Assembly (NCBI GenBank): GCA_001822675.1
Contig: MHRY01000013.1
Location: forward strand, 2,024-40,692
Reading direction: 5' to 3'
DNA from: Candidatus Taylorbacteria bacterium RIFCSPLOWO2_01_FULL_45_34b
GTDB lineage: Bacteria > Patescibacteriota > Minisyncoccia > Phycocordibacterales > DSPV01
Length of the DNA: 38,669 nt
This document shows, piece by piece, positions 1 to 38,669 of the stretch (positions are counted from its first letter, which is position 1; each line of letters begins with the position of its first letter). The notes under the pieces are model-generated. The model was not told where the DNA came from. It saw only the letters and a list, made by a program, of their open reading frames with translations, and searched no databases. A program made the translations under genes and the position numbers.

Positions 1-1253
1 ACTGCCCGGGAGCCCCACGAAATAATACTCTCCGGCGCGCGATACAGCCCTGAAGGCACCGTAACCGAATTTTTATCCAAAGCGTCGCCACTAATTTTAA
101 GTTCAACTTCGGCGTCGATAATGCGCGTCGGCAGATTGTTGGCTATCGTAATCGTGCCACGCACATTGCCGCCGTCCGAAATGGTAACATCTTTATCTAA
201 TTGGCCATTCAAAACGAGATCAAAACTAACAAAGGGTTTTTTAATGGTAATATCCTGTGAAATAGAGAGAAGCGGCACATCAATAGTTTTGGAGAGAGCG
301 GTATTAGTCGTCCCAATAGTGAAACGAATGATTCGGTCTTCATCATCCTGACCTTCAAGTTTACCGTGGACTTTAATAATCCGCTTCTCCCCGGGTCTAA
401 GATCGCCGATTTTCCAAAGCGAATCGTTGGCGGAGGTCTGCGGATTCGCGCTTATAAACGAGAAGCCAAAACCATACTCCGCTTTAACCAACACGTTTGA
501 AAGGGTGATGGTTGAGTTGGAAGAAATAGTGAGAGATAGGTCGAACGGTTGGCCGGAATTAACTTCTTTCAAGGAATCGACGGCAAGCGAAATCGGAGCG
601 GACGAGAGCACGACTTCGTATTTTTTCTCCTTAAAGAAAACGGCGCTCGAACCTTCCACACGATACTCCAAAGAAATCATTATCTCTTTTTTCGCCCCTT
701 CTTCGCCATAGAGCACCGCTCTAATCTGCCGCTTGATATTCTCACCCGAAGCAATGACGCCGAGCAGATCATTTTCCCTAATAAGTTCACGGGTTAGGTC
801 AGTCGAAGAACGCGTGCCTTCCGGATATGTTATTTCAAGCGCGACACTCTGAAGCACCGCGTTGTTGTTGTTACTAACAATGATTTCAAGCGGCAACTCC
901 TCTCCTCCAGCAACGGATACCGGCCCAATAATCGAGATGTCAACATTCTCTGAAGAAACCACATTCGCCCCACGGTAGAAAGTAAAAAAAGCAAAAACGG
1001 CCGCGCCAAAGAAAAAAATAAGCGAAAAAGCAAGAAGCAATGTCGCGATCGGTTTTTCTTTCATACCAAGTAGTTTGTAACGCAGCTTATCGGCAAGCGC
1101 CTTCTCTTTATCATCCTGCCAATCTTCTCGAACATCTACCTTTTGTTCTGGCAGATGGGGGGCACGCTTGATGCCGAGTGCCCCGGGGTCTCTGGCATAG
1201 AGATCCTCCTCACGCTCGAGCAGTTTGCTCTTTTGATCCGCTCCATATTCCAT
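1..1253 (-). CDS. Conserved hypothetical membrane-anchored protein with beta-rich (Ig/DUF11-like) extracellular region; runs off the left edge
   Basis: Not in the ORF track because it has no stop in the window. Manual translation from ATG 1253: MEYGADQKSKLLEREEDLYAR..., one TM helix (IATLLLAFSLIFFFGAAVFAFFTFY), then NVVSSENVDISIIGPVSVAGGEELPLEIIVSNNNNAVLQSVALEITYPEGT. Confidence 0.75.
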   Translation of the reverse strand, partial: MEYGADQKSKLLEREEDLYARDPGALGIKRAPHLPEQKVDVREDWQDDKEKALADKLRYKLLGMKEKPIATLLLAFSLIFFFGAAVFAFFTFYRGANVVSSENVDISIIGPVSVAGGEELPLEIIVSNNNNAVLQSVALEITYPEGTRSSTDLTRELIRENDLLGVIASGENIKRQIRAVLYGEEGAKKEIMISLEYRVEGSSAVFFKEKKYEVVLSSAPISLAVDSLKEVNSGQPFDLSLTISSNSTITLSNVLVKAEYGFGFSFISANPQTSANDSLWKIGDLRPGEKRIIKVHGKLEGQDDEDRIIRFTIGTTNTALSKTIDVPLLSISQDITIKKPFVSFDLVLNGQLDKDVTISDGGNVRGTITIANNLPTRIIDAEVELKISGDALDKNSVTVPSGLYRAPESIISWGSRA

Positions 1254-1274
1254 ACGAAAAAGTATACCATACCA

Positions 1275-1865
1275 TTATAAATGGCTCTCTTTGAGAGATT
1301 TATTAATGGTGAAGAGAGCCTCCCGTCGAAGAGGGCTAAGAGAGCGAAGTAACTCGATATCCCAAAGCGCACTCTCGACAAAAGGCGATAGGGTTTTTGA
1401 ATCCCCAACGTATCCCAAATTGTGCAAAATCCGAAGCACCAACGCCGCTTCAGCGCTTCGAACTTCATCCAAAGTAAACACCTGGCGCTCAAAAAAAGAG
1501 CAACCATTTTCTACCATCAGAAAAAGAGGTTCATTCCGTTCTTCTTCCGGGATAAGACGGCGCAAAAGCGAAAATACTCGCGCCACGACATTTCGAAGAG
1601 AGGTGTCAGCGAGCGCGGCGTAAAAATTTTTTTGAAATACCGCGTTCACGATTTTCCAACCATTCTTACCATGAACAAGCGCCACATCGGCAAGTGAAAA
1701 ATCCTGGAGGCTGTGCCGTAATTTTGACTTGAGATACCGCACGCCTTGCGCGCTTCCACGAATAAGTCCAAGGTCCTTGGTAAACAGCGAAAACACTTTA
1801 TTCGCCTCGCCCCGAGGGGATGAATGAATAACAAATGTCCGCGTGTGGTAAATATGATGAGACAT
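1275..1865 (-). CDS. recO: DNA repair protein RecO
   Basis: N-terminal OB-fold signature GEANKVFSLFTKDLGLIRGSAQGVRYLKSKL; C-terminal LRILHNLGY. Confidence 0.85.
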   Translation of the reverse strand: MSHHIYHTRTFVIHSSPRGEANKVFSLFTKDLGLIRGSAQGVRYLKSKLRHSLQDFSLADVALVHGKNGWKIVNAVFQKNFYAALADTSLRNVVARVFSLLRRLIPEEERNEPLFLMVENGCSFFERQVFTLDEVRSAEAALVLRILHNLGYVGDSKTLSPFVESALWDIELLRSLSPLRREALFTINKSLKESHL

Positions 1866-1871
1866 GATAGG

Positions 1872-4800
1872 CTATTTTTTAATATCAAGGATAAAAGACA
1901 TGTCATCAATCTCGACTGTCTCACCGAACGTCTCCGCAAAACGCACACCCTTAAGAAGAGTGTTTTTGATGATTTCGGATTTGTTTTTTTCAAGAAAATC
2001 CCTGCCTGCCGGAGATGTTTGGATCGTGAGCGTGGCAAAATCCGAAATGGTAAGACCACTATTTTTACGAAGTTCTTGAACACCGCGAATAAATTCTCTG
2101 ACTTTCCCCTCTTCTTTTAATTCCGCTGTCAACTCGAAATCGAGCTCTACCTCTTCTTCTTGATCTTCAGCAAAAATAACCTCTTTAACATTGATCTCAT
2201 CGGCAATCAAATCCAAAATCTGCTTGTCTGAAACTTTTAACTTTTTACTTTTCACTTTCAACTTCTTAAGAGGTTGCCTCACTTTAATTCCCGCTTTGGC
2301 TCGAAGTTCCAAAGCAATGGAAACAATCCTTCGCACTTCGGCCATGTTCTCGATGATTCCTGAATCCTGATTCCTGATTCTTGATTCTACTTTTGGCCAC
2401 GACTCAAGATGGACGCTCTCGGGGTCGGAGCCTCCGCGAAGTTTCTGATACATTTCTTCGGCAAAAAACGGAGTGAGCGGCGCCATAATTTTGGAAAGTT
2501 CGAGAAGCACAAAGTGGAGCGTTTGGAGCGCCTGCTCCCTATCCCCAGTTTTTTCTCCATTCTTGAATCCTGCCCGCCCGAACGACTGATATTGTTCAGT
2601 CGGGCGGGAATCCAAATTCCTGAATCCACCCTTAAATCTCTCTCTTGAACGGCGAAGATACCACGTCGAAAGGTCATCAATAAAATCGGCAACCGGTCTT
2701 GCGGCTCGATCAAGTTCGTAAGCTTCCAGATTAACTGTCACCTCTCTACCAAGTTGAGAGAGCCGCGCCAAGATCCAGCGATCTAAAACATTCGCATTTG
2801 GTGATTGTTTATTGGTATTTGATGATTGCTTTTTTTCTGCATAAAGCAGAAAAAAGGCTAAAACATTATCAAGTCGCTGAATAACTTTTTTCAGAATCTC
2901 GCCAACCTCTTTCTCACTAAAACAAAAATCTTGAGCGCGTGAAGCGGGTGATGCCAAAAGATAATAACGCATAGCGTCAGCACCGTATCGTTCTACCACC
3001 TCCATCGGGTCAGGGTAATTTTTAAGATGTTTTGACATCTTCTGGCCATCCTCGGCAAGCACCGTACCATTCACCACCACATGCTCATACGCGGCTCTAT
3101 CGAAAAGTCCGACAGAAAGAACGAGCGTGGAATAAAACCAGCCGCGCGTTTGGTCTAATCCTTCCGCGATAAAATCCGCCGGATAACCTTTTGGTTTTTT
3201 GAAAAATCCGCCTCTCGGATCAAACGTATCCTTATTTTCGAACGGGTAATGAACTCCCGCGTACGGCATCGATCCGGATTCAAACCAGCAATCAAACACC
3301 TCGGGAACCCGCCGCATAATACCGCCACAAGAACAAACAAAAACCACACTATCAATGTACGGACGGTGGAGGTCGAGCGCGTAATGTTCGTTATGGGGAA
3401 GCGGCACAAACGGTATTTCTTTGACTTCAGCGTTTTTGATAAAGAAGTCAGTTGTTCCTCGGGCTGTAACCGCACGGTCGAGATCGTGTCCCCCCGCGAC
3501 AGACTCAAGAAGCCACGCCGGAGAATCATGTGTTACCATTAAAATGTTTTTTCCTTCGTATCGCTTGTCGATATTATATATAAACTCACCGACTCTCTTT
3601 GCGATATCAACATAATGCTCGCCGCCCGGGCACGTTCGCTTGAATTGCTCCTCACCGCTCCGGCAATTCAAATGGTATTCGCCGATGGGGCGACCATTAA
3701 AGAGATCGGCCTTAATTTCTCTAAGACGTTCGTCGTATATAATTTTCTCTTTTGGAAACCCGATATGATCCGCGACAATTTCCGCTGTTTCTTTAGTCCG
3801 AAGAAAAGGCGAAGAAATAATAAGGTCAATCTTTTTCCCGAGAAGCGTCTTCACAGCCGCTTTAACCTGCTCTTTGCCTTTTTCCGTCAAATGATGGGGG
3901 TTGTTGGGGTAAGAACTGACCACGCCGAGCACATTGTTCTCCGCCTCGCCGTGACGCATCAGAAGATAATTGTTTCGAGGCTTCGCACTGTCTTTCAGAT
4001 CTTCAATTGAACCGACAAACTTCATCTTTTCACACTGCTCGCATTTCCAAACCGGAATAGGCGCGCCGAAGTACCGTGAGCGTGAAATCGCCCAATCTCG
4101 AATGCCGGAAAGCCAATCACCGAAACGATTCTCTCCCACTTCCCTCGGCACCCACCTGATTTTATTATTTTCCGCGATGAGCTTTTCTTTGAGAGCCGTT
4201 GTTTTGACAAACCACGACGACGAGGCGAAGTTGAGAAGCGGCGTTTCGCAGCGCCAGCAGTGTGGGTAGGAATGCGTGATTTTTTCCTTGGCAAAAAGCA
4301 AACCGCGATTGGCGATATTTTTGAGAATTTCAATATCCGCCCGAGAAGGATCGTCTTTCGGTTTTACGTCGATACCAGCGAAATCTTTGATCTCCGGAAC
4401 AAATTTGCCGTCAGTCGAGACATGCCGGATAAGCGGCAGACCTTCGAGCTCCGCCAAAGCAAGATCATCTTCACCGAAAGCTGGCGCGATATGAACAACA
4501 CCGGTGCCTTTTTCCAAGGTCACAAACGGCGCGACATACACCTTCCACGCTTTTTCGATGCCCTTGATGCGTGCATCTTTGTAATAATTAAAAACCGGTT
4601 TATAAGAAAGGTCAACAAGCTCGCTTCCTTTATATTCCTCGACAATCGTGTACTCCTCTTTTATAAGAGAAAGTTTTTCCTTGGCCAAAATATAGCGACT
4701 CTGCCCCACTGCCACTTTGACGTAGACAATGTCGGGGTGGACCGCGAGCGCCACGTTCCCCGGCAGCGTCCACGGCGTCGTCGTCCAAACCAAAAAACAA

Positions 4801-5459
4801 GTGCCCGGCTCACGGGTCAGTTCAAATTTCACATACACCGAAATGTCGGTAACGTCTTTGTAACCCTGACTGACTTCAAAATTAGAAAGGGTGGTGCCGC
4901 ATCGAGGACAGAGATGCATTGATTTGAATCCTTCGTAAATCAGACCTTTTTTATGGAGTTCTTTGAAAGCAAACCAGACGCTCTCGGTGTATCTCGCGTC
5001 CATGGTCTTGTAGTCATCATCCATATCAACCCATCGTCCGGTACGCGGAATAATTTCTCTCCACTCTTCGGCGTAGCGAAGCACTGCCTCTCTGGCCACA
5101 CGGTTGAATTTTTCAATACCGAGCGTTTCGATATCGCGCTTGGTTTTAAGCCCCAGTTCTTTTTCAACGAGATTTTCAACTGGCAATCCGTGACAATCCC
5201 AACCCCATCGTCGACGAACATGATACCCTTGCATGGTTTTGAACCGCGGGATGACATCTTTAATCGTGCCTGCCAAAATGTGCCCATAGTGAGGCAGGCC
5301 AGTCGCAAACGGCGGGCCATCATAAAAGACAAACTCGCCTTTTGGCGCTGGCTTTTCAAGCGACTTCTCAAAAATCTGTTTGCGTTTCCAAAAAGCGAGA
5401 ACAGCCTCCTCTCGTTCGGCAACCTTTAACTTTTGTGGGTTTTGTTCCTGCTCTGGCAT
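1872..5459 (-). CDS. ileS: Isoleucyl-tRNA synthetase (type 2, HYGH) with inserted histidine-phosphatase domain
   Basis: DGPPFATGLPHYGH, GWDCHGLPVE, WTTTPWTLP, DWAISRSRYFG, FIAEGLDQTRGWF, KMSKH; extra domain with LMRHGE...SSPFLRTKETA...LRE...VTH. Confidence 0.97.
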   Translation of the reverse strand: MPEQEQNPQKLKVAEREEAVLAFWKRKQIFEKSLEKPAPKGEFVFYDGPPFATGLPHYGHILAGTIKDVIPRFKTMQGYHVRRRWGWDCHGLPVENLVEKELGLKTKRDIETLGIEKFNRVAREAVLRYAEEWREIIPRTGRWVDMDDDYKTMDARYTESVWFAFKELHKKGLIYEGFKSMHLCPRCGTTLSNFEVSQGYKDVTDISVYVKFELTREPGTCFLVWTTTPWTLPGNVALAVHPDIVYVKVAVGQSRYILAKEKLSLIKEEYTIVEEYKGSELVDLSYKPVFNYYKDARIKGIEKAWKVYVAPFVTLEKGTGVVHIAPAFGEDDLALAELEGLPLIRHVSTDGKFVPEIKDFAGIDVKPKDDPSRADIEILKNIANRGLLFAKEKITHSYPHCWRCETPLLNFASSSWFVKTTALKEKLIAENNKIRWVPREVGENRFGDWLSGIRDWAISRSRYFGAPIPVWKCEQCEKMKFVGSIEDLKDSAKPRNNYLLMRHGEAENNVLGVVSSYPNNPHHLTEKGKEQVKAAVKTLLGKKIDLIISSPFLRTKETAEIVADHIGFPKEKIIYDERLREIKADLFNGRPIGEYHLNCRSGEEQFKRTCPGGEHYVDIAKRVGEFIYNIDKRYEGKNILMVTHDSPAWLLESVAGGHDLDRAVTARGTTDFFIKNAEVKEIPFVPLPHNEHYALDLHRPYIDSVVFVCSCGGIMRRVPEVFDCWFESGSMPYAGVHYPFENKDTFDPRGGFFKKPKGYPADFIAEGLDQTRGWFYSTLVLSVGLFDRAAYEHVVVNGTVLAEDGQKMSKHLKNYPDPMEVVERYGADAMRYYLLASPASRAQDFCFSEKEVGEILKKVIQRLDNVLAFFLLYAEKKQSSNTNKQSPNANVLDRWILARLSQLGREVTVNLEAYELDRAARPVADFIDDLSTWYLRRSRERFKGGFRNLDSRPTEQYQSFGRAGFKNGEKTGDREQALQTLHFVLLELSKIMAPLTPFFAEEMYQKLRGGSDPESVHLESWPKVESRIRNQDSGIIENMAEVRRIVSIALELRAKAGIKVRQPLKKLKVKSKKLKVSDKQILDLIADEINVKEVIFAEDQEEEVELDFELTAELKEEGKVREFIRGVQELRKNSGLTISDFATLTIQTSPAGRDFLEKNKSEIIKNTLLKGVRFAETFGETVEIDDMSFILDIKK
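2573..2608. repeat. 36-bp palindromic REP-like repeat inserted in frame in ileS
   Basis: CCCGCCCGAACGACTGATATTGTTCAGTCGGGCGGG; its reverse complement matches 19254-19289 at 35/36 positions. Confidence 0.9.
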
Positions 5460-5460
5460 A

Positions 5461-5757
5461 TACCCGATAAACTTTTTAGCTATTAAAAAAGTTGCATAAT
5501 ACTTTCTTTATATAATTTCGACCCCATTGCGTTTTTAAATACTTTTCGCGTTGAAACGCGTCTTTTTGATTTAAAAATGCTTCGTAATAAATCAACCGTA
5601 AAGGCACTCTTCTAGCGGTGGAAGCAACTTTTTTTGCATTATGCAGTTGCAATCTTTTCCGCAAATCGCTCGTACAACCGGTATATAAGTTATGATCAGC
5701 CCTGCTCTGTAAAACATACACATACTGCATAATGGTAGCTAAAAAGTTTCGCGGGTA
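5461..5757. mobile_element. Putative GIY-YIG mini-element bounded by 22-bp inverted repeats
   Basis: 5461-5482 TACCCGATAAACTTTTTAGCTA and 5736-5757 TAGCTAAAAAGTTTCGCGGGTA are 20/22 complementary and enclose only the GIY-YIG ORF. Confidence 0.6.
5476..5730 (-). CDS. Stand-alone GIY-YIG nuclease family protein
   Basis: YVYVLQS...LYTGCTSDLRKRLQLHN...LIYYEAF...A..REKYLK. Confidence 0.92.
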   Translation of the reverse strand: MQYVYVLQSRADHNLYTGCTSDLRKRLQLHNAKKVASTARRVPLRLIYYEAFLNQKDAFQREKYLKTQWGRNYIKKVLCNFFNS

Positions 5758-5789
5758 AAAAAGCGCTAGAATATGATGATTCTAGCACT
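5756..5789. repeat. Left copy of 34-bp direct repeat bounding the DGR cassette
   Basis: TAAAAAAGCGCTAGAATATGATGATTCTAGCACT, identical to 8419-8452; internal inverted repeat GCTAGAAT/ATTCTAGC; overlaps the RT stop codon. Confidence 0.95.
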
Positions 5790-6774
5790 ATTTCAGGAAT
5801 TTTGAAATTTTATTTTGCAAACCATATGCATTACCATGCTTCAATAATCCAATATATGAAATGATACTTTGAGGTGTTGGATTCTCGTTAATTCGCTTTA
5901 TCATTCTTCTTTTTGTACTTGTCCTCAAAACTCGATGTTTTGGAAAATTCACCCAGCCTAAAAAATCAACTCCAGAAGCAACTGTTTGTATGAAAACTTT
6001 GTCAGGGTGTAATTCTAGTTTTAACTTCTCATGTAGATATCTTACGATATATCGTAAGACAACTTTCAACTCTTTTTTATCTCCAGATAAAATCACAAAA
6101 TCATCAGCATACCGAATGTAGTATTTAATTTTTAAATTATGTTTAACATATTGATCAAATTCGTTCATGTAAATATTGACTAAAAGCTGGGAGGTCAGGT
6201 TACCGAGTGGTAATCCTATTCCCTTATTTGTGGAGCAAAAACTTTCTACTATATTCTGGATAAGCCACAAAATATCTTTGTTTGGTATGTATTTGTCGAG
6301 AATTTGATAAAGCAAAAAATGGTCAATGTTCGCAAAGAATTTTTTTATATCACACTTAAGCACCCACACTGTTTTTGTATTATTTTTACTAACACGAAAA
6401 AAATATCTTCTGAATGTTTCCACTGCTTTATGTGTGCCCTTCTGAAGTCGGCACGAGTACGAATCAGTCGCAAATACTCTGTCAAAAAACGGGTACAACT
6501 TTCTATACAAGGCACGATGAAGCAGTCTGTCCCTCACACTTGCCTTGTGAATATCACGGGGTTTCGGGTCAGAAATTTTGAAATGCTTATACGGTTCATG
6601 CTGATATGTCTTATCTTTAAGCTCTTGATGCAAAGAGAAAATATTGTCCATAAGCCGTAATTGAAATTCCTGTACATCCTTTTTTTTCCGCTTCCCTTTT
6701 ATAAACTCTTGCCATGCACCAAGTAAATTCTCGATAGAAATGATATCGTTATATGTATGAGCGAATTGAATCAT
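5788..6774 (-). CDS. DGR reverse transcriptase
   Basis: 328 aa RT with GLPLGNLTSQ and YIRYADDF motifs, KCDIKKFF, DFLGW; no endonuclease domain; adjacent to the TR. Confidence 0.95.
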   Translation of the reverse strand: MIQFAHTYNDIISIENLLGAWQEFIKGKRKKKDVQEFQLRLMDNIFSLHQELKDKTYQHEPYKHFKISDPKPRDIHKASVRDRLLHRALYRKLYPFFDRVFATDSYSCRLQKGTHKAVETFRRYFFRVSKNNTKTVWVLKCDIKKFFANIDHFLLYQILDKYIPNKDILWLIQNIVESFCSTNKGIGLPLGNLTSQLLVNIYMNEFDQYVKHNLKIKYYIRYADDFVILSGDKKELKVVLRYIVRYLHEKLKLELHPDKVFIQTVASGVDFLGWVNFPKHRVLRTSTKRRMIKRINENPTPQSIISYIGLLKHGNAYGLQNKISKFLK

Positions 6775-6856
6775 TCTCCTAACGATACCCCCCCCCCGAG
6801 CACTTTTTCAACAGAAACTCGTTCCCGTTATTCTTAAACTTAAAGACGCCTATGGT

Positions 6857-7189
6857 TTGTGGCAAAAGTATCTGGCACATTTTCCCAAAGCTAATCGTTT
6901 TACTCTTGGATCAAAAATAGACGAGGTATTTCTTGCGACCATTGAATATTGCTTCCTTGCAAGTTACGCAAACGTACAGGAAAAAATGCCCCTGCTTAAT
7001 CGTTGTATTTCAAGAGTTGACCTTCTTAAGTTATTGCTTCTCCTTGCATGGGAAATCAAAGCGCTTGATACAAAAAAATATATTCATCTCTCCGAACACA
7101 TGGTAGAAGTAGGTAGAATGCTTGGAGGCTGGAGACGTCAACTCGTAAACAAAACTCCCCTACCTAAAAAGGAAGGGGAGAAATCGTGA
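6857..7189 (+). CDS. avd: Avd-like (bAvd four-helix-bundle) DGR accessory protein; the true start is probably ATG 6757, out of frame at a C10 tract (6788-6797)
   Basis: FPKANRFTLGSKIDE...VDLLKLLLLLAWE...MVEVGRMLGGW is Avd-like. The frame stays open upstream (VPVILKLKDAYGLW) with no ATG/GTG/TTG before 6857. Confidence 0.82.
   Translation: MWQKYLAHFPKANRFTLGSKIDEVFLATIEYCFLASYANVQEKMPLLNRCISRVDLLKLLLLLAWEIKALDTKKYIHLSEHMVEVGRMLGGWRRQLVNKTPLPKKEGEKS
7155..7180 (-). other. Hairpin just 3' of TR (TR-RNA spacer region, inside the avd 3' end)
   Basis: CTCCCCTACCT-AAAA-AGGAAGGGGAG, 10 pairs with one mismatch. Confidence 0.5.
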
Positions 7190-7194
7190 TAGTG

Positions 7195-7320
7195 GCGCAC
7201 CGCGAGGAACCGGTAGTTGCCATTCCAGTCATTGTCAAACCAATTGAGGTTGAGCTTGCGCTTCGAGTCATACTTGTCGAGGTAGAGGACGTTGCGATTA
7301 CCGTTGACCTTCGCGACGGA
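7195..7320 (-). repeat. DGR template repeat (TR)
   Basis: 126 bp aligns ungapped with 7654-7779. Conceptual translation SVAKVNGNRNVLYLDKYDSKRKLNLNWFDNDWNGNYRFLAVR, rich in AAY codons. Confidence 0.96.
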
Positions 7321-7563
7321 GCTTTGTATAAAATACCTTCCAAACCACTGCCTGTCGAAAACTCCGCAGTAGTCTCAAGGCTGTATCGTATTCGTGATGT
7401 ATAGTATCACCTAGTATTTCACACCAACTGTCTCTGATTTTTTACGGAAACCAAGTGGCACTCTTCGGGAAGCCATAACCGCCCGAACTCTCACCTCTTG
7501 GGTTGCGGACAAATTACCCAAAGCCGTAACCTTGGATTTTTCATTTGTCACTTTTATTTTAGC

Positions 7564-7607
7564 AAAAAAAATGACCCTCCAAAACTTTTTCAAGTTTCAA
7601 AGGGTCA
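7564..7607 (-). terminator. GAAA-tetraloop hairpin plus U8 downstream of VR (terminator and/or DGR target-recognition hairpin)
   Basis: Minus strand UGACCCUUUGAAACUU-GAAA-AAGUUUUGGAGGGUCA (16 bp, 3 G-U) followed by a U tract, about 46 nt after the VR end. Confidence 0.8.
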
Positions 7608-7647
7608 AAGTGCCTAAGGGCAAAACCGAGAGACAAGGTGCAGAGAA

Positions 7648-8283
7648 CTATTTGCGCACCGCGAGGAACCGGCAGTAGCCACCCCAGCCACAGTCAAACC
7701 AATGGAGGTAGAGCCGGCGCCCCGAGCCACACTCGTCGAGGTAGAGGACGTAGCGATCACCGTGGACCCGCGCGACGGAACCAAGTTCTACAATTGGAAA
7801 CTCTCTCTGCACTTGGGGATTGTGTTCCCCGAAAGCCAGAAGTTCTTCAGTCGCCGCCGGTCGGTAGCCTTCTTTATCCATTTCTTTGATGGCGTCTTCT
7901 GACGAAATGTACCGCCCGAAATGAAACAGGGCGGATTCCACCTGACGGCTTCCTATACCTTTTATCGGAAATCGCTCTTCAGTGATCTCGGAATTCGTCC
8001 AGTCGTACTTGCCCGCCCCAATCATCTCCGGAAGAGGGCGACAATTGACAGCGAACGTGTATGGAGTGATTGTAGGTTTCAGAATGGGCGGGGTAATTAG
8101 AGGAAGACCAAGAAGTGCACGAATGCCATCGCGTTTCGTTGTATCAAGACTTCCGGCCTTGGCGGCTTCGAAAACGTCGGTGATAATGCCGGAGCAAATC
8201 GCCGTCTGCAGTTCCTTGTCCGTAAGCTCTTTTTGTTGAGCAAGCTCGAGCAATTTGCCTGCCTGTTTGAGGGTTGCGTTCAT
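7648..8283 (-). CDS. DGR target (variable) protein with C-terminal VR, probably CLec-like fold
   Basis: Ends ...LYLHWFDCGWGGYCRFLAVRK. The ORF-track start TTG 8367 lies upstream of the predicted TSS, so ATG 8283 or 8349 is more likely. Confidence 0.9.
   Translation of the reverse strand: MNATLKQAGKLLELAQQKELTDKELQTAICSGIITDVFEAAKAGSLDTTKRDGIRALLGLPLITPPILKPTITPYTFAVNCRPLPEMIGAGKYDWTNSEITEERFPIKGIGSRQVESALFHFGRYISSEDAIKEMDKEGYRPAATEELLAFGEHNPQVQREFPIVELGSVARVHGDRYVLYLDECGSGRRLYLHWFDCGWGGYCRFLAVRK
7654..7779 (-). repeat. DGR variable repeat (VR)
   Basis: 21 differences from TR, all at TR adenines (13 A>G, 4 A>T, 4 A>C); invariant GC-rich 3' end CGGTTCCTCGCGGTGCGC. Confidence 0.96.
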
Positions 8284-8368
8284 CGCAAGCCTTTCTGTGT
8301 TTTGCAGTCCGTGTTTAGCGGGTGCGTTGATTATCAAAACCAGCGTCATGCCGATTTCTACTGACAAA

Positions 8369-8398
8369 ATACTAGCATAAGTAGGCTATATTTGTCAA
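8369..8398 (-). promoter_or_regulatory. Sigma70-like promoter for the DGR target gene
   Basis: TTGACA-N18-TAGTAT with extended TG on the minus strand. Confidence 0.6.
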
Positions 8399-8418
8399 TA
8401 GCCGTTGCAGAAACGTAT

Positions 8419-8452
8419 TAAAAAAGCGCTAGAATATGATGATTCTAGCACT
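8419..8452. repeat. Right copy of 34-bp direct repeat bounding the DGR cassette
   Basis: Identical to 5756-5789. Confidence 0.95.
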
Positions 8453-8470
8453 TTAGCGACAGAGTTTCAA
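8442..8470 (-). promoter_or_regulatory. Sigma70-like promoter whose -10 lies inside the direct repeat (possible ancestral ileS promoter)
   Basis: Minus strand TTGAAA-N17-TAGAAT with extended TG. Confidence 0.55.
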
Positions 8471-8474
8471 AAGC

Positions 8475-8864
8475 CTATGCCTCCGACGACTGTTTCAAAA
8501 AAACGAGTGTCTGCACAAAACCGGAAACTTCACCTTCAAGATATGCCATAGTACTTATAGCTGTTACTGGATTAAACGGACGCCCCTCATCAATCTCCTT
8601 GACACATTCCGCAAGAATTTTGAGTCGTGCCAGCCACAACTCATAACGCAAAGTAAACGGCCGCATACCACCATCTTCACTACCAAAAAGCAGTAATGCT
8701 TCCTTGTAACATCGACTTACCCGTTTAGAAATCTGCTCTTGAAACTCGCGGACAAAATCGGCTCCCTCGGTACTCGTTACCTTGTCCGAGAAAACGTTCA
8801 CGAAGGTAATGGCGCTAAGAGCAGTTGACTCCGGTGTGTCCAGTGGACTCCGTTCGTATTGCAT
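8475..8864 (-). CDS. Hypothetical helical protein
   Basis: 129-aa ATG ORF with upstream GAAAGG; no recognisable motif. Confidence 0.6.
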   Translation of the reverse strand: MQYERSPLDTPESTALSAITFVNVFSDKVTSTEGADFVREFQEQISKRVSRCYKEALLLFGSEDGGMRPFTLRYELWLARLKILAECVKEIDEGRPFNPVTAISTMAYLEGEVSGFVQTLVFLKQSSEA

Positions 8865-8935
8865 AATAAACCTTTCGTTCAGTTTTTGTTGTTCTGTTTT
8901 ACTTATCCCTACCGATACTACAACAAGGAAAAGAA

Positions 8936-8965
8936 AAAGGCCAGAGTATTCCGACTCTGGCCTTT
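8936..8965 (-). terminator. Intrinsic terminator
   Basis: AAAGGCCAGAGT-6nt-ACTCTGGCCTTT followed by T-rich tract on the minus strand. Confidence 0.75.
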
Positions 8966-8982
8966 GGTTTGAAGGAGTCGGA

Positions 8983-9252
8983 TCAGACTTTGATCAACTC
9001 ATGTGTACCTTTGAATTTGAAGGAACCGATAAGAAAGGAGGGAAAACCGCTCTGAATGATTCGAAATGCTCGCAAGGCCACACCATCTGCCCCATCCCAC
9101 TCAACAAAAACATGTGAGATGTTAGGGGCACCACCGTCTTTCTTGAAAAAGTCGTCCACTACACCGACGACGATTTTTCGGTCTTCGTCGCTAAGGGAAC
9201 ACCTTTGGAAACGGATAGGGATGCCGTCCAAATTAAATACCGGATTAGTCAT
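8983..9252 (-). CDS. Hypothetical protein
   Basis: 89-aa ORF with AGGAG RBS, followed by a terminator. Confidence 0.6.
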   Translation of the reverse strand: MTNPVFNLDGIPIRFQRCSLSDEDRKIVVGVVDDFFKKDGGAPNISHVFVEWDGADGVALRAFRIIQSGFPSFLIGSFKFKGTHELIKV

Positions 9253-9326
9253 ACTGACTCCTGGGGTTCGTTGGTTTCACCATCAAGCCACACCCTAATA
9301 CCACTTCGAGAGCTTGTCAACAACAA

Positions 9327-11042
9327 CTACATTTTTTCGGGCGTAGGAATACCAAGAAGCGCGAGACCATTTTTTAAGACGATGGCAAAAGCAGAGACAA
9401 GTGTCAGTTTGTATGAAGCCGATTCGTTTGCAGTATCAACAATTTTTCCTTCCGCGTAAAAAGCGTTGAAGGTAGCGACGAGTTCGGTCAAATAGGTAAC
9501 GAGATGGTGCGGAGAAAATTCTTCGGCCGAGCGGGAGACGATTTCGGGGAAACGAGTGAGGAGTTTTTCGAGCGGCGTGGTCGTCCAGTCGGCAGGCATT
9601 TTTGGCTCCGCGCCTTCGCCAAAAATGCCTGCCTCTTTACCTTTTTCCAAAAGAGACTTTGCCCTAGCCAATCCATACTGGAGATACGGCCCCGAATCAC
9701 CTTCAAAAGAAATGGATTTTTCAAAATCAAAAATAATGTCGCCACCGACAGCTTGGCGTAAAATCGAATACTTGATGGCCCCAATCGCCACCTTCTCTTT
9801 AATTTCTTCCGCAAGCGCCGCATCATACCCACGATCTTTTATCTTTTCCGCAACCAGCTTTTTAATATCGTTAATTAATGACTCCGCCGTTATCACATCA
9901 CCCTTACGAGAAGACATTTTCCCTGACGGTAATTTAAGCAGACCATGAGCAAGATGTTTCGTCTTCTTTCCTATGGCTGGATAAATGAGCGACAGCACTT
10001 TCAAAAGAACACTGAAATAGCCGCTCTGTTCATTAGCCGTGATGATAATTGATTCCGAAAGATCCGGCTCGACTTCAAACTTCTTTCTATTAAGCCCGAG
10101 TTCTTTTGCTTCGTAGGTGGGCAAACCCTTGGAGTTAATAAACACCCTCGTATGTAAACCGTATTTTTCACCCCTAAACACAATAGCCCCTTCACTCTCT
10201 TCAAAAACTGCCTTCTTTAAAAATTCCAGTATCACCGCTTCACCGTCTCTTCCCTCTTTGCTTTCAAAAAAATTATAATCAAAATGAGTATCGAGTCGTT
10301 TATAAATCTCTTCAAATGCTTCGAGAGAAATTTTTCGTCCGCTGTCATAGAGAGCGTTTATTTTTTCGTCGCTCCGCTCATAGACTTTTTTATTCAATTC
10401 CTCAATTTCTTTTTTGGCCAAAACATCATCTTCATACGCAGTTGAACCTGTGGCATAGGCCTTACCCCACTTTGCCGGATTTTTCGGCTCGCCATTTTTA
10501 AGCGCCCCCCAAATAGCTTTTGCCACATGCAACCCGACATCCCCTTGCCATGTGGCGCGTTTCACCTCCGCCCCTTCGAAAGCAATAAGCCGACAAAGAC
10601 TTTCACCAATGGTATTCGACATCAAGTGGCCGATGTGAAATTCCTTGAATGGATTCGGATCGGTGAATTCCACCATCACTTTTTGCCCCGCTCGTTTTTT
10701 GTTTTTGCCAAAACCATCCCCAACTTTTATAATCTCGCTTACCTCGTTAGCAAAGTAATTTTTTGAAAGATAAAAATTAATAAATCCTGCTCCGGCAATT
10801 TCAACTCTTTCAAGGCTCAACCTTTCGGCCGCCGAAAGGTTGAGCCTTTCTTTAATCCTCTCCGCCAATTCTCTCGGCTTCATGCCAAGCTCTTTCGCGA
10901 ACACAAGGGCCACATTTGTCGAAAAATCTCCGTGACCAATATCTGCCGGATGCTCCAAAAAAACTTTCGGATTTGAAACCGAAAGAGCTTCCAATGTTTC
11001 GGAAATAAGATTCTTCAAAACTTCCTTTATCATCTCTGTCAT
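9327..11042 (-). CDS. argS: Arginyl-tRNA synthetase
   Basis: HGDFSTN, GAGFINF, VEFTDPNPFKEFHIGH, KMSSRKG, FEGDSGPYLQY, LLGIPTPEKM. Confidence 0.97.
   Translation of the reverse strand: MTEMIKEVLKNLISETLEALSVSNPKVFLEHPADIGHGDFSTNVALVFAKELGMKPRELAERIKERLNLSAAERLSLERVEIAGAGFINFYLSKNYFANEVSEIIKVGDGFGKNKKRAGQKVMVEFTDPNPFKEFHIGHLMSNTIGESLCRLIAFEGAEVKRATWQGDVGLHVAKAIWGALKNGEPKNPAKWGKAYATGSTAYEDDVLAKKEIEELNKKVYERSDEKINALYDSGRKISLEAFEEIYKRLDTHFDYNFFESKEGRDGEAVILEFLKKAVFEESEGAIVFRGEKYGLHTRVFINSKGLPTYEAKELGLNRKKFEVEPDLSESIIITANEQSGYFSVLLKVLSLIYPAIGKKTKHLAHGLLKLPSGKMSSRKGDVITAESLINDIKKLVAEKIKDRGYDAALAEEIKEKVAIGAIKYSILRQAVGGDIIFDFEKSISFEGDSGPYLQYGLARAKSLLEKGKEAGIFGEGAEPKMPADWTTTPLEKLLTRFPEIVSRSAEEFSPHHLVTYLTELVATFNAFYAEGKIVDTANESASYKLTLVSAFAIVLKNGLALLGIPTPEKM
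10812..10848. repeat. 37-bp perfect palindrome within argS
   Basis: AAGGCTCAACCTTTCGGC-C-GCCGAAAGGTTGAGCCTT, read as RLNLSAAERLSL. Confidence 0.85.
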
Positions 11043-11063
11043 TTTATCACGAACTCCTTATCC

Positions 11064-11654
11064 CTACTTGCCCGCCTTTGGCATTTTGACCCATTTGTTG
11101 GCAGTCATATGCCAACTCGCCGGATCGCTTTTTTCGATAAGCTCCCAAAGTTTTTTGGCGGATTTTGTATACAATTTTTCATCCCGCACTTTTCTCCGAA
11201 ACGCTTTCCATTTTTTCGGCAAAAGCGAACCCTGTTCTTCGAATTCTTTCATCTCAATATCAACATCGAGATTGTCCGCGTCTTTCACAATCTTGGCCTC
11301 AATACTTTTCCGCTCCTCGTATTCAGAAAGAAATGTCTGACGAAGCGAATCGAGGACTGTGCCGGCGAACAAATCCTTGGCCGCGCGATGCTCGTCCGGA
11401 TCCACATAGACTTTTTGCACATAATTAAAATCACCTGTTCGAGTTTCCGCCAAATCATGCACCAAAACCATTTTAAGAATTTTGCCCTCGTCTTTCACTC
11501 CCTCGCTTCGAGCGATAATGAGCGCGAGAAACATGACCCGAACCATGTGTTCAAGGTCATTGGCAACATCCATGCCCAAAACCTGCTTCCAGCTTCGAGG
11601 TAGATTCCGAAGCGTTCCTATTTCATACAAAAATTCCACGTCTCGTTTGTTCAT
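11064..11654 (-). CDS. HD-domain phosphohydrolase (YfbR/HDDC2-like 5'-deoxynucleotidase)
   Basis: LRNLPRSW...EHMVRV...LVHDLAETRTGD...EAKIVKDADNLD. Confidence 0.88.
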   Translation of the reverse strand: MNKRDVEFLYEIGTLRNLPRSWKQVLGMDVANDLEHMVRVMFLALIIARSEGVKDEGKILKMVLVHDLAETRTGDFNYVQKVYVDPDEHRAAKDLFAGTVLDSLRQTFLSEYEERKSIEAKIVKDADNLDVDIEMKEFEEQGSLLPKKWKAFRRKVRDEKLYTKSAKKLWELIEKSDPASWHMTANKWVKMPKAGK

Positions 11655-11664
11655 TGTTGTGTAT

Positions 11665-12276
11665 TTACTTGATTAAATTTTCCACTATTTTCATACATTC
11701 TGTTTTCACTTCTTCAAACGGCCGTCCCGCGTCAACTATTTTACTCGGGACGTGCTTAGAAAATAGGCGGTAACCCTCTCGAACAGTCCGATGAAAAGAA
11801 AGTGATTGTCTTTCAAAAAGATTGAGCTTGTTGTTTTGCGAATACTTGCGCCGAAGCCCCACTTTAGGATCGAGATCAAGAAAAATATAGAGATCCGGCA
11901 TGGCTTCCCGAAACATTACTTCTCGCATTTTAAAAAACACCCCTTCAAGATTCGCGCCATTTTGAGCATGCACCTGATACGCGAAACCGGATGAATCGAA
12001 ACGATCAGAAAGAACAAGCTTGCCCACTTTAAGCGCGGGTACAATTGAATTCAAGATCCGTTCCCTAAAACTGGCAAAAGAAAGAGCGAGCAGAACGCCT
12101 GGGTCGGCAATCTTCTTTGCATTATGTAAAAACGTGGTAAGGGTTTTGCCGAGAAAAGTATCGGAAATTTGGTTCACCATGGCACGCTTACCAAACGTCC
12201 GAGCTATTTCAGAAATGATGCTGGATTTTCCTCCTCCATCGATCCCATCGAAGACAACAAACTTGCCCTTTTTCAT
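11665..12276 (-). CDS. tmk: Thymidylate kinase
   Basis: FVVFDGIDGGGKSS P-loop, LSDRFDSS, PDLYIFLD; start taken at MKKGKF. Confidence 0.92.
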   Translation of the reverse strand: MKKGKFVVFDGIDGGGKSSIISEIARTFGKRAMVNQISDTFLGKTLTTFLHNAKKIADPGVLLALSFASFRERILNSIVPALKVGKLVLSDRFDSSGFAYQVHAQNGANLEGVFFKMREVMFREAMPDLYIFLDLDPKVGLRRKYSQNNKLNLFERQSLSFHRTVREGYRLFSKHVPSKIVDAGRPFEEVKTECMKIVENLIK

Positions 12277-12342
12277 ACTCGTAAGCCTATCAGGCCGAAA
12301 CAAAAAACGAAAGCTGTGTCGGCAAAAACTTTGCAAGTCTCC

Positions 12343-13527
12343 TTACCCCCGCAACACCTTGTTTATTTTTTGCGCAATTTTTCGAAAATCTTTTTCTTTC
12401 TTGCCTCGCGTGGTTTCGGCCGGAGAACCTAAGCGGATACCAGAAGGGTCAAACGGCGACCGTTTTTCTCCCGGAATGGTATTTTTGTTCACAATGATGG
12501 CGGCTTTCTCAAGTTTTGCTTCTGCTTCCTTTCCAGAAATACCTTTCCCATTCATCCACGTGTCCACGAGGACAAGGTGAGAATCGGTGCCACCTGAAAT
12601 AACTTTCCAGCCAAGTTTTTTTAATTCATCCGCTAACCCCCGCGCATTCTTCACGACCTGTTCAGCGTATTTTCTAAATGCGGGCCTAGCTGCTTCTTTT
12701 AAAGCCACTGCCACAGCCGCAATCTGACTCATGTGCGGCCCGCCCTGTAGGCCGGGGAAAACCGCTTTGTCTATAAGAGTTGAAATATCTTTTTCTCCCA
12801 TTTTTTTGTCTCGGCGAGAAAAAATAATAGCGCTGCGAGGCCCGCGAAGTGTCTTATGGGTAGTAGTGGTAACAACGTCGGCATAATCAAACGGCGAATT
12901 ATAAACACCGCCCGCAACCAGTCCAGCAAAATGGGACATATCAACCATGAGAAACGCGCCGCACGCGTCTGCGATCTCTTGGAATTTTTTGAAATCAATC
13001 ATACGTGGATATGCCGTAAAACCAGCCACAATTAAATTTGGTTTTTCTTTGAGCGCCTGTTCCTTGATGGCGTTGTAATCGAGAACCTCTGTCTCTGGAT
13101 CAACTCCGTATGAAATCTGCTGCCAGGCTTTGCCCGTCATAGAAACTTTTTGGCCATGAGAAAGATGTCCTCCGGCAGTAAGCGTCATACCCATTATCTT
13201 TCCACCGATTGGAACAAGAGCTAAATACACAGCAAGATTGGCCGGTGAACCTGAATGAGGTTGGACATTTGCGTGCCACTTATCAGCTGAAAGTTTGAAC
13301 AACTTCAGAGCTCGGTCTTTTGCTAGATCTTCGAGCGTGTCTGTGTAGGTCTGACCGCCGTAATATCTTTTACGTGGATACCCTTCGGCATACTTATTAT
13401 CAAAGATAGAACCAAGAGCTTCTAAAACATCCGCCGAGCAATAATTTTCTGATGGAATGAGATTGATGACTTTTTTTTGTCGAGCTCCTTCAGCTTTAAT
13501 AAGTTTTTTAATTTGTTTATCTTTCAT
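12343..13527 (-). CDS. glyA: Serine hydroxymethyltransferase
   Basis: LIPSEN, NKYAEGYP, GGHLSHG, TTTTHKTLRGPR, FPGLQGGP. Confidence 0.98.
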   Translation of the reverse strand: MKDKQIKKLIKAEGARQKKVINLIPSENYCSADVLEALGSIFDNKYAEGYPRKRYYGGQTYTDTLEDLAKDRALKLFKLSADKWHANVQPHSGSPANLAVYLALVPIGGKIMGMTLTAGGHLSHGQKVSMTGKAWQQISYGVDPETEVLDYNAIKEQALKEKPNLIVAGFTAYPRMIDFKKFQEIADACGAFLMVDMSHFAGLVAGGVYNSPFDYADVVTTTTHKTLRGPRSAIIFSRRDKKMGEKDISTLIDKAVFPGLQGGPHMSQIAAVAVALKEAARPAFRKYAEQVVKNARGLADELKKLGWKVISGGTDSHLVLVDTWMNGKGISGKEAEAKLEKAAIIVNKNTIPGEKRSPFDPSGIRLGSPAETTRGKKEKDFRKIAQKINKVLRG

Positions 13528-13730
13528 AGGAAAAAATTAGATAAGTAAAACGGAAAACAAAATTGAGTGAAAAACTTATATCATAGTAGTGTCGTGATAT
13601 TGCTATTCTACCAGCCGTTACAAAAAAGAAAAGCTAGCAAAACAACTCGCCGGCTTGTGTGAATGAACAGGTGGCCAAAAAGATCAGACAATATGTTCTC
13701 CTTATAATTAACCACAAATAACGAAAAACG

Positions 13731-13776
13731 GCAATGGAATGATAACTATGCTATAGCATAGTTATCATTCCATTGC
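13731..13776. repeat. 46-bp perfect palindrome upstream of the PaaX/Cas2-like gene
   Basis: GCAATGGAATGATAACTATGCTA|TAGCATAGTTATCATTCCATTGC. Confidence 0.95.
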
Positions 13777-13796
13777 TAAAAGATAAATGTTAAGAT

Positions 13797-14378
13797 GTGA
13801 TCATGGGAAAAATGGAAATTGAGGTGCAGAAGATCACTCGTAAAACAAAGATTCAGAAAATTATTCTAGCCTCTGTTGCTACTGCCGGAATTTTAAGCAT
13901 GGCCATGCTCGCCCCAAACGCCATCCAGACGCTGAAGCTTTTTGATAAAAGAAAATCTCGTACTTTTAGACAAACGCTTAATAATTCACGTCGCCGGCTT
14001 ATCCGGACAGGACTCCTTGAAAATAAAGAAGGTTTTCTAAAATTGACGGAGAAAGGTCGGCAGAAACTAGAGGAATTCGAGCGGCGAGACTACAAACTCA
14101 CCCGCCCCAAGAAGTGGGACCAAAAATGGCGAGTGCTTATTTTTGATATTCCGGAAAAAAGAAAGGGTACGCGAGAAAAAGTCCGCTTAACATTACAATC
14201 CCTCGGATTCAAACACCTCCAAGACAGCGTTTGGGTGTTTCCTTATGACTGCGAAAATTTAATCACTCTGCTCAAAGCCGACTTCAAAATCGGCAAGGAC
14301 ATGCTCTATCTTATTGTCGAAAAAATCGAAAACGATAAAAATCTTATCGACTACTTTGGTTTAGAAAAAAAGAAATAG
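13797..14378 (+). CDS. PaaX-like protein (winged helix plus Cas2-like domain)
   Basis: LKLTEKG (wHTH wing), then WDQKWRVLIFDIPEKRK...LGFKHLQDSVWVFPY; likely start ATG 13803. Confidence 0.85.
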   Translation: MIMGKMEIEVQKITRKTKIQKIILASVATAGILSMAMLAPNAIQTLKLFDKRKSRTFRQTLNNSRRRLIRTGLLENKEGFLKLTEKGRQKLEEFERRDYKLTRPKKWDQKWRVLIFDIPEKRKGTREKVRLTLQSLGFKHLQDSVWVFPYDCENLITLLKADFKIGKDMLYLIVEKIENDKNLIDYFGLEKKK

Positions 14379-14397
14379 ACCCGACCACTTCCCAAGT

Positions 14398-14439
14398 CAT
14401 GGAATAATAAGCTTGCTATAGCAAGCTTATTATTCCATG
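14398..14439. repeat. 42-bp perfect palindrome downstream of the PaaX/Cas2-like gene
   Basis: CATGGAATAATAAGCTTGCTA|TAGCAAGCTTATTATTCCATG, homologous to 13731-13776. Confidence 0.95.
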
Positions 14440-14529
14440 GTGGAAAATACAATTGCGCAAATTACAATATAGAGAAAGTTATTATGATGTCAATAACTAG
14501 ACATAAAATTATGTAGTATACTTTTCTCT

Positions 14530-15441
14530 ATGAAACCACTAAGCGAACGGACAATTGATTCTCAATATCAGCAATTACTCAAAGACATTCTGGAAAAAGG
14601 AGTGCGGACACCGAGCCAGCAAGGCGAGGATGCGTTGACGCTTATCGGCCCCAACCCGCTTCATTTCAAACTCGACAACGGCTTTCCAATTATCAATGAG
14701 CGAAACATGGCACCGAAGGAATCGGAGAATTTGCCGGTAACTGTCTGGCGCCAGGCCATCGCCGAAATTTGCGCTTTTATTAACGGCGTTCGAACACAAA
14801 AAAGTTTGGAAGAATTTGGCGTCTCGTGGTGGAAATCCTGGCTCACCGAAGAGAAGTGTAAAAAGCGTGGTCTCGAAACCGGCGATCTCGGTCCCGGCTC
14901 ATACGGAGCGGCTTTTCACGATTTCCCTACCGCCGAAGGTGAGAAATTCAATCAATTTAAATTTTTGATTCAGCAGATAAAAGAACAACCTCAACTACGT
15001 ACTCATTTTGTCACACCATGGATTCCGCAATACACGTATCGCGTTAAAGACCGCCAGCAAAAGGTAGTGGTTTGTCCCTGCCACGGCTGGATTCATATTC
15101 GAATCATTGATAACAAATTGACCTTGCACATGTTTCAGAGATCAGCTGATGTGCCAGTCGGTGTTCCTTCAAACATGGTTCAGTACGCCGCCCTCACCAT
15201 GGCTATCGCGCAGGCGACAGGACTTGAACCGTACGAATACGTCCACAGCTTTTCCGATGCTCATATTTATGTGAACCAGGTGCCAGCAGTCGAAACCATG
15301 CTCTCGCGCGAACCGAAAAAATTGGCGACCATGACACTTGGCCCGAAAGTGAAGGATATTTTTGAATTACGGAAGGAACATTTTACTCTGTCGGATTATG
15401 AACCGCACCCGGGAATTAAAGCGATACCCGTAGCTATCTAA
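14530..15441 (+). CDS. thyA: Thymidylate synthase
   Basis: DLGPGSYG, catalytic PCH, MFQRSADVPVGVPSN, DAHIYVNQ, C-terminal PVAI. Confidence 0.95.
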   Translation: MKPLSERTIDSQYQQLLKDILEKGVRTPSQQGEDALTLIGPNPLHFKLDNGFPIINERNMAPKESENLPVTVWRQAIAEICAFINGVRTQKSLEEFGVSWWKSWLTEEKCKKRGLETGDLGPGSYGAAFHDFPTAEGEKFNQFKFLIQQIKEQPQLRTHFVTPWIPQYTYRVKDRQQKVVVCPCHGWIHIRIIDNKLTLHMFQRSADVPVGVPSNMVQYAALTMAIAQATGLEPYEYVHSFSDAHIYVNQVPAVETMLSREPKKLATMTLGPKVKDIFELRKEHFTLSDYEPHPGIKAIPVAI

Positions 15442-15486
15442 GTAGAAAGTGTAAAGTAAAAAGTATAAAGAAGGAGAGGAAAAAAA

Positions 15487-15981
15487 ATGATTTCTATAAT
15501 TGTCGCCGCGTCGGATAATAATGTTATCGGTCATTTGAATAAACTGCCATGGTACTTGCCAAGCGATTTAAAACGCTTTTCTAAATTAACTACAGGCCAT
15601 ACGGCTCTCATGGGACGTAAGACTTTTGAGTCAATCGTGGCGAGACTCGGTCATCCTCTTCCCAATAGAAAGAATGTGGTTATAACCCGAGATAAAGGCT
15701 ATAAAGCAGAGGGCGCCGTTGTGGTAATGTCTTGGGACGAGGCGACGAAAGCGACGGCGGGCGAGGAAGTGTTTGTCAGCGGTGGTGCTGATATCTATGC
15801 CATGGCCCTCCCCTATGCCGACAAGCTTTACCTCACTCGTGTTCACTTCCAAAGCGATGGTGATGTTTTTTTACCAAAAATAGATATGAGCGAGTGGAAA
15901 GAGGTCAGCAAAGAATCTCACCCGAAAGACGAAAAAAACCAATATGATTCAACTTTTTACATATATGAACGAAAAAAATAA
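15487..15981 (+). CDS. folA: Dihydrofolate reductase
   Basis: VIG...LPWYLPSDLKRF, MGRKTFESI, PLPNRKNVVITR, GGADIY, GDVFLP. Confidence 0.97.
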   Translation: MISIIVAASDNNVIGHLNKLPWYLPSDLKRFSKLTTGHTALMGRKTFESIVARLGHPLPNRKNVVITRDKGYKAEGAVVVMSWDEATKATAGEEVFVSGGADIYAMALPYADKLYLTRVHFQSDGDVFLPKIDMSEWKEVSKESHPKDEKNQYDSTFYIYERKK

Positions 15982-16092
15982 ATGCGACACAAATCCACGA
16001 ATTCATGCGAATAACACGAATGAAAATCCAGATTAAAGGAATCTTCATTCGCGTCATTCGTCTTATTCGTGTATTGGTGTCGTGTTAATTCT

Positions 16093-16593
16093 ATGAAAAA
16101 ACCTGGTCAAGAAAAAATCGAGGAGAATAAATTTATAAACATGAAAACCATCCGACGCGCCGATCAGCACGCGGTTATGGAAGAAATCAGAAAACAAGGC
16201 CACTGCCCATTCTGCCGCGAAAATTTGGCCAAGTACCACAAGAGTCCGATTCTCAAGGAAGGAAAATATTGGCTTCTCACCGACAACCAATGGCCGTATG
16301 AGAAAGTAAAACACCAGATGCTCGCTATTTATAAAACCCACGTTGAGCATATTAAAGATCTAGACCCACAAGCTGGCGCAGAATTATTTGAAATGTTCGG
16401 CAAAGTGTCAAAAGAACGAAATATGATTGGCGGCGGCGTGGCTATCCGCTTTGGTTCTTCCATTCATGGCAACTACGGCTCGTCAGTTCTCCACATTCAC
16501 GTTCATCTTGTTGAGCCAGACCTAGAGAAACTCAACGAAACCGAAGCGTGGAAATTTAAATTCGGCCAACCAAAAAATTACAGAAAAAATTAA
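16093..16593 (+). CDS. HIT-family nucleotide hydrolase/transferase
   Basis: CPFC, NQWPY, and HIHVH triad; start taken at ATG 16093. Confidence 0.85.
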   Translation: MKKPGQEKIEENKFINMKTIRRADQHAVMEEIRKQGHCPFCRENLAKYHKSPILKEGKYWLLTDNQWPYEKVKHQMLAIYKTHVEHIKDLDPQAGAELFEMFGKVSKERNMIGGGVAIRFGSSIHGNYGSSVLHIHVHLVEPDLEKLNETEAWKFKFGQPKNYRKN

Positions 16594-16622
16594 AGATTCG
16601 CTTAGGGTAAAATTTCAGACTA

Positions 16623-17459
16623 CTAAAATTTCACAAAAATAATTTCAACGCCTTGGTCTTTGAGGACTGGAACACCGTCGAGCACCGCGTAACCACCAGA
16701 ATAAAAAAGACGTTTGATACCAGAATATGCAATGGATTTTGCGCAGGGCGGGCATGGGAAGGTTGAAACGTACATATCGAGACCTTGAAGTGCCAAACCT
16801 CGCCGTGCGGCCTCGGCAATAATTCCTGCTTCCGAATGAAGAGACGAGGAAAGCTCGACATGAATACCCTGGCTGAAATCGGAACGCGGATCCCCCGCCA
16901 CATAAGGCGCGTGCTCACTCGGGACATGTTTGTTATAAGTTTCTAAAATAACCTTGCCATCTTTCACAATAGCCGAACCGATACGGCGCCAGAAATCGGA
17001 GCTTTTCTTTTCCGCGCGCTCTCCGAGCGCGCGAATTATTTTCTTGTCAAATTCTTCTACAGAAATTTTTTGATCTATCTCAACTACCTGTTCGGCCTGC
17101 GATTTATGCTTGTCCCAACGCAGAAATATGGAATCAAATTCAATGTCCGTTCCTTTAAAGGATCTCTCTGCAATATCACGTGACACATCTTCATCTGGCA
17201 TGATAACTTTCGATTTCTGTAACGTGAGACCCGAAAATCCTTCCTGCTCAAGAATCTCAATGTTTTTAAAAAGTTTCCACGGCAGAAGGGATTCTTTCAC
17301 CAATTCTGGATCAAGAGCCCGAATGTCTTTAACAAGCGGCCTGTACTGTTTTGTTATTGATGTACCCAAAATATATAAAGTCTCCGCGTCTTTGTGTTTC
17401 TCAAAAAAACGCCAATAGCCTTCGTGAATAACCGGGATGTAAGCGACGATTATTTTCAT
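16623..17459 (-). CDS. dCMP/cytidine deaminase-family protein with an extra N-terminal domain
   Basis: C-terminal HSE...PCPPC zinc motif; N-terminal YIPVIHEGY segment. Confidence 0.85.
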   Translation of the reverse strand: MKIIVAYIPVIHEGYWRFFEKHKDAETLYILGTSITKQYRPLVKDIRALDPELVKESLLPWKLFKNIEILEQEGFSGLTLQKSKVIMPDEDVSRDIAERSFKGTDIEFDSIFLRWDKHKSQAEQVVEIDQKISVEEFDKKIIRALGERAEKKSSDFWRRIGSAIVKDGKVILETYNKHVPSEHAPYVAGDPRSDFSQGIHVELSSSLHSEAGIIAEAARRGLALQGLDMYVSTFPCPPCAKSIAYSGIKRLFYSGGYAVLDGVPVLKDQGVEIIFVKF

Positions 17460-18067
17460 CCCTTGATTTCCTTTAATGCCTGCTCAACAGCTGTCATCAT
17501 TTTCGGTAAGAGCGTTTTCTCGAACTTTGACGCCATGCCGATCTGGAGCCGTCGGAGTTTTGCGCTGGTTGATGTCGTCGCTTGCGGATTGAGCACCACC
17601 ACCTTGCCACAATATTTTTTCAATCCTTGTAGTTGCCCTTTGTCATATGTTTCTTTAGTAGCAATAAGAACATCAGGACGAACCATCTTGATCAAATTCC
17701 ATTTCGGCGACTTATAGTGTTTCAAAAATACAGCGTCAACCGGCCGCAGGTGACACACCATTTCAAGTCGTTCGGCTTCCGGTACCACAGGACGATCCGG
17801 ACCTTTTCTGGCCCGCACCTTTTCATCACTATCCACACCGACAATTAAAATATCCCCGTGTTTCTTGGCCTCTCCAAAATAGCGAGCATGGCCAATATGA
17901 GCCATGTCATACGTACCCGAGGTAAGGACAATTTTCAAACCCAAACCACGGCTGTGGTTTACAAATTTTTTCATCGCCGCCTCGTTTTTGATATAGCGAT
18001 TGTCGAAATTAGTCTCATTGCTAAAAATTCCTTTATGGAAACCGTTAAAAATCATACCGCTAAGCAT
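17456..18067 (-). CDS. Cytidylyltransferase/adenylyltransferase family protein (RfaE2/TagD-like)
   Basis: TSGTYDMAHIGH, LIVGVDSD, RKGPDRP, TSTS; ATGA overlap with the deaminase gene. Confidence 0.9.
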   Translation of the reverse strand: MLSGMIFNGFHKGIFSNETNFDNRYIKNEAAMKKFVNHSRGLGLKIVLTSGTYDMAHIGHARYFGEAKKHGDILIVGVDSDEKVRARKGPDRPVVPEAERLEMVCHLRPVDAVFLKHYKSPKWNLIKMVRPDVLIATKETYDKGQLQGLKKYCGKVVVLNPQATTSTSAKLRRLQIGMASKFEKTLLPKMMTAVEQALKEIKG

Positions 18068-18094
18068 ACCGAAAAAATTTTAATACACAAGTAT

Positions 18095-18124
18095 AAAAAA
18101 GGCGGGCCGTGGTGACTCGCCTTT
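18095..18124 (-). terminator. Intrinsic terminator
   Basis: Minus strand AAAGGCGAGTC...GGCCCGCCTTTTTT. Confidence 0.6.
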
Positions 18125-18146
18125 CAATGTGAATACCCTAAGATAC

Positions 18147-18611
18147 CTATCTAACTTGGAGAAGTGGGACGTACTGTTGCTTTTTCCTTTGCCGAATTTC
18201 GGCAAGAAAAGCAACACCATCGCTTAGCGTTTCGTACCAACGATAAAGGCATGATTCATGCCCAACAAGATTGAGTCCTCGGTAGATTCTACCTACCTGT
18301 GGAATAAGTGCGACGCTAAGAACCCTTTTCTCAATCATATGGCTCCACGCGACCTCACCAAACCCGAGCGAGGGAAAGCTGCATAAACAAACGACGATGT
18401 CTGCGGCATGAACACATTCATCAATCTCAAATGTCTTTTCGCTTCCTGCTTCAGTGACAACTTGATCACCCTTAGCCAAATTCACGATATCAAATTTTTC
18501 CTCCTGCAAGAGCGACTGCAACTCGCTCACTTCCCGCATGAAATCGGATTTCGCCGATGCGGATTCCCGAGCATCTAAACTGACAGCAACAAACACTTTA
18601 AACACTTTCAT
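18147..18611 (-). CDS. Hypothetical protein, possibly a degenerate nucleoside 2'-deoxyribosyltransferase fold
   Basis: FEIDECVHAADIVVCLCSFPSLGFGEVAW resembles the NDT/RCL PSxGxGxE region; start taken at MKVFKV. Confidence 0.5.
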   Translation of the reverse strand: MKVFKVFVAVSLDARESASAKSDFMREVSELQSLLQEEKFDIVNLAKGDQVVTEAGSEKTFEIDECVHAADIVVCLCSFPSLGFGEVAWSHMIEKRVLSVALIPQVGRIYRGLNLVGHESCLYRWYETLSDGVAFLAEIRQRKKQQYVPLLQVR

Positions 18612-18710
18612 AAAAGAACCTTCTGTTAAACTGGCTAGAAAATACCACAAACAACAAAAAACCGCAAAGTTTTCGCGGTTTTTCTTTTTCATTTCTTCCT
18701 TATACTTATA

Positions 18711-19133
18711 CTACTTGACTTCAACTCCCATCGATCGCGCCGAGCCTTCGATAATTTTCATGGCGGCGGGAACATCGTTGGCAGTCAAATCTTTCAGTTT
18801 TTTCTCGGCAATTTCTTTGATTTTGGCGCGGCTGATTGTTCCAACTTTGTTTGTCACATTTTTCCCAGATCCTTTGTCTTTGGAAATAGCTTTGAGAATG
18901 AGGTTGGTAGCTCGCGGTGTTTTGACCACGAAATCAAACGTGCGGTCTTCATACACAGAAATAACAACGGGTACCACATCCCCCATCATCTCTTTGGTAG
19001 CGGCGTTAAAGCGCGTTACGAATTCGCCGATATTCACTTTGGCTTGACCTAGCGCCGGGCCGATCGGCGGCGCAGGATTCGCCTTGCCGCCGGCGATAGT
19101 TAGCTTAAGTTGTCGAACAAGTTTTTTTGCCAT
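18711..19133 (-). CDS. rplK: 50S ribosomal protein L11
   Basis: [28 protein letters not shown]. Confidence 0.98.
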
Positions 19134-19253
19134 AATGGTTTAAATTACAATAACCAAGATACAATAACCAAACAATTCCCAATAATCAAGCTCCAATCTA
19201 CAAATCATAGTTTGGTTATTGAAGTTTGAGATTTATCTGGAACTTGTTTCTTG

Positions 19254-19289
19254 CCCGCCCGACTGAACGATATCAGTCGTTCGGGCGGG
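19254..19289. repeat. Intergenic copy of the 36-bp palindromic repeat, embedded in low-complexity inverted sequence
   Basis: CCCGCCCGACTGAACGATATCAGTCGTTCGGGCGGG. Confidence 0.9.
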
Positions 19290-19307
19290 GTGTTTGGTTA
19301 TTTTGAA

Positions 19308-19853
19308 TTAGATTTTTCTGATTTGTAGAAAATCTAATTCAACTGGTGTTTCTCGTCCAAACATTGAAACGAGCACTTTGACCTTGCCGCGATCCGCGTC
19401 AACTTCGTTCACTTTGCCTTCTAAATCCTTGAAAGGTCCGTCAACGATGGTGATCGCGTCATCAACATCAAGATCGACGGTGTGAACAATTTTGTCCGCG
19501 TTCATACGCTTGAAGAGCACGTCTACTTCGCCTTTTTCAAGCGGCACTGGGTACACTCCGGAGCCGACGAAGCCAGTCACCCGCGGAGTGTTTCGAACCA
19601 CATACCACGAATCGTCGGTCACAATCATATTGACCAGTACATAGCCGGGATAAATTTTTTCCTCCTCTTCCACCCGTTTGCCGCCTTTGACTTTTATCTT
19701 TTTCTCCGTTGGCACAAGCACTTCAAAAATCTTGTCCTCCATACCAAGTGATTCGATGCGCTGTTTTAAGTTACGCGCCACCGCGTTCTCATAACCGGCA
19801 TAGGTATGGATTGCATACCAATTTTTCTCTTTTTCAAGCTTCTGTTTCGACAT
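19308..19853 (-). CDS. nusG: Transcription termination/antitermination factor NusG
   Basis: WYAIHTYAGYE, YPGYVLV, KOW motif DGPFKDLEG, FGRETPVELDF. Confidence 0.98.
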   Translation of the reverse strand: MSKQKLEKEKNWYAIHTYAGYENAVARNLKQRIESLGMEDKIFEVLVPTEKKIKVKGGKRVEEEEKIYPGYVLVNMIVTDDSWYVVRNTPRVTGFVGSGVYPVPLEKGEVDVLFKRMNADKIVHTVDLDVDDAITIVDGPFKDLEGKVNEVDADRGKVKVLVSMFGRETPVELDFLQIRKI

Positions 19854-19862
19854 TGTGAAAAA

Positions 19863-20054
19863 TTAGGAGATAAATTTCGTAAGCAATTCTTGAATGCCAA
19901 GTGAAAAAAGAAAATCAAAAAAGCCAAGAAATGCCGCTGTCAAAAGCGACACAATAATAACGATAACGGTGTAGGTCATCGCTTGTTTGCGAGTCGGCCA
20001 CGAGACATGCTTAAGCTCACCTCGTGTTTCTTTGATGTATTCTGAAACTGTCAT
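19863..20054 (-). CDS. secE: Preprotein translocase subunit SecE
   Basis: ELKHVSWPTRKQ plus one TM helix; upstream of nusG. Confidence 0.95.
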   Translation of the reverse strand: MTVSEYIKETRGELKHVSWPTRKQAMTYTVIVIIVSLLTAAFLGFFDFLFSLGIQELLTKFIS

Positions 20055-20168
20055 GGGTATAAATTATATTATTGTTCCCCTTATTAAAAAAGGCCTACTG
20101 GCCAGTTTTACGAATCCATAGTACACCTTTTGTAACTGTTGTCAACGAGAGTGGACGCTAGGATTATC

Positions 20169-20221
20169 AGAACCCCGAGGTTGAACCTTGGATCCGGAGA
20201 AAGGTTCAACCTCGGGGTTCT
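20169..20221. repeat. AGGTTnAACCT-family palindromic repeat (21-bp arms)
   Basis: AGAACCCCGAGGTTGAACCTT-11nt-AAGGTTCAACCTCGGGGTTCT; the core recurs inverted at 23031-23065 with 2 mismatches. Confidence 0.85.
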
Positions 20222-20343
20222 AGACCTTCCAAAAAACCCGACTGGAGAATCGCGCCAGATAATAAAGAGCGAGAAAGAAAATAGAACATGTACTAATAAT
20301 CCTTTACTGCAAGGTTGTGCTACAAGGTCGAACCTTGTAATCT

Positions 20344-21180
20344 TTAGCGAATTTCGTAAGTAATCGTCACATTCGAGACAATTTTATTCTCCCCAGTTGG
20401 AATCTCGGGCGTTGGAGCAACCCCGCCGCCACGACCATCCACATATGCTGCTTCCGCTTTCATGTAGTAGATCGGTGGATAATTTCCTGATTCAGAGAAG
20501 CTCACGATTCGAACGAGCCTCACTCCAAGATCACGCGAGAGCACTTCCGCCTTTTCTCTGGCATCATCAATTGCTTTCTTTCTAGCTTCCGCCTTGAGAG
20601 CGTCTTCATCGTCAATCGAGAAAGATAAACCGCTTAAATTCGAAACTTCAAAGGAGCCAAGACTAGCGAGAATAGACCCTGCATCGGCGACTTTTCGGAT
20701 TTTAACCTCTACCGTGTGCGTAACTGTGTAGCCGACAATAACTTGATTGACTGGGTACGGCGGATAGATGTACTCTCCGCCGACTGCCTTCGGTTCATTT
20801 TGGTATTCATACTTCGGATAGACGCTGTAATTGATTGTCTTTATGTCTTTTGCGTCAATACCGCTTCCTTTAAGAGAAGCGATGATTGCGTTCATTCTCT
20901 CGGTTACTTTTGTCTGCGCGGCCGGAACCTCTTTGGCTTCTTCTGTAATATCAAAAGTAATGTTGGCGGTATCTGGCACGGAGACTACTTCCCCTTCGCC
21001 AGAAACACTAATGACGTTCTCGGGGGAATAATCACGCCCGATTGAACCTGATAATTTAAATTCATTGATTGTCTTCGCCAAAAGAAAAAGAGAAAGTATA
21101 ACTGTAACAAGTAAAATCCCCTTCCCGACGGGACCATTTTGACCAGACGTCCATTTGCCTTCCATGTTTGTTTGTTCCAT
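20344..21180 (-). CDS. SIMPL domain (DUF541/Omp28-like) protein
   Basis: ISVSGEGEVVSVPDTA, ARKKAIDDAREKAE, GENKIVSNVTITYEI; N-terminal TM helix. Confidence 0.92.
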   Translation of the reverse strand: MEQTNMEGKWTSGQNGPVGKGILLVTVILSLFLLAKTINEFKLSGSIGRDYSPENVISVSGEGEVVSVPDTANITFDITEEAKEVPAAQTKVTERMNAIIASLKGSGIDAKDIKTINYSVYPKYEYQNEPKAVGGEYIYPPYPVNQVIVGYTVTHTVEVKIRKVADAGSILASLGSFEVSNLSGLSFSIDDEDALKAEARKKAIDDAREKAEVLSRDLGVRLVRIVSFSESGNYPPIYYMKAEAAYVDGRGGGVAPTPEIPTGENKIVSNVTITYEIR

Positions 21181-21256
21181 ATTTTTATTAATAAATTAAA
21201 TAATCAAAATCAAAAAAGATACACCCAACTATTATGCTATGAAAAATTAAAAAAGA

Positions 21257-22126
21257 CTACGCTTGATTGGCCTCGATAAGATCGAGTAGGTTCTCAAAGA
21301 GTGAGGCGACGGTCATTGGGCCTACCCCGCCCGGCGTGGGCGAAATCGCCGAAACGACTCCTTTAACCTCTTCAAAATAGACATCACCGACAAGCATCCG
21401 TCCGCCAATTTCTTCTTCAAGCTTACTGCCGGGGGCTTCGTTAATCCCAACATCAACCACAACCTGCCCTTCTCTAAAAAAATTCCGCGTAAAGAAACGT
21501 GGCTTTCCAATTGCCACGATGACAATGTCGGCTGTTTTTGTTATATCGTCCAGATTGGTTGTCTTGCTGTGGCAGATCGTTACCGTCGCGTCTCTATTTA
21601 AAAGAGCGAGCGCAATCGGCTTACCAACCAAGGCCGAACGGCCAACCACGACAACTCGTTTCCCTGAAACAGAGATGTTGTATGCGTCGAGAAGCGCCAA
21701 AACTCCTCTCGCGGTTGCCGGCAGAAGCGTTTTTTTGTTTCCTTCCAAAAGCCGCTTCACATGATATGACGTCAAAGCGTCCGCATCCTTACGAGGAGAA
21801 ATCGTGTCGAGAAGCTCGCTCGAATCGAGACTTGGAGGAAGCGGAAGCTGAAGAATAACTCCATGGACACTTTTGTCATTATTTAATGACTGAATAAGCA
21901 TTTTGATTTCCTCTATTTTCACCTCTTTAGGAAGGGCGTGGTGGACGACCGAAACGCCGATTTTTTCTCCAAGTAGTTTTTTCTGGCGCACATAGGTATT
22001 CGAATCGGATAAATTTCCAATCTGAATAATAGCCAAAGACGCCGCAAAAGAAAGGGCTTTGACGCGCTCCACTAGCCGCTCTTTCATTTTCTCCTGAATT
22101 GGTTTTCCAAAAAGAATAGTAGCCAT
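21257..22126 (-). CDS. folD: Methylenetetrahydrofolate dehydrogenase/cyclohydrolase
   Basis: GVILQLPLP, KDADAL, VVGRSALVGKP, DVGIN, PTPGGVGPMTV. Confidence 0.96.
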   Translation of the reverse strand: MATILFGKPIQEKMKERLVERVKALSFAASLAIIQIGNLSDSNTYVRQKKLLGEKIGVSVVHHALPKEVKIEEIKMLIQSLNNDKSVHGVILQLPLPPSLDSSELLDTISPRKDADALTSYHVKRLLEGNKKTLLPATARGVLALLDAYNISVSGKRVVVVGRSALVGKPIALALLNRDATVTICHSKTTNLDDITKTADIVIVAIGKPRFFTRNFFREGQVVVDVGINEAPGSKLEEEIGGRMLVGDVYFEEVKGVVSAISPTPGGVGPMTVASLFENLLDLIEANQA

Positions 22127-22247
22127 AACAAAAAGCACTATACCATAGAGAAGTTGATTATGTCTTTCAAACTCTCAAAAATGTCAAGGTTAAACCTTGA
22201 CATGATACCATCGTAAATCTCGCTCATTTTTGGGTTATAATAACCCC

Positions 22248-22580
22248 ATGAGCGACAAAGAAACACAAAAACATTGCATTCCCTGTGAATTAAAAACCAA
22301 ACCCTACAAAGGCAACGAGATTACTTTTCGGCTGATGGGGCTTCCAGGCTGGCACGCGGTTGACGAGCATCATATCATCAAACGATGGAGTCTTATTGAT
22401 TTCAAAAGCGCGTTGGCGTTTGTAAATAAAATTGGGGAGATTGCCGAAGCGGAAGGCCACCATCCCGATATTTCTCTTTCATGGGGACGAGTTGAAGTTA
22501 CCCTTTTTACTCATTCGATAGACGGCCTATCCGAAAATGATTTTATTATGGCAGAGTTAATAGAGGGGGTAGGAAAATAG
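22248..22580 (+). CDS. Pterin-4a-carbinolamine dehydratase
   Basis: AEAEGHHPDI, THSIDGLSENDFIMA. Confidence 0.92.
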   Translation: MSDKETQKHCIPCELKTKPYKGNEITFRLMGLPGWHAVDEHHIIKRWSLIDFKSALAFVNKIGEIAEAEGHHPDISLSWGRVEVTLFTHSIDGLSENDFIMAELIEGVGK

Positions 22581-22741
22581 CTGCAAAAGCTACCAAAGTT
22601 TTAAGAGGAGAAAAATAAAATATTACCAAGGACTAACCTTGGGGATAAATGAACGAATATGTTCAGACGGGCTTCCGAAGCTTCACGAGCTTTGTTCCTA
22701 TGTCAAGGTTAAACCTTGACATTAAAACAGGAAAAAATAAA

Positions 22742-22777
22742 TAAAAAGGGACCCTCTCCTGAAATCGAGAGGGTCTT
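22742..22777 (-). terminator. Intrinsic terminator-like hairpin
   Basis: GACCCTCTC/GAGAGGGTC stem with an adjacent A-tract on the plus strand. Confidence 0.55.
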
Positions 22778-23134
22778 GAGTGGCCGGCCAAAGCCGGTTT
22801 CGCCGTCGTTTTATTCCATTTAACTATGGCGAACACTGATCAACATGATTTTCTTCATATTTTCTTAGCCTAAAGATCGCCGACTCGAGAGACCTCCACA
22901 CGGAGTTGCTCGGAGTGACCCCAGGCCACATTTATAATATCAAAGGTACCTTGAAAATACAACAAGCGTGGACTATTACTAAAAACTAACCTTTGGGATA
23001 AAAAACTTTAAGATAAGAAAAGTGTCCCTAAGGTCGAACCTTTCTCCAGATCCAAGGTTCAACCTTGGAAAATTTCTTTTTTATCTTTTGTTTTTCTTAA
23101 AGCTAATGGAGCTTCGGCAGCTTTTGAAGCTCTC

Positions 23135-24379
23135 CTACTCGTACCTCAAGGCATCGATCGGATTCTTGCGTGCCGCTTGGCGGGCGGGATACAAACCAAA
23201 CACAATACCAGTGACTGAAGAAACCAAAACCGCGGAGACGACTGCTGAAAATGGTAGGGCAAAAAACCATGTCGTCGCGACAATCTTTACCAAAATAACG
23301 TACACCAAACTGACCAAAAGCGCTCCGAATAAAATACCAACTACTCCCCCAACAAAGGTGAGCATGATAGATTCGAAAAGAAATTGAATGAGAATGTCGC
23401 GGTTGGTTGCGCCAAGCGCTTTACGGAGGCCGATTTCTTTTGTTCGCTCAACCACCGAGACAAGCATGATGTTCATGATGCCAATACCTCCAACAATAAG
23501 AGAGATCGAAGCGATGGCGCCGAGAAAAATCGTCATAATCGTAGTTATATTTCCAAGCAAAGACAGCGCGTCTTCTTGGGTGTTGACGGTAAAATCGTCT
23601 TTGTCCGGATCCGTAATGCGATGGTTTTGTCGGAGAATTGAAATCACCCGAGATTTGGCGAAATCGATGGTGTAGGCGTCCGCCGCCTCGACATTGACCA
23701 CGCTGTAATAATCCATGCCAAGAAGTTGTTTTTGAGCGACAGTAACCGGAATAATAATTAAATTATCCTGATCAACTCCGAAAGGGCCGAGACCTTTTTT
23801 ATCAAGCAGTCCCACAATCTTAAACGTAATATTTCTAAGCCGAACAGTTTTTCCGACCGGATCTTTCCCCCCAAAGAGCGTCGTCGCCAACTTCTCACCG
23901 ATGACCGCGACATGAGCATAGGAATCAACATCTGTGTCAGTAAAAAAACTGCCTTTCTTAAGCGCGAAATTGCGAATTTGGAAAAAGTCTTCGGTGGTAC
24001 CTTCAAAGGTAACCGTTGTGTCGTTGTTCTCAAAAACCACCTTGGCCTGACCACGCACTTCCGGCGCGGCTCTCGCAATTGACGGCTCGCGTTTGAAACT
24101 TTCAACATCTTGTTTCACCAACGTTTTAATAATCACACCTTGAACAGAGGCGGGTGAAGAAAACTTGGAACCCTTGGTCGCACCCGGGATAACAAAAATG
24201 AGATTTGAGCCGACTCCCTGCACTTGATCTAAAATAAGTTTCTGCGCGGAACTGCCGATCGACACAAGCAAAATGACCGAAGTAATACCAATGACAATAC
24301 CGAGCATGGTTAAAAGCGAGCGCACTTTGGCGTGCAATAATCCTTTAAAAGCAGTTTTGAAAGCATCGTGAAATTTCAT
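23135..24379 (-). CDS. MacB/FtsX-family ABC transporter permease
   Basis: RSLLTMLGIVIG, GGIGIMNIMLVSVVERTKEIGLRKALGA, PIDALRYE. Confidence 0.96.
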   Translation of the reverse strand: MKFHDAFKTAFKGLLHAKVRSLLTMLGIVIGITSVILLVSIGSSAQKLILDQVQGVGSNLIFVIPGATKGSKFSSPASVQGVIIKTLVKQDVESFKREPSIARAAPEVRGQAKVVFENNDTTVTFEGTTEDFFQIRNFALKKGSFFTDTDVDSYAHVAVIGEKLATTLFGGKDPVGKTVRLRNITFKIVGLLDKKGLGPFGVDQDNLIIIPVTVAQKQLLGMDYYSVVNVEAADAYTIDFAKSRVISILRQNHRITDPDKDDFTVNTQEDALSLLGNITTIMTIFLGAIASISLIVGGIGIMNIMLVSVVERTKEIGLRKALGATNRDILIQFLFESIMLTFVGGVVGILFGALLVSLVYVILVKIVATTWFFALPFSAVVSAVLVSSVTGIVFGLYPARQAARKNPIDALRYE

Positions 24380-24500
24380 CAGAATGAGCTTAAATTTTCA
24401 ATTTTTAATTTAAAATTTTCAATGAATTTCCAATGTTTAAATTTTCAAAATTGAGACATCTCGGGCTTTGATTGAAAATTGCAAAATTTTAAATTGAAAA

Positions 24501-25208
24501 TTATTTCAGTAGTCCCGCGTGCTGATGTCTCTCCCTAATCGGTTCATCCACTTCTATTTCTCCATCTTTGAGCCTGATCAGTCTTCGCCCGAACTCTGCT
24601 GTATAGGTCTCGTGGGTTACCAAAATGATAGTCTTACCGTTATTGTTTAGCACCTCAAGAATTTCCATGACTTGCACGCCTGAATGCGAATCAAGGTTCC
24701 CCGTAGGTTCATCGGCAAAAATAATATCCGGATCATTAACGAGCGCGCGAGCGATAGCAACCCGCTGTTTCTGGCCACCGGAGAGACGCCCCGCGGTAGT
24801 GTTAATCTTTTCGGAAAGCCCGACGGCGGCGACCGCTTTTTCAATTACGCTTTGTCGCTTTGAAATATCCATGTCTGAATACAAAAGCGGCAATTCAATA
24901 TTTTCATACACCGTTGATGTGCCGAGCAGATTGAACGCCTGAAACACAAAGCCCATCTCTTTGTTTCTAATTCTGGCCAATTCAATATCCGACAAATCGC
25001 TCATCTTACGCCCAGAAAAAGTATACTGGCCGCCGGTCGGCCGATCGAGAAAACTTAAAATGTGGAGCAAGGTGGATTTACCGGAACCAGAAGGACCCAT
25101 GATCGACACAAACTCACCTTTTTTAATCTTGCACGAAACGCCACGAAGAGCGTCTGTCTTAACTTCGCCTTCCTCGTAGGTTTTCCAGAGTTTGTCTAGA
25201 CTAATCAT
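24501..25208 (-). CDS. ABC transporter ATP-binding protein (MacB/LolD-like)
   Basis: GPSGSGKST, LSGGQKQRVAIARAL, ADEPTGNLD, VTHE. Confidence 0.97.
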   Translation of the reverse strand: MISLDKLWKTYEEGEVKTDALRGVSCKIKKGEFVSIMGPSGSGKSTLLHILSFLDRPTGGQYTFSGRKMSDLSDIELARIRNKEMGFVFQAFNLLGTSTVYENIELPLLYSDMDISKRQSVIEKAVAAVGLSEKINTTAGRLSGGQKQRVAIARALVNDPDIIFADEPTGNLDSHSGVQVMEILEVLNNNGKTIILVTHETYTAEFGRRLIRLKDGEIEVDEPIRERHQHAGLLK

Positions 25209-26755
25209 TTCGTTTTGAGTCCGACCAAAAGCACTTGATCTCCCTCTTTTAGACCTGCGGTAATTTCAACCTTCCCTTCCGCTCCCCGAAGTCCAAGCGT
25301 TACCGGCACTTCCACCTCTTTGCCGTTTATGATTTGTTTTACAAAAGTGCCTTCGTCGTTTTCTATAATCGCAACATCGGGAAGAGTTAAAACATTTTGT
25401 TTTTCCGCGGTTTTAATTTGGACATTAGCCGTCAATCCGCTCTTCATAGGCCTCGTCTCGCCGATAAACCGAATGGTTACCTTAAAATTAACCACACCGT
25501 CAATAATAGTTTCCGCGGGATCAACTAAGGCAACAACACCGCCAAAAATTTCACCCGAATAAGCGTCGATAGTAATCGAAACAATGTCACCAACCTTAAC
25601 ACGGCCAATATCAACTTCAGGTACATTCGCTTCAATTTCATACGCGCCTTCGCTCATGATAGTGACTACAATTTCTCCAGCAGGAGTGATCTCGCCGACA
25701 TGCGGACCAATTTTTGTGACTACACCGGCAAGTGGCGCGCGAATGGTCATTTTTGCAAATTGCACCTCGTAATTAAACACTTTGGCCGAGGCCTGCTCCA
25801 CCGCGGCTTCCTCGGCGGCAATTTCTTCAGGACTGCTACCGGCGAGCGAGAGCGCCAGTTGCTGTTTAGCAAGAGTAAGCGCAGACTCTTCGCCCCGAAC
25901 AGCCGACTCTGCGGACAAAAGATTCGAGGAAGCCGTGCCAACATTCGTTCGCGCGGCGGCGATATCAGCCTTCCATCCATCAATAGTGTTTTGGCTCACG
26001 GTCGGACTTGGAGAAAGAGCGTTAACTACTCGAGACAGATCGTTTAGAAAAAATCCGATAAGAGAAAGTGTCTCCTTTGAAAGAAAAATCATGGAGGTGA
26101 TATTTGAAACGGTGAGCGTTGGAAGGGGTGCTTCGAAGTCAGATAATTTTTTCTCTAGAATTACCCGGCCGTTGATCAAACTATTTTTTAGTTCAGGGTT
26201 ATACACAAAAAAGTTAAGCTCCGGATTAGCACTACGAGGATTGCTAAAAAATTGATCGGCTTTATTCCTAACGGCATCGTCTGCTTTTGAATAGGCGTCC
26301 CTCACGCTTTCCACCAACGCTTGCTTGGAATCTTGGAGTGCTGTTTCTCCATTTCGAACTTTTACTTCTTCGACGGCAATTTCTTCAAGCCGAGTCCCTC
26401 GCCGAAGTTCGGAAAATTTTGCTTCCGCGGCCTTAAGAGAAGCTTTTGCTTCAAGAAAACCGGCATACGTCTCTTCACTGTCTTGACGAACCAATTCTTC
26501 CCCCGCCGCGACTCTCTTTCCAACAACCGTTCGAATTGCCGCGACCTTGCCCGTTTTTTCAAAAGCTAACTCGACTTCCTCAAGAGCTTTAACTTGACCG
26601 GTCAAAGTTACCACTTCCGAAACAGAGGAGCGGGAAACAGCGACAAGAGAAGCTTGATCGCCACCCTTTTTGGCAAACAGAGTGCCCAAAATGCCACCGG
26701 CCAAAAGGCCTATTCCAGCAAGAGAAATAAGGACTTTTTTAGAATAAACAGCCAT
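25205..26755 (-). CDS. MacA-like membrane fusion protein with long alpha-hairpin
   Basis: TM anchor, lipoyl halves (GKVAAIRTVVGKRV; IRAPLAGVVT), VPEVDI, GLKEGDQV. Confidence 0.92.
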   Translation of the reverse strand: MAVYSKKVLISLAGIGLLAGGILGTLFAKKGGDQASLVAVSRSSVSEVVTLTGQVKALEEVELAFEKTGKVAAIRTVVGKRVAAGEELVRQDSEETYAGFLEAKASLKAAEAKFSELRRGTRLEEIAVEEVKVRNGETALQDSKQALVESVRDAYSKADDAVRNKADQFFSNPRSANPELNFFVYNPELKNSLINGRVILEKKLSDFEAPLPTLTVSNITSMIFLSKETLSLIGFFLNDLSRVVNALSPSPTVSQNTIDGWKADIAAARTNVGTASSNLLSAESAVRGEESALTLAKQQLALSLAGSSPEEIAAEEAAVEQASAKVFNYEVQFAKMTIRAPLAGVVTKIGPHVGEITPAGEIVVTIMSEGAYEIEANVPEVDIGRVKVGDIVSITIDAYSGEIFGGVVALVDPAETIIDGVVNFKVTIRFIGETRPMKSGLTANVQIKTAEKQNVLTLPDVAIIENDEGTFVKQIINGKEVEVPVTLGLRGAEGKVEITAGLKEGDQVLLVGLKTK

Positions 26756-26850
26756 AATCTGAATTAAAATGCCCCGAGAGTATAACACAAAAAATCGACT
26801 TCGCTAGGGGAACCCTTGCCTTGACCAAAAAGGCTGTGTTACACTTTAAA

Positions 26851-26951
26851 GTGGCAGTTCCTACAGCTTTTGGGAATTGCTGCTTCTGACCAGAGTGCGG
26901 TTCCACGATGGAACCACACGAGTCCTGCCAACTGTTTTGGCAGGATTTTTT
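26851..26951 (+). ncRNA. Candidate small structured RNA with three hairpins
   Basis: Extended -10 TGtTACACT at 26837-26845; 13-bp stem with 4 G-U pairs; second stem GGTTCCA/TGGAACC; terminator TCCTGCCAA/TTGGCAGGA plus T6; no ORF. Confidence 0.55.
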
Positions 26952-27035
26952 ATCTCTTACGATATATCGTAAGAGATAAATTTTCTATCTTCAATTCTAC
27001 GTTGCAAAACTTCGGACAACCTCCTCTTAAGACTC

Positions 27036-29699
27036 TCAAAAACTAGCGAATGAGTTCCGAAACCCTCCACTATAAAACCGGTTGAGTGAGATTCCAACAA
27101 GCGCCAAAATAAGAGCGGCGAGATCCATTCCCCGATACAAAGGAATCGGTTTTGTGGTAACAACAATGGCTGTTCCTCCGCCGCCGCCAAACAACTGGTT
27201 GGGACCTCCGAAGTCAACCGGGAATGTGGGCGTGAGTGGCGGGAAATTTGAATTCAAATTTTTCAAATCATTTTCGTTTGTCACTTCAACTACTGGAGGT
27301 TTTATAATTCGATCGATGGTGGTGGTTGCTGGGGCTTCTTCTATCTCTTCTGGCGGCTCAACTATAATCGGGATCTCCGGAATCTGGTCTGGCGCGAGAA
27401 TAATAATAGAACTCGTCGCGATATTTGAATCGGCGTTATTGCCGTAAAAGGGATTCAGGATAGGGCTCCGGCCGACAGCTTTGACTTGCGCGAAGTTTGT
27501 ATAGCGGCCCGGTGGCGCATCGGGATTAAAAAACGTGCCATAATTTACTGTAATTTCCTCGTCCGGCAAAATGGTGCCAAGATCAAAATTTTCTTGTCCA
27601 ACCACCTCCCCCGCCTCATTTTTGAGAACATCTTCCAGGACGGCATGATAAGCTGGCCCGCCTCTGTTTTCAATCGTAATTGTGTACCCGACCGTGGACG
27701 AAGCGTTCACGCCAAACGGCGCGTTATTAAGTTTTTTAACGGAAAGAGCGGCCTCGGGCGTGAAGTTAACCGTCACGCCATCCTGCGCCAAAATATTACT
27801 GTGCACTAAAAGACTGGCGTAATCCGCGTTATCAGCTGTATCGCCATCCGGTTCATATGAATAAACCCTGGCTTGATTCGCAACGTTTGTATTGCCATAT
27901 TGCGCGTCGCGGCTGATTTGCGCGCTATATGTAAATTCTTTGACCGCGCCAGCCGGAATCCCCCCCAAATCGAACCTGTCAGGGTCGGTTCCCGCCAAAG
28001 TTGATCCGGCTTGGAAACCCCTGAAAGAAACAAGTCTGCTATTAAAACGATTCTCCAAAATGACATTGGACGCATCGGCGTCACCCCTGTTTGCTATCGT
28101 AAATTTGTAGTCAACTGAGGAACCGGGCTCCACTCCTTCCGGCTTCGCCATAATTTCCGTACCCACCCAAAGATCCGGCCGGCCGAAAGCGACATTACCC
28201 GACCAATTACCGAAAATATTAAAAACAGCCAAAATCCAGTTTCTGCCAAAAATATTTGTGTTCGCAAGATTAACAATGTTGGCCGCGGCGTAAGCGTCAC
28301 CAGTCGCAACCGCGGCGCCGGAATCGCCTTTGGCCTTGTTAGCGCCGGTTAAAGCGTACACCGTGACATTATTTTTTATGCTGGCATCATTTTTGTTTGT
28401 AACGGAAATGCTTGCCCCGCTATCACTATTGTTACTTTCACTCCCATCCGTCCCGCCAGAAATCTGTTGGTTAGCGGTATCTTCATCGTACATAATCTGC
28501 AAACCTTCCTCGGTTTCCTGCCAAGACATGCCGGGGGGAGCACTGAAAACGTTCCCTGTCCAATTACCAAAAACTCGAAAAACAACAAGAAAAGAATCGG
28601 AACCGAAAAAATTTTTATTAACGCTGTTTACCACGTTGCTAGACGACACAGCTTCTCCCGTGTGAATCGAGGCGCCACCTCCTTCGGTTTCTGCTCCATT
28701 TCCGCCAGTGTCGGAAACAACACCCACTCCATTTTCCACATTGGCGCTGTTTTCACTACCAACTGAAACGGAAGACCCGCCGCCATTGCTATTTTGGTTA
28801 AGAGACGGTGCCGCCGGATTGAAAAATTTGCTCCAATACTCTTTGCCCGGCAAAACCAAATCTCCGCCCCAGTCGCCTAGATTATTGAAGGCGACGACCA
28901 TGTAGCTTGAATTGGTGATATTGGTATTAGCAATATTGACCAAGTTGACTCCAGCAAAAGCCTCGCCGGTATCTATAAAAGCATTGTCGCCCTCCGCCCC
29001 ATTACTGCCGGTTGAAGCCCTGGCAATAATATTGTTTGTGACTGAAGCGGTGGAAGATGAATTTAAATTAACGGAAGATGGAAAGAAAGCGCAATTCCCG
29101 CCACAAGGAATGGTCGGGTTGGAGTTCCCGGACATAAGAGGACGCGTATCAATTGTCCCAACTTCGCCGAATAAACCGTTAAGCAAGAGGATAAAACCTT
29201 GCGAATTAAAAATAGTAGTATTGACAACATTCGCGATGTTGACAGTCGACACCGCGTTGCCGGTTGAAACGGTTGCGTCGCCGCTATTCGAAGTGGCGCT
29301 GTTGTCGCCAGTTGAAGCCGTACCCGAAGCGTTATTTAAGACTTCGGCTTCGTTTAGAATATCGGCGCTTACCGTTGTCGGCGTCGTGGTCGCGGAAGAT
29401 TCCGAATTTTGCGCTTGCCCTTGTTCGCTTGCCGGAAGCGACTCGCCCGAAGTTTGCTCGGGAGTAGTCGAGGGGTTGGTTGCGGTGGTATTAACCACAT
29501 TCACCGCATCCGTGACCGAAACGGCGTCGCCGGTTGTAATTGTAGCATCGCCGCTTGGACTAGAAGAATTCTCGACTGGGGAGGTAGTCGTGGACGCGGA
29601 ACTCGTTGGATCTTCAGCAAAAACAAAACTAGCCGGCGTTGTCGCCAAAAGCATTGAAAACATGAGTATTCCCGACAGTTTTTTCTTGAAATTTTTCAC
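27036..29699 (-). CDS. Large secreted/surface protein with TG(D/N)A...NxxN repeats, DUF11-like Ig domains and a C-terminal TM anchor
   Basis: Signal peptide; repeated TGDA...NxxNT; DLWV...VDYKFTIANRG...DNAD; hydrophobic C-terminus. Confidence 0.85.
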   Translation of the reverse strand: MKNFKKKLSGILMFSMLLATTPASFVFAEDPTSSASTTTSPVENSSSPSGDATITTGDAVSVTDAVNVVNTTATNPSTTPEQTSGESLPASEQGQAQNSESSATTTPTTVSADILNEAEVLNNASGTASTGDNSATSNSGDATVSTGNAVSTVNIANVVNTTIFNSQGFILLLNGLFGEVGTIDTRPLMSGNSNPTIPCGGNCAFFPSSVNLNSSSTASVTNNIIARASTGSNGAEGDNAFIDTGEAFAGVNLVNIANTNITNSSYMVVAFNNLGDWGGDLVLPGKEYWSKFFNPAAPSLNQNSNGGGSSVSVGSENSANVENGVGVVSDTGGNGAETEGGGASIHTGEAVSSSNVVNSVNKNFFGSDSFLVVFRVFGNWTGNVFSAPPGMSWQETEEGLQIMYDEDTANQQISGGTDGSESNNSDSGASISVTNKNDASIKNNVTVYALTGANKAKGDSGAAVATGDAYAAANIVNLANTNIFGRNWILAVFNIFGNWSGNVAFGRPDLWVGTEIMAKPEGVEPGSSVDYKFTIANRGDADASNVILENRFNSRLVSFRGFQAGSTLAGTDPDRFDLGGIPAGAVKEFTYSAQISRDAQYGNTNVANQARVYSYEPDGDTADNADYASLLVHSNILAQDGVTVNFTPEAALSVKKLNNAPFGVNASSTVGYTITIENRGGPAYHAVLEDVLKNEAGEVVGQENFDLGTILPDEEITVNYGTFFNPDAPPGRYTNFAQVKAVGRSPILNPFYGNNADSNIATSSIIILAPDQIPEIPIIVEPPEEIEEAPATTTIDRIIKPPVVEVTNENDLKNLNSNFPPLTPTFPVDFGGPNQLFGGGGGTAIVVTTKPIPLYRGMDLAALILALVGISLNRFYSGGFRNSFASF

Positions 29700-29760
29700 G
29701 CTTCTTAAATAAAATTAACTACTCGCTGTAGACTTGAGATGTCTACAGCTTTATCGATCA

Positions 29761-30507
29761 TCAGCGCCTGAAAATTGAAAAGATATTTTTAAGGAAGTCT
29801 CGAATCGCTTCCTGGATGTTCCTGCCAAACTCCTCTCTGCCAGCAATAGCCGTATCGGCGGATGTCGCTTCTACCAAAACGTCCGGGCTGGAAGTCGTGG
29901 CGAAAGTATCGCGAGTGTCAACATCATCGGTATCATCTGTATCATCATCTTTGTCGCCCCAAAACGGCCAGAATTTTGAAAACCAACTGCCTTTTTCTTT
30001 AATCCGCGTTTCTTCTCCACTATTTTCATCTTCATCAGAAGTCGACGTAGCTACGCTAGACGTACCGCTATGGACCTCCACCTTGATCTTCGTTCTAACC
30101 GTTCCGCTGGTATTTTCAAATTCCTTTTCGACGTCCGCTTCGCCTTCGTATGAATCATAAACGTCCTCTACGACCTCGCCGTTCACTTCCGTCTTAACTC
30201 GCACTTCCGCTTTGGCGGAACCGCCTGTTATAGAGCCAGCATCTTTACCGATGGAAGTTGACGGTCTGCCAATTTGCGCCGCGTCATCACCAGAAATGTT
30301 TTGACCGCCGGAATTGGCCGAGATGGATATGTCATTGGTAATAGAAACGCCTCCGCTTCCGTCATTAAATACGGAAACTTCTGAAGATTCTTCAAGGTTC
30401 AACCTTGAAGACAACTGCGAAAAGTCCTCTCTCGCCGAAACAAAATCGGCTGTGAAAAGAGCTATTCCAAGCAAACCTATGAAAAATATCGTTCGTCGAA
30501 AACCCAT
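29761..30507 (-). CDS. Secreted acidic hypothetical protein
   Basis: Start at MGFRRT followed by a signal peptide; ISISANSGG repeat-like motif. Confidence 0.7.
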   Translation of the reverse strand: MGFRRTIFFIGLLGIALFTADFVSAREDFSQLSSRLNLEESSEVSVFNDGSGGVSITNDISISANSGGQNISGDDAAQIGRPSTSIGKDAGSITGGSAKAEVRVKTEVNGEVVEDVYDSYEGEADVEKEFENTSGTVRTKIKVEVHSGTSSVATSTSDEDENSGEETRIKEKGSWFSKFWPFWGDKDDDTDDTDDVDTRDTFATTSSPDVLVEATSADTAIAGREEFGRNIQEAIRDFLKNIFSIFRR

Positions 30508-30650
30508 AATGTAATCGAGGGGGCAACTCTCCAATGTCCCTCGCCACCGAGCTCCTGTCACAAGCAGAAGCTCGATTCGCGAAGAGAGAAACTTATGAAA
30601 AAATAAGAAAGTCAAATTTCAGAGAAGTTTCTCAACTTCAAACACCGTTA

Positions 30651-31307
30651 TTAGATCTTGCGAACGCGAATAACGGTCGAGTTGACAACACTGCCAACAC
30701 TTGAGGTCGCCTTAGCTTCGCCTGCCGTGACCGTACCGCCATTACCACCATCGGAATCAGTGGTGCCGCCACCGGTCGTGTTGTTATCGTCCTTGTCACC
30801 GTTGATGTTGCCACTGTCCTTCACTTTGGTCGTAGCGCTGCCGCCGTCTGTTGAATTCAAACCGGTGTCAGCCAACGTACCCACCTCATTCACAACAGTG
30901 GTGTTCTTATTCTTCACACGAACATCAATATCACCCTTGCAACCGCACTCGGTCTTGACCTTAATGTCGGTTGAATTAACATCGTTCCACACGGTTGAAT
31001 CTGCCTTAGCTTTGCCTGTCGTGACCGTACCGCCATTACCACCATCGGAATCAGTGGTGCCGCCACCGGTCGTGTTGTTATCGTCCTTGTTGCCGTTGAT
31101 GTTTCCGCTATTCTTTACCTTAGTGGTTGCGCTACCGCCGTCGGCAGTATTACCGCCAGTGTATGCGCCCGTGGAGACACCATTTACAACAGTGGTGCCG
31201 CTATTCTTCACGTAAACATCAATGTCAGATGCCCAGTGAGAAGCAAAAGCTGGCGAAGCCGCAACAAACATCGCGGCCGCCGCAATTCCTGCAATAACTT
31301 TATTCAT
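30651..31307 (-). CDS. Secreted Asn/Thr/Gly-rich protein with two ~98-aa repeats
   Basis: Signal peptide ending AFA; duplicated DGGSATTKVKxSGNINGxKDDNNTTGGGTTDSDGGNGGTVT. Confidence 0.85.
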   Translation of the reverse strand: MNKVIAGIAAAAMFVAASPAFASHWASDIDVYVKNSGTTVVNGVSTGAYTGGNTADGGSATTKVKNSGNINGNKDDNNTTGGGTTDSDGGNGGTVTTGKAKADSTVWNDVNSTDIKVKTECGCKGDIDVRVKNKNTTVVNEVGTLADTGLNSTDGGSATTKVKDSGNINGDKDDNNTTGGGTTDSDGGNGGTVTAGEAKATSSVGSVVNSTVIRVRKI

Positions 31308-31787
31308 AATTTTTCTTTCTTATGTCTATTAATGATTCATTCCTTCCTCCGTCCCTTAAGGGAATACGGAACAAGAAAATGATGTATCGACCATGGGACT
31401 TTTTTGAAGTCCAGACCTCAACCATTTTCCTCCACAAAAGAAAAGCCCGCACTTTTTTAAAGCCTGCGGATACACACTCTTCTGTAAGATAAGGAATAAA
31501 AGGTCTTTGGCTGAAGTCTGAACTTACTTTTTCCGTAAACAAAAAACCACCCTCGCGGCGACGCGTTTTGGTGGTTCTACATGAAAAATTTTGTTTGGGA
31601 AACGTATTTCATCAGTCTTCCCTTTCATTTTGGTTTCCCCACAAAATGAAAGATATTTTAGGCTACAAATACAATTGTATAACGCCTAGATTTTATGTCA
31701 ACAATTTTTAACATGTTTTTCTTTTATGATATACTGAAAGTGGCTTGTCAAACTTTTGCGGCCAACATAGTAATAACTTCTATAAAC

Positions 31788-31867
31788 AAAAAACCCGAGA
31801 AGGGACGCTAACCTGGGAAACTGGCCCTATAGGGGCAAGTGGTTTGGCGTCCCTTCTCGGGTTTTTT
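31788..31867. terminator. Long inverted repeat; bidirectional terminator-like or structured RNA
   Basis: AAAAAACCCGAGAAGGGACGC...GCGTCCCTTCTCGGGTTTTTT with an internal GCCC/GGGC stem. Confidence 0.65.
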
Positions 31868-32003
31868 ATAATACGGAGAACTTTTTAAGTAGGCCTTGAT
31901 TCTAGGCGTCAAAAATGGTTTGTCAACCATTTTTTGAAAAAATCATTTCCAAAACACCAAGAAAAACTATTTTCTTGGAAGAAAGCTTATTTAAAAACGA
32001 ACC

Positions 32004-32645
32004 CTAGAAACGTTTTTTAAAAAGAAAGATACTCCACTGCCAGAGGATATAACAAAAAAATGAAGAAAAAAGACCGAGGAGAAAACCACCGAGAATGTCG
32101 CTCGCAAAATGAACATTGAGATACACACGGCTTGCCCCAATTAACAAAGGGATTAAGAAACAAAGAAAAAGAAGCAACTTTCTGATTTTTGAAGAAGACA
32201 CGTTTTGAAAAAAAATGAACCAGATCGAGAAAAAGAAGGCCGTACTTGATGTCGCGTGGCCGCTTGGGAAACTAAAACCACCCTCCGGAACAAAAGATGC
32301 AAGCGGTCTCTCTATCAGGAGGCCATTTTTCAAGAGCGCAGTTAGAAGATATGACAAAAAAATGGCCGCAGCAAAAAAAACTGCCGCGCTGTATCTTTTT
32401 TTACTAAACAAATAGGCAATAACGAACAGAGAAAAAATAATAATTGATGTGGTACTGCCAAGAAAAGTGAAAAAGAGCATAATGTTACTTAACGGCGGAA
32501 ACCATAAAGAAGGCGCCACGAAGGAGATAAAATGGTCTGCCACGGTAAGCGGCCCATCACTCGTCACCAAAAAAACGAGACCTGCGAAAACCGCAAGAAC
32601 AAGTGCGTCAAAAAAAACGAGGGTGGTAAAATTTCTCCTCTCCAT
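32004..32645 (-). CDS. PAP2-family membrane phosphatase
   Basis: K....ERP, SFPSGHA, SRVYLNVHFASDILGG. Confidence 0.93.
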   Translation of the reverse strand: MERRNFTTLVFFDALVLAVFAGLVFLVTSDGPLTVADHFISFVAPSLWFPPLSNIMLFFTFLGSTTSIIIFSLFVIAYLFSKKRYSAAVFFAAAIFLSYLLTALLKNGLLIERPLASFVPEGGFSFPSGHATSSTAFFFSIWFIFFQNVSSSKIRKLLLFLCFLIPLLIGASRVYLNVHFASDILGGFLLGLFSSFFCYILWQWSIFLFKKRF

Positions 32646-32649
32646 TGAC

Positions 32650-32934
32650 TTAAATCTCTACGTGATGGTGACCTTGCCCTTGGCGGTTTTTTTCTTCGAG
32701 CTGTTTTTGGAGTTCAGCAACTTCCCTATTACTCCTCTCATTCTCTCCATGAAGATGTTTTAAATTTTCTTCTTCTTTCTGTAACGCCCTTTGTTTCTTT
32801 TCAAACTGAGACTTTACTTCCTGGGTTTCAGTCCGCAGCCGCTCCACCTCCGCGGATTGTTTATGCAAATTTCTCTCCTGCTCCGCTATCTCTCTTTTAA
32901 GATGTTCGATAGCGGAAGTTATATTTGAGTTCAT
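32650..32934 (-). CDS. Small coiled-coil hypothetical protein
   Basis: 94-aa heptad-rich ORF in an operon-like position. Confidence 0.7.
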   Translation of the reverse strand: MNSNITSAIEHLKREIAEQERNLHKQSAEVERLRTETQEVKSQFEKKQRALQKEEENLKHLHGENERSNREVAELQKQLEEKNRQGQGHHHVEI

Positions 32935-32958
32935 AGATTTATATTACTCTAATAATAA

Positions 32959-34305
32959 TTAATACGAAAACTTTTCAAAGTGGATAAAACGTCGCTCAAC
33001 TCCGAGTTCGCGAAGTATTCCGCGAACCGCGTCCATCATGGGCTTCGGGCCGCAGATGTATATTTCGCGTTCTTTGAAATCCGGAACGAGCCGAACAATC
33101 TTTTCTTTATCAATACGACCTCTTTGAAGTGGCGGCAAAACCTCGGTAGAAGCTTCAGAAATTGGGAAATACTGCCGGATTGGAAGACTCGCAAGCTCGC
33201 TTTGAAGTGGAATGTCTTTCGCCGACGAGTTGGCATAAAAAAGCACTGCATCTTTCTTTTCCTGCCCCAACGTCTCTGCAAGGGCTCGAAGCGGTGTGAT
33301 GCCAATGCCGCCAGCAATAAGGAAAAATTTCTGTTTCACCGCCTGATCCAAAGTAAAAATACCAAGCGGTCCGTCAATAATAACCTTAGCGCCAGCTTTG
33401 AGGTTTCCTAACTTTGAAGTAAAGTCCCCCAAACTTTTGACACTAACCCGAAGGCCACGGCCATTTGGCGCGGCGGAAAAGGAAAACGGGTGGGTAAACC
33501 AAAAACCTTTCCGTAAAAAAGTGAAGTTGGCGTACTGGCCAGATTTGAAACGGAATTCCTCCATGCGTCTCCCTGTTATGTAAATAGAAACGACCTCATC
33601 GCTTTCAACCACGACTTTTTCTACTGTAAACCGATGTTTGTAAAAAAGGTAGAGCGGCCGGAGAAACCGGAAAGCGATGAGGAGACCGAATATCAAGAAA
33701 TTTAGCGCGAGCCAGTAATAAAGAGCTACGCCCTCCGAGACATCACCCAATTCTATTTGGTGCCCAAAAACCAACCCAATGGCAACGTACATGAGAAGAT
33801 GAGTAAAATACCAGGTTTCGTATCGAAGCGCGCGCCGAATGGGCGCGATGGAAATGAAAATGATAAACAGAAAAATAAGAAAGGCTATAAAAGCATTGCG
33901 TACGTGTTCATAATCGGTGAAAAAAGTCATGAATTGTGACAGAAACCCAACATGATTCAACGCGCCAAAACCAAGGATAAGCATGAGCGGGTGTCCCACG
34001 ATAAAAATGGTCAGCGAGTAACCAAGCCAGCGGTGCACGATATTCATGCGATCAAAACCAAAAATCCGCTCAACGGAGGCGACTCTGCCAATAAGCACGA
34101 GCTGGATCAAAATGGCATATTCCGCTAGAAGGCCGAACAATTTCCCAAAAGCAATCAAAAGGCTTCCCTTCGGTGCCGCTCCCCCAAATGAGGCGCTAGA
34201 CCCCTGCCACCAGAAAAAGAATATGACAAAAAGGTTCACGAAAAAGAGCGCGCCGAGCACCAACCAGCCTTTGTTTTGTTTGGTGAGGGAATGGGTCATG
34301 AACAT
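32959..34305 (-). CDS. Ferric reductase-like transmembrane oxidoreductase with FAD/NAD-binding domain
   Basis: TM His residues (HRWLG, GHP, H...H), HPFSFS, DGPLG, AGGIGITP, YICGP, HFEKF. Confidence 0.93.
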   Translation of the reverse strand: MFMTHSLTKQNKGWLVLGALFFVNLFVIFFFWWQGSSASFGGAAPKGSLLIAFGKLFGLLAEYAILIQLVLIGRVASVERIFGFDRMNIVHRWLGYSLTIFIVGHPLMLILGFGALNHVGFLSQFMTFFTDYEHVRNAFIAFLIFLFIIFISIAPIRRALRYETWYFTHLLMYVAIGLVFGHQIELGDVSEGVALYYWLALNFLIFGLLIAFRFLRPLYLFYKHRFTVEKVVVESDEVVSIYITGRRMEEFRFKSGQYANFTFLRKGFWFTHPFSFSAAPNGRGLRVSVKSLGDFTSKLGNLKAGAKVIIDGPLGIFTLDQAVKQKFFLIAGGIGITPLRALAETLGQEKKDAVLFYANSSAKDIPLQSELASLPIRQYFPISEASTEVLPPLQRGRIDKEKIVRLVPDFKEREIYICGPKPMMDAVRGILRELGVERRFIHFEKFSY

Positions 34306-34334
34306 AATCAGTATACTACATTGCCTCGGCCAAA

Positions 34335-34368
34335 ACAGAAAAATCCCCTATCAGGGGGATTTTTCTGT
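34335..34368. terminator. Bidirectional terminator-like hairpin
   Basis: ACAGAAAAATCCCC-6nt-GGGGATTTTTCTGT. Confidence 0.7.
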
Positions 34369-34385
34369 AAGCGTTCTAACCTTTC

Positions 34386-34502
34386 TTAGGCAATCTTAGT
34401 GCCACAACCCGGGCACGTACCATCTTCTTTCGGCGTCACTTCCATGTTGCATTTTGTGCAAAGCACTTTAGCTCCTCCTGCCGGTGTATGATCTGTAGTC
34501 AT
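34386..34502 (-). CDS. 38-aa zinc-ribbon/rubredoxin-like microprotein
   Basis: MTTDHTPAGGAKVLCTKCNMEVTPKEDGTCPGCGTKIA*; two CxxC motifs; followed by a terminator; below the ORF-track length cutoff. Confidence 0.7.
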   Translation of the reverse strand: MTTDHTPAGGAKVLCTKCNMEVTPKEDGTCPGCGTKIA

Positions 34503-34613
34503 ATTTTTTACTAAATTGATAAGTGAAACTTTCCGTCACAAGTTAGTATAGCACATCAAACATCAAAAAGCTCTACTTTCTGTGAAAAATATCTGGGAAC
34601 GACATAAACTGCA

Positions 34614-34650
34614 AAAAAAGAAATGGGGTGAGCTCTGGTGCTCACCCCAT
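34614..34650 (-). terminator. Intrinsic terminator
   Basis: ATGGGGTGAGC/GCTCACCCCAT stem followed by a T-rich tract on the minus strand. Confidence 0.7.
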
Positions 34651-34666
34651 AGTGGATTCGATTATG

Positions 34667-35059
34667 CTATGGTTGGAGATGTGTCTTCCCTTCACCTTCG
34701 TACATACCTTTGATGCCACGATATTGAGTCTCGTAGGCCGTAGCCGCGATGACGCAATCAAGAAGGTCAAACGCCTTTCTTTTTTCCATTAGTTCGGCAT
34801 TCTTCAAGAGAATTCCAACGTAAGACCCGCAAGTCTCAACCCTTGCAATGTATTCCTCCTGGTCTTCGGTCTCTTCGGTGATCTTCCGAACTTCAGCGCG
34901 TATTTGCTCAAAAGACCGCGCAATGTAAAAGACCTCGCGACACCATAGGACGTTAACCCTGTGGGTCGCTGTGATATTTCGAGCCTGTGGTAACTCGACC
35001 CTGCGCCAGAGAACGCAAGGAGTTCTTTTAATTAAAACATGAGCTTTTGGTTGGTTACC
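34667..35059 (-). pseudogene. Start-less open frame, possible 5'-truncated gene
   Basis: About 130 codons open (...EQIRAEVRKITEETEDQEEYIARVE...HLQP*), followed by a terminator, with no early ATG/GTG/TTG. Confidence 0.35.
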
Positions 35060-35987
35060 TCACATCTGAGCGACCTAAAATCTTGAATCCGTCAATAATG
35101 GCTTCACACAAAAAATCTTCCAATTGGCTCTGATCCTCTTTAGTCTGAGCTTTATAGAGATATGTATAATAAAGCTGTTTTTGCTCTTGACGGATGATTG
35201 CCGGAGTAAAATTTGCACTAAGTAACATTGCGTTCATAAGCAAACGACCGACACGACCGTTACCATCCCCGAATGGATGAATCTGTTCAAATTTACTATG
35301 TACGCCGGCAGACAAAGCAATAATATCTTTGGTTTTTGGAGTTATGCGAGCCATAACTTCTGGTACAAGTTTAGGAACGCTCATATAATTTGCAGTAGGC
35401 AAATTAACACCGGTGATTCTGACTCCGTGACTGCGATAAACACCAGCATCTGGACGAACACCGTTCATAAGGATGCTGTGGAGTTTAAGTACCAGAGTTT
35501 CATCAACTTTTTCTTTCTTGGCGACGTGATCAAATAAGTAATTCAAAGCTGTCTGATGGTTTTTTGCCTCTAGTTGCTCTGTCAGACTTTTATTTGGTAA
35601 AGCGGCATTATCAAAAAGAATCGCGGCCGTATCCAGTTCGGTAAGAGTACTACCCTCAATGCTGTTGCTGTGATAGGTGAGCTTCAAAATAAATTGATCA
35701 CGGATATCCGGATTAGCTAAAATTTCATTTATAACACTTTTATGTTCTCCTGATTTTTGCCGGAGAGCCTGTTTCTTTGCTGTTAGTTGATTAGAAGGGA
35801 TTGTTTTTTGCCCAGTCACTTCCAAAAAGAGCTCGTCAATGGAAGCCTGCATTTTTGGTCTGGGACTAGATCTACCGGTCCACCAGCTGTTGAAAGCTGC
35901 AAAAGACACGCCGAATTTTTCAGCGAGCTTGGTTTGGGTTAGCCCCAACATTCTTTGAATTACTTCTAGTTTTTGACGTATAGTCAT
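35055..35987 (-). CDS. XRE-HTH fused Fic (AMPylase) domain protein
   Basis: LTQTKLAEKFGVSFAAFNSW (HTH), SNSIEGS inhibitory-type motif, HPFGDGNGRVGR. Confidence 0.93.
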   Translation of the reverse strand: MTIRQKLEVIQRMLGLTQTKLAEKFGVSFAAFNSWWTGRSSPRPKMQASIDELFLEVTGQKTIPSNQLTAKKQALRQKSGEHKSVINEILANPDIRDQFILKLTYHSNSIEGSTLTELDTAAILFDNAALPNKSLTEQLEAKNHQTALNYLFDHVAKKEKVDETLVLKLHSILMNGVRPDAGVYRSHGVRITGVNLPTANYMSVPKLVPEVMARITPKTKDIIALSAGVHSKFEQIHPFGDGNGRVGRLLMNAMLLSANFTPAIIRQEQKQLYYTYLYKAQTKEDQSQLEDFLCEAIIDGFKILGRSDVR

Positions 35988-36018
35988 AGATATCTTACTT
36001 TATGAGCTAATAAACATT

Positions 36019-36077
36019 ATGTTAACAAACTTTATAAAGTTAGTCAAAATACTCAAACTTTATAAAGTTTGAGTATT
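36019..36077 (-). promoter_or_regulatory. Promoter with two palindromic operators for the HTH-Fic gene
   Basis: TTGACT-N17-TAACAT on the minus strand; AACTTTATAAAGTT in the spacer (36028-36041) and a 30-bp perfect palindrome with the same core at 36048-36077. Confidence 0.7.
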
Positions 36078-36178
36078 GCTTGTACAGCCTTTCATCCTTG
36101 AAGCAAAACTTCGAAGTAGTATCGGACCCAATAAAGACCGGCCATGAGTTAGCTAATTTTTATTATAATATGTTACGT

Positions 36179-36253
36179 TGGGGTGACTATCGGGAGTTGA
36201 ACCCGAACTAAAAGCTCCACAGGCTTCTGTGCTACCGCTACACCATAGTCACC
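36179..36253 (-). tRNA. tRNA-His(GTG)
   Basis: G-1, acceptor GTGACTA/TAGTCAC, anticodon loop CT-GTG-GA, T-loop TTCAACT, discriminator C, encoded CCA. Confidence 0.95.
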
Positions 36254-36321
36254 ATGTATTCTGAATAATTTTGTCTACATTGTGCCTCTTTACCTTATCA
36301 CACCACGCAAAATGAGCGCAA

Positions 36322-36594
36322 TTACTTCCCATACAAATTTGAGTGCGTATACACATCAACAAATCGCACTGTGTCGATATCTACGAACTCGTACACCGCG
36401 CGAAGATCTCCGCCGATATTAATACTCCAAAAACCAGCGTACTCGCCGATCAATGGGTGATTATCAAGAAGTGGGTGAAAAGAATTCTGCTCAAACAAAA
36501 GTAGTCGTGCATCACACCTTTCTCGCTCACCAGCACGAAGTTTTTTGTATTGCTTCTTGAAGGAAGAATGGAATATGACCACTAATTTACGCAT
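36322..36594 (-). CDS. RelE/YafQ-family mRNA interferase toxin
   Basis: FHSSFKKQYKKL, HPLIGEYAGFWSINIGGDLRAVY, THSNLY. Confidence 0.88.
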   Translation of the reverse strand: MRKLVVIFHSSFKKQYKKLRAGERERCDARLLLFEQNSFHPLLDNHPLIGEYAGFWSINIGGDLRAVYEFVDIDTVRFVDVYTHSNLYGK

Positions 36595-36859
36595 GTAAAT
36601 ATTTGATCGCTTCTTTCATGGAAACAAACGCTGGAGAGAGATTTTGTCCGGCTTCAACGTCGGCAACAATCTTGCCGAGTCGACGTTCAAGCTTTTTGCT
36701 CATTTTACGCGGCACGGCAAAAACAATCCGGCGATCTTCAATAAAACGCTGAAGATTAGCATTAACCACAATTGAAAGCGGCAAACCAAGCTCGGCCGCC
36801 ACTTTTTGGGCTTTTTGCTTCACCTCTTTGTCTACTTTTACATTTAAAACAGTTTTCAT
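36587..36859 (-). CDS. RelB/DinJ-family antitoxin
   Basis: RHH-like LNVKVDKEVKQKAQKVAAELGLPLS; overlaps the toxin start. Confidence 0.88.
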   Translation of the reverse strand: MKTVLNVKVDKEVKQKAQKVAAELGLPLSIVVNANLQRFIEDRRIVFAVPRKMSKKLERRLGKIVADVEAGQNLSPAFVSMKEAIKYLHA

Positions 36860-36898
36860 AACCGAAGTATATACAACGGTTATGTGGTCGTCAACGTG

Positions 36899-37462
36899 CT
36901 ATTTGTAGTTAGGCGCGTGCTCAACAATGCCCACTTTGTGATTTGAGAGGCGAGCGAGGGCGTAGAGAATACTTGATAGACGATTAAGAAAAGCGAGGGT
37001 GTGTTCAGAAAGCGTGACTTCCCCACTCTCAACTGCTTGAATAACCCGCCGTTCGGCTTTCCTCGCAAGTGTACGCGAAACATCAAAAAGCGCGGCTTGC
37101 TCGGAGCCACCAGAAATAAAAAAGGTTTTAATCGGCGGGAGTTCTTGTTCAATCTCATCAATAAGCATTTCAAGTTCTTTAACCTTAAATTCTTCAATTT
37201 TTTTAGGCGCGCCGGCGAGTTCCGCTTGAACAATAAACAAATTTTCCTGTATGAGGTGCACTATGTCCCGAAAAAGCATACCGTCTTCGCCAATTCGAAA
37301 GGCCCATTCCGCCGCCGAGACTTTGCACAAACCGAGAAATGAATTGAGTTCATCCATGGCGCCAAGAGCTTCTGTTTGACACGAAGCTTTAGAGATTCGC
37401 TCTCCGGGAAGCGAATTAAATACTTTAGTGGTGCCACTGTCCCCTTTGCGTGTATAAAGCAT
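36899..37462 (-). CDS. PduO-type ATP:cob(I)alamin adenosyltransferase
   Basis: LYTRKGDSGTT, GAMDELNSFLG, RTLARKAERR, FLNRLSS; start at MLYTRK. Confidence 0.92.
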   Translation of the reverse strand: MLYTRKGDSGTTKVFNSLPGERISKASCQTEALGAMDELNSFLGLCKVSAAEWAFRIGEDGMLFRDIVHLIQENLFIVQAELAGAPKKIEEFKVKELEMLIDEIEQELPPIKTFFISGGSEQAALFDVSRTLARKAERRVIQAVESGEVTLSEHTLAFLNRLSSILYALARLSNHKVGIVEHAPNYK

Positions 37463-37747
37463 AAAGAATAGCTTCCTAGCGCCTGCCCGACTGAATACAG
37501 TCATTCCAGGCGGGCTTCGGAAGCTTCATAATCTGCAAAAGCTTTTAGATGAGAGAAGAAAGTTCAGACCCCTCCTTATCTTTTAAGCTCTCGAAGCTAG
37601 TGCAGCTTTTGAAGCTACTGTAGCTCCAAGCTATTTTTAGAGATTACTCCTCCAAAAGTAAATTGCAAGAAGAATTTTCTCTCTGATACCTTCCACCTCA
37701 CCCTTACTTAGCCGGATGGGATTTTTGGTAGCGACTGGAAAAATTGA

Positions 37748-37820
37748 CACCCTCGGCAGGATTCGAACCCGCAAGTCCTCATTAGATATAGAGGCAGTTT
37801 ATCCGTTAGCTTACGAGGGC
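37748..37820 (-). tRNA. tRNA-Arg(TCT)-like gene with atypical expanded anticodon loop (possible pseudo-tRNA)
   Basis: GCCCTCG/CGAGGGT acceptor, GGA in the D-loop, GCGGG-TTCGAAT-CCTGC T-arm; anticodon arm CCTC-TATATCTAAT-GAGG is one nucleotide too long; 3' end TCA. Confidence 0.75.
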
Positions 37821-38505
37821 AAGATAAAGAAACGCGCAAGGGCGTTGAACAATCTTTATTTTCTTTTCCTCGTAAGCGAAAACATAATTGTATATTAGCA
37901 AAAACAGATAAGCCCTGCAATGCAAATACTATGAGTCAAAATTGGTTCTGATTTCGCACCTCCTCCTCGGCGAAAAAACCCTCCGTCCCGCCGAAGGCGG
38001 GAATCCGAATTCGTTTGGAAAATCAGACGAAACAGCGTGGGCGTGCCTTCGGCACGCCCACTCCTTGGTTGGTTCTCAACCGTTGAGTTCCTTATTGGTG
38101 TCTGTAATTATACACTTTGCGCGAACTTTTTTCGAGCGGAAACTGAACGGATGAATCAGCCCCGCCACCGCCTCGCAGAGCCTCGGCGGACACCAAAGAA
38201 AAATGTTCCTTACTTTTCGGATTTGCGCGCGACCAATTTCTTCTAAAAAGGAAAGGACATTTTTCTTTGGTGCTCTGCCCTAGAAGCTTCTGGGCAGGTG
38301 GCGGGACTAATGCGGACTCGGTTTTACGAAAACTATTTTTTGGGGAAAGGATTTCGCAAAACTTCGGCTGATTTGTTTTTGAATTTGGATGTCGCAAATG
38401 GAAAAGGAGGGGATTGGGGAGGAATCCTCCGCTTGCTCCGCTGTTTTCTTTTGGCGAATTTCGGGCGGGATTATTTGTAAAGACATCAGTTAATAATCCA
38501 GTGAC

Positions 38506-38669
38506 TTATCCTAGGATTTTTCTGTACAATGCAAGCGTTTTTTCAATCATCGTGTCAGACCTAAATTGCTTTGCAGTTTCTCTGATGGCTAATGCTAAAC
38601 GATGTCTCAAAGCTGTGTCGTTTAGTAAAAGTTTTATTTTTTCTTCAGCTTCTTCGATAGTATGAACAA
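38506..38669 (-). CDS. C-terminal end of a probable GT-B (GT4-like) glycosyltransferase; starts beyond the window
   Basis: ...EEAEEKIKLLLNDTALRHRLALAIRETAKQFRSDTMIEKTLALYRKILG*. Confidence 0.65.
   Translation of the reverse strand, partial: VHTIEEAEEKIKLLLNDTALRHRLALAIRETAKQFRSDTMIEKTLALYRKILG

Follow-up and report, generated by a model that had tools for sequence, protein, structure and literature searches.

The DGR in the window, the whole 38,669-nucleotide stretch of Candidatus Taylorbacteria DNA analyzed here, is bracketed by two identical 34-mers that coincide with its ends. We consider it probable that one host element, the terminator of ORF129 with a -10 element inside it, is present twice, a recombinase-less DGR cassette having inserted there with duplication of the 34-bp unit. 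Comparative sequence analysis establishes the duplication and demonstrates an apparent host origin and a fit to a predicted terminator unit. The spread of chromosomal DGRs in CPR bacteria is unexplained, and here the ends of a cassette are defined to the base.

A pair of 34-mers brackets the DGR cassette

The two 34-mers (TAAAAAAGCGCTAGAATATGATGATTCTAGCACT) lie 2663 bp apart (Table 1), and identity is lost abruptly at both ends of the pair. Among shuffled controls, 0/100 gave a match, even with up to 3 mismatches, and the whole 777,556-base genome contains only these 2 copies at thresholds of up to 3 and up to 4 mismatches. An earlier sequence-only reading of this DNA had described a perfect, palindromic 34-bp direct repeat with this spacing, which the sequence and the shuffles confirm; it had also asked whether the 34-mer is dispersed in many copies genome-wide, and it is not. 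No further genome site matched the core palindrome with fewer than 2 of 14 mismatches. Each copy contains the 8-bp inverted repeat around a 6-nt spacer noted in that reading, and on the minus strand the pairing extends to 11 pairs through one G.U. Feature coordinates likewise uphold its statement that the repeats enclose exactly the RT, avd, TR, hairpin, VR/target and target promoter. Its placement of the RT stop codon within the left copy holds for two of the three bases of the TAG (5790-5788), but the third lies outside.

The cassette proper (2,629 bp, 5790-8418) has the defining parts of a DGR: an RVT_1 reverse transcriptase, an adenine-specific TR/VR pair with the VR at the 3' end of the target, and avd. 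All 21 of the 21 TR/VR mismatches inside the repeat fall at TR adenines (minus strand); a 141-nt excerpt holds 30 mismatches, the other 9 being in its first 10 and last 5 columns, outside the repeat. Across the VR, Logan contigs break or thin out in three of four sequencing runs (X6, X8 and X9), these contigs giving no variant frequencies. The divergent RT/avd layout recurred in 15/15 related loci. The avd frame has no ATG, GTG or TTG before 6857, and a C10 tract occupies 6788-6797. Searches with the target gene matched neither a Pfam family nor a PDB sequence. In agreement with the sequence-only reading, a Pfam search of the cassette ORFs found no recombinase, integrase or transposase; only the RT and avd matched a family, and 8 further ORFs of at least 59 aa had no match. 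Because GC content drops to 0.38 in 5001-7000, and because RTs 60-68% identical to this one (80 RTs of Patescibacteria loci) occupy differing gene neighborhoods, the cassette reads as foreign-like and portable.

Table 1. Features of the DGR cassette and its flanks (window coordinates)
Feature	Position	Strand	Remarks
ileS	1872..5459	-	downstream essential gene, behind the GIY-YIG gene
GIY-YIG gene with flanking 22-nt inverted repeats	5461..5757	-	gene at 5476-5730; abuts left copy, ends 1 nt before ileS ATG region
Left 34-mer copy	5756..5789	-	putative duplicate; predicted terminator directly at RT stop codon; dG -16.7, z -5.37
DGR reverse transcriptase	5788..6774	-	RVT_1, PF00078, E 8.4e-25; ORF reaches cassette end, repeat completes stop codon
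avd (bAvd-like)	about 6794..7189	+	bAvd, E 1.7e-12, bits over cut-off; divergent from RT
Template repeat TR	7190..7320	-	82% identical to VR
Hairpin and T8 downstream of target/VR	7572..7607	-	16 pairs
DGR target gene	7648..8367	-	probable ATG at 8349
Variable repeat VR	7649..7779	-	3' end of target gene
Promoter-like site of the target gene	8369..8398	-	TTGACA-18-TAGTAT with TG, within cassette
Right 34-mer copy	8419..8452	-	predicted native terminator of ORF129, embedded extended -10 TGCTAGAAT; dG -15.7, z -4.45
-35-like hexamer TTGAAA	8465..8470	-	17 nt upstream of right-copy TAGAAT; 10/12 plus TG
ORF129	8475..8864	-	host gene of unknown family, no Pfam match; its predicted terminator is the duplicated element

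Predicted terminator and promoter-like elements share the repeat

All flanking genes lie on the minus strand, and there the 34 nt form a stem of 11 pairs (one G.U), a 6-nt loop and U6A; in the right copy the stem is AGUGCUAGAAU/AUUCUAGCGCU, the loop is CAUCAU and U6 follows. The plus-strand fold is weaker, with a C.A mismatch and a z of -1.4. A terminator scan also calls the 34-mer a terminator (the left copy is terminator-like from 5789 to 5762), so that the claim of a terminator-like hairpin followed by Us withstood both folding and scanning. The right copy lies 22 nt past the ORF129 stop codon and the left copy overlaps the RT stop codon, so a GC-containing hairpin with an immediate U-tract follows a stop codon on the coding strand, as expected of an intrinsic terminator. 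Each copy is thus predicted to be a complete intrinsic terminator on the coding (minus) strand.

The rising arm of the same hairpin carries an extended -10 element (TGCTAGAAT), also read on the minus strand; this is the TGnTAGAAT box of the sequence-only reading, and the TTGAAA 17 nt upstream of the right copy was recovered as well. The left copy belongs to a promoter-like TTCAAA-16-TAGAAT with TG, and the -35 elements of the two copies differ and both lie outside the repeat. The repeat had been proposed to overlap the ileS promoter. A promoter-like -10 is indeed present there, the only one upstream of GIY-YIG/ileS, but the nearest downstream gene is the 84-aa GIY-YIG gene, whose ATG is 25 nt past the U-tract of the left copy, and ileS comes after it. 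The motif TGnTAnAAT often precedes genes in this genome: of its 146 occurrences, 40 lie between genes and no farther than 150 nt upstream of an ORF on the same strand, and in 21 of these 40 the motif stops at most 11 nt short of the start codon. Promoter-like matches in the window were not enriched over shuffles (27 found versus 28.1 expected). We infer from these sequence features that the 34-mer copies may both terminate and promote transcription; a terminator whose stem harbors a promoter would be a neat case of regulatory compaction.

An apparent host origin for the hairpin

Homologs of ORF129 occurred in only two of 60 relatives, G009 and G011, which are likewise the sole carriers among the 14 other family genomes. 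The motif GCTAGAAT-N4-8-ATTCYAG was found in the same two alone of the 14 other family genomes, once per genome, and in each the single-copy hairpin directly follows the stop codon of the ORF129 homolog. A TTCTCA-17-TAGAAT was called at the equivalent place in both, its 17-nt spacing being that of the window, and from the U-tract to the start of the next gene is about 16-20 nt. In a 4-row alignment of the hairpin, 96% of cells were paired; one pair has changed on both sides (A-U/G-C, compensatory) and two others show wobble changes, an indication of conservation that comes from only 3 independent sequences and is weak support. By its occurrence in these genomes, the hairpin appears to be host DNA and not element DNA, and the presence of a single homologous hairpin behind the ORF129 homologs suggests that the ORF129 terminator/promoter was duplicated on arrival of the cassette. 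G009 and G011 belong to another genus, and the gene downstream of their hairpin encodes an M16 peptidase and not GIY-YIG/ileS, so the neighborhood has undergone more rearrangement than a simple insertion. There are no same-genus genomes to compare, and scans of metagenomes and of a genome collection found no empty site for this locus.

Flanking duplications at related loci

We surveyed 55 usable related DGR loci, including the window, by scoring alignments of the RT end with the upstream sequence. The window scored 34, followed by L110 (29), L118 (23) and L120 (17); the 165 cross-locus comparisons that served as the null reached at most 15. The survey for flanking direct repeats suggested by the sequence-only reading was therefore positive for L110, with L118 probable and L120 ambiguous, but 51 of the 54 other usable loci showed no footprint. 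Repeat spacings were 2663 bp in the window and 2677 and 2586 bp in the footprint loci.

L110 has the same geometry as the window, with a 41-nt duplication that corresponds to the 3' end of an ABC-F gene. The L110 repeat has 2 copies only in its genome. Two relatives (L123 and L132) have an empty site: the flanking genes stand tail to tail there, a single repeat copy is present and the DGR is absent. L110 thus shows the feature of a target-site duplication, a host repeat that is single at the unoccupied site. L118 is probably a further case; its hairpin has a third copy elsewhere, and the loci in 13 relatives gave no resolved empty site. The standing of L120 as a footprint is ambiguous, its palindrome being dispersed. 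Comparison of the DGR insertion in G006 with G009 revealed no duplication, and neither the second DGR nor the orphan target of the window genome had such a footprint. On contig C44 of the window genome, an MntA-HepT toxin-antitoxin cassette is bracketed by a unique 32-nt terminator-hairpin pair.

The window, L110 and L118 have flanking repeats of unrelated sequence, and so no common core. The sequence-only reading had proposed an excisable cassette with attL/attR- or TSD-like ends that inserted at a promoter and regenerated its -10. A discrete insert and duplicated host DNA with a promoter-like -10 are supported by the single hairpins in G009 and G011 and by the geometry and two empty sites of L110, but the absence of a shared core speaks against attL/attR.

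A proposed route of insertion

In the explanation we favor, a DGR cassette consisting of the target promoter, target/VR, TR, avd and RT would have inserted at the ORF129 terminator element, and the whole 34-bp unit would have become duplicated, with one copy at each cassette end. Through the right copy ORF129 would retain its terminator; through the left copy the DGR transcription unit would acquire a terminator placed precisely where the RT stop codon lies, and GIY-YIG/ileS would retain a -10 element in front. The most likely route to the duplication would be staggered breaks or template switching at both hairpin borders followed by fill-in, and the survivors would be only those events that left both neighbors functional. 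No described mechanism is known to us that would produce target duplications of 32-41 bp in the absence of a recombinase.

A broader proposal, which we put forward tentatively as a possibility short of likely, is that an undescribed pathway places small accessory cassettes, whole DGRs and toxin-antitoxin pairs among them, at hairpins or gene ends in Patescibacteria, with no need for a recombinase on the cassette. Such a pathway would duplicate the whole 30-40-bp (sometimes longer) local unit and leave both neighbors intact, and the DGR cassette would then be a discrete, non-autonomous mobile unit. The same scar at the related DGR L110, with an empty site in relatives, and the toxin-antitoxin case make for a concrete and testable pattern of long, unit-sized target duplications in the absence of a recombinase. 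If this reflects only a selection filter on rare illegitimate insertions, the footprint is ordinary but tidy; if an enzyme or a replication route makes the pattern, it would represent a new insertion mechanism in very small genomes.

Alternative explanations

The 34-mers could instead be working recombination sites: either attL/attR for the single tyrosine recombinase or the large serine recombinase of the genome, acting in trans, or a 34-bp homology where a circular cassette enters and leaves by general (Campbell-type) recombination. In both versions the module could be excised and re-inserted at the same host hairpin. Perfect direct repeats with an 11-6-11 palindrome resemble tyrosine recombinase core sites, and candidate enzymes are present in the genome, a Phage_integrase-family protein (C40) and a 515-aa resolvase-family protein (C30), one of each. 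At L110, the two repeats are identical over 23 nt and all 4 mismatches fall to one side of that stretch, in the final 18 of the 41 nt; such clustering would follow a crossover between slightly differing copies and looks less like plain fill-in. Passages on recombinase-less islets of E. coli also describe excision between short direct repeats (PMC5426353, PMC3191183). We nevertheless regard this explanation as unlikely: the hairpin appears to be host DNA conserved with ORF129, a core common to the repeats of the window, L110 and L118 is lacking, the genome is without any other similar site, and the GC skew is monotonic (negative) over 38.7 kb, which argues against a terminus/dif site. In 4 runs neither an empty-site nor a skip joint was seen, and the cassette was covered about as deeply as its flanks, although k=31 contigs cannot settle the matter; an initial duplication event would be required anyway.

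It is improbable that the 34-mers are a regulatory module placed twice, coupling the DGR target and GIY-YIG/ileS to one regulator and kept identical by selection or gene conversion, with no relation to the arrival of the DGR. The repeat matches the terminator unit and not a promoter, the -35 elements being excluded and different, and its copies sit exactly at the cassette ends, where the repeat completes the RT stop codon. L110 shows the same end geometry with a repeat that is the 3' end of a gene and not a regulatory site. What speaks for such a module is that the palindrome overlaps the -10, as in operators, and that the genome copies regulatory modules, 8333-8398 (target promoter, 5' UTR and first codons) recurring on its contig C25 at 94% identity. 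A 144-nt repeat at locus L074 is likewise a duplicated target promoter region.

An assembly artefact would require that a cassette from elsewhere, or an episome sharing the 34-mer, was threaded into the chromosome. We consider this very improbable, although k=31 contigs break at both copies in 4/4 runs (ends 5785/5789 and 8448; starts 5760 and 8423) and the k=31 graph is equally compatible with an empty site and a circle. The contig ends of the genome overlap by ~80-93 nt, which implies a final k well over 34, and cassette and flank depths are alike (in run X1, 41 on one flank, 51, 42, 37 and 29 within the cassette and 36 on the other flank). Moreover, the 34-mer would still have to occur twice, and the same architecture is seen in the independently assembled L110 and L118.

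Scarcely tenable is an LTR-like terminal repeat of a retro-mobile cassette, in which a terminally redundant RNA would run from the upstream-copy -10 to the downstream-copy terminator and reverse transcription would restore both copies: the 34-mer contains an extended -10 and a terminator, RNA begun in the loop would escape first-copy termination and an RT is on board, but the hairpin appears host-derived and occurs without a DGR behind ORF129 homologs, its single copies in G009 and G011 largely refute the model, and related cassettes lack such a repeat or have repeats that are host gene ends.

Three classes of known element also fit poorly. A DDE transposon or IS does not fit, as there is no transposase, the termini share only AT (by eye) with no terminal inverted repeats, and the duplications of 34, 41 and 32 nt are not of fixed length. 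An integrative element with attL/attR is not supported, as the element has no recombinase and there is no common att core, with 51/54 other usable loci free of repeats; nor is an Xer/dif module (IMEX, pdif), given the monotonic negative GC skew over 38.7 kb and the absence of further sites in the genome.

Comparison with known systems

In the CPR DGR set, 90% have the B3 architecture (Wu et al. 2018, PMC5758913), and a Patescibacteria-restricted DGR clade is described on cellular genomes (Roux et al. 2021, PMC8144416). The CPR DGR passages of these surveys (PMC5758913, PMC8144416) report that DGRs transfer horizontally and give the link between CPR DGRs and phages as unknown; they make no mention of defined cassette ends or flanking duplications, and the word "mobile" occurs 0 times in the PMC5758913 text. 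The window cassette resembles the Patescibacteria (CPR) B3/DGR clade 2 in its RT, bAvd-like avd, adenine-specific TR/VR and C-terminal VR in the target, and differs from those passages' descriptions in that its ends are marked by an apparently duplicated host terminator.

The microcin H47 island of E. coli is recombinase-less and flanked by short direct repeats, and its excision is described as experimentally shown (PMC3191183, PMC5426353). The window cassette shares its small size, the absence of a recombinase of its own and the flanking short direct repeats; unlike that of the island, its repeat is a whole predicted host terminator hairpin.

Islands at tRNA/tmRNA genes and other gene 3' ends integrate at the end of a gene and restore it, using an integrase and a conserved att core. 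The DGR cassette is similar in that direct repeats of tens of bases would preserve neighbor function, the L110 repeat being the 3' end of an ABC-F gene, but it has neither integrase nor conserved att core. Xer-dependent modules (IMEX, pdif) are recombinase-less cassettes between 11-6-11 palindromic sites, and the window cassette is likewise recombinase-less, with 11-6-11 palindromes and a single tyrosine recombinase in its genome; it differs in that it is not at a skew switch, the genome has no other sites and the sequence is that of a conserved, predicted host terminator.

In Cas1-Cas2 spacer integration and in casposons, a staggered attack at the borders of a ~28-37-bp, often palindromic unit is followed by gap repair that duplicates the unit. 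Duplication of a whole unit around the insert is common to these systems and the window, but here the insert is 2.6 kb and the duplications (34, 41 and 32 nt) correspond to the local unit with no fixed ruler. The window genome contains a CRISPR array and a Cas1 gene, the Cas1 frame carrying 2 stops.

A unique pair of 34-nt repeats encloses the DGR cassette

To describe the boundaries of the diversity-generating retroelement (DGR) in the window, we located the identical direct repeats on either side of it, each with the sequence TAAAAAAGCGCTAGAATATGATGATTCTAGCACT, and the genes between and around them. Sequence identity between the two copies stops abruptly at both borders, no third site occurs in the window at up to three mismatches, and 0 of 100 shuffled sequences contained a match, so the bracketing pair described in the sequence-only reading was borne out. 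A dispersed repeat, which would have spoken against that reading, was ruled out, as only these two copies were found at up to three and at up to four mismatches in the whole genome (777,556 bases in 50 contigs, 91% complete, with the window on contig C13). The core palindrome likewise had no close resemblance at any other site of this genome.

Features of the DGR locus, ordered along the minus strand
Feature	Position	Strand	Remarks
argS	11042-9327	-	First in reading order
ORF89	Between argS and ORF129	-	
ORF129	8864-8475	-	No Pfam match
Right 34-mer	8419-8452		Between ORF129 and the target promoter-like site
Target promoter-like site	8398-8369	-	TTGACA-18-TAGTAT with TG
Target gene	8349 (probable ATG) to 7648	-	
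Variable repeat (VR)	7779-7649	-	Within target gene
Hairpin with T8	7607-7572	-	
Template repeat (TR)	7320-7190	-	
avd	About 6794-7189	+	Opposite strand
Reverse transcriptase (RT)	6774-5788	-	
Left 34-mer	5756-5789		Between RT and GIY-YIG gene
GIY-YIG gene	5730-5476	-	
ileS	5459-1872	-	Last in reading order

The genes of the locus are all on the minus strand except the accessory gene avd, whose divergent orientation is common to all 15 related loci. This layout is probably the B3 architecture, to which Wu et al. assign 90% of DGRs in the Candidate Phyla Radiation (CPR) (PMC5758913). All 21 TR/VR mismatches within the repeat fall at TR adenines on the minus strand, and the element is therefore a bona fide DGR. 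Apart from RT and avd, the ORFs within the cassette had no Pfam match, the target protein had neither a Pfam nor a PDB sequence match, and no Rfam family was found in the cassette or nearby.

We made several further observations within the cassette. At 6770-6857, the avd frame has no ATG, GTG or TTG before 6857, though its bAvd match requires about 17 further residues upstream. The gap between the divergent starts of RT and avd contains a C10 tract (6788-6797), with a C-run at the equivalent place in the G006 relative (locus L026). Over the VR and the adjoining part of the target gene (7606-8106), public contigs break or thin in three of four runs, the pattern expected if the VR is diversifying in the population. 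At C25:5652-5717, downstream of a MetRS-like gene, a copy of the stretch with the target promoter, 5' UTR and first codons (8333-8398) recurs with 94% identity; the subsequent reading frame on C25 is broken by an in-frame TAG. A perfect palindrome, TCTTACGATATATCGTAAGA, at 6040-6059 within the RT gene is found at 11 or more further sites of the genome as well as in two relatives (G002 and G010), and could serve as a binding site for a protein or as a restriction-type site.

The repeat is predicted to be a terminator that contains a promoter-like -10 element

On the minus strand the repeat reads AGUGCUAGAAU-CAUCAU-AUUCUAGCGCU-UUUUUUA, which forms a stem of 11 pairs (one G.U), a 6-nt loop and a U-tract. 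The folding energies of the two copies on this strand were -15.7 and -16.7 kcal/mol (z = -4.45 and -5.37). A C.A mismatch is present on the plus strand, where folding is unremarkable (z = -1.4). A terminator scan classed the repeat as a terminator. As the right copy begins 22 nt past the ORF129 stop and the left copy overlaps the RT stop, this fold and placement indicate that the repeat is exactly one predicted terminator unit.

The rising arm of the same hairpin, TGCTAGAAT, is a promoter-like extended -10 element, preceded by -35-like hexamers at both the right copy (TTGAAA, 17 nt upstream, 10/12) and the left copy (TTCAAA, 16 nt upstream, 9/12); promoter-like matches were not enriched in the window (27 versus 28.1 expected). 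The left U-tract ends just 25 nt before the GIY-YIG ATG, which leaves room for a promoter of the GIY-YIG/ileS unit only inside the hairpin. A transcript begun within the loop would be missing the rising arm and would escape termination at this hairpin. The motif TGnTAnAAT is frequent ahead of genes in this genome: of its 146 occurrences, 40 lie between genes and no more than 150 nt ahead of an ORF on the same strand, and 21 of these 40 end 11 nt or less before the start codon. Across all contigs the motifs cluster with ends about 7 nt before start codons, a pile-up that suggests many leaderless mRNAs from extended -10 promoters.

The copy next to ORF129 is predicted to be native

To trace the origin of the hairpin, we used ORF129, for which homologues were present in two of 60 relatives, G009 and G011 (same family, another genus, 34-40% identity). 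In both, AA(A)CGCUAGAAU-loop-AUUC(U/C)AG(C/U)GUUUUUUUA lies directly behind the ORF129 homologue, a promoter scan places TTCTCA-17-TAGAAT at the equivalent position, and the next gene begins shortly past the U-tract. A pattern search of 15 family genomes found the motif at two sites in the genome of the window, at one site each in G009 and G011, and in none of the others. In the hairpin alignment, 96% of stem cells are paired; one pair differs on both sides, and two further changes are wobbles. This alignment holds only three independent sequences and is statistically weak. Since a single hairpin follows the ORF129 homologues, the comparison points to the ORF129-side copy as the native terminator/promoter and to the RT-side copy as the duplicate.

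The gene after the hairpin in G009 and G011 encodes an M16 peptidase, versus GIY-YIG/ileS in the window, so this comparison spans more change than one insertion. The M16 peptidase gene of the window's own genome is on C25, a contig that overlaps the start of C13, and lies beyond ileS and two ORFs that by eye resemble RecO and GlyRS.

An empty version of this locus was not found: the core pattern of the 34-mer had no matches in metagenome or genome contigs, the ORF129 protein had no relatives in metagenome contigs, and none of the 60 relatives was of the same genus. Nine public runs contain the stretch, and we examined four of them as k=31 contigs. In each of the four, contig ends and starts fall within both 34-mers, and runs X1 and X6 contain all four junction types. 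No 2663-bp skip was listed in these runs, in a k=31 graph where an integrated cassette and an empty site with a separate circle look alike, and the sequencing depth of the cassette is about that of its flanks. Overlaps of about 80-93 nt between contig ends of the genome suggest that the assembly resolved a 34-bp repeat.

The genome contains one tyrosine recombinase and one large serine recombinase, both on contigs other than C13. A dif/terminus site was ruled out, as GC skew is negative and monotonic through the window with no switch. At C21:24299-25696, a CRISPR array (37-nt repeat) adjoins a Cas1 frame with two stops (one TGA, one TAG).

Related DGR loci with unrelated flanking repeats

To ask if such a footprint is shared, we compared 96 loci (the window, 15 from relatives and 80 from the species collection with RTs 60-68% identical). 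Of these, 55 were usable, the requirements being an RT match no shorter than 280 aa and RT flanks of at least 3 kb on the upstream and 80 nt on the downstream side. The RT-end segment of each was aligned against the region 1.1-4 kb upstream, with 165 cross-locus comparisons as the null (maximum score 15). The window scored 34, L110 29, L118 23 and L120 17, and the other 51 loci scored 13 or less. The proposed survey of other DGRs for flanking repeats yielded L110 and, as a probable case, L118; L120 is ambiguous because its palindrome is dispersed.

At L110, the 3' end of an ABC-F gene forms the repeat (41 nt, 4 mismatches, spacing 2677 bp). This repeat is present in two copies in its genome, and the RT frame continues into the second copy. 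In two relatives (L123 and L132), the ABC-F gene adjoins the convergent downstream gene with one repeat copy and no DGR; this is a true empty site for the L110 insertion. L106 and L064 were rejected as empty sites: both have neighbours in common with L110 but are rearranged, and neither offers a clean site. The L118 repeat is a 32-nt hairpin (spacing 2586 bp) that includes the RT stop. A third copy of it occurs elsewhere, and 13 loci from relatives yielded no clean empty site.

At three loci (the window, L110 and L118), the conserved RT stops within about four codons of the repeat, and its stop codon comes wholly or partly from the flank. The three repeats are mutually unrelated in sequence, the termini of the cassettes do not form inverted repeats, and no conserved sequence was found past the RT stop in 16 loci. 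Exact repeats of at least 13 nt bracketing the RT in the 15 relatives' loci were chance-size matches only, the tandem DGR of G006 excepted. The G006 insertion, between two genes that overlap in G009, has no duplication, and neither the second DGR (C42) nor the orphan target (C35) of the window's genome has flank repeats. Repeats were also listed at L093, where the repeat resembles a tRNA arm by eye, and at L099, L081, L060 and L070. A 144-nt repeat at L074 was rejected as a flank scar, being a duplicated target promoter region.

The G006 locus (L026, G006:C23, 6491-11815) contains a full DGR and, in tandem, a second copy with a truncated RT; its flanking genes overlap (ATGA) in G009. At 11560-11800, some 250 nt of DNA that looks structured had no Rfam match.

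Model for insertion of the cassette

These analyses show a host terminator unit duplicated at both ends of a DGR cassette that lacks a recombinase. They support an inserted, bare cassette with a target-derived duplication; the sequence-only reading of a discrete inserted module is retained to this extent, but not its att-type ends, given the unrelated repeats of the window, L110 and L118, nor its excisable nature or any mobility by its own means. We infer that the duplication arose at insertion. One candidate route would be breaks or strand switches at both hairpin borders followed by fill-in; alternatively, a circle already carrying the hairpin may have integrated. The varying duplication lengths (34, 41 and 32 nt) argue against a fixed-ruler enzyme, and the one-sided mismatches at L110 hint at a crossover. 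Events retained after insertion would be only those that left ORF129 terminated and ileS transcribed. A literature search for DGRs, the CPR and target site duplication returned no paper combining all three and 28 combining two of them, and the portions of PMC5758913 and PMC8144416 examined make no mention of flanking repeats.

Similar scars surround other cargo

The genome of the window bears the same kind of scar around non-DGR cargo. On C44, a unique 32-nt terminator pair (spacing 1086 bp) surrounds an MntA (Polbeta nucleotidyltransferase)-HepT pair, and a unique 24-nt hairpin pair encloses MntA-HepT together with a HicA toxin and an upstream small ORF that has a sub-threshold PHD_like antitoxin match. 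On C20, a unique 26-nt pair surrounds 1.6 kb without Pfam matches. These were the only unique local hairpin pairs; most (C8, C13:24204, C16, C19 and C32) belonged to dispersed palindrome families and were dropped. The HicA and MntA-HepT cassettes lie in a row (C44:59-2171, L134), separated and bounded by unique hairpins, and resemble a small cassette array.

Downstream of the left 34-mer, the 84-aa GIY-YIG gene is enclosed by 22-nt inverted repeats that are 91% complementary (whole unit 5461-5757), the upstream arm of which overlaps the first 2 nt of the 34-mer. Units of this form, with genes 57-75% identical, occur in four other genomes of the order (L036-L039), each time fitted between one gene's stop and the following gene's ATG in differing neighbourhoods, so that the unit looks like a small mobile wedge. 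The adjoining IleRS contains a histidine-phosphatase domain (His_Phos_1) inserted at residues 499-661 (E = 2.8e-29).

Follow-up and report, generated by a model that had tools for sequence, protein, structure and literature searches.

An uninterrupted run of ten C near the 5' end of avd, in a chromosomal DGR of Candidatus Taylorbacteria bacterium RIFCSPLOWO2_01_FULL_45_34b, is on balance probably a hypermutable contingency repeat that gates Avd, perhaps the reverse transcriptase (RT) as well, and that is OFF in this copy. Because a length-unstable repeat recurs at this place in more than 100 relatives, a random on/off switch of hypermutation is the most likely role of the C run.

The window, that is, the whole stretch of DNA that was analyzed, comprises 38,669 nt (assembly GCA_001822675.1, contig MHRY01000013.1, positions 2,024-40,692). 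Its host is a tiny groundwater bacterium belonging to the CPR (Patescibacteria). The features of the locus are, in window coordinates:

5788..6774, minus strand: DGR reverse transcriptase, 328 aa, intact (RVT_1 match and motifs)
6744..6749, plus strand: predicted avd -10 box TATCGT, with TG at 6741-6742 before it, 7 nt before ATG 6757 (sequence)
6757..6837, plus strand: ATG 6757, start of avd, with an out-of-frame stub of 26 codons that runs to TAA 6835-6837 (frame translation)
6770..7189, plus strand: Avd body frame, open from 6770, helix 1 from about 6821, stop at 7187-7189 (Pfam, NCBIfam, AF2, Foldseek)
6782..6811, minus strand: predicted RT promoter, TTGAAA (6811-6806), 18-nt spacer holding G10, TATCGT (6787-6782) (promoter scan)
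6788..6797, no strand assigned: C10/G10 homopolymer, putatively hypermutable repeat (sequence and run count)
7190..7320, minus strand: template repeat (TR), sense on the minus strand (TR/VR comparison)
7648..8367, minus strand: DGR target gene, 239 aa (ORF call)
7649..7779, minus strand: variable repeat (VR) at the 3' end of the target gene (TR/VR comparison)

RTs of the DGR type are characterized by an RVT_1 domain, a YxDD motif and an [LIV]GxxxSQ motif. The RT of the window scores 88.1 bits against RVT_1 (cut-off 29.6) and carries LGNLTSQ and YADD in its translation. TR and the first VR differ at 23 positions in 131 nt, 21 of which are TR adenines (33 A in TR), and a second VR on contig C35 shows 16 A-to-N differences and 2 others. 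As judged from these adenine-placed differences in both VRs, the DGR was functional in the past. The target gene matched nothing in Pfam or NCBIfam. The genome carries a second DGR (contig C42) with a C9 run at the same position, an avd gene that is likewise out of frame, and an RT with ATT in place of the ATG of its relatives. At a completeness of 91%, the genome yielded no MutS1.

Reading from ATG 6757 (phase 1) yields MSELNHSPNDTPPPSTFSTETRSRYS up to TAA 6835-6837, and the Avd body lies in phase 2. The frame of TTG 6857, which holds this body, is open upstream as far as 6770, directly 3' of TGA 6767-6769. Because neither stretch stops beside the tract, loss of one C (C9) or gain of two (C12) joins ATG 6757 to the Avd body. 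The initial annotation had claimed that the C10 run separates the two frames in this manner and that avd and RT overlap head to head by 18 bp; the frameshift is confirmed, and so is the overlap, the RT ATG lying 13 nt beyond the tract. The C10 run is the only run of at least eight C or G in the window. Its three overlapping C8 matches compare with a mean of 0.49 in shuffled sequences, 5 out of 100 of which reached at least three. Genome-wide (777,556 bp), five G/C runs of at least 9 nt are found, the C10 run among them; the others include C9 on contig C42, G9 on C18 and G9 on C32.

Identification of the phase 2 frame as Avd is based on both profile and structure comparisons. The protein scores above the cut-off for Pfam bAvd (PF22296; 48 bits versus 40) and below that for NCBIfam Avd (NF033474; 65.3 bits versus 80). 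Its AF2 model (P0001) is a four-helix bundle with a pLDDT of 86.7 (helices 18-35, 40-65, 69-95 and 101-128) that was matched by Foldseek to the Avd chain 4dwl_C (E 3.4e-3; TM 0.72 by query and 0.90 by target), as well as to the DGR RNP 8ub7. Identity to BPP-1 Avd is only 15%, and a sequence-profile search of the PDB with Avd returned no matches. The sole common start codon (ATG, GTG or TTG) in the Avd frame before the end of the conserved core is TTG 6857. It corresponds to residue 30 of the model, inside helix 1, so that a start at this annotated codon costs the helix 12 of its 18 residues. The stretch lost in this way looks essential: L22, L24, K25 and Y28 are invariant across 45 homologues, and the NCBIfam profile begins 12 residues ahead of TTG 6857. 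The earlier proposal that helix 1 of Avd lies 5' of TTG 6857 is thereby borne out. Gene callers shorten Avd, here to 110 aa from TTG 6857, and the cluster of this 110-aa ORF has 4 members on 3 contigs.

We also considered a start located 3' of the tract but ahead of the Avd core, and rejected it, as the body frame of the window holds no ATG, GTG or TTG from 6770 up to TTG 6857 and none is conserved there in the relatives. Upstream of the tract, ATG 6757 fits a leaderless arrangement that is common in this genome, with TATCGT 7 nt before it: Shine-Dalgarno motifs are scarce (23 of 306 long ORFs), and TAnnnT peaks 6-9 nt 5' of ATGs (88 of 304). The predicted avd -10 box is confounded by the RT coding sequence on the opposite strand. 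Use of the upstream ATG is further suggested by a comparison among relatives, in which five of six loci without an uninterrupted repeat are in frame with it, versus 35 of 125 with the repeat (Fisher p = 0.010). Since the conserved N-terminal peptide and its ATG are antisense to the conserved N-terminus of RT, their conservation is not independent evidence of coding.

To assess conservation, 180 sequences were compared, namely the window plus 179 loci that were retrieved (the best 80 of 537 genome matches, the best 80 of 513 metagenome matches and 19 loci from related genomes). Twenty-two were excluded (11 truncated 5', 3 masked, 2 lacking a match and 6 lacking a tract), and the remaining 158 loci formed 134 clusters at 95% identity. 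A repeat is present at the same spot of avd in all of these related CPR clusters, being an uninterrupted poly-C in 125 of 134 and a (GA)n of 13-35 nt in the other 9. One distant relative has (CT)n at the same place. The poly-C runs range from C5 to C13 with a mode of 9-10 (C5, 2 clusters; C7, 12; C8, 14; C9, 36; C10, 46; C11, 8; C12, 5; C13, 2). In two housekeeping genes of the window, no more than 11 of 76 Pro codons are CCC, so that codon usage does not account for the purity of the run. The initial annotation had predicted variable-length poly-C at the avd 5' ends of CPR DGRs, which is what was found, and had named homologues beginning 3' of the tract as one observation that would speak against a switch; the homologues do not begin there.

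The Avd body is free of stops in 133 of the 134 clusters, but relative to an upstream ATG all three phases occur. Of the 125 poly-C representatives, 35 have the body in frame (ON) and 5 have it so via GTG or TTG only; 39 need a shift of -1/+2, 33 need +1/-2 and 12 have ATGs in both other frames, together 84 in the OFF state, and 1 has no ATG. In the most uniform class, 12 of 48 are in frame (p = 0.28 against 1/3). In-frame loci (35 of 125) are thus no more frequent than expected by chance, and nothing therefore shows selection for ON. The same scatter would arise if the frame of the DNA were irrelevant, as with slippage of the RNA or the ribosome, or if the start were not upstream of the tract. 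Taken at the sequence level, intact bodies combined with scattered frames appear to be the signature of a switch and not of decay.

Repeat length also varies among relatives that are otherwise near-identical, as far as assembled sequences can tell. In six locus pairs (850-nt flanks 99.6-100% identical, whole aligned loci 98.1-99.95%) the tract is the only indel: L001/L103 (C12/C13), L014/L015 (C9/C10), L029/L134 (GA13/GA11), L033/L139 (GA23/GA29), L039/L144 (C7/C8) and L174/L178 (C8/C7). Tract length is equal in about nine independent pairs. Three of the six pairs toggle between ON and OFF, and two move between two OFF states. In the three ON/OFF pairs, 23 of 24, 6 of 7 and 18 of 20 substitutions fall within the VR, and no VR differences are seen in the one ON/ON pair and in the one OFF/OFF pair whose VR lies inside the locus, this comparison comprising five pairs only. 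Part of the homopolymer variation between assemblies could stem from sequencing error, and the two members of a pair may in some cases derive from common reads; such error is a less easy explanation for the (GA)n differences, which amount to 2 and 6 nt.

With respect to the length of the run in the window itself, the tract is covered by one Logan contig each of the sequencing runs X1 (depth 42, 1143 nt) and X2 (depth 25, 905 nt), which read C10 with 0 differing letters and 0 gaps, although X1 and X2 are perhaps the source data of the window. At the contig level, both runs contain C10 alone and one dominant VR. The VR-bearing contig is about 25% shallower than its flanks in X1 and X2, contig depth being too coarse for interpretation. 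No Logan contig of X8 covers 6741-6848, and contigs of X9 end exactly at the tract with one unmatched letter at a depth below 5, which is a hint only. A scan with exact-flank patterns, in metagenome contigs from which records near the window's genome may be missing, gave 0 matches to other tract lengths of this very locus, and among 60 related genomes no close relative was found, the best match being 70% identical.

Several other explanations of the C10 run have to be weighed. The real tract might be C9 and avd plainly intact, long G/C homopolymers being prone to assembly and sequencing errors; the X9 contigs stop at the tract, X8 has no contig there, and the runs that contain 0.98-0.99 of the words are perhaps all source data of the window. 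We consider such an error very unlikely in view of the gapless C10 in Logan's independent assembly of X1 and X2, of the roughly two thirds of the 125 independent relatives that are likewise out of frame, and of the second DGR of the same genome, which is out of frame too. Even less credible is that avd is a pseudogene within a dying DGR, as could be read from its broken frame and from the ATT codon in the second RT. Against this, the Avd body, RT, TR and target gene are all intact, practically all related Avd bodies lack stops even though their frames scatter, and the VR differs between near-identical relatives. A more serious but still unlikely alternative is recoding, in which slippage of RNA polymerase, or of the ribosome on tRNA-Pro (CCC, with a PPP stall), gives some Avd at any tract length; the run would then be an attenuator that holds Avd low, and its genomic length would drift freely. 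Identical codons in all frames permit perfect re-pairing at slippery sites, and a C run presents CCC codons in every frame. Recoding would also accommodate ATG-relative frames in all three phases without enrichment of in-frame loci, the two near-identical pairs that shift between out-of-frame states, and the intact gene bodies. What counts against it is that no one direction of shift is conserved, unlike in programmed frameshifts, and that the (GA)n sub-clade and the (CT)n relative carry dinucleotide repeats, which are classic sites of DNA slippage and not of ribosomal slippage. Moreover, EF-P, the reliever of PPP stalls, is present (171.6 bits, just below the cut-off of 185.8), and the length of the DNA demonstrably differs between near-identical loci. 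A run search for RNA data sets holding the locus yielded none.

Rather unlikely as the main explanation, too, is that the run is kept chiefly for RT, as the promoter spacer of a leaderless RT mRNA or as another 5' element of the RT/DGR RNA, whose length would adjust how strongly RT is transcribed; the consequence for the avd frame would be tolerated as a by-product. The promoter scan does find TTGAAA-18-TATCGT on the minus strand over the tract, and the predicted -10 box ends 7 nt before the RT ATG at 6774. In 54 of the 125 representatives, the RT ATG lies exactly 13 nt after the tract and a near-invariant TAnnnT adjoins it (T.87, A.98, T.98), and TAnnnT 6-9 nt ahead of the ATG recurs genome-wide. 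Furthermore, TTGNNN together with the tract gives spacers of mostly 15-19 nt, and G9 followed by TAATTT also occurs upstream of secA (contig C18). A spacer, on the other hand, needs no pure homopolymer, and the -35-like TTG may not be a promoter element, because its position follows the edge of the tract (peak at 7 nt, 23 of 125) and because it is antisense to a conserved Gln codon. Most members of the (GA)n sub-clade have their repeat 3-13 nt downstream of the avd ATGs, yet at least 43 nt away from the RT start. Poly-C and (GA)n thus differ in their distance to the RT start, and their common feature is the avd frame. A role of the run in RT expression is nonetheless compatible with a contingency switch and may simply add to it. 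The G run was also considered as the Shine-Dalgarno site of RT, and rejected given its distance of 13 nt from the ATG and the scarcity of such motifs in this genome.

If the C10 run is a contingency repeat, as we favor, translation of avd would begin at ATG 6757, the mRNA being probably leaderless, and would have to pass through the run into the four-helix bundle. Slipped-strand mispairing during replication would alter the run by at least one base and thereby place the Avd body in or out of frame: C10 would give only the 26-residue stub (OFF), and C9 or C12 full-length Avd (ON). In the Bordetella phage DGR, the only system in which this dependence is known to have been tested, RT cannot synthesize cDNA without Avd as its partner. 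Given this requirement, the run would make hypermutation of the two VRs heritable, reversible and stochastic; we infer Avd dependence in this host, as well as the reversibility and the rate of switching. The OFF state would presumably be tight, and switching would presumably take place within this population. The run also fills the predicted -35/-10 spacer of RT, which measures 18 nt at C10 and would measure 17 nt at C9. Owing to this position, one and the same slip may also retune RT transcription.

More tentatively, and with less than even likelihood, the repeat might be a two-sided master switch across much of the CPR that sets both the avd frame and the RT promoter spacer and so releases bursts of diversification. 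The mutator would then itself be under the control of a mutator, OFF would be its usual resting state and the bursts would be heritable, and the VRs of surface or binding proteins would be rewritten on the same short timescale as tract slippage.

The regulation of DGRs is largely open, and unchecked adenine mutagenesis of the target gene is risky for a cell. A stochastic, heritable gate in more than 100 CPR lineages, if real, would explain how hypermutation is confined to a subpopulation in ultra-small bacteria, why many avd genes of CPR DGRs appear frameshifted or are annotated as truncated four-helix-bundle proteins, and why metagenomes show VR diversity only in patches. Contingency loci, known from pathogens, would moreover gain environmental episymbionts as hosts. 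Gene callers shorten such Avds, and DGR surveys may count these cassettes as lacking an intact avd. In the literature that was searched, no paper on a repeat-gated avd was found.

Among known systems, the DGR of Bordetella phage BPP-1 (bRT-Avd; 4dwl, 8ub7; PMC6182149; 10.1101/2023.10.23.563531) resembles the locus in having RT, Avd and TR together with a VR that is changed at adenines, and the two Avd folds match (TM 0.90 by target). In BPP-1, the gene order is avd-TR-brt on one strand. Here, by contrast, avd is divergent from RT with a head-to-head overlap, and TR is antisense to and downstream of avd.

Intragenic poly-G/C contingency loci of Campylobacter jejuni, Neisseria and Haemophilus undergo translational phase variation by slipped-strand mispairing. 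Shared with these loci are an uninterrupted G/C run of about 8-13 nt in the 5' coding region, a length that differs between otherwise identical genomes (here between near-identical loci of relatives) while the body stays intact and the frame is scattered, and an apparent absence of mismatch repair. Instead of a surface or restriction-modification gene, on the other hand, the gated gene is one for an accessory factor of targeted hypermutation, the hosts are CPR bacteria of groundwater with a free-living or episymbiotic life, and switching is here a putative trait. Phase variation through promoter spacers is known from poly-G in Neisseria porA and opc, from (TA)n between the divergent hifA and hifB of Haemophilus influenzae, and from the poly-C of the Bordetella pertussis fim genes. 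The present run resembles these in lying between the predicted RT -35 and -10 boxes at a junction of divergent genes, where a slip would change the spacer from 18 to 17 or 19 nt; it differs in also coding for the opposite gene, in that the promoter is a predicted one and in that the mRNAs are apparently leaderless. Finally, in phasevarions a simple repeat switches a DNA methyltransferase gene with epigenetic regulation as output. There too, the repeat-switched gene changes many downstream phenotypes and provides second-order bet hedging at the population level, but the output of the switch proposed here would be sequence diversification of one or two target genes.

The start at ATG 6757 and the body of Avd, the accessory factor of the diversity-generating retroelement (DGR), lie one phase apart, and no stop adjoins the C10 tract in either frame; therefore, C9 or C12 would join ATG 6757 to the Avd body, in agreement with the initial annotation. 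The features are as follows.

Features of the DGR locus in the window
5788-6774, minus strand: RT ORF (328 aa), starting 13 nt beyond the tract
6757 (ATG) to 6835-6837 (TAA), plus strand: out-of-frame stub ORF, reading MSELNHSPNDTPPPSTFSTETRSRYS
6788-6797: C10 run in the window sequence
6770 (after TGA 6767-6769) to 7187-7189 (stop), plus strand: open Avd body frame
7190-7320, sense on the minus strand: template repeat (TR)
7649-7779: variable repeat (VR), at the end of a 239-aa target ORF

The RT ORF and the ATG 6757 ORF overlap head-to-head by 18 bp. Before the end of the conserved core, TTG 6857 is the sole ATG, GTG or TTG in the Avd body frame. The tract is the window's only C/G run of at least 8, and the whole genome (777,556 bp, 44.9% GC) has just five G/C runs of at least 9, this one included.

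The Avd body scores 48 bits with Pfam bAvd (cut-off 40) and 65.3 bits with the NCBIfam Avd model, under its cut-off of 80. An AlphaFold model of the body-frame protein, drawing on 45 homologues and with pLDDT 86.7, folds as a four-helix bundle that matches the Bordetella phage Avd structure 4dwl (TM 0.90, normalised by target) and the Avd chains in the DGR ribonucleoprotein 8ub7. RT is recognized by RVT_1 (88.1 bits), with LGNLTSQ and YADD in the translation. Of the 131 positions compared between TR and VR, 23 differ, and 21 of these are adenines in TR (minus strand). The locus is thus a bona fide chromosomal DGR that was functional in the past. Its layout is unusual: avd is divergent from RT, and TR lies downstream of avd and antisense to it. 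A second, remote VR, partly masked and 77% identical to TR with 16 further A-to-N differences, is located on another contig (C35:5643-5763) at the end of a 232-aa ORF.

Perfect 34-nt direct repeats (5756-5789 and 8419-8452), each with a short palindrome inside, flank the entire cassette of RT, avd, TR and target. They occur only twice in the genome, and assembled public contigs (Logan) break at both, which suggests that the cassette was inserted or is excisable as a unit. Directly adjoining the left repeat, an 84-aa GIY-YIG nuclease ORF (5476-5730, minus strand; Pfam 56.5 bits) flanked by 22-nt inverted repeats (5461-5482/5736-5757) may be a small mobile element. The neighbouring IleRS (1195 aa; 1872-5459, minus strand) carries a His_Phos_1 histidine-phosphatase domain inserted in its catalytic domain (102.6 bits, residues 499-661).

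Three points favour ATG 6757 as the putative Avd start. There is no start codon between tract and core in the window, and none is conserved there in relatives. An upstream ATG is in frame at five of the six loci that lack an uninterrupted repeat, versus 35/125 of those with the repeat (Fisher p = 0.010). TATCGT lies 7 nt upstream of ATG 6757, and genome-wide TAnnnT is over-represented at 6-9 nt ahead of ATGs (88/304) while Shine-Dalgarno motifs are scarce (23 of 306 long ORFs), suggesting leaderless mRNAs, which may be the rule in this genome. Conservation of the N-terminal peptide and its ATG proves little, since both are antisense to the conserved RT N-terminus. The alternative that homologues start downstream, at the TTG, did not hold: helix 1 (residues 18-35 of the model) begins upstream of this codon, and a start there, at residue 30, would cost 12 of the 18 modelled helix residues. 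The NCBIfam profile already aligns from its position 2 at 12 residues ahead of the TTG, and the residues invariant in the 45-sequence alignment (L22, L24, K25 and Y28) all precede it.

Avd homologues are plentiful (276 proteins at E ≤0.001). We analysed 180 sequences: the window and 179 fetched loci, namely the best 80 of 537 matches in species-representative genomes, the best 80 of 513 in metagenome contigs and 19 from related genomes. We left out 22 (11 truncated at the 5' end, 3 with masking, 2 lacking a hit, 6 lacking a tract), and the remaining 158 formed 134 clusters at 95% flank identity. The variable-length poly-C expected at avd 5' ends of related Patescibacteria (CPR) was indeed seen: among these loci, 125/134 clusters carry an uninterrupted run 0-24 nt upstream of helix 1 (C5 in 2, C7 in 12, C8 in 14, C9 in 36, C10 in 46, C11 in 8, C12 in 5 and C13 in 2), and in the other nine this position is taken by a (GA)n repeat, 13-35 nt long. 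More distant relatives have, at the 5' end of avd, (CT)n out of frame (L101) or short (CA)n runs in frame (L027, L073). CCC is uncommon among proline codons (11/76 in the window's IleRS and ArgRS genes), so it is the DNA sequence of the homopolymer that is preserved. The genome also holds a second DGR (C42:2674-4072; Avd model E 8.8e-9, with an RT-like ORF), in which the open frame of the Avd-like ORF starts right at a C9 tract in the equivalent position, out of frame with a nearby ATG. In its RT, ATT replaces the relatives' ATG 13 nt after the tract and an in-frame TTG lies just before the tract. The C9 run may lie in both genes.

In six locus pairs with 850-nt flanks 99.6-100% identical (98.1-99.95% over whole aligned loci), the repeat is the sole indel: L001/L103 (C12/C13), L014/L015 (C9/C10), L039/L144 (C7/C8) and L174/L178 (C8/C7) differ in poly-C, L029/L134 (13/11 nt) and L033/L139 (23/29 nt) in (GA)n. 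About nine pairs from different contigs had equal tract lengths; equal-length pairs from one contig fetched twice were left out of this count. In three pairs the frame switches between in (ON) and out (OFF), and there 23/24, 6/7 and 18/20 substitutions fall inside VR, whereas VR differences are 0 in L001/L103, out of frame in both members, and in L033/L139, in frame in both. The numbers are small, and for some pairs reads may be shared. Even so, nothing but tract slippage and VR rewriting changes fast at these loci. MutS1 was not found in the genome (91% complete); EF-P is present.

The first 95 codons of the Avd body are stop-free in 133/134 clusters. An in-frame ATG with an open path lies at most 60 nt upstream in 35 of the 125 poly-C representatives; 5 have only GTG/TTG in frame, 39 need -1/+2, 33 need +1/-2, 12 show an ATG in each of the other two frames and 1 lacks any ATG. 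Five of nine (GA)n representatives are in frame. Stop-free bodies combined with scattered phase are how a contingency gene looks. Under decay, stops would accumulate in the bodies, and a programmed frameshift would hold to one direction; the pattern fits neither, and we regard decay of avd as highly improbable. The main point against a simple switch is that the in-frame share does not exceed chance (for the most uniform class, 12/48 tested against 1/3 gives p = 0.28); RNA-level or ribosomal slippage, making OFF leaky, seems rather unlikely. Assembly error is very unlikely, because Logan, an independent assembler, gives C10 gap-free and without other letters in runs X1 (1143 nt at depth 42) and X2 (905 nt at depth 25), both possibly the window's own source; the check covered assembled contigs. 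The locus is present in nine public runs, none of them RNA. X8 has no contig over 6741-6848, and contigs of X9 break off precisely at the tract on both sides, leaving one letter unmatched at depth <5, a weak hint of another length. The contig holding VR and target (7518-8448) is about 25% less deep than its neighbours in X1 and X2, and none crosses VR in X8 or X9; minority VR variants could underlie this, contig depth being too coarse to tell.

Read on the RT strand, TATCGT comes immediately after the G run, then 7 nt and the RT ATG, and a promoter scan lists TTGAAA-18-TATCGT across the tract. The tract would thus serve as the predicted RT promoter spacer (18 nt at C10, 17 nt at C9). In the 54/125 representatives with the RT ATG exactly 13 nt after the tract, the key -10 positions are conserved (T.87, A.98, T.98); the spacer part is uncertain, since the -35-like TTG moves with the tract boundary and is antisense to a conserved Gln codon. 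That the tract is mainly an RT-side promoter element, though compatible with gating of Avd, is quite unlikely: in most members of the (GA)n sub-clade, the repeat lies 3-13 nt after avd ATGs, far from the RT start, so the avd frame is the function that both repeat types share, and a promoter role comes on top of it. The same G-run and TAnnnT arrangement occurs at C18:8436-8444 (G9, then TAATTT), some 140 nt ahead of a secA-like ORF, where it may form a further promoter sensitive to run length.

We consider it fairly probable that a slipped-strand contingency repeat gates Avd, probably tunes RT and, in the majority form sequenced here, is OFF. Changes in tract length would bring the Avd body in or out of frame with the upstream start, and the same slip would probably tune RT as well. 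A DGR gated in this manner was not found in the literature searched, a scope outside which the main CPR DGR paper falls; homopolymer phase variation as such is well known.
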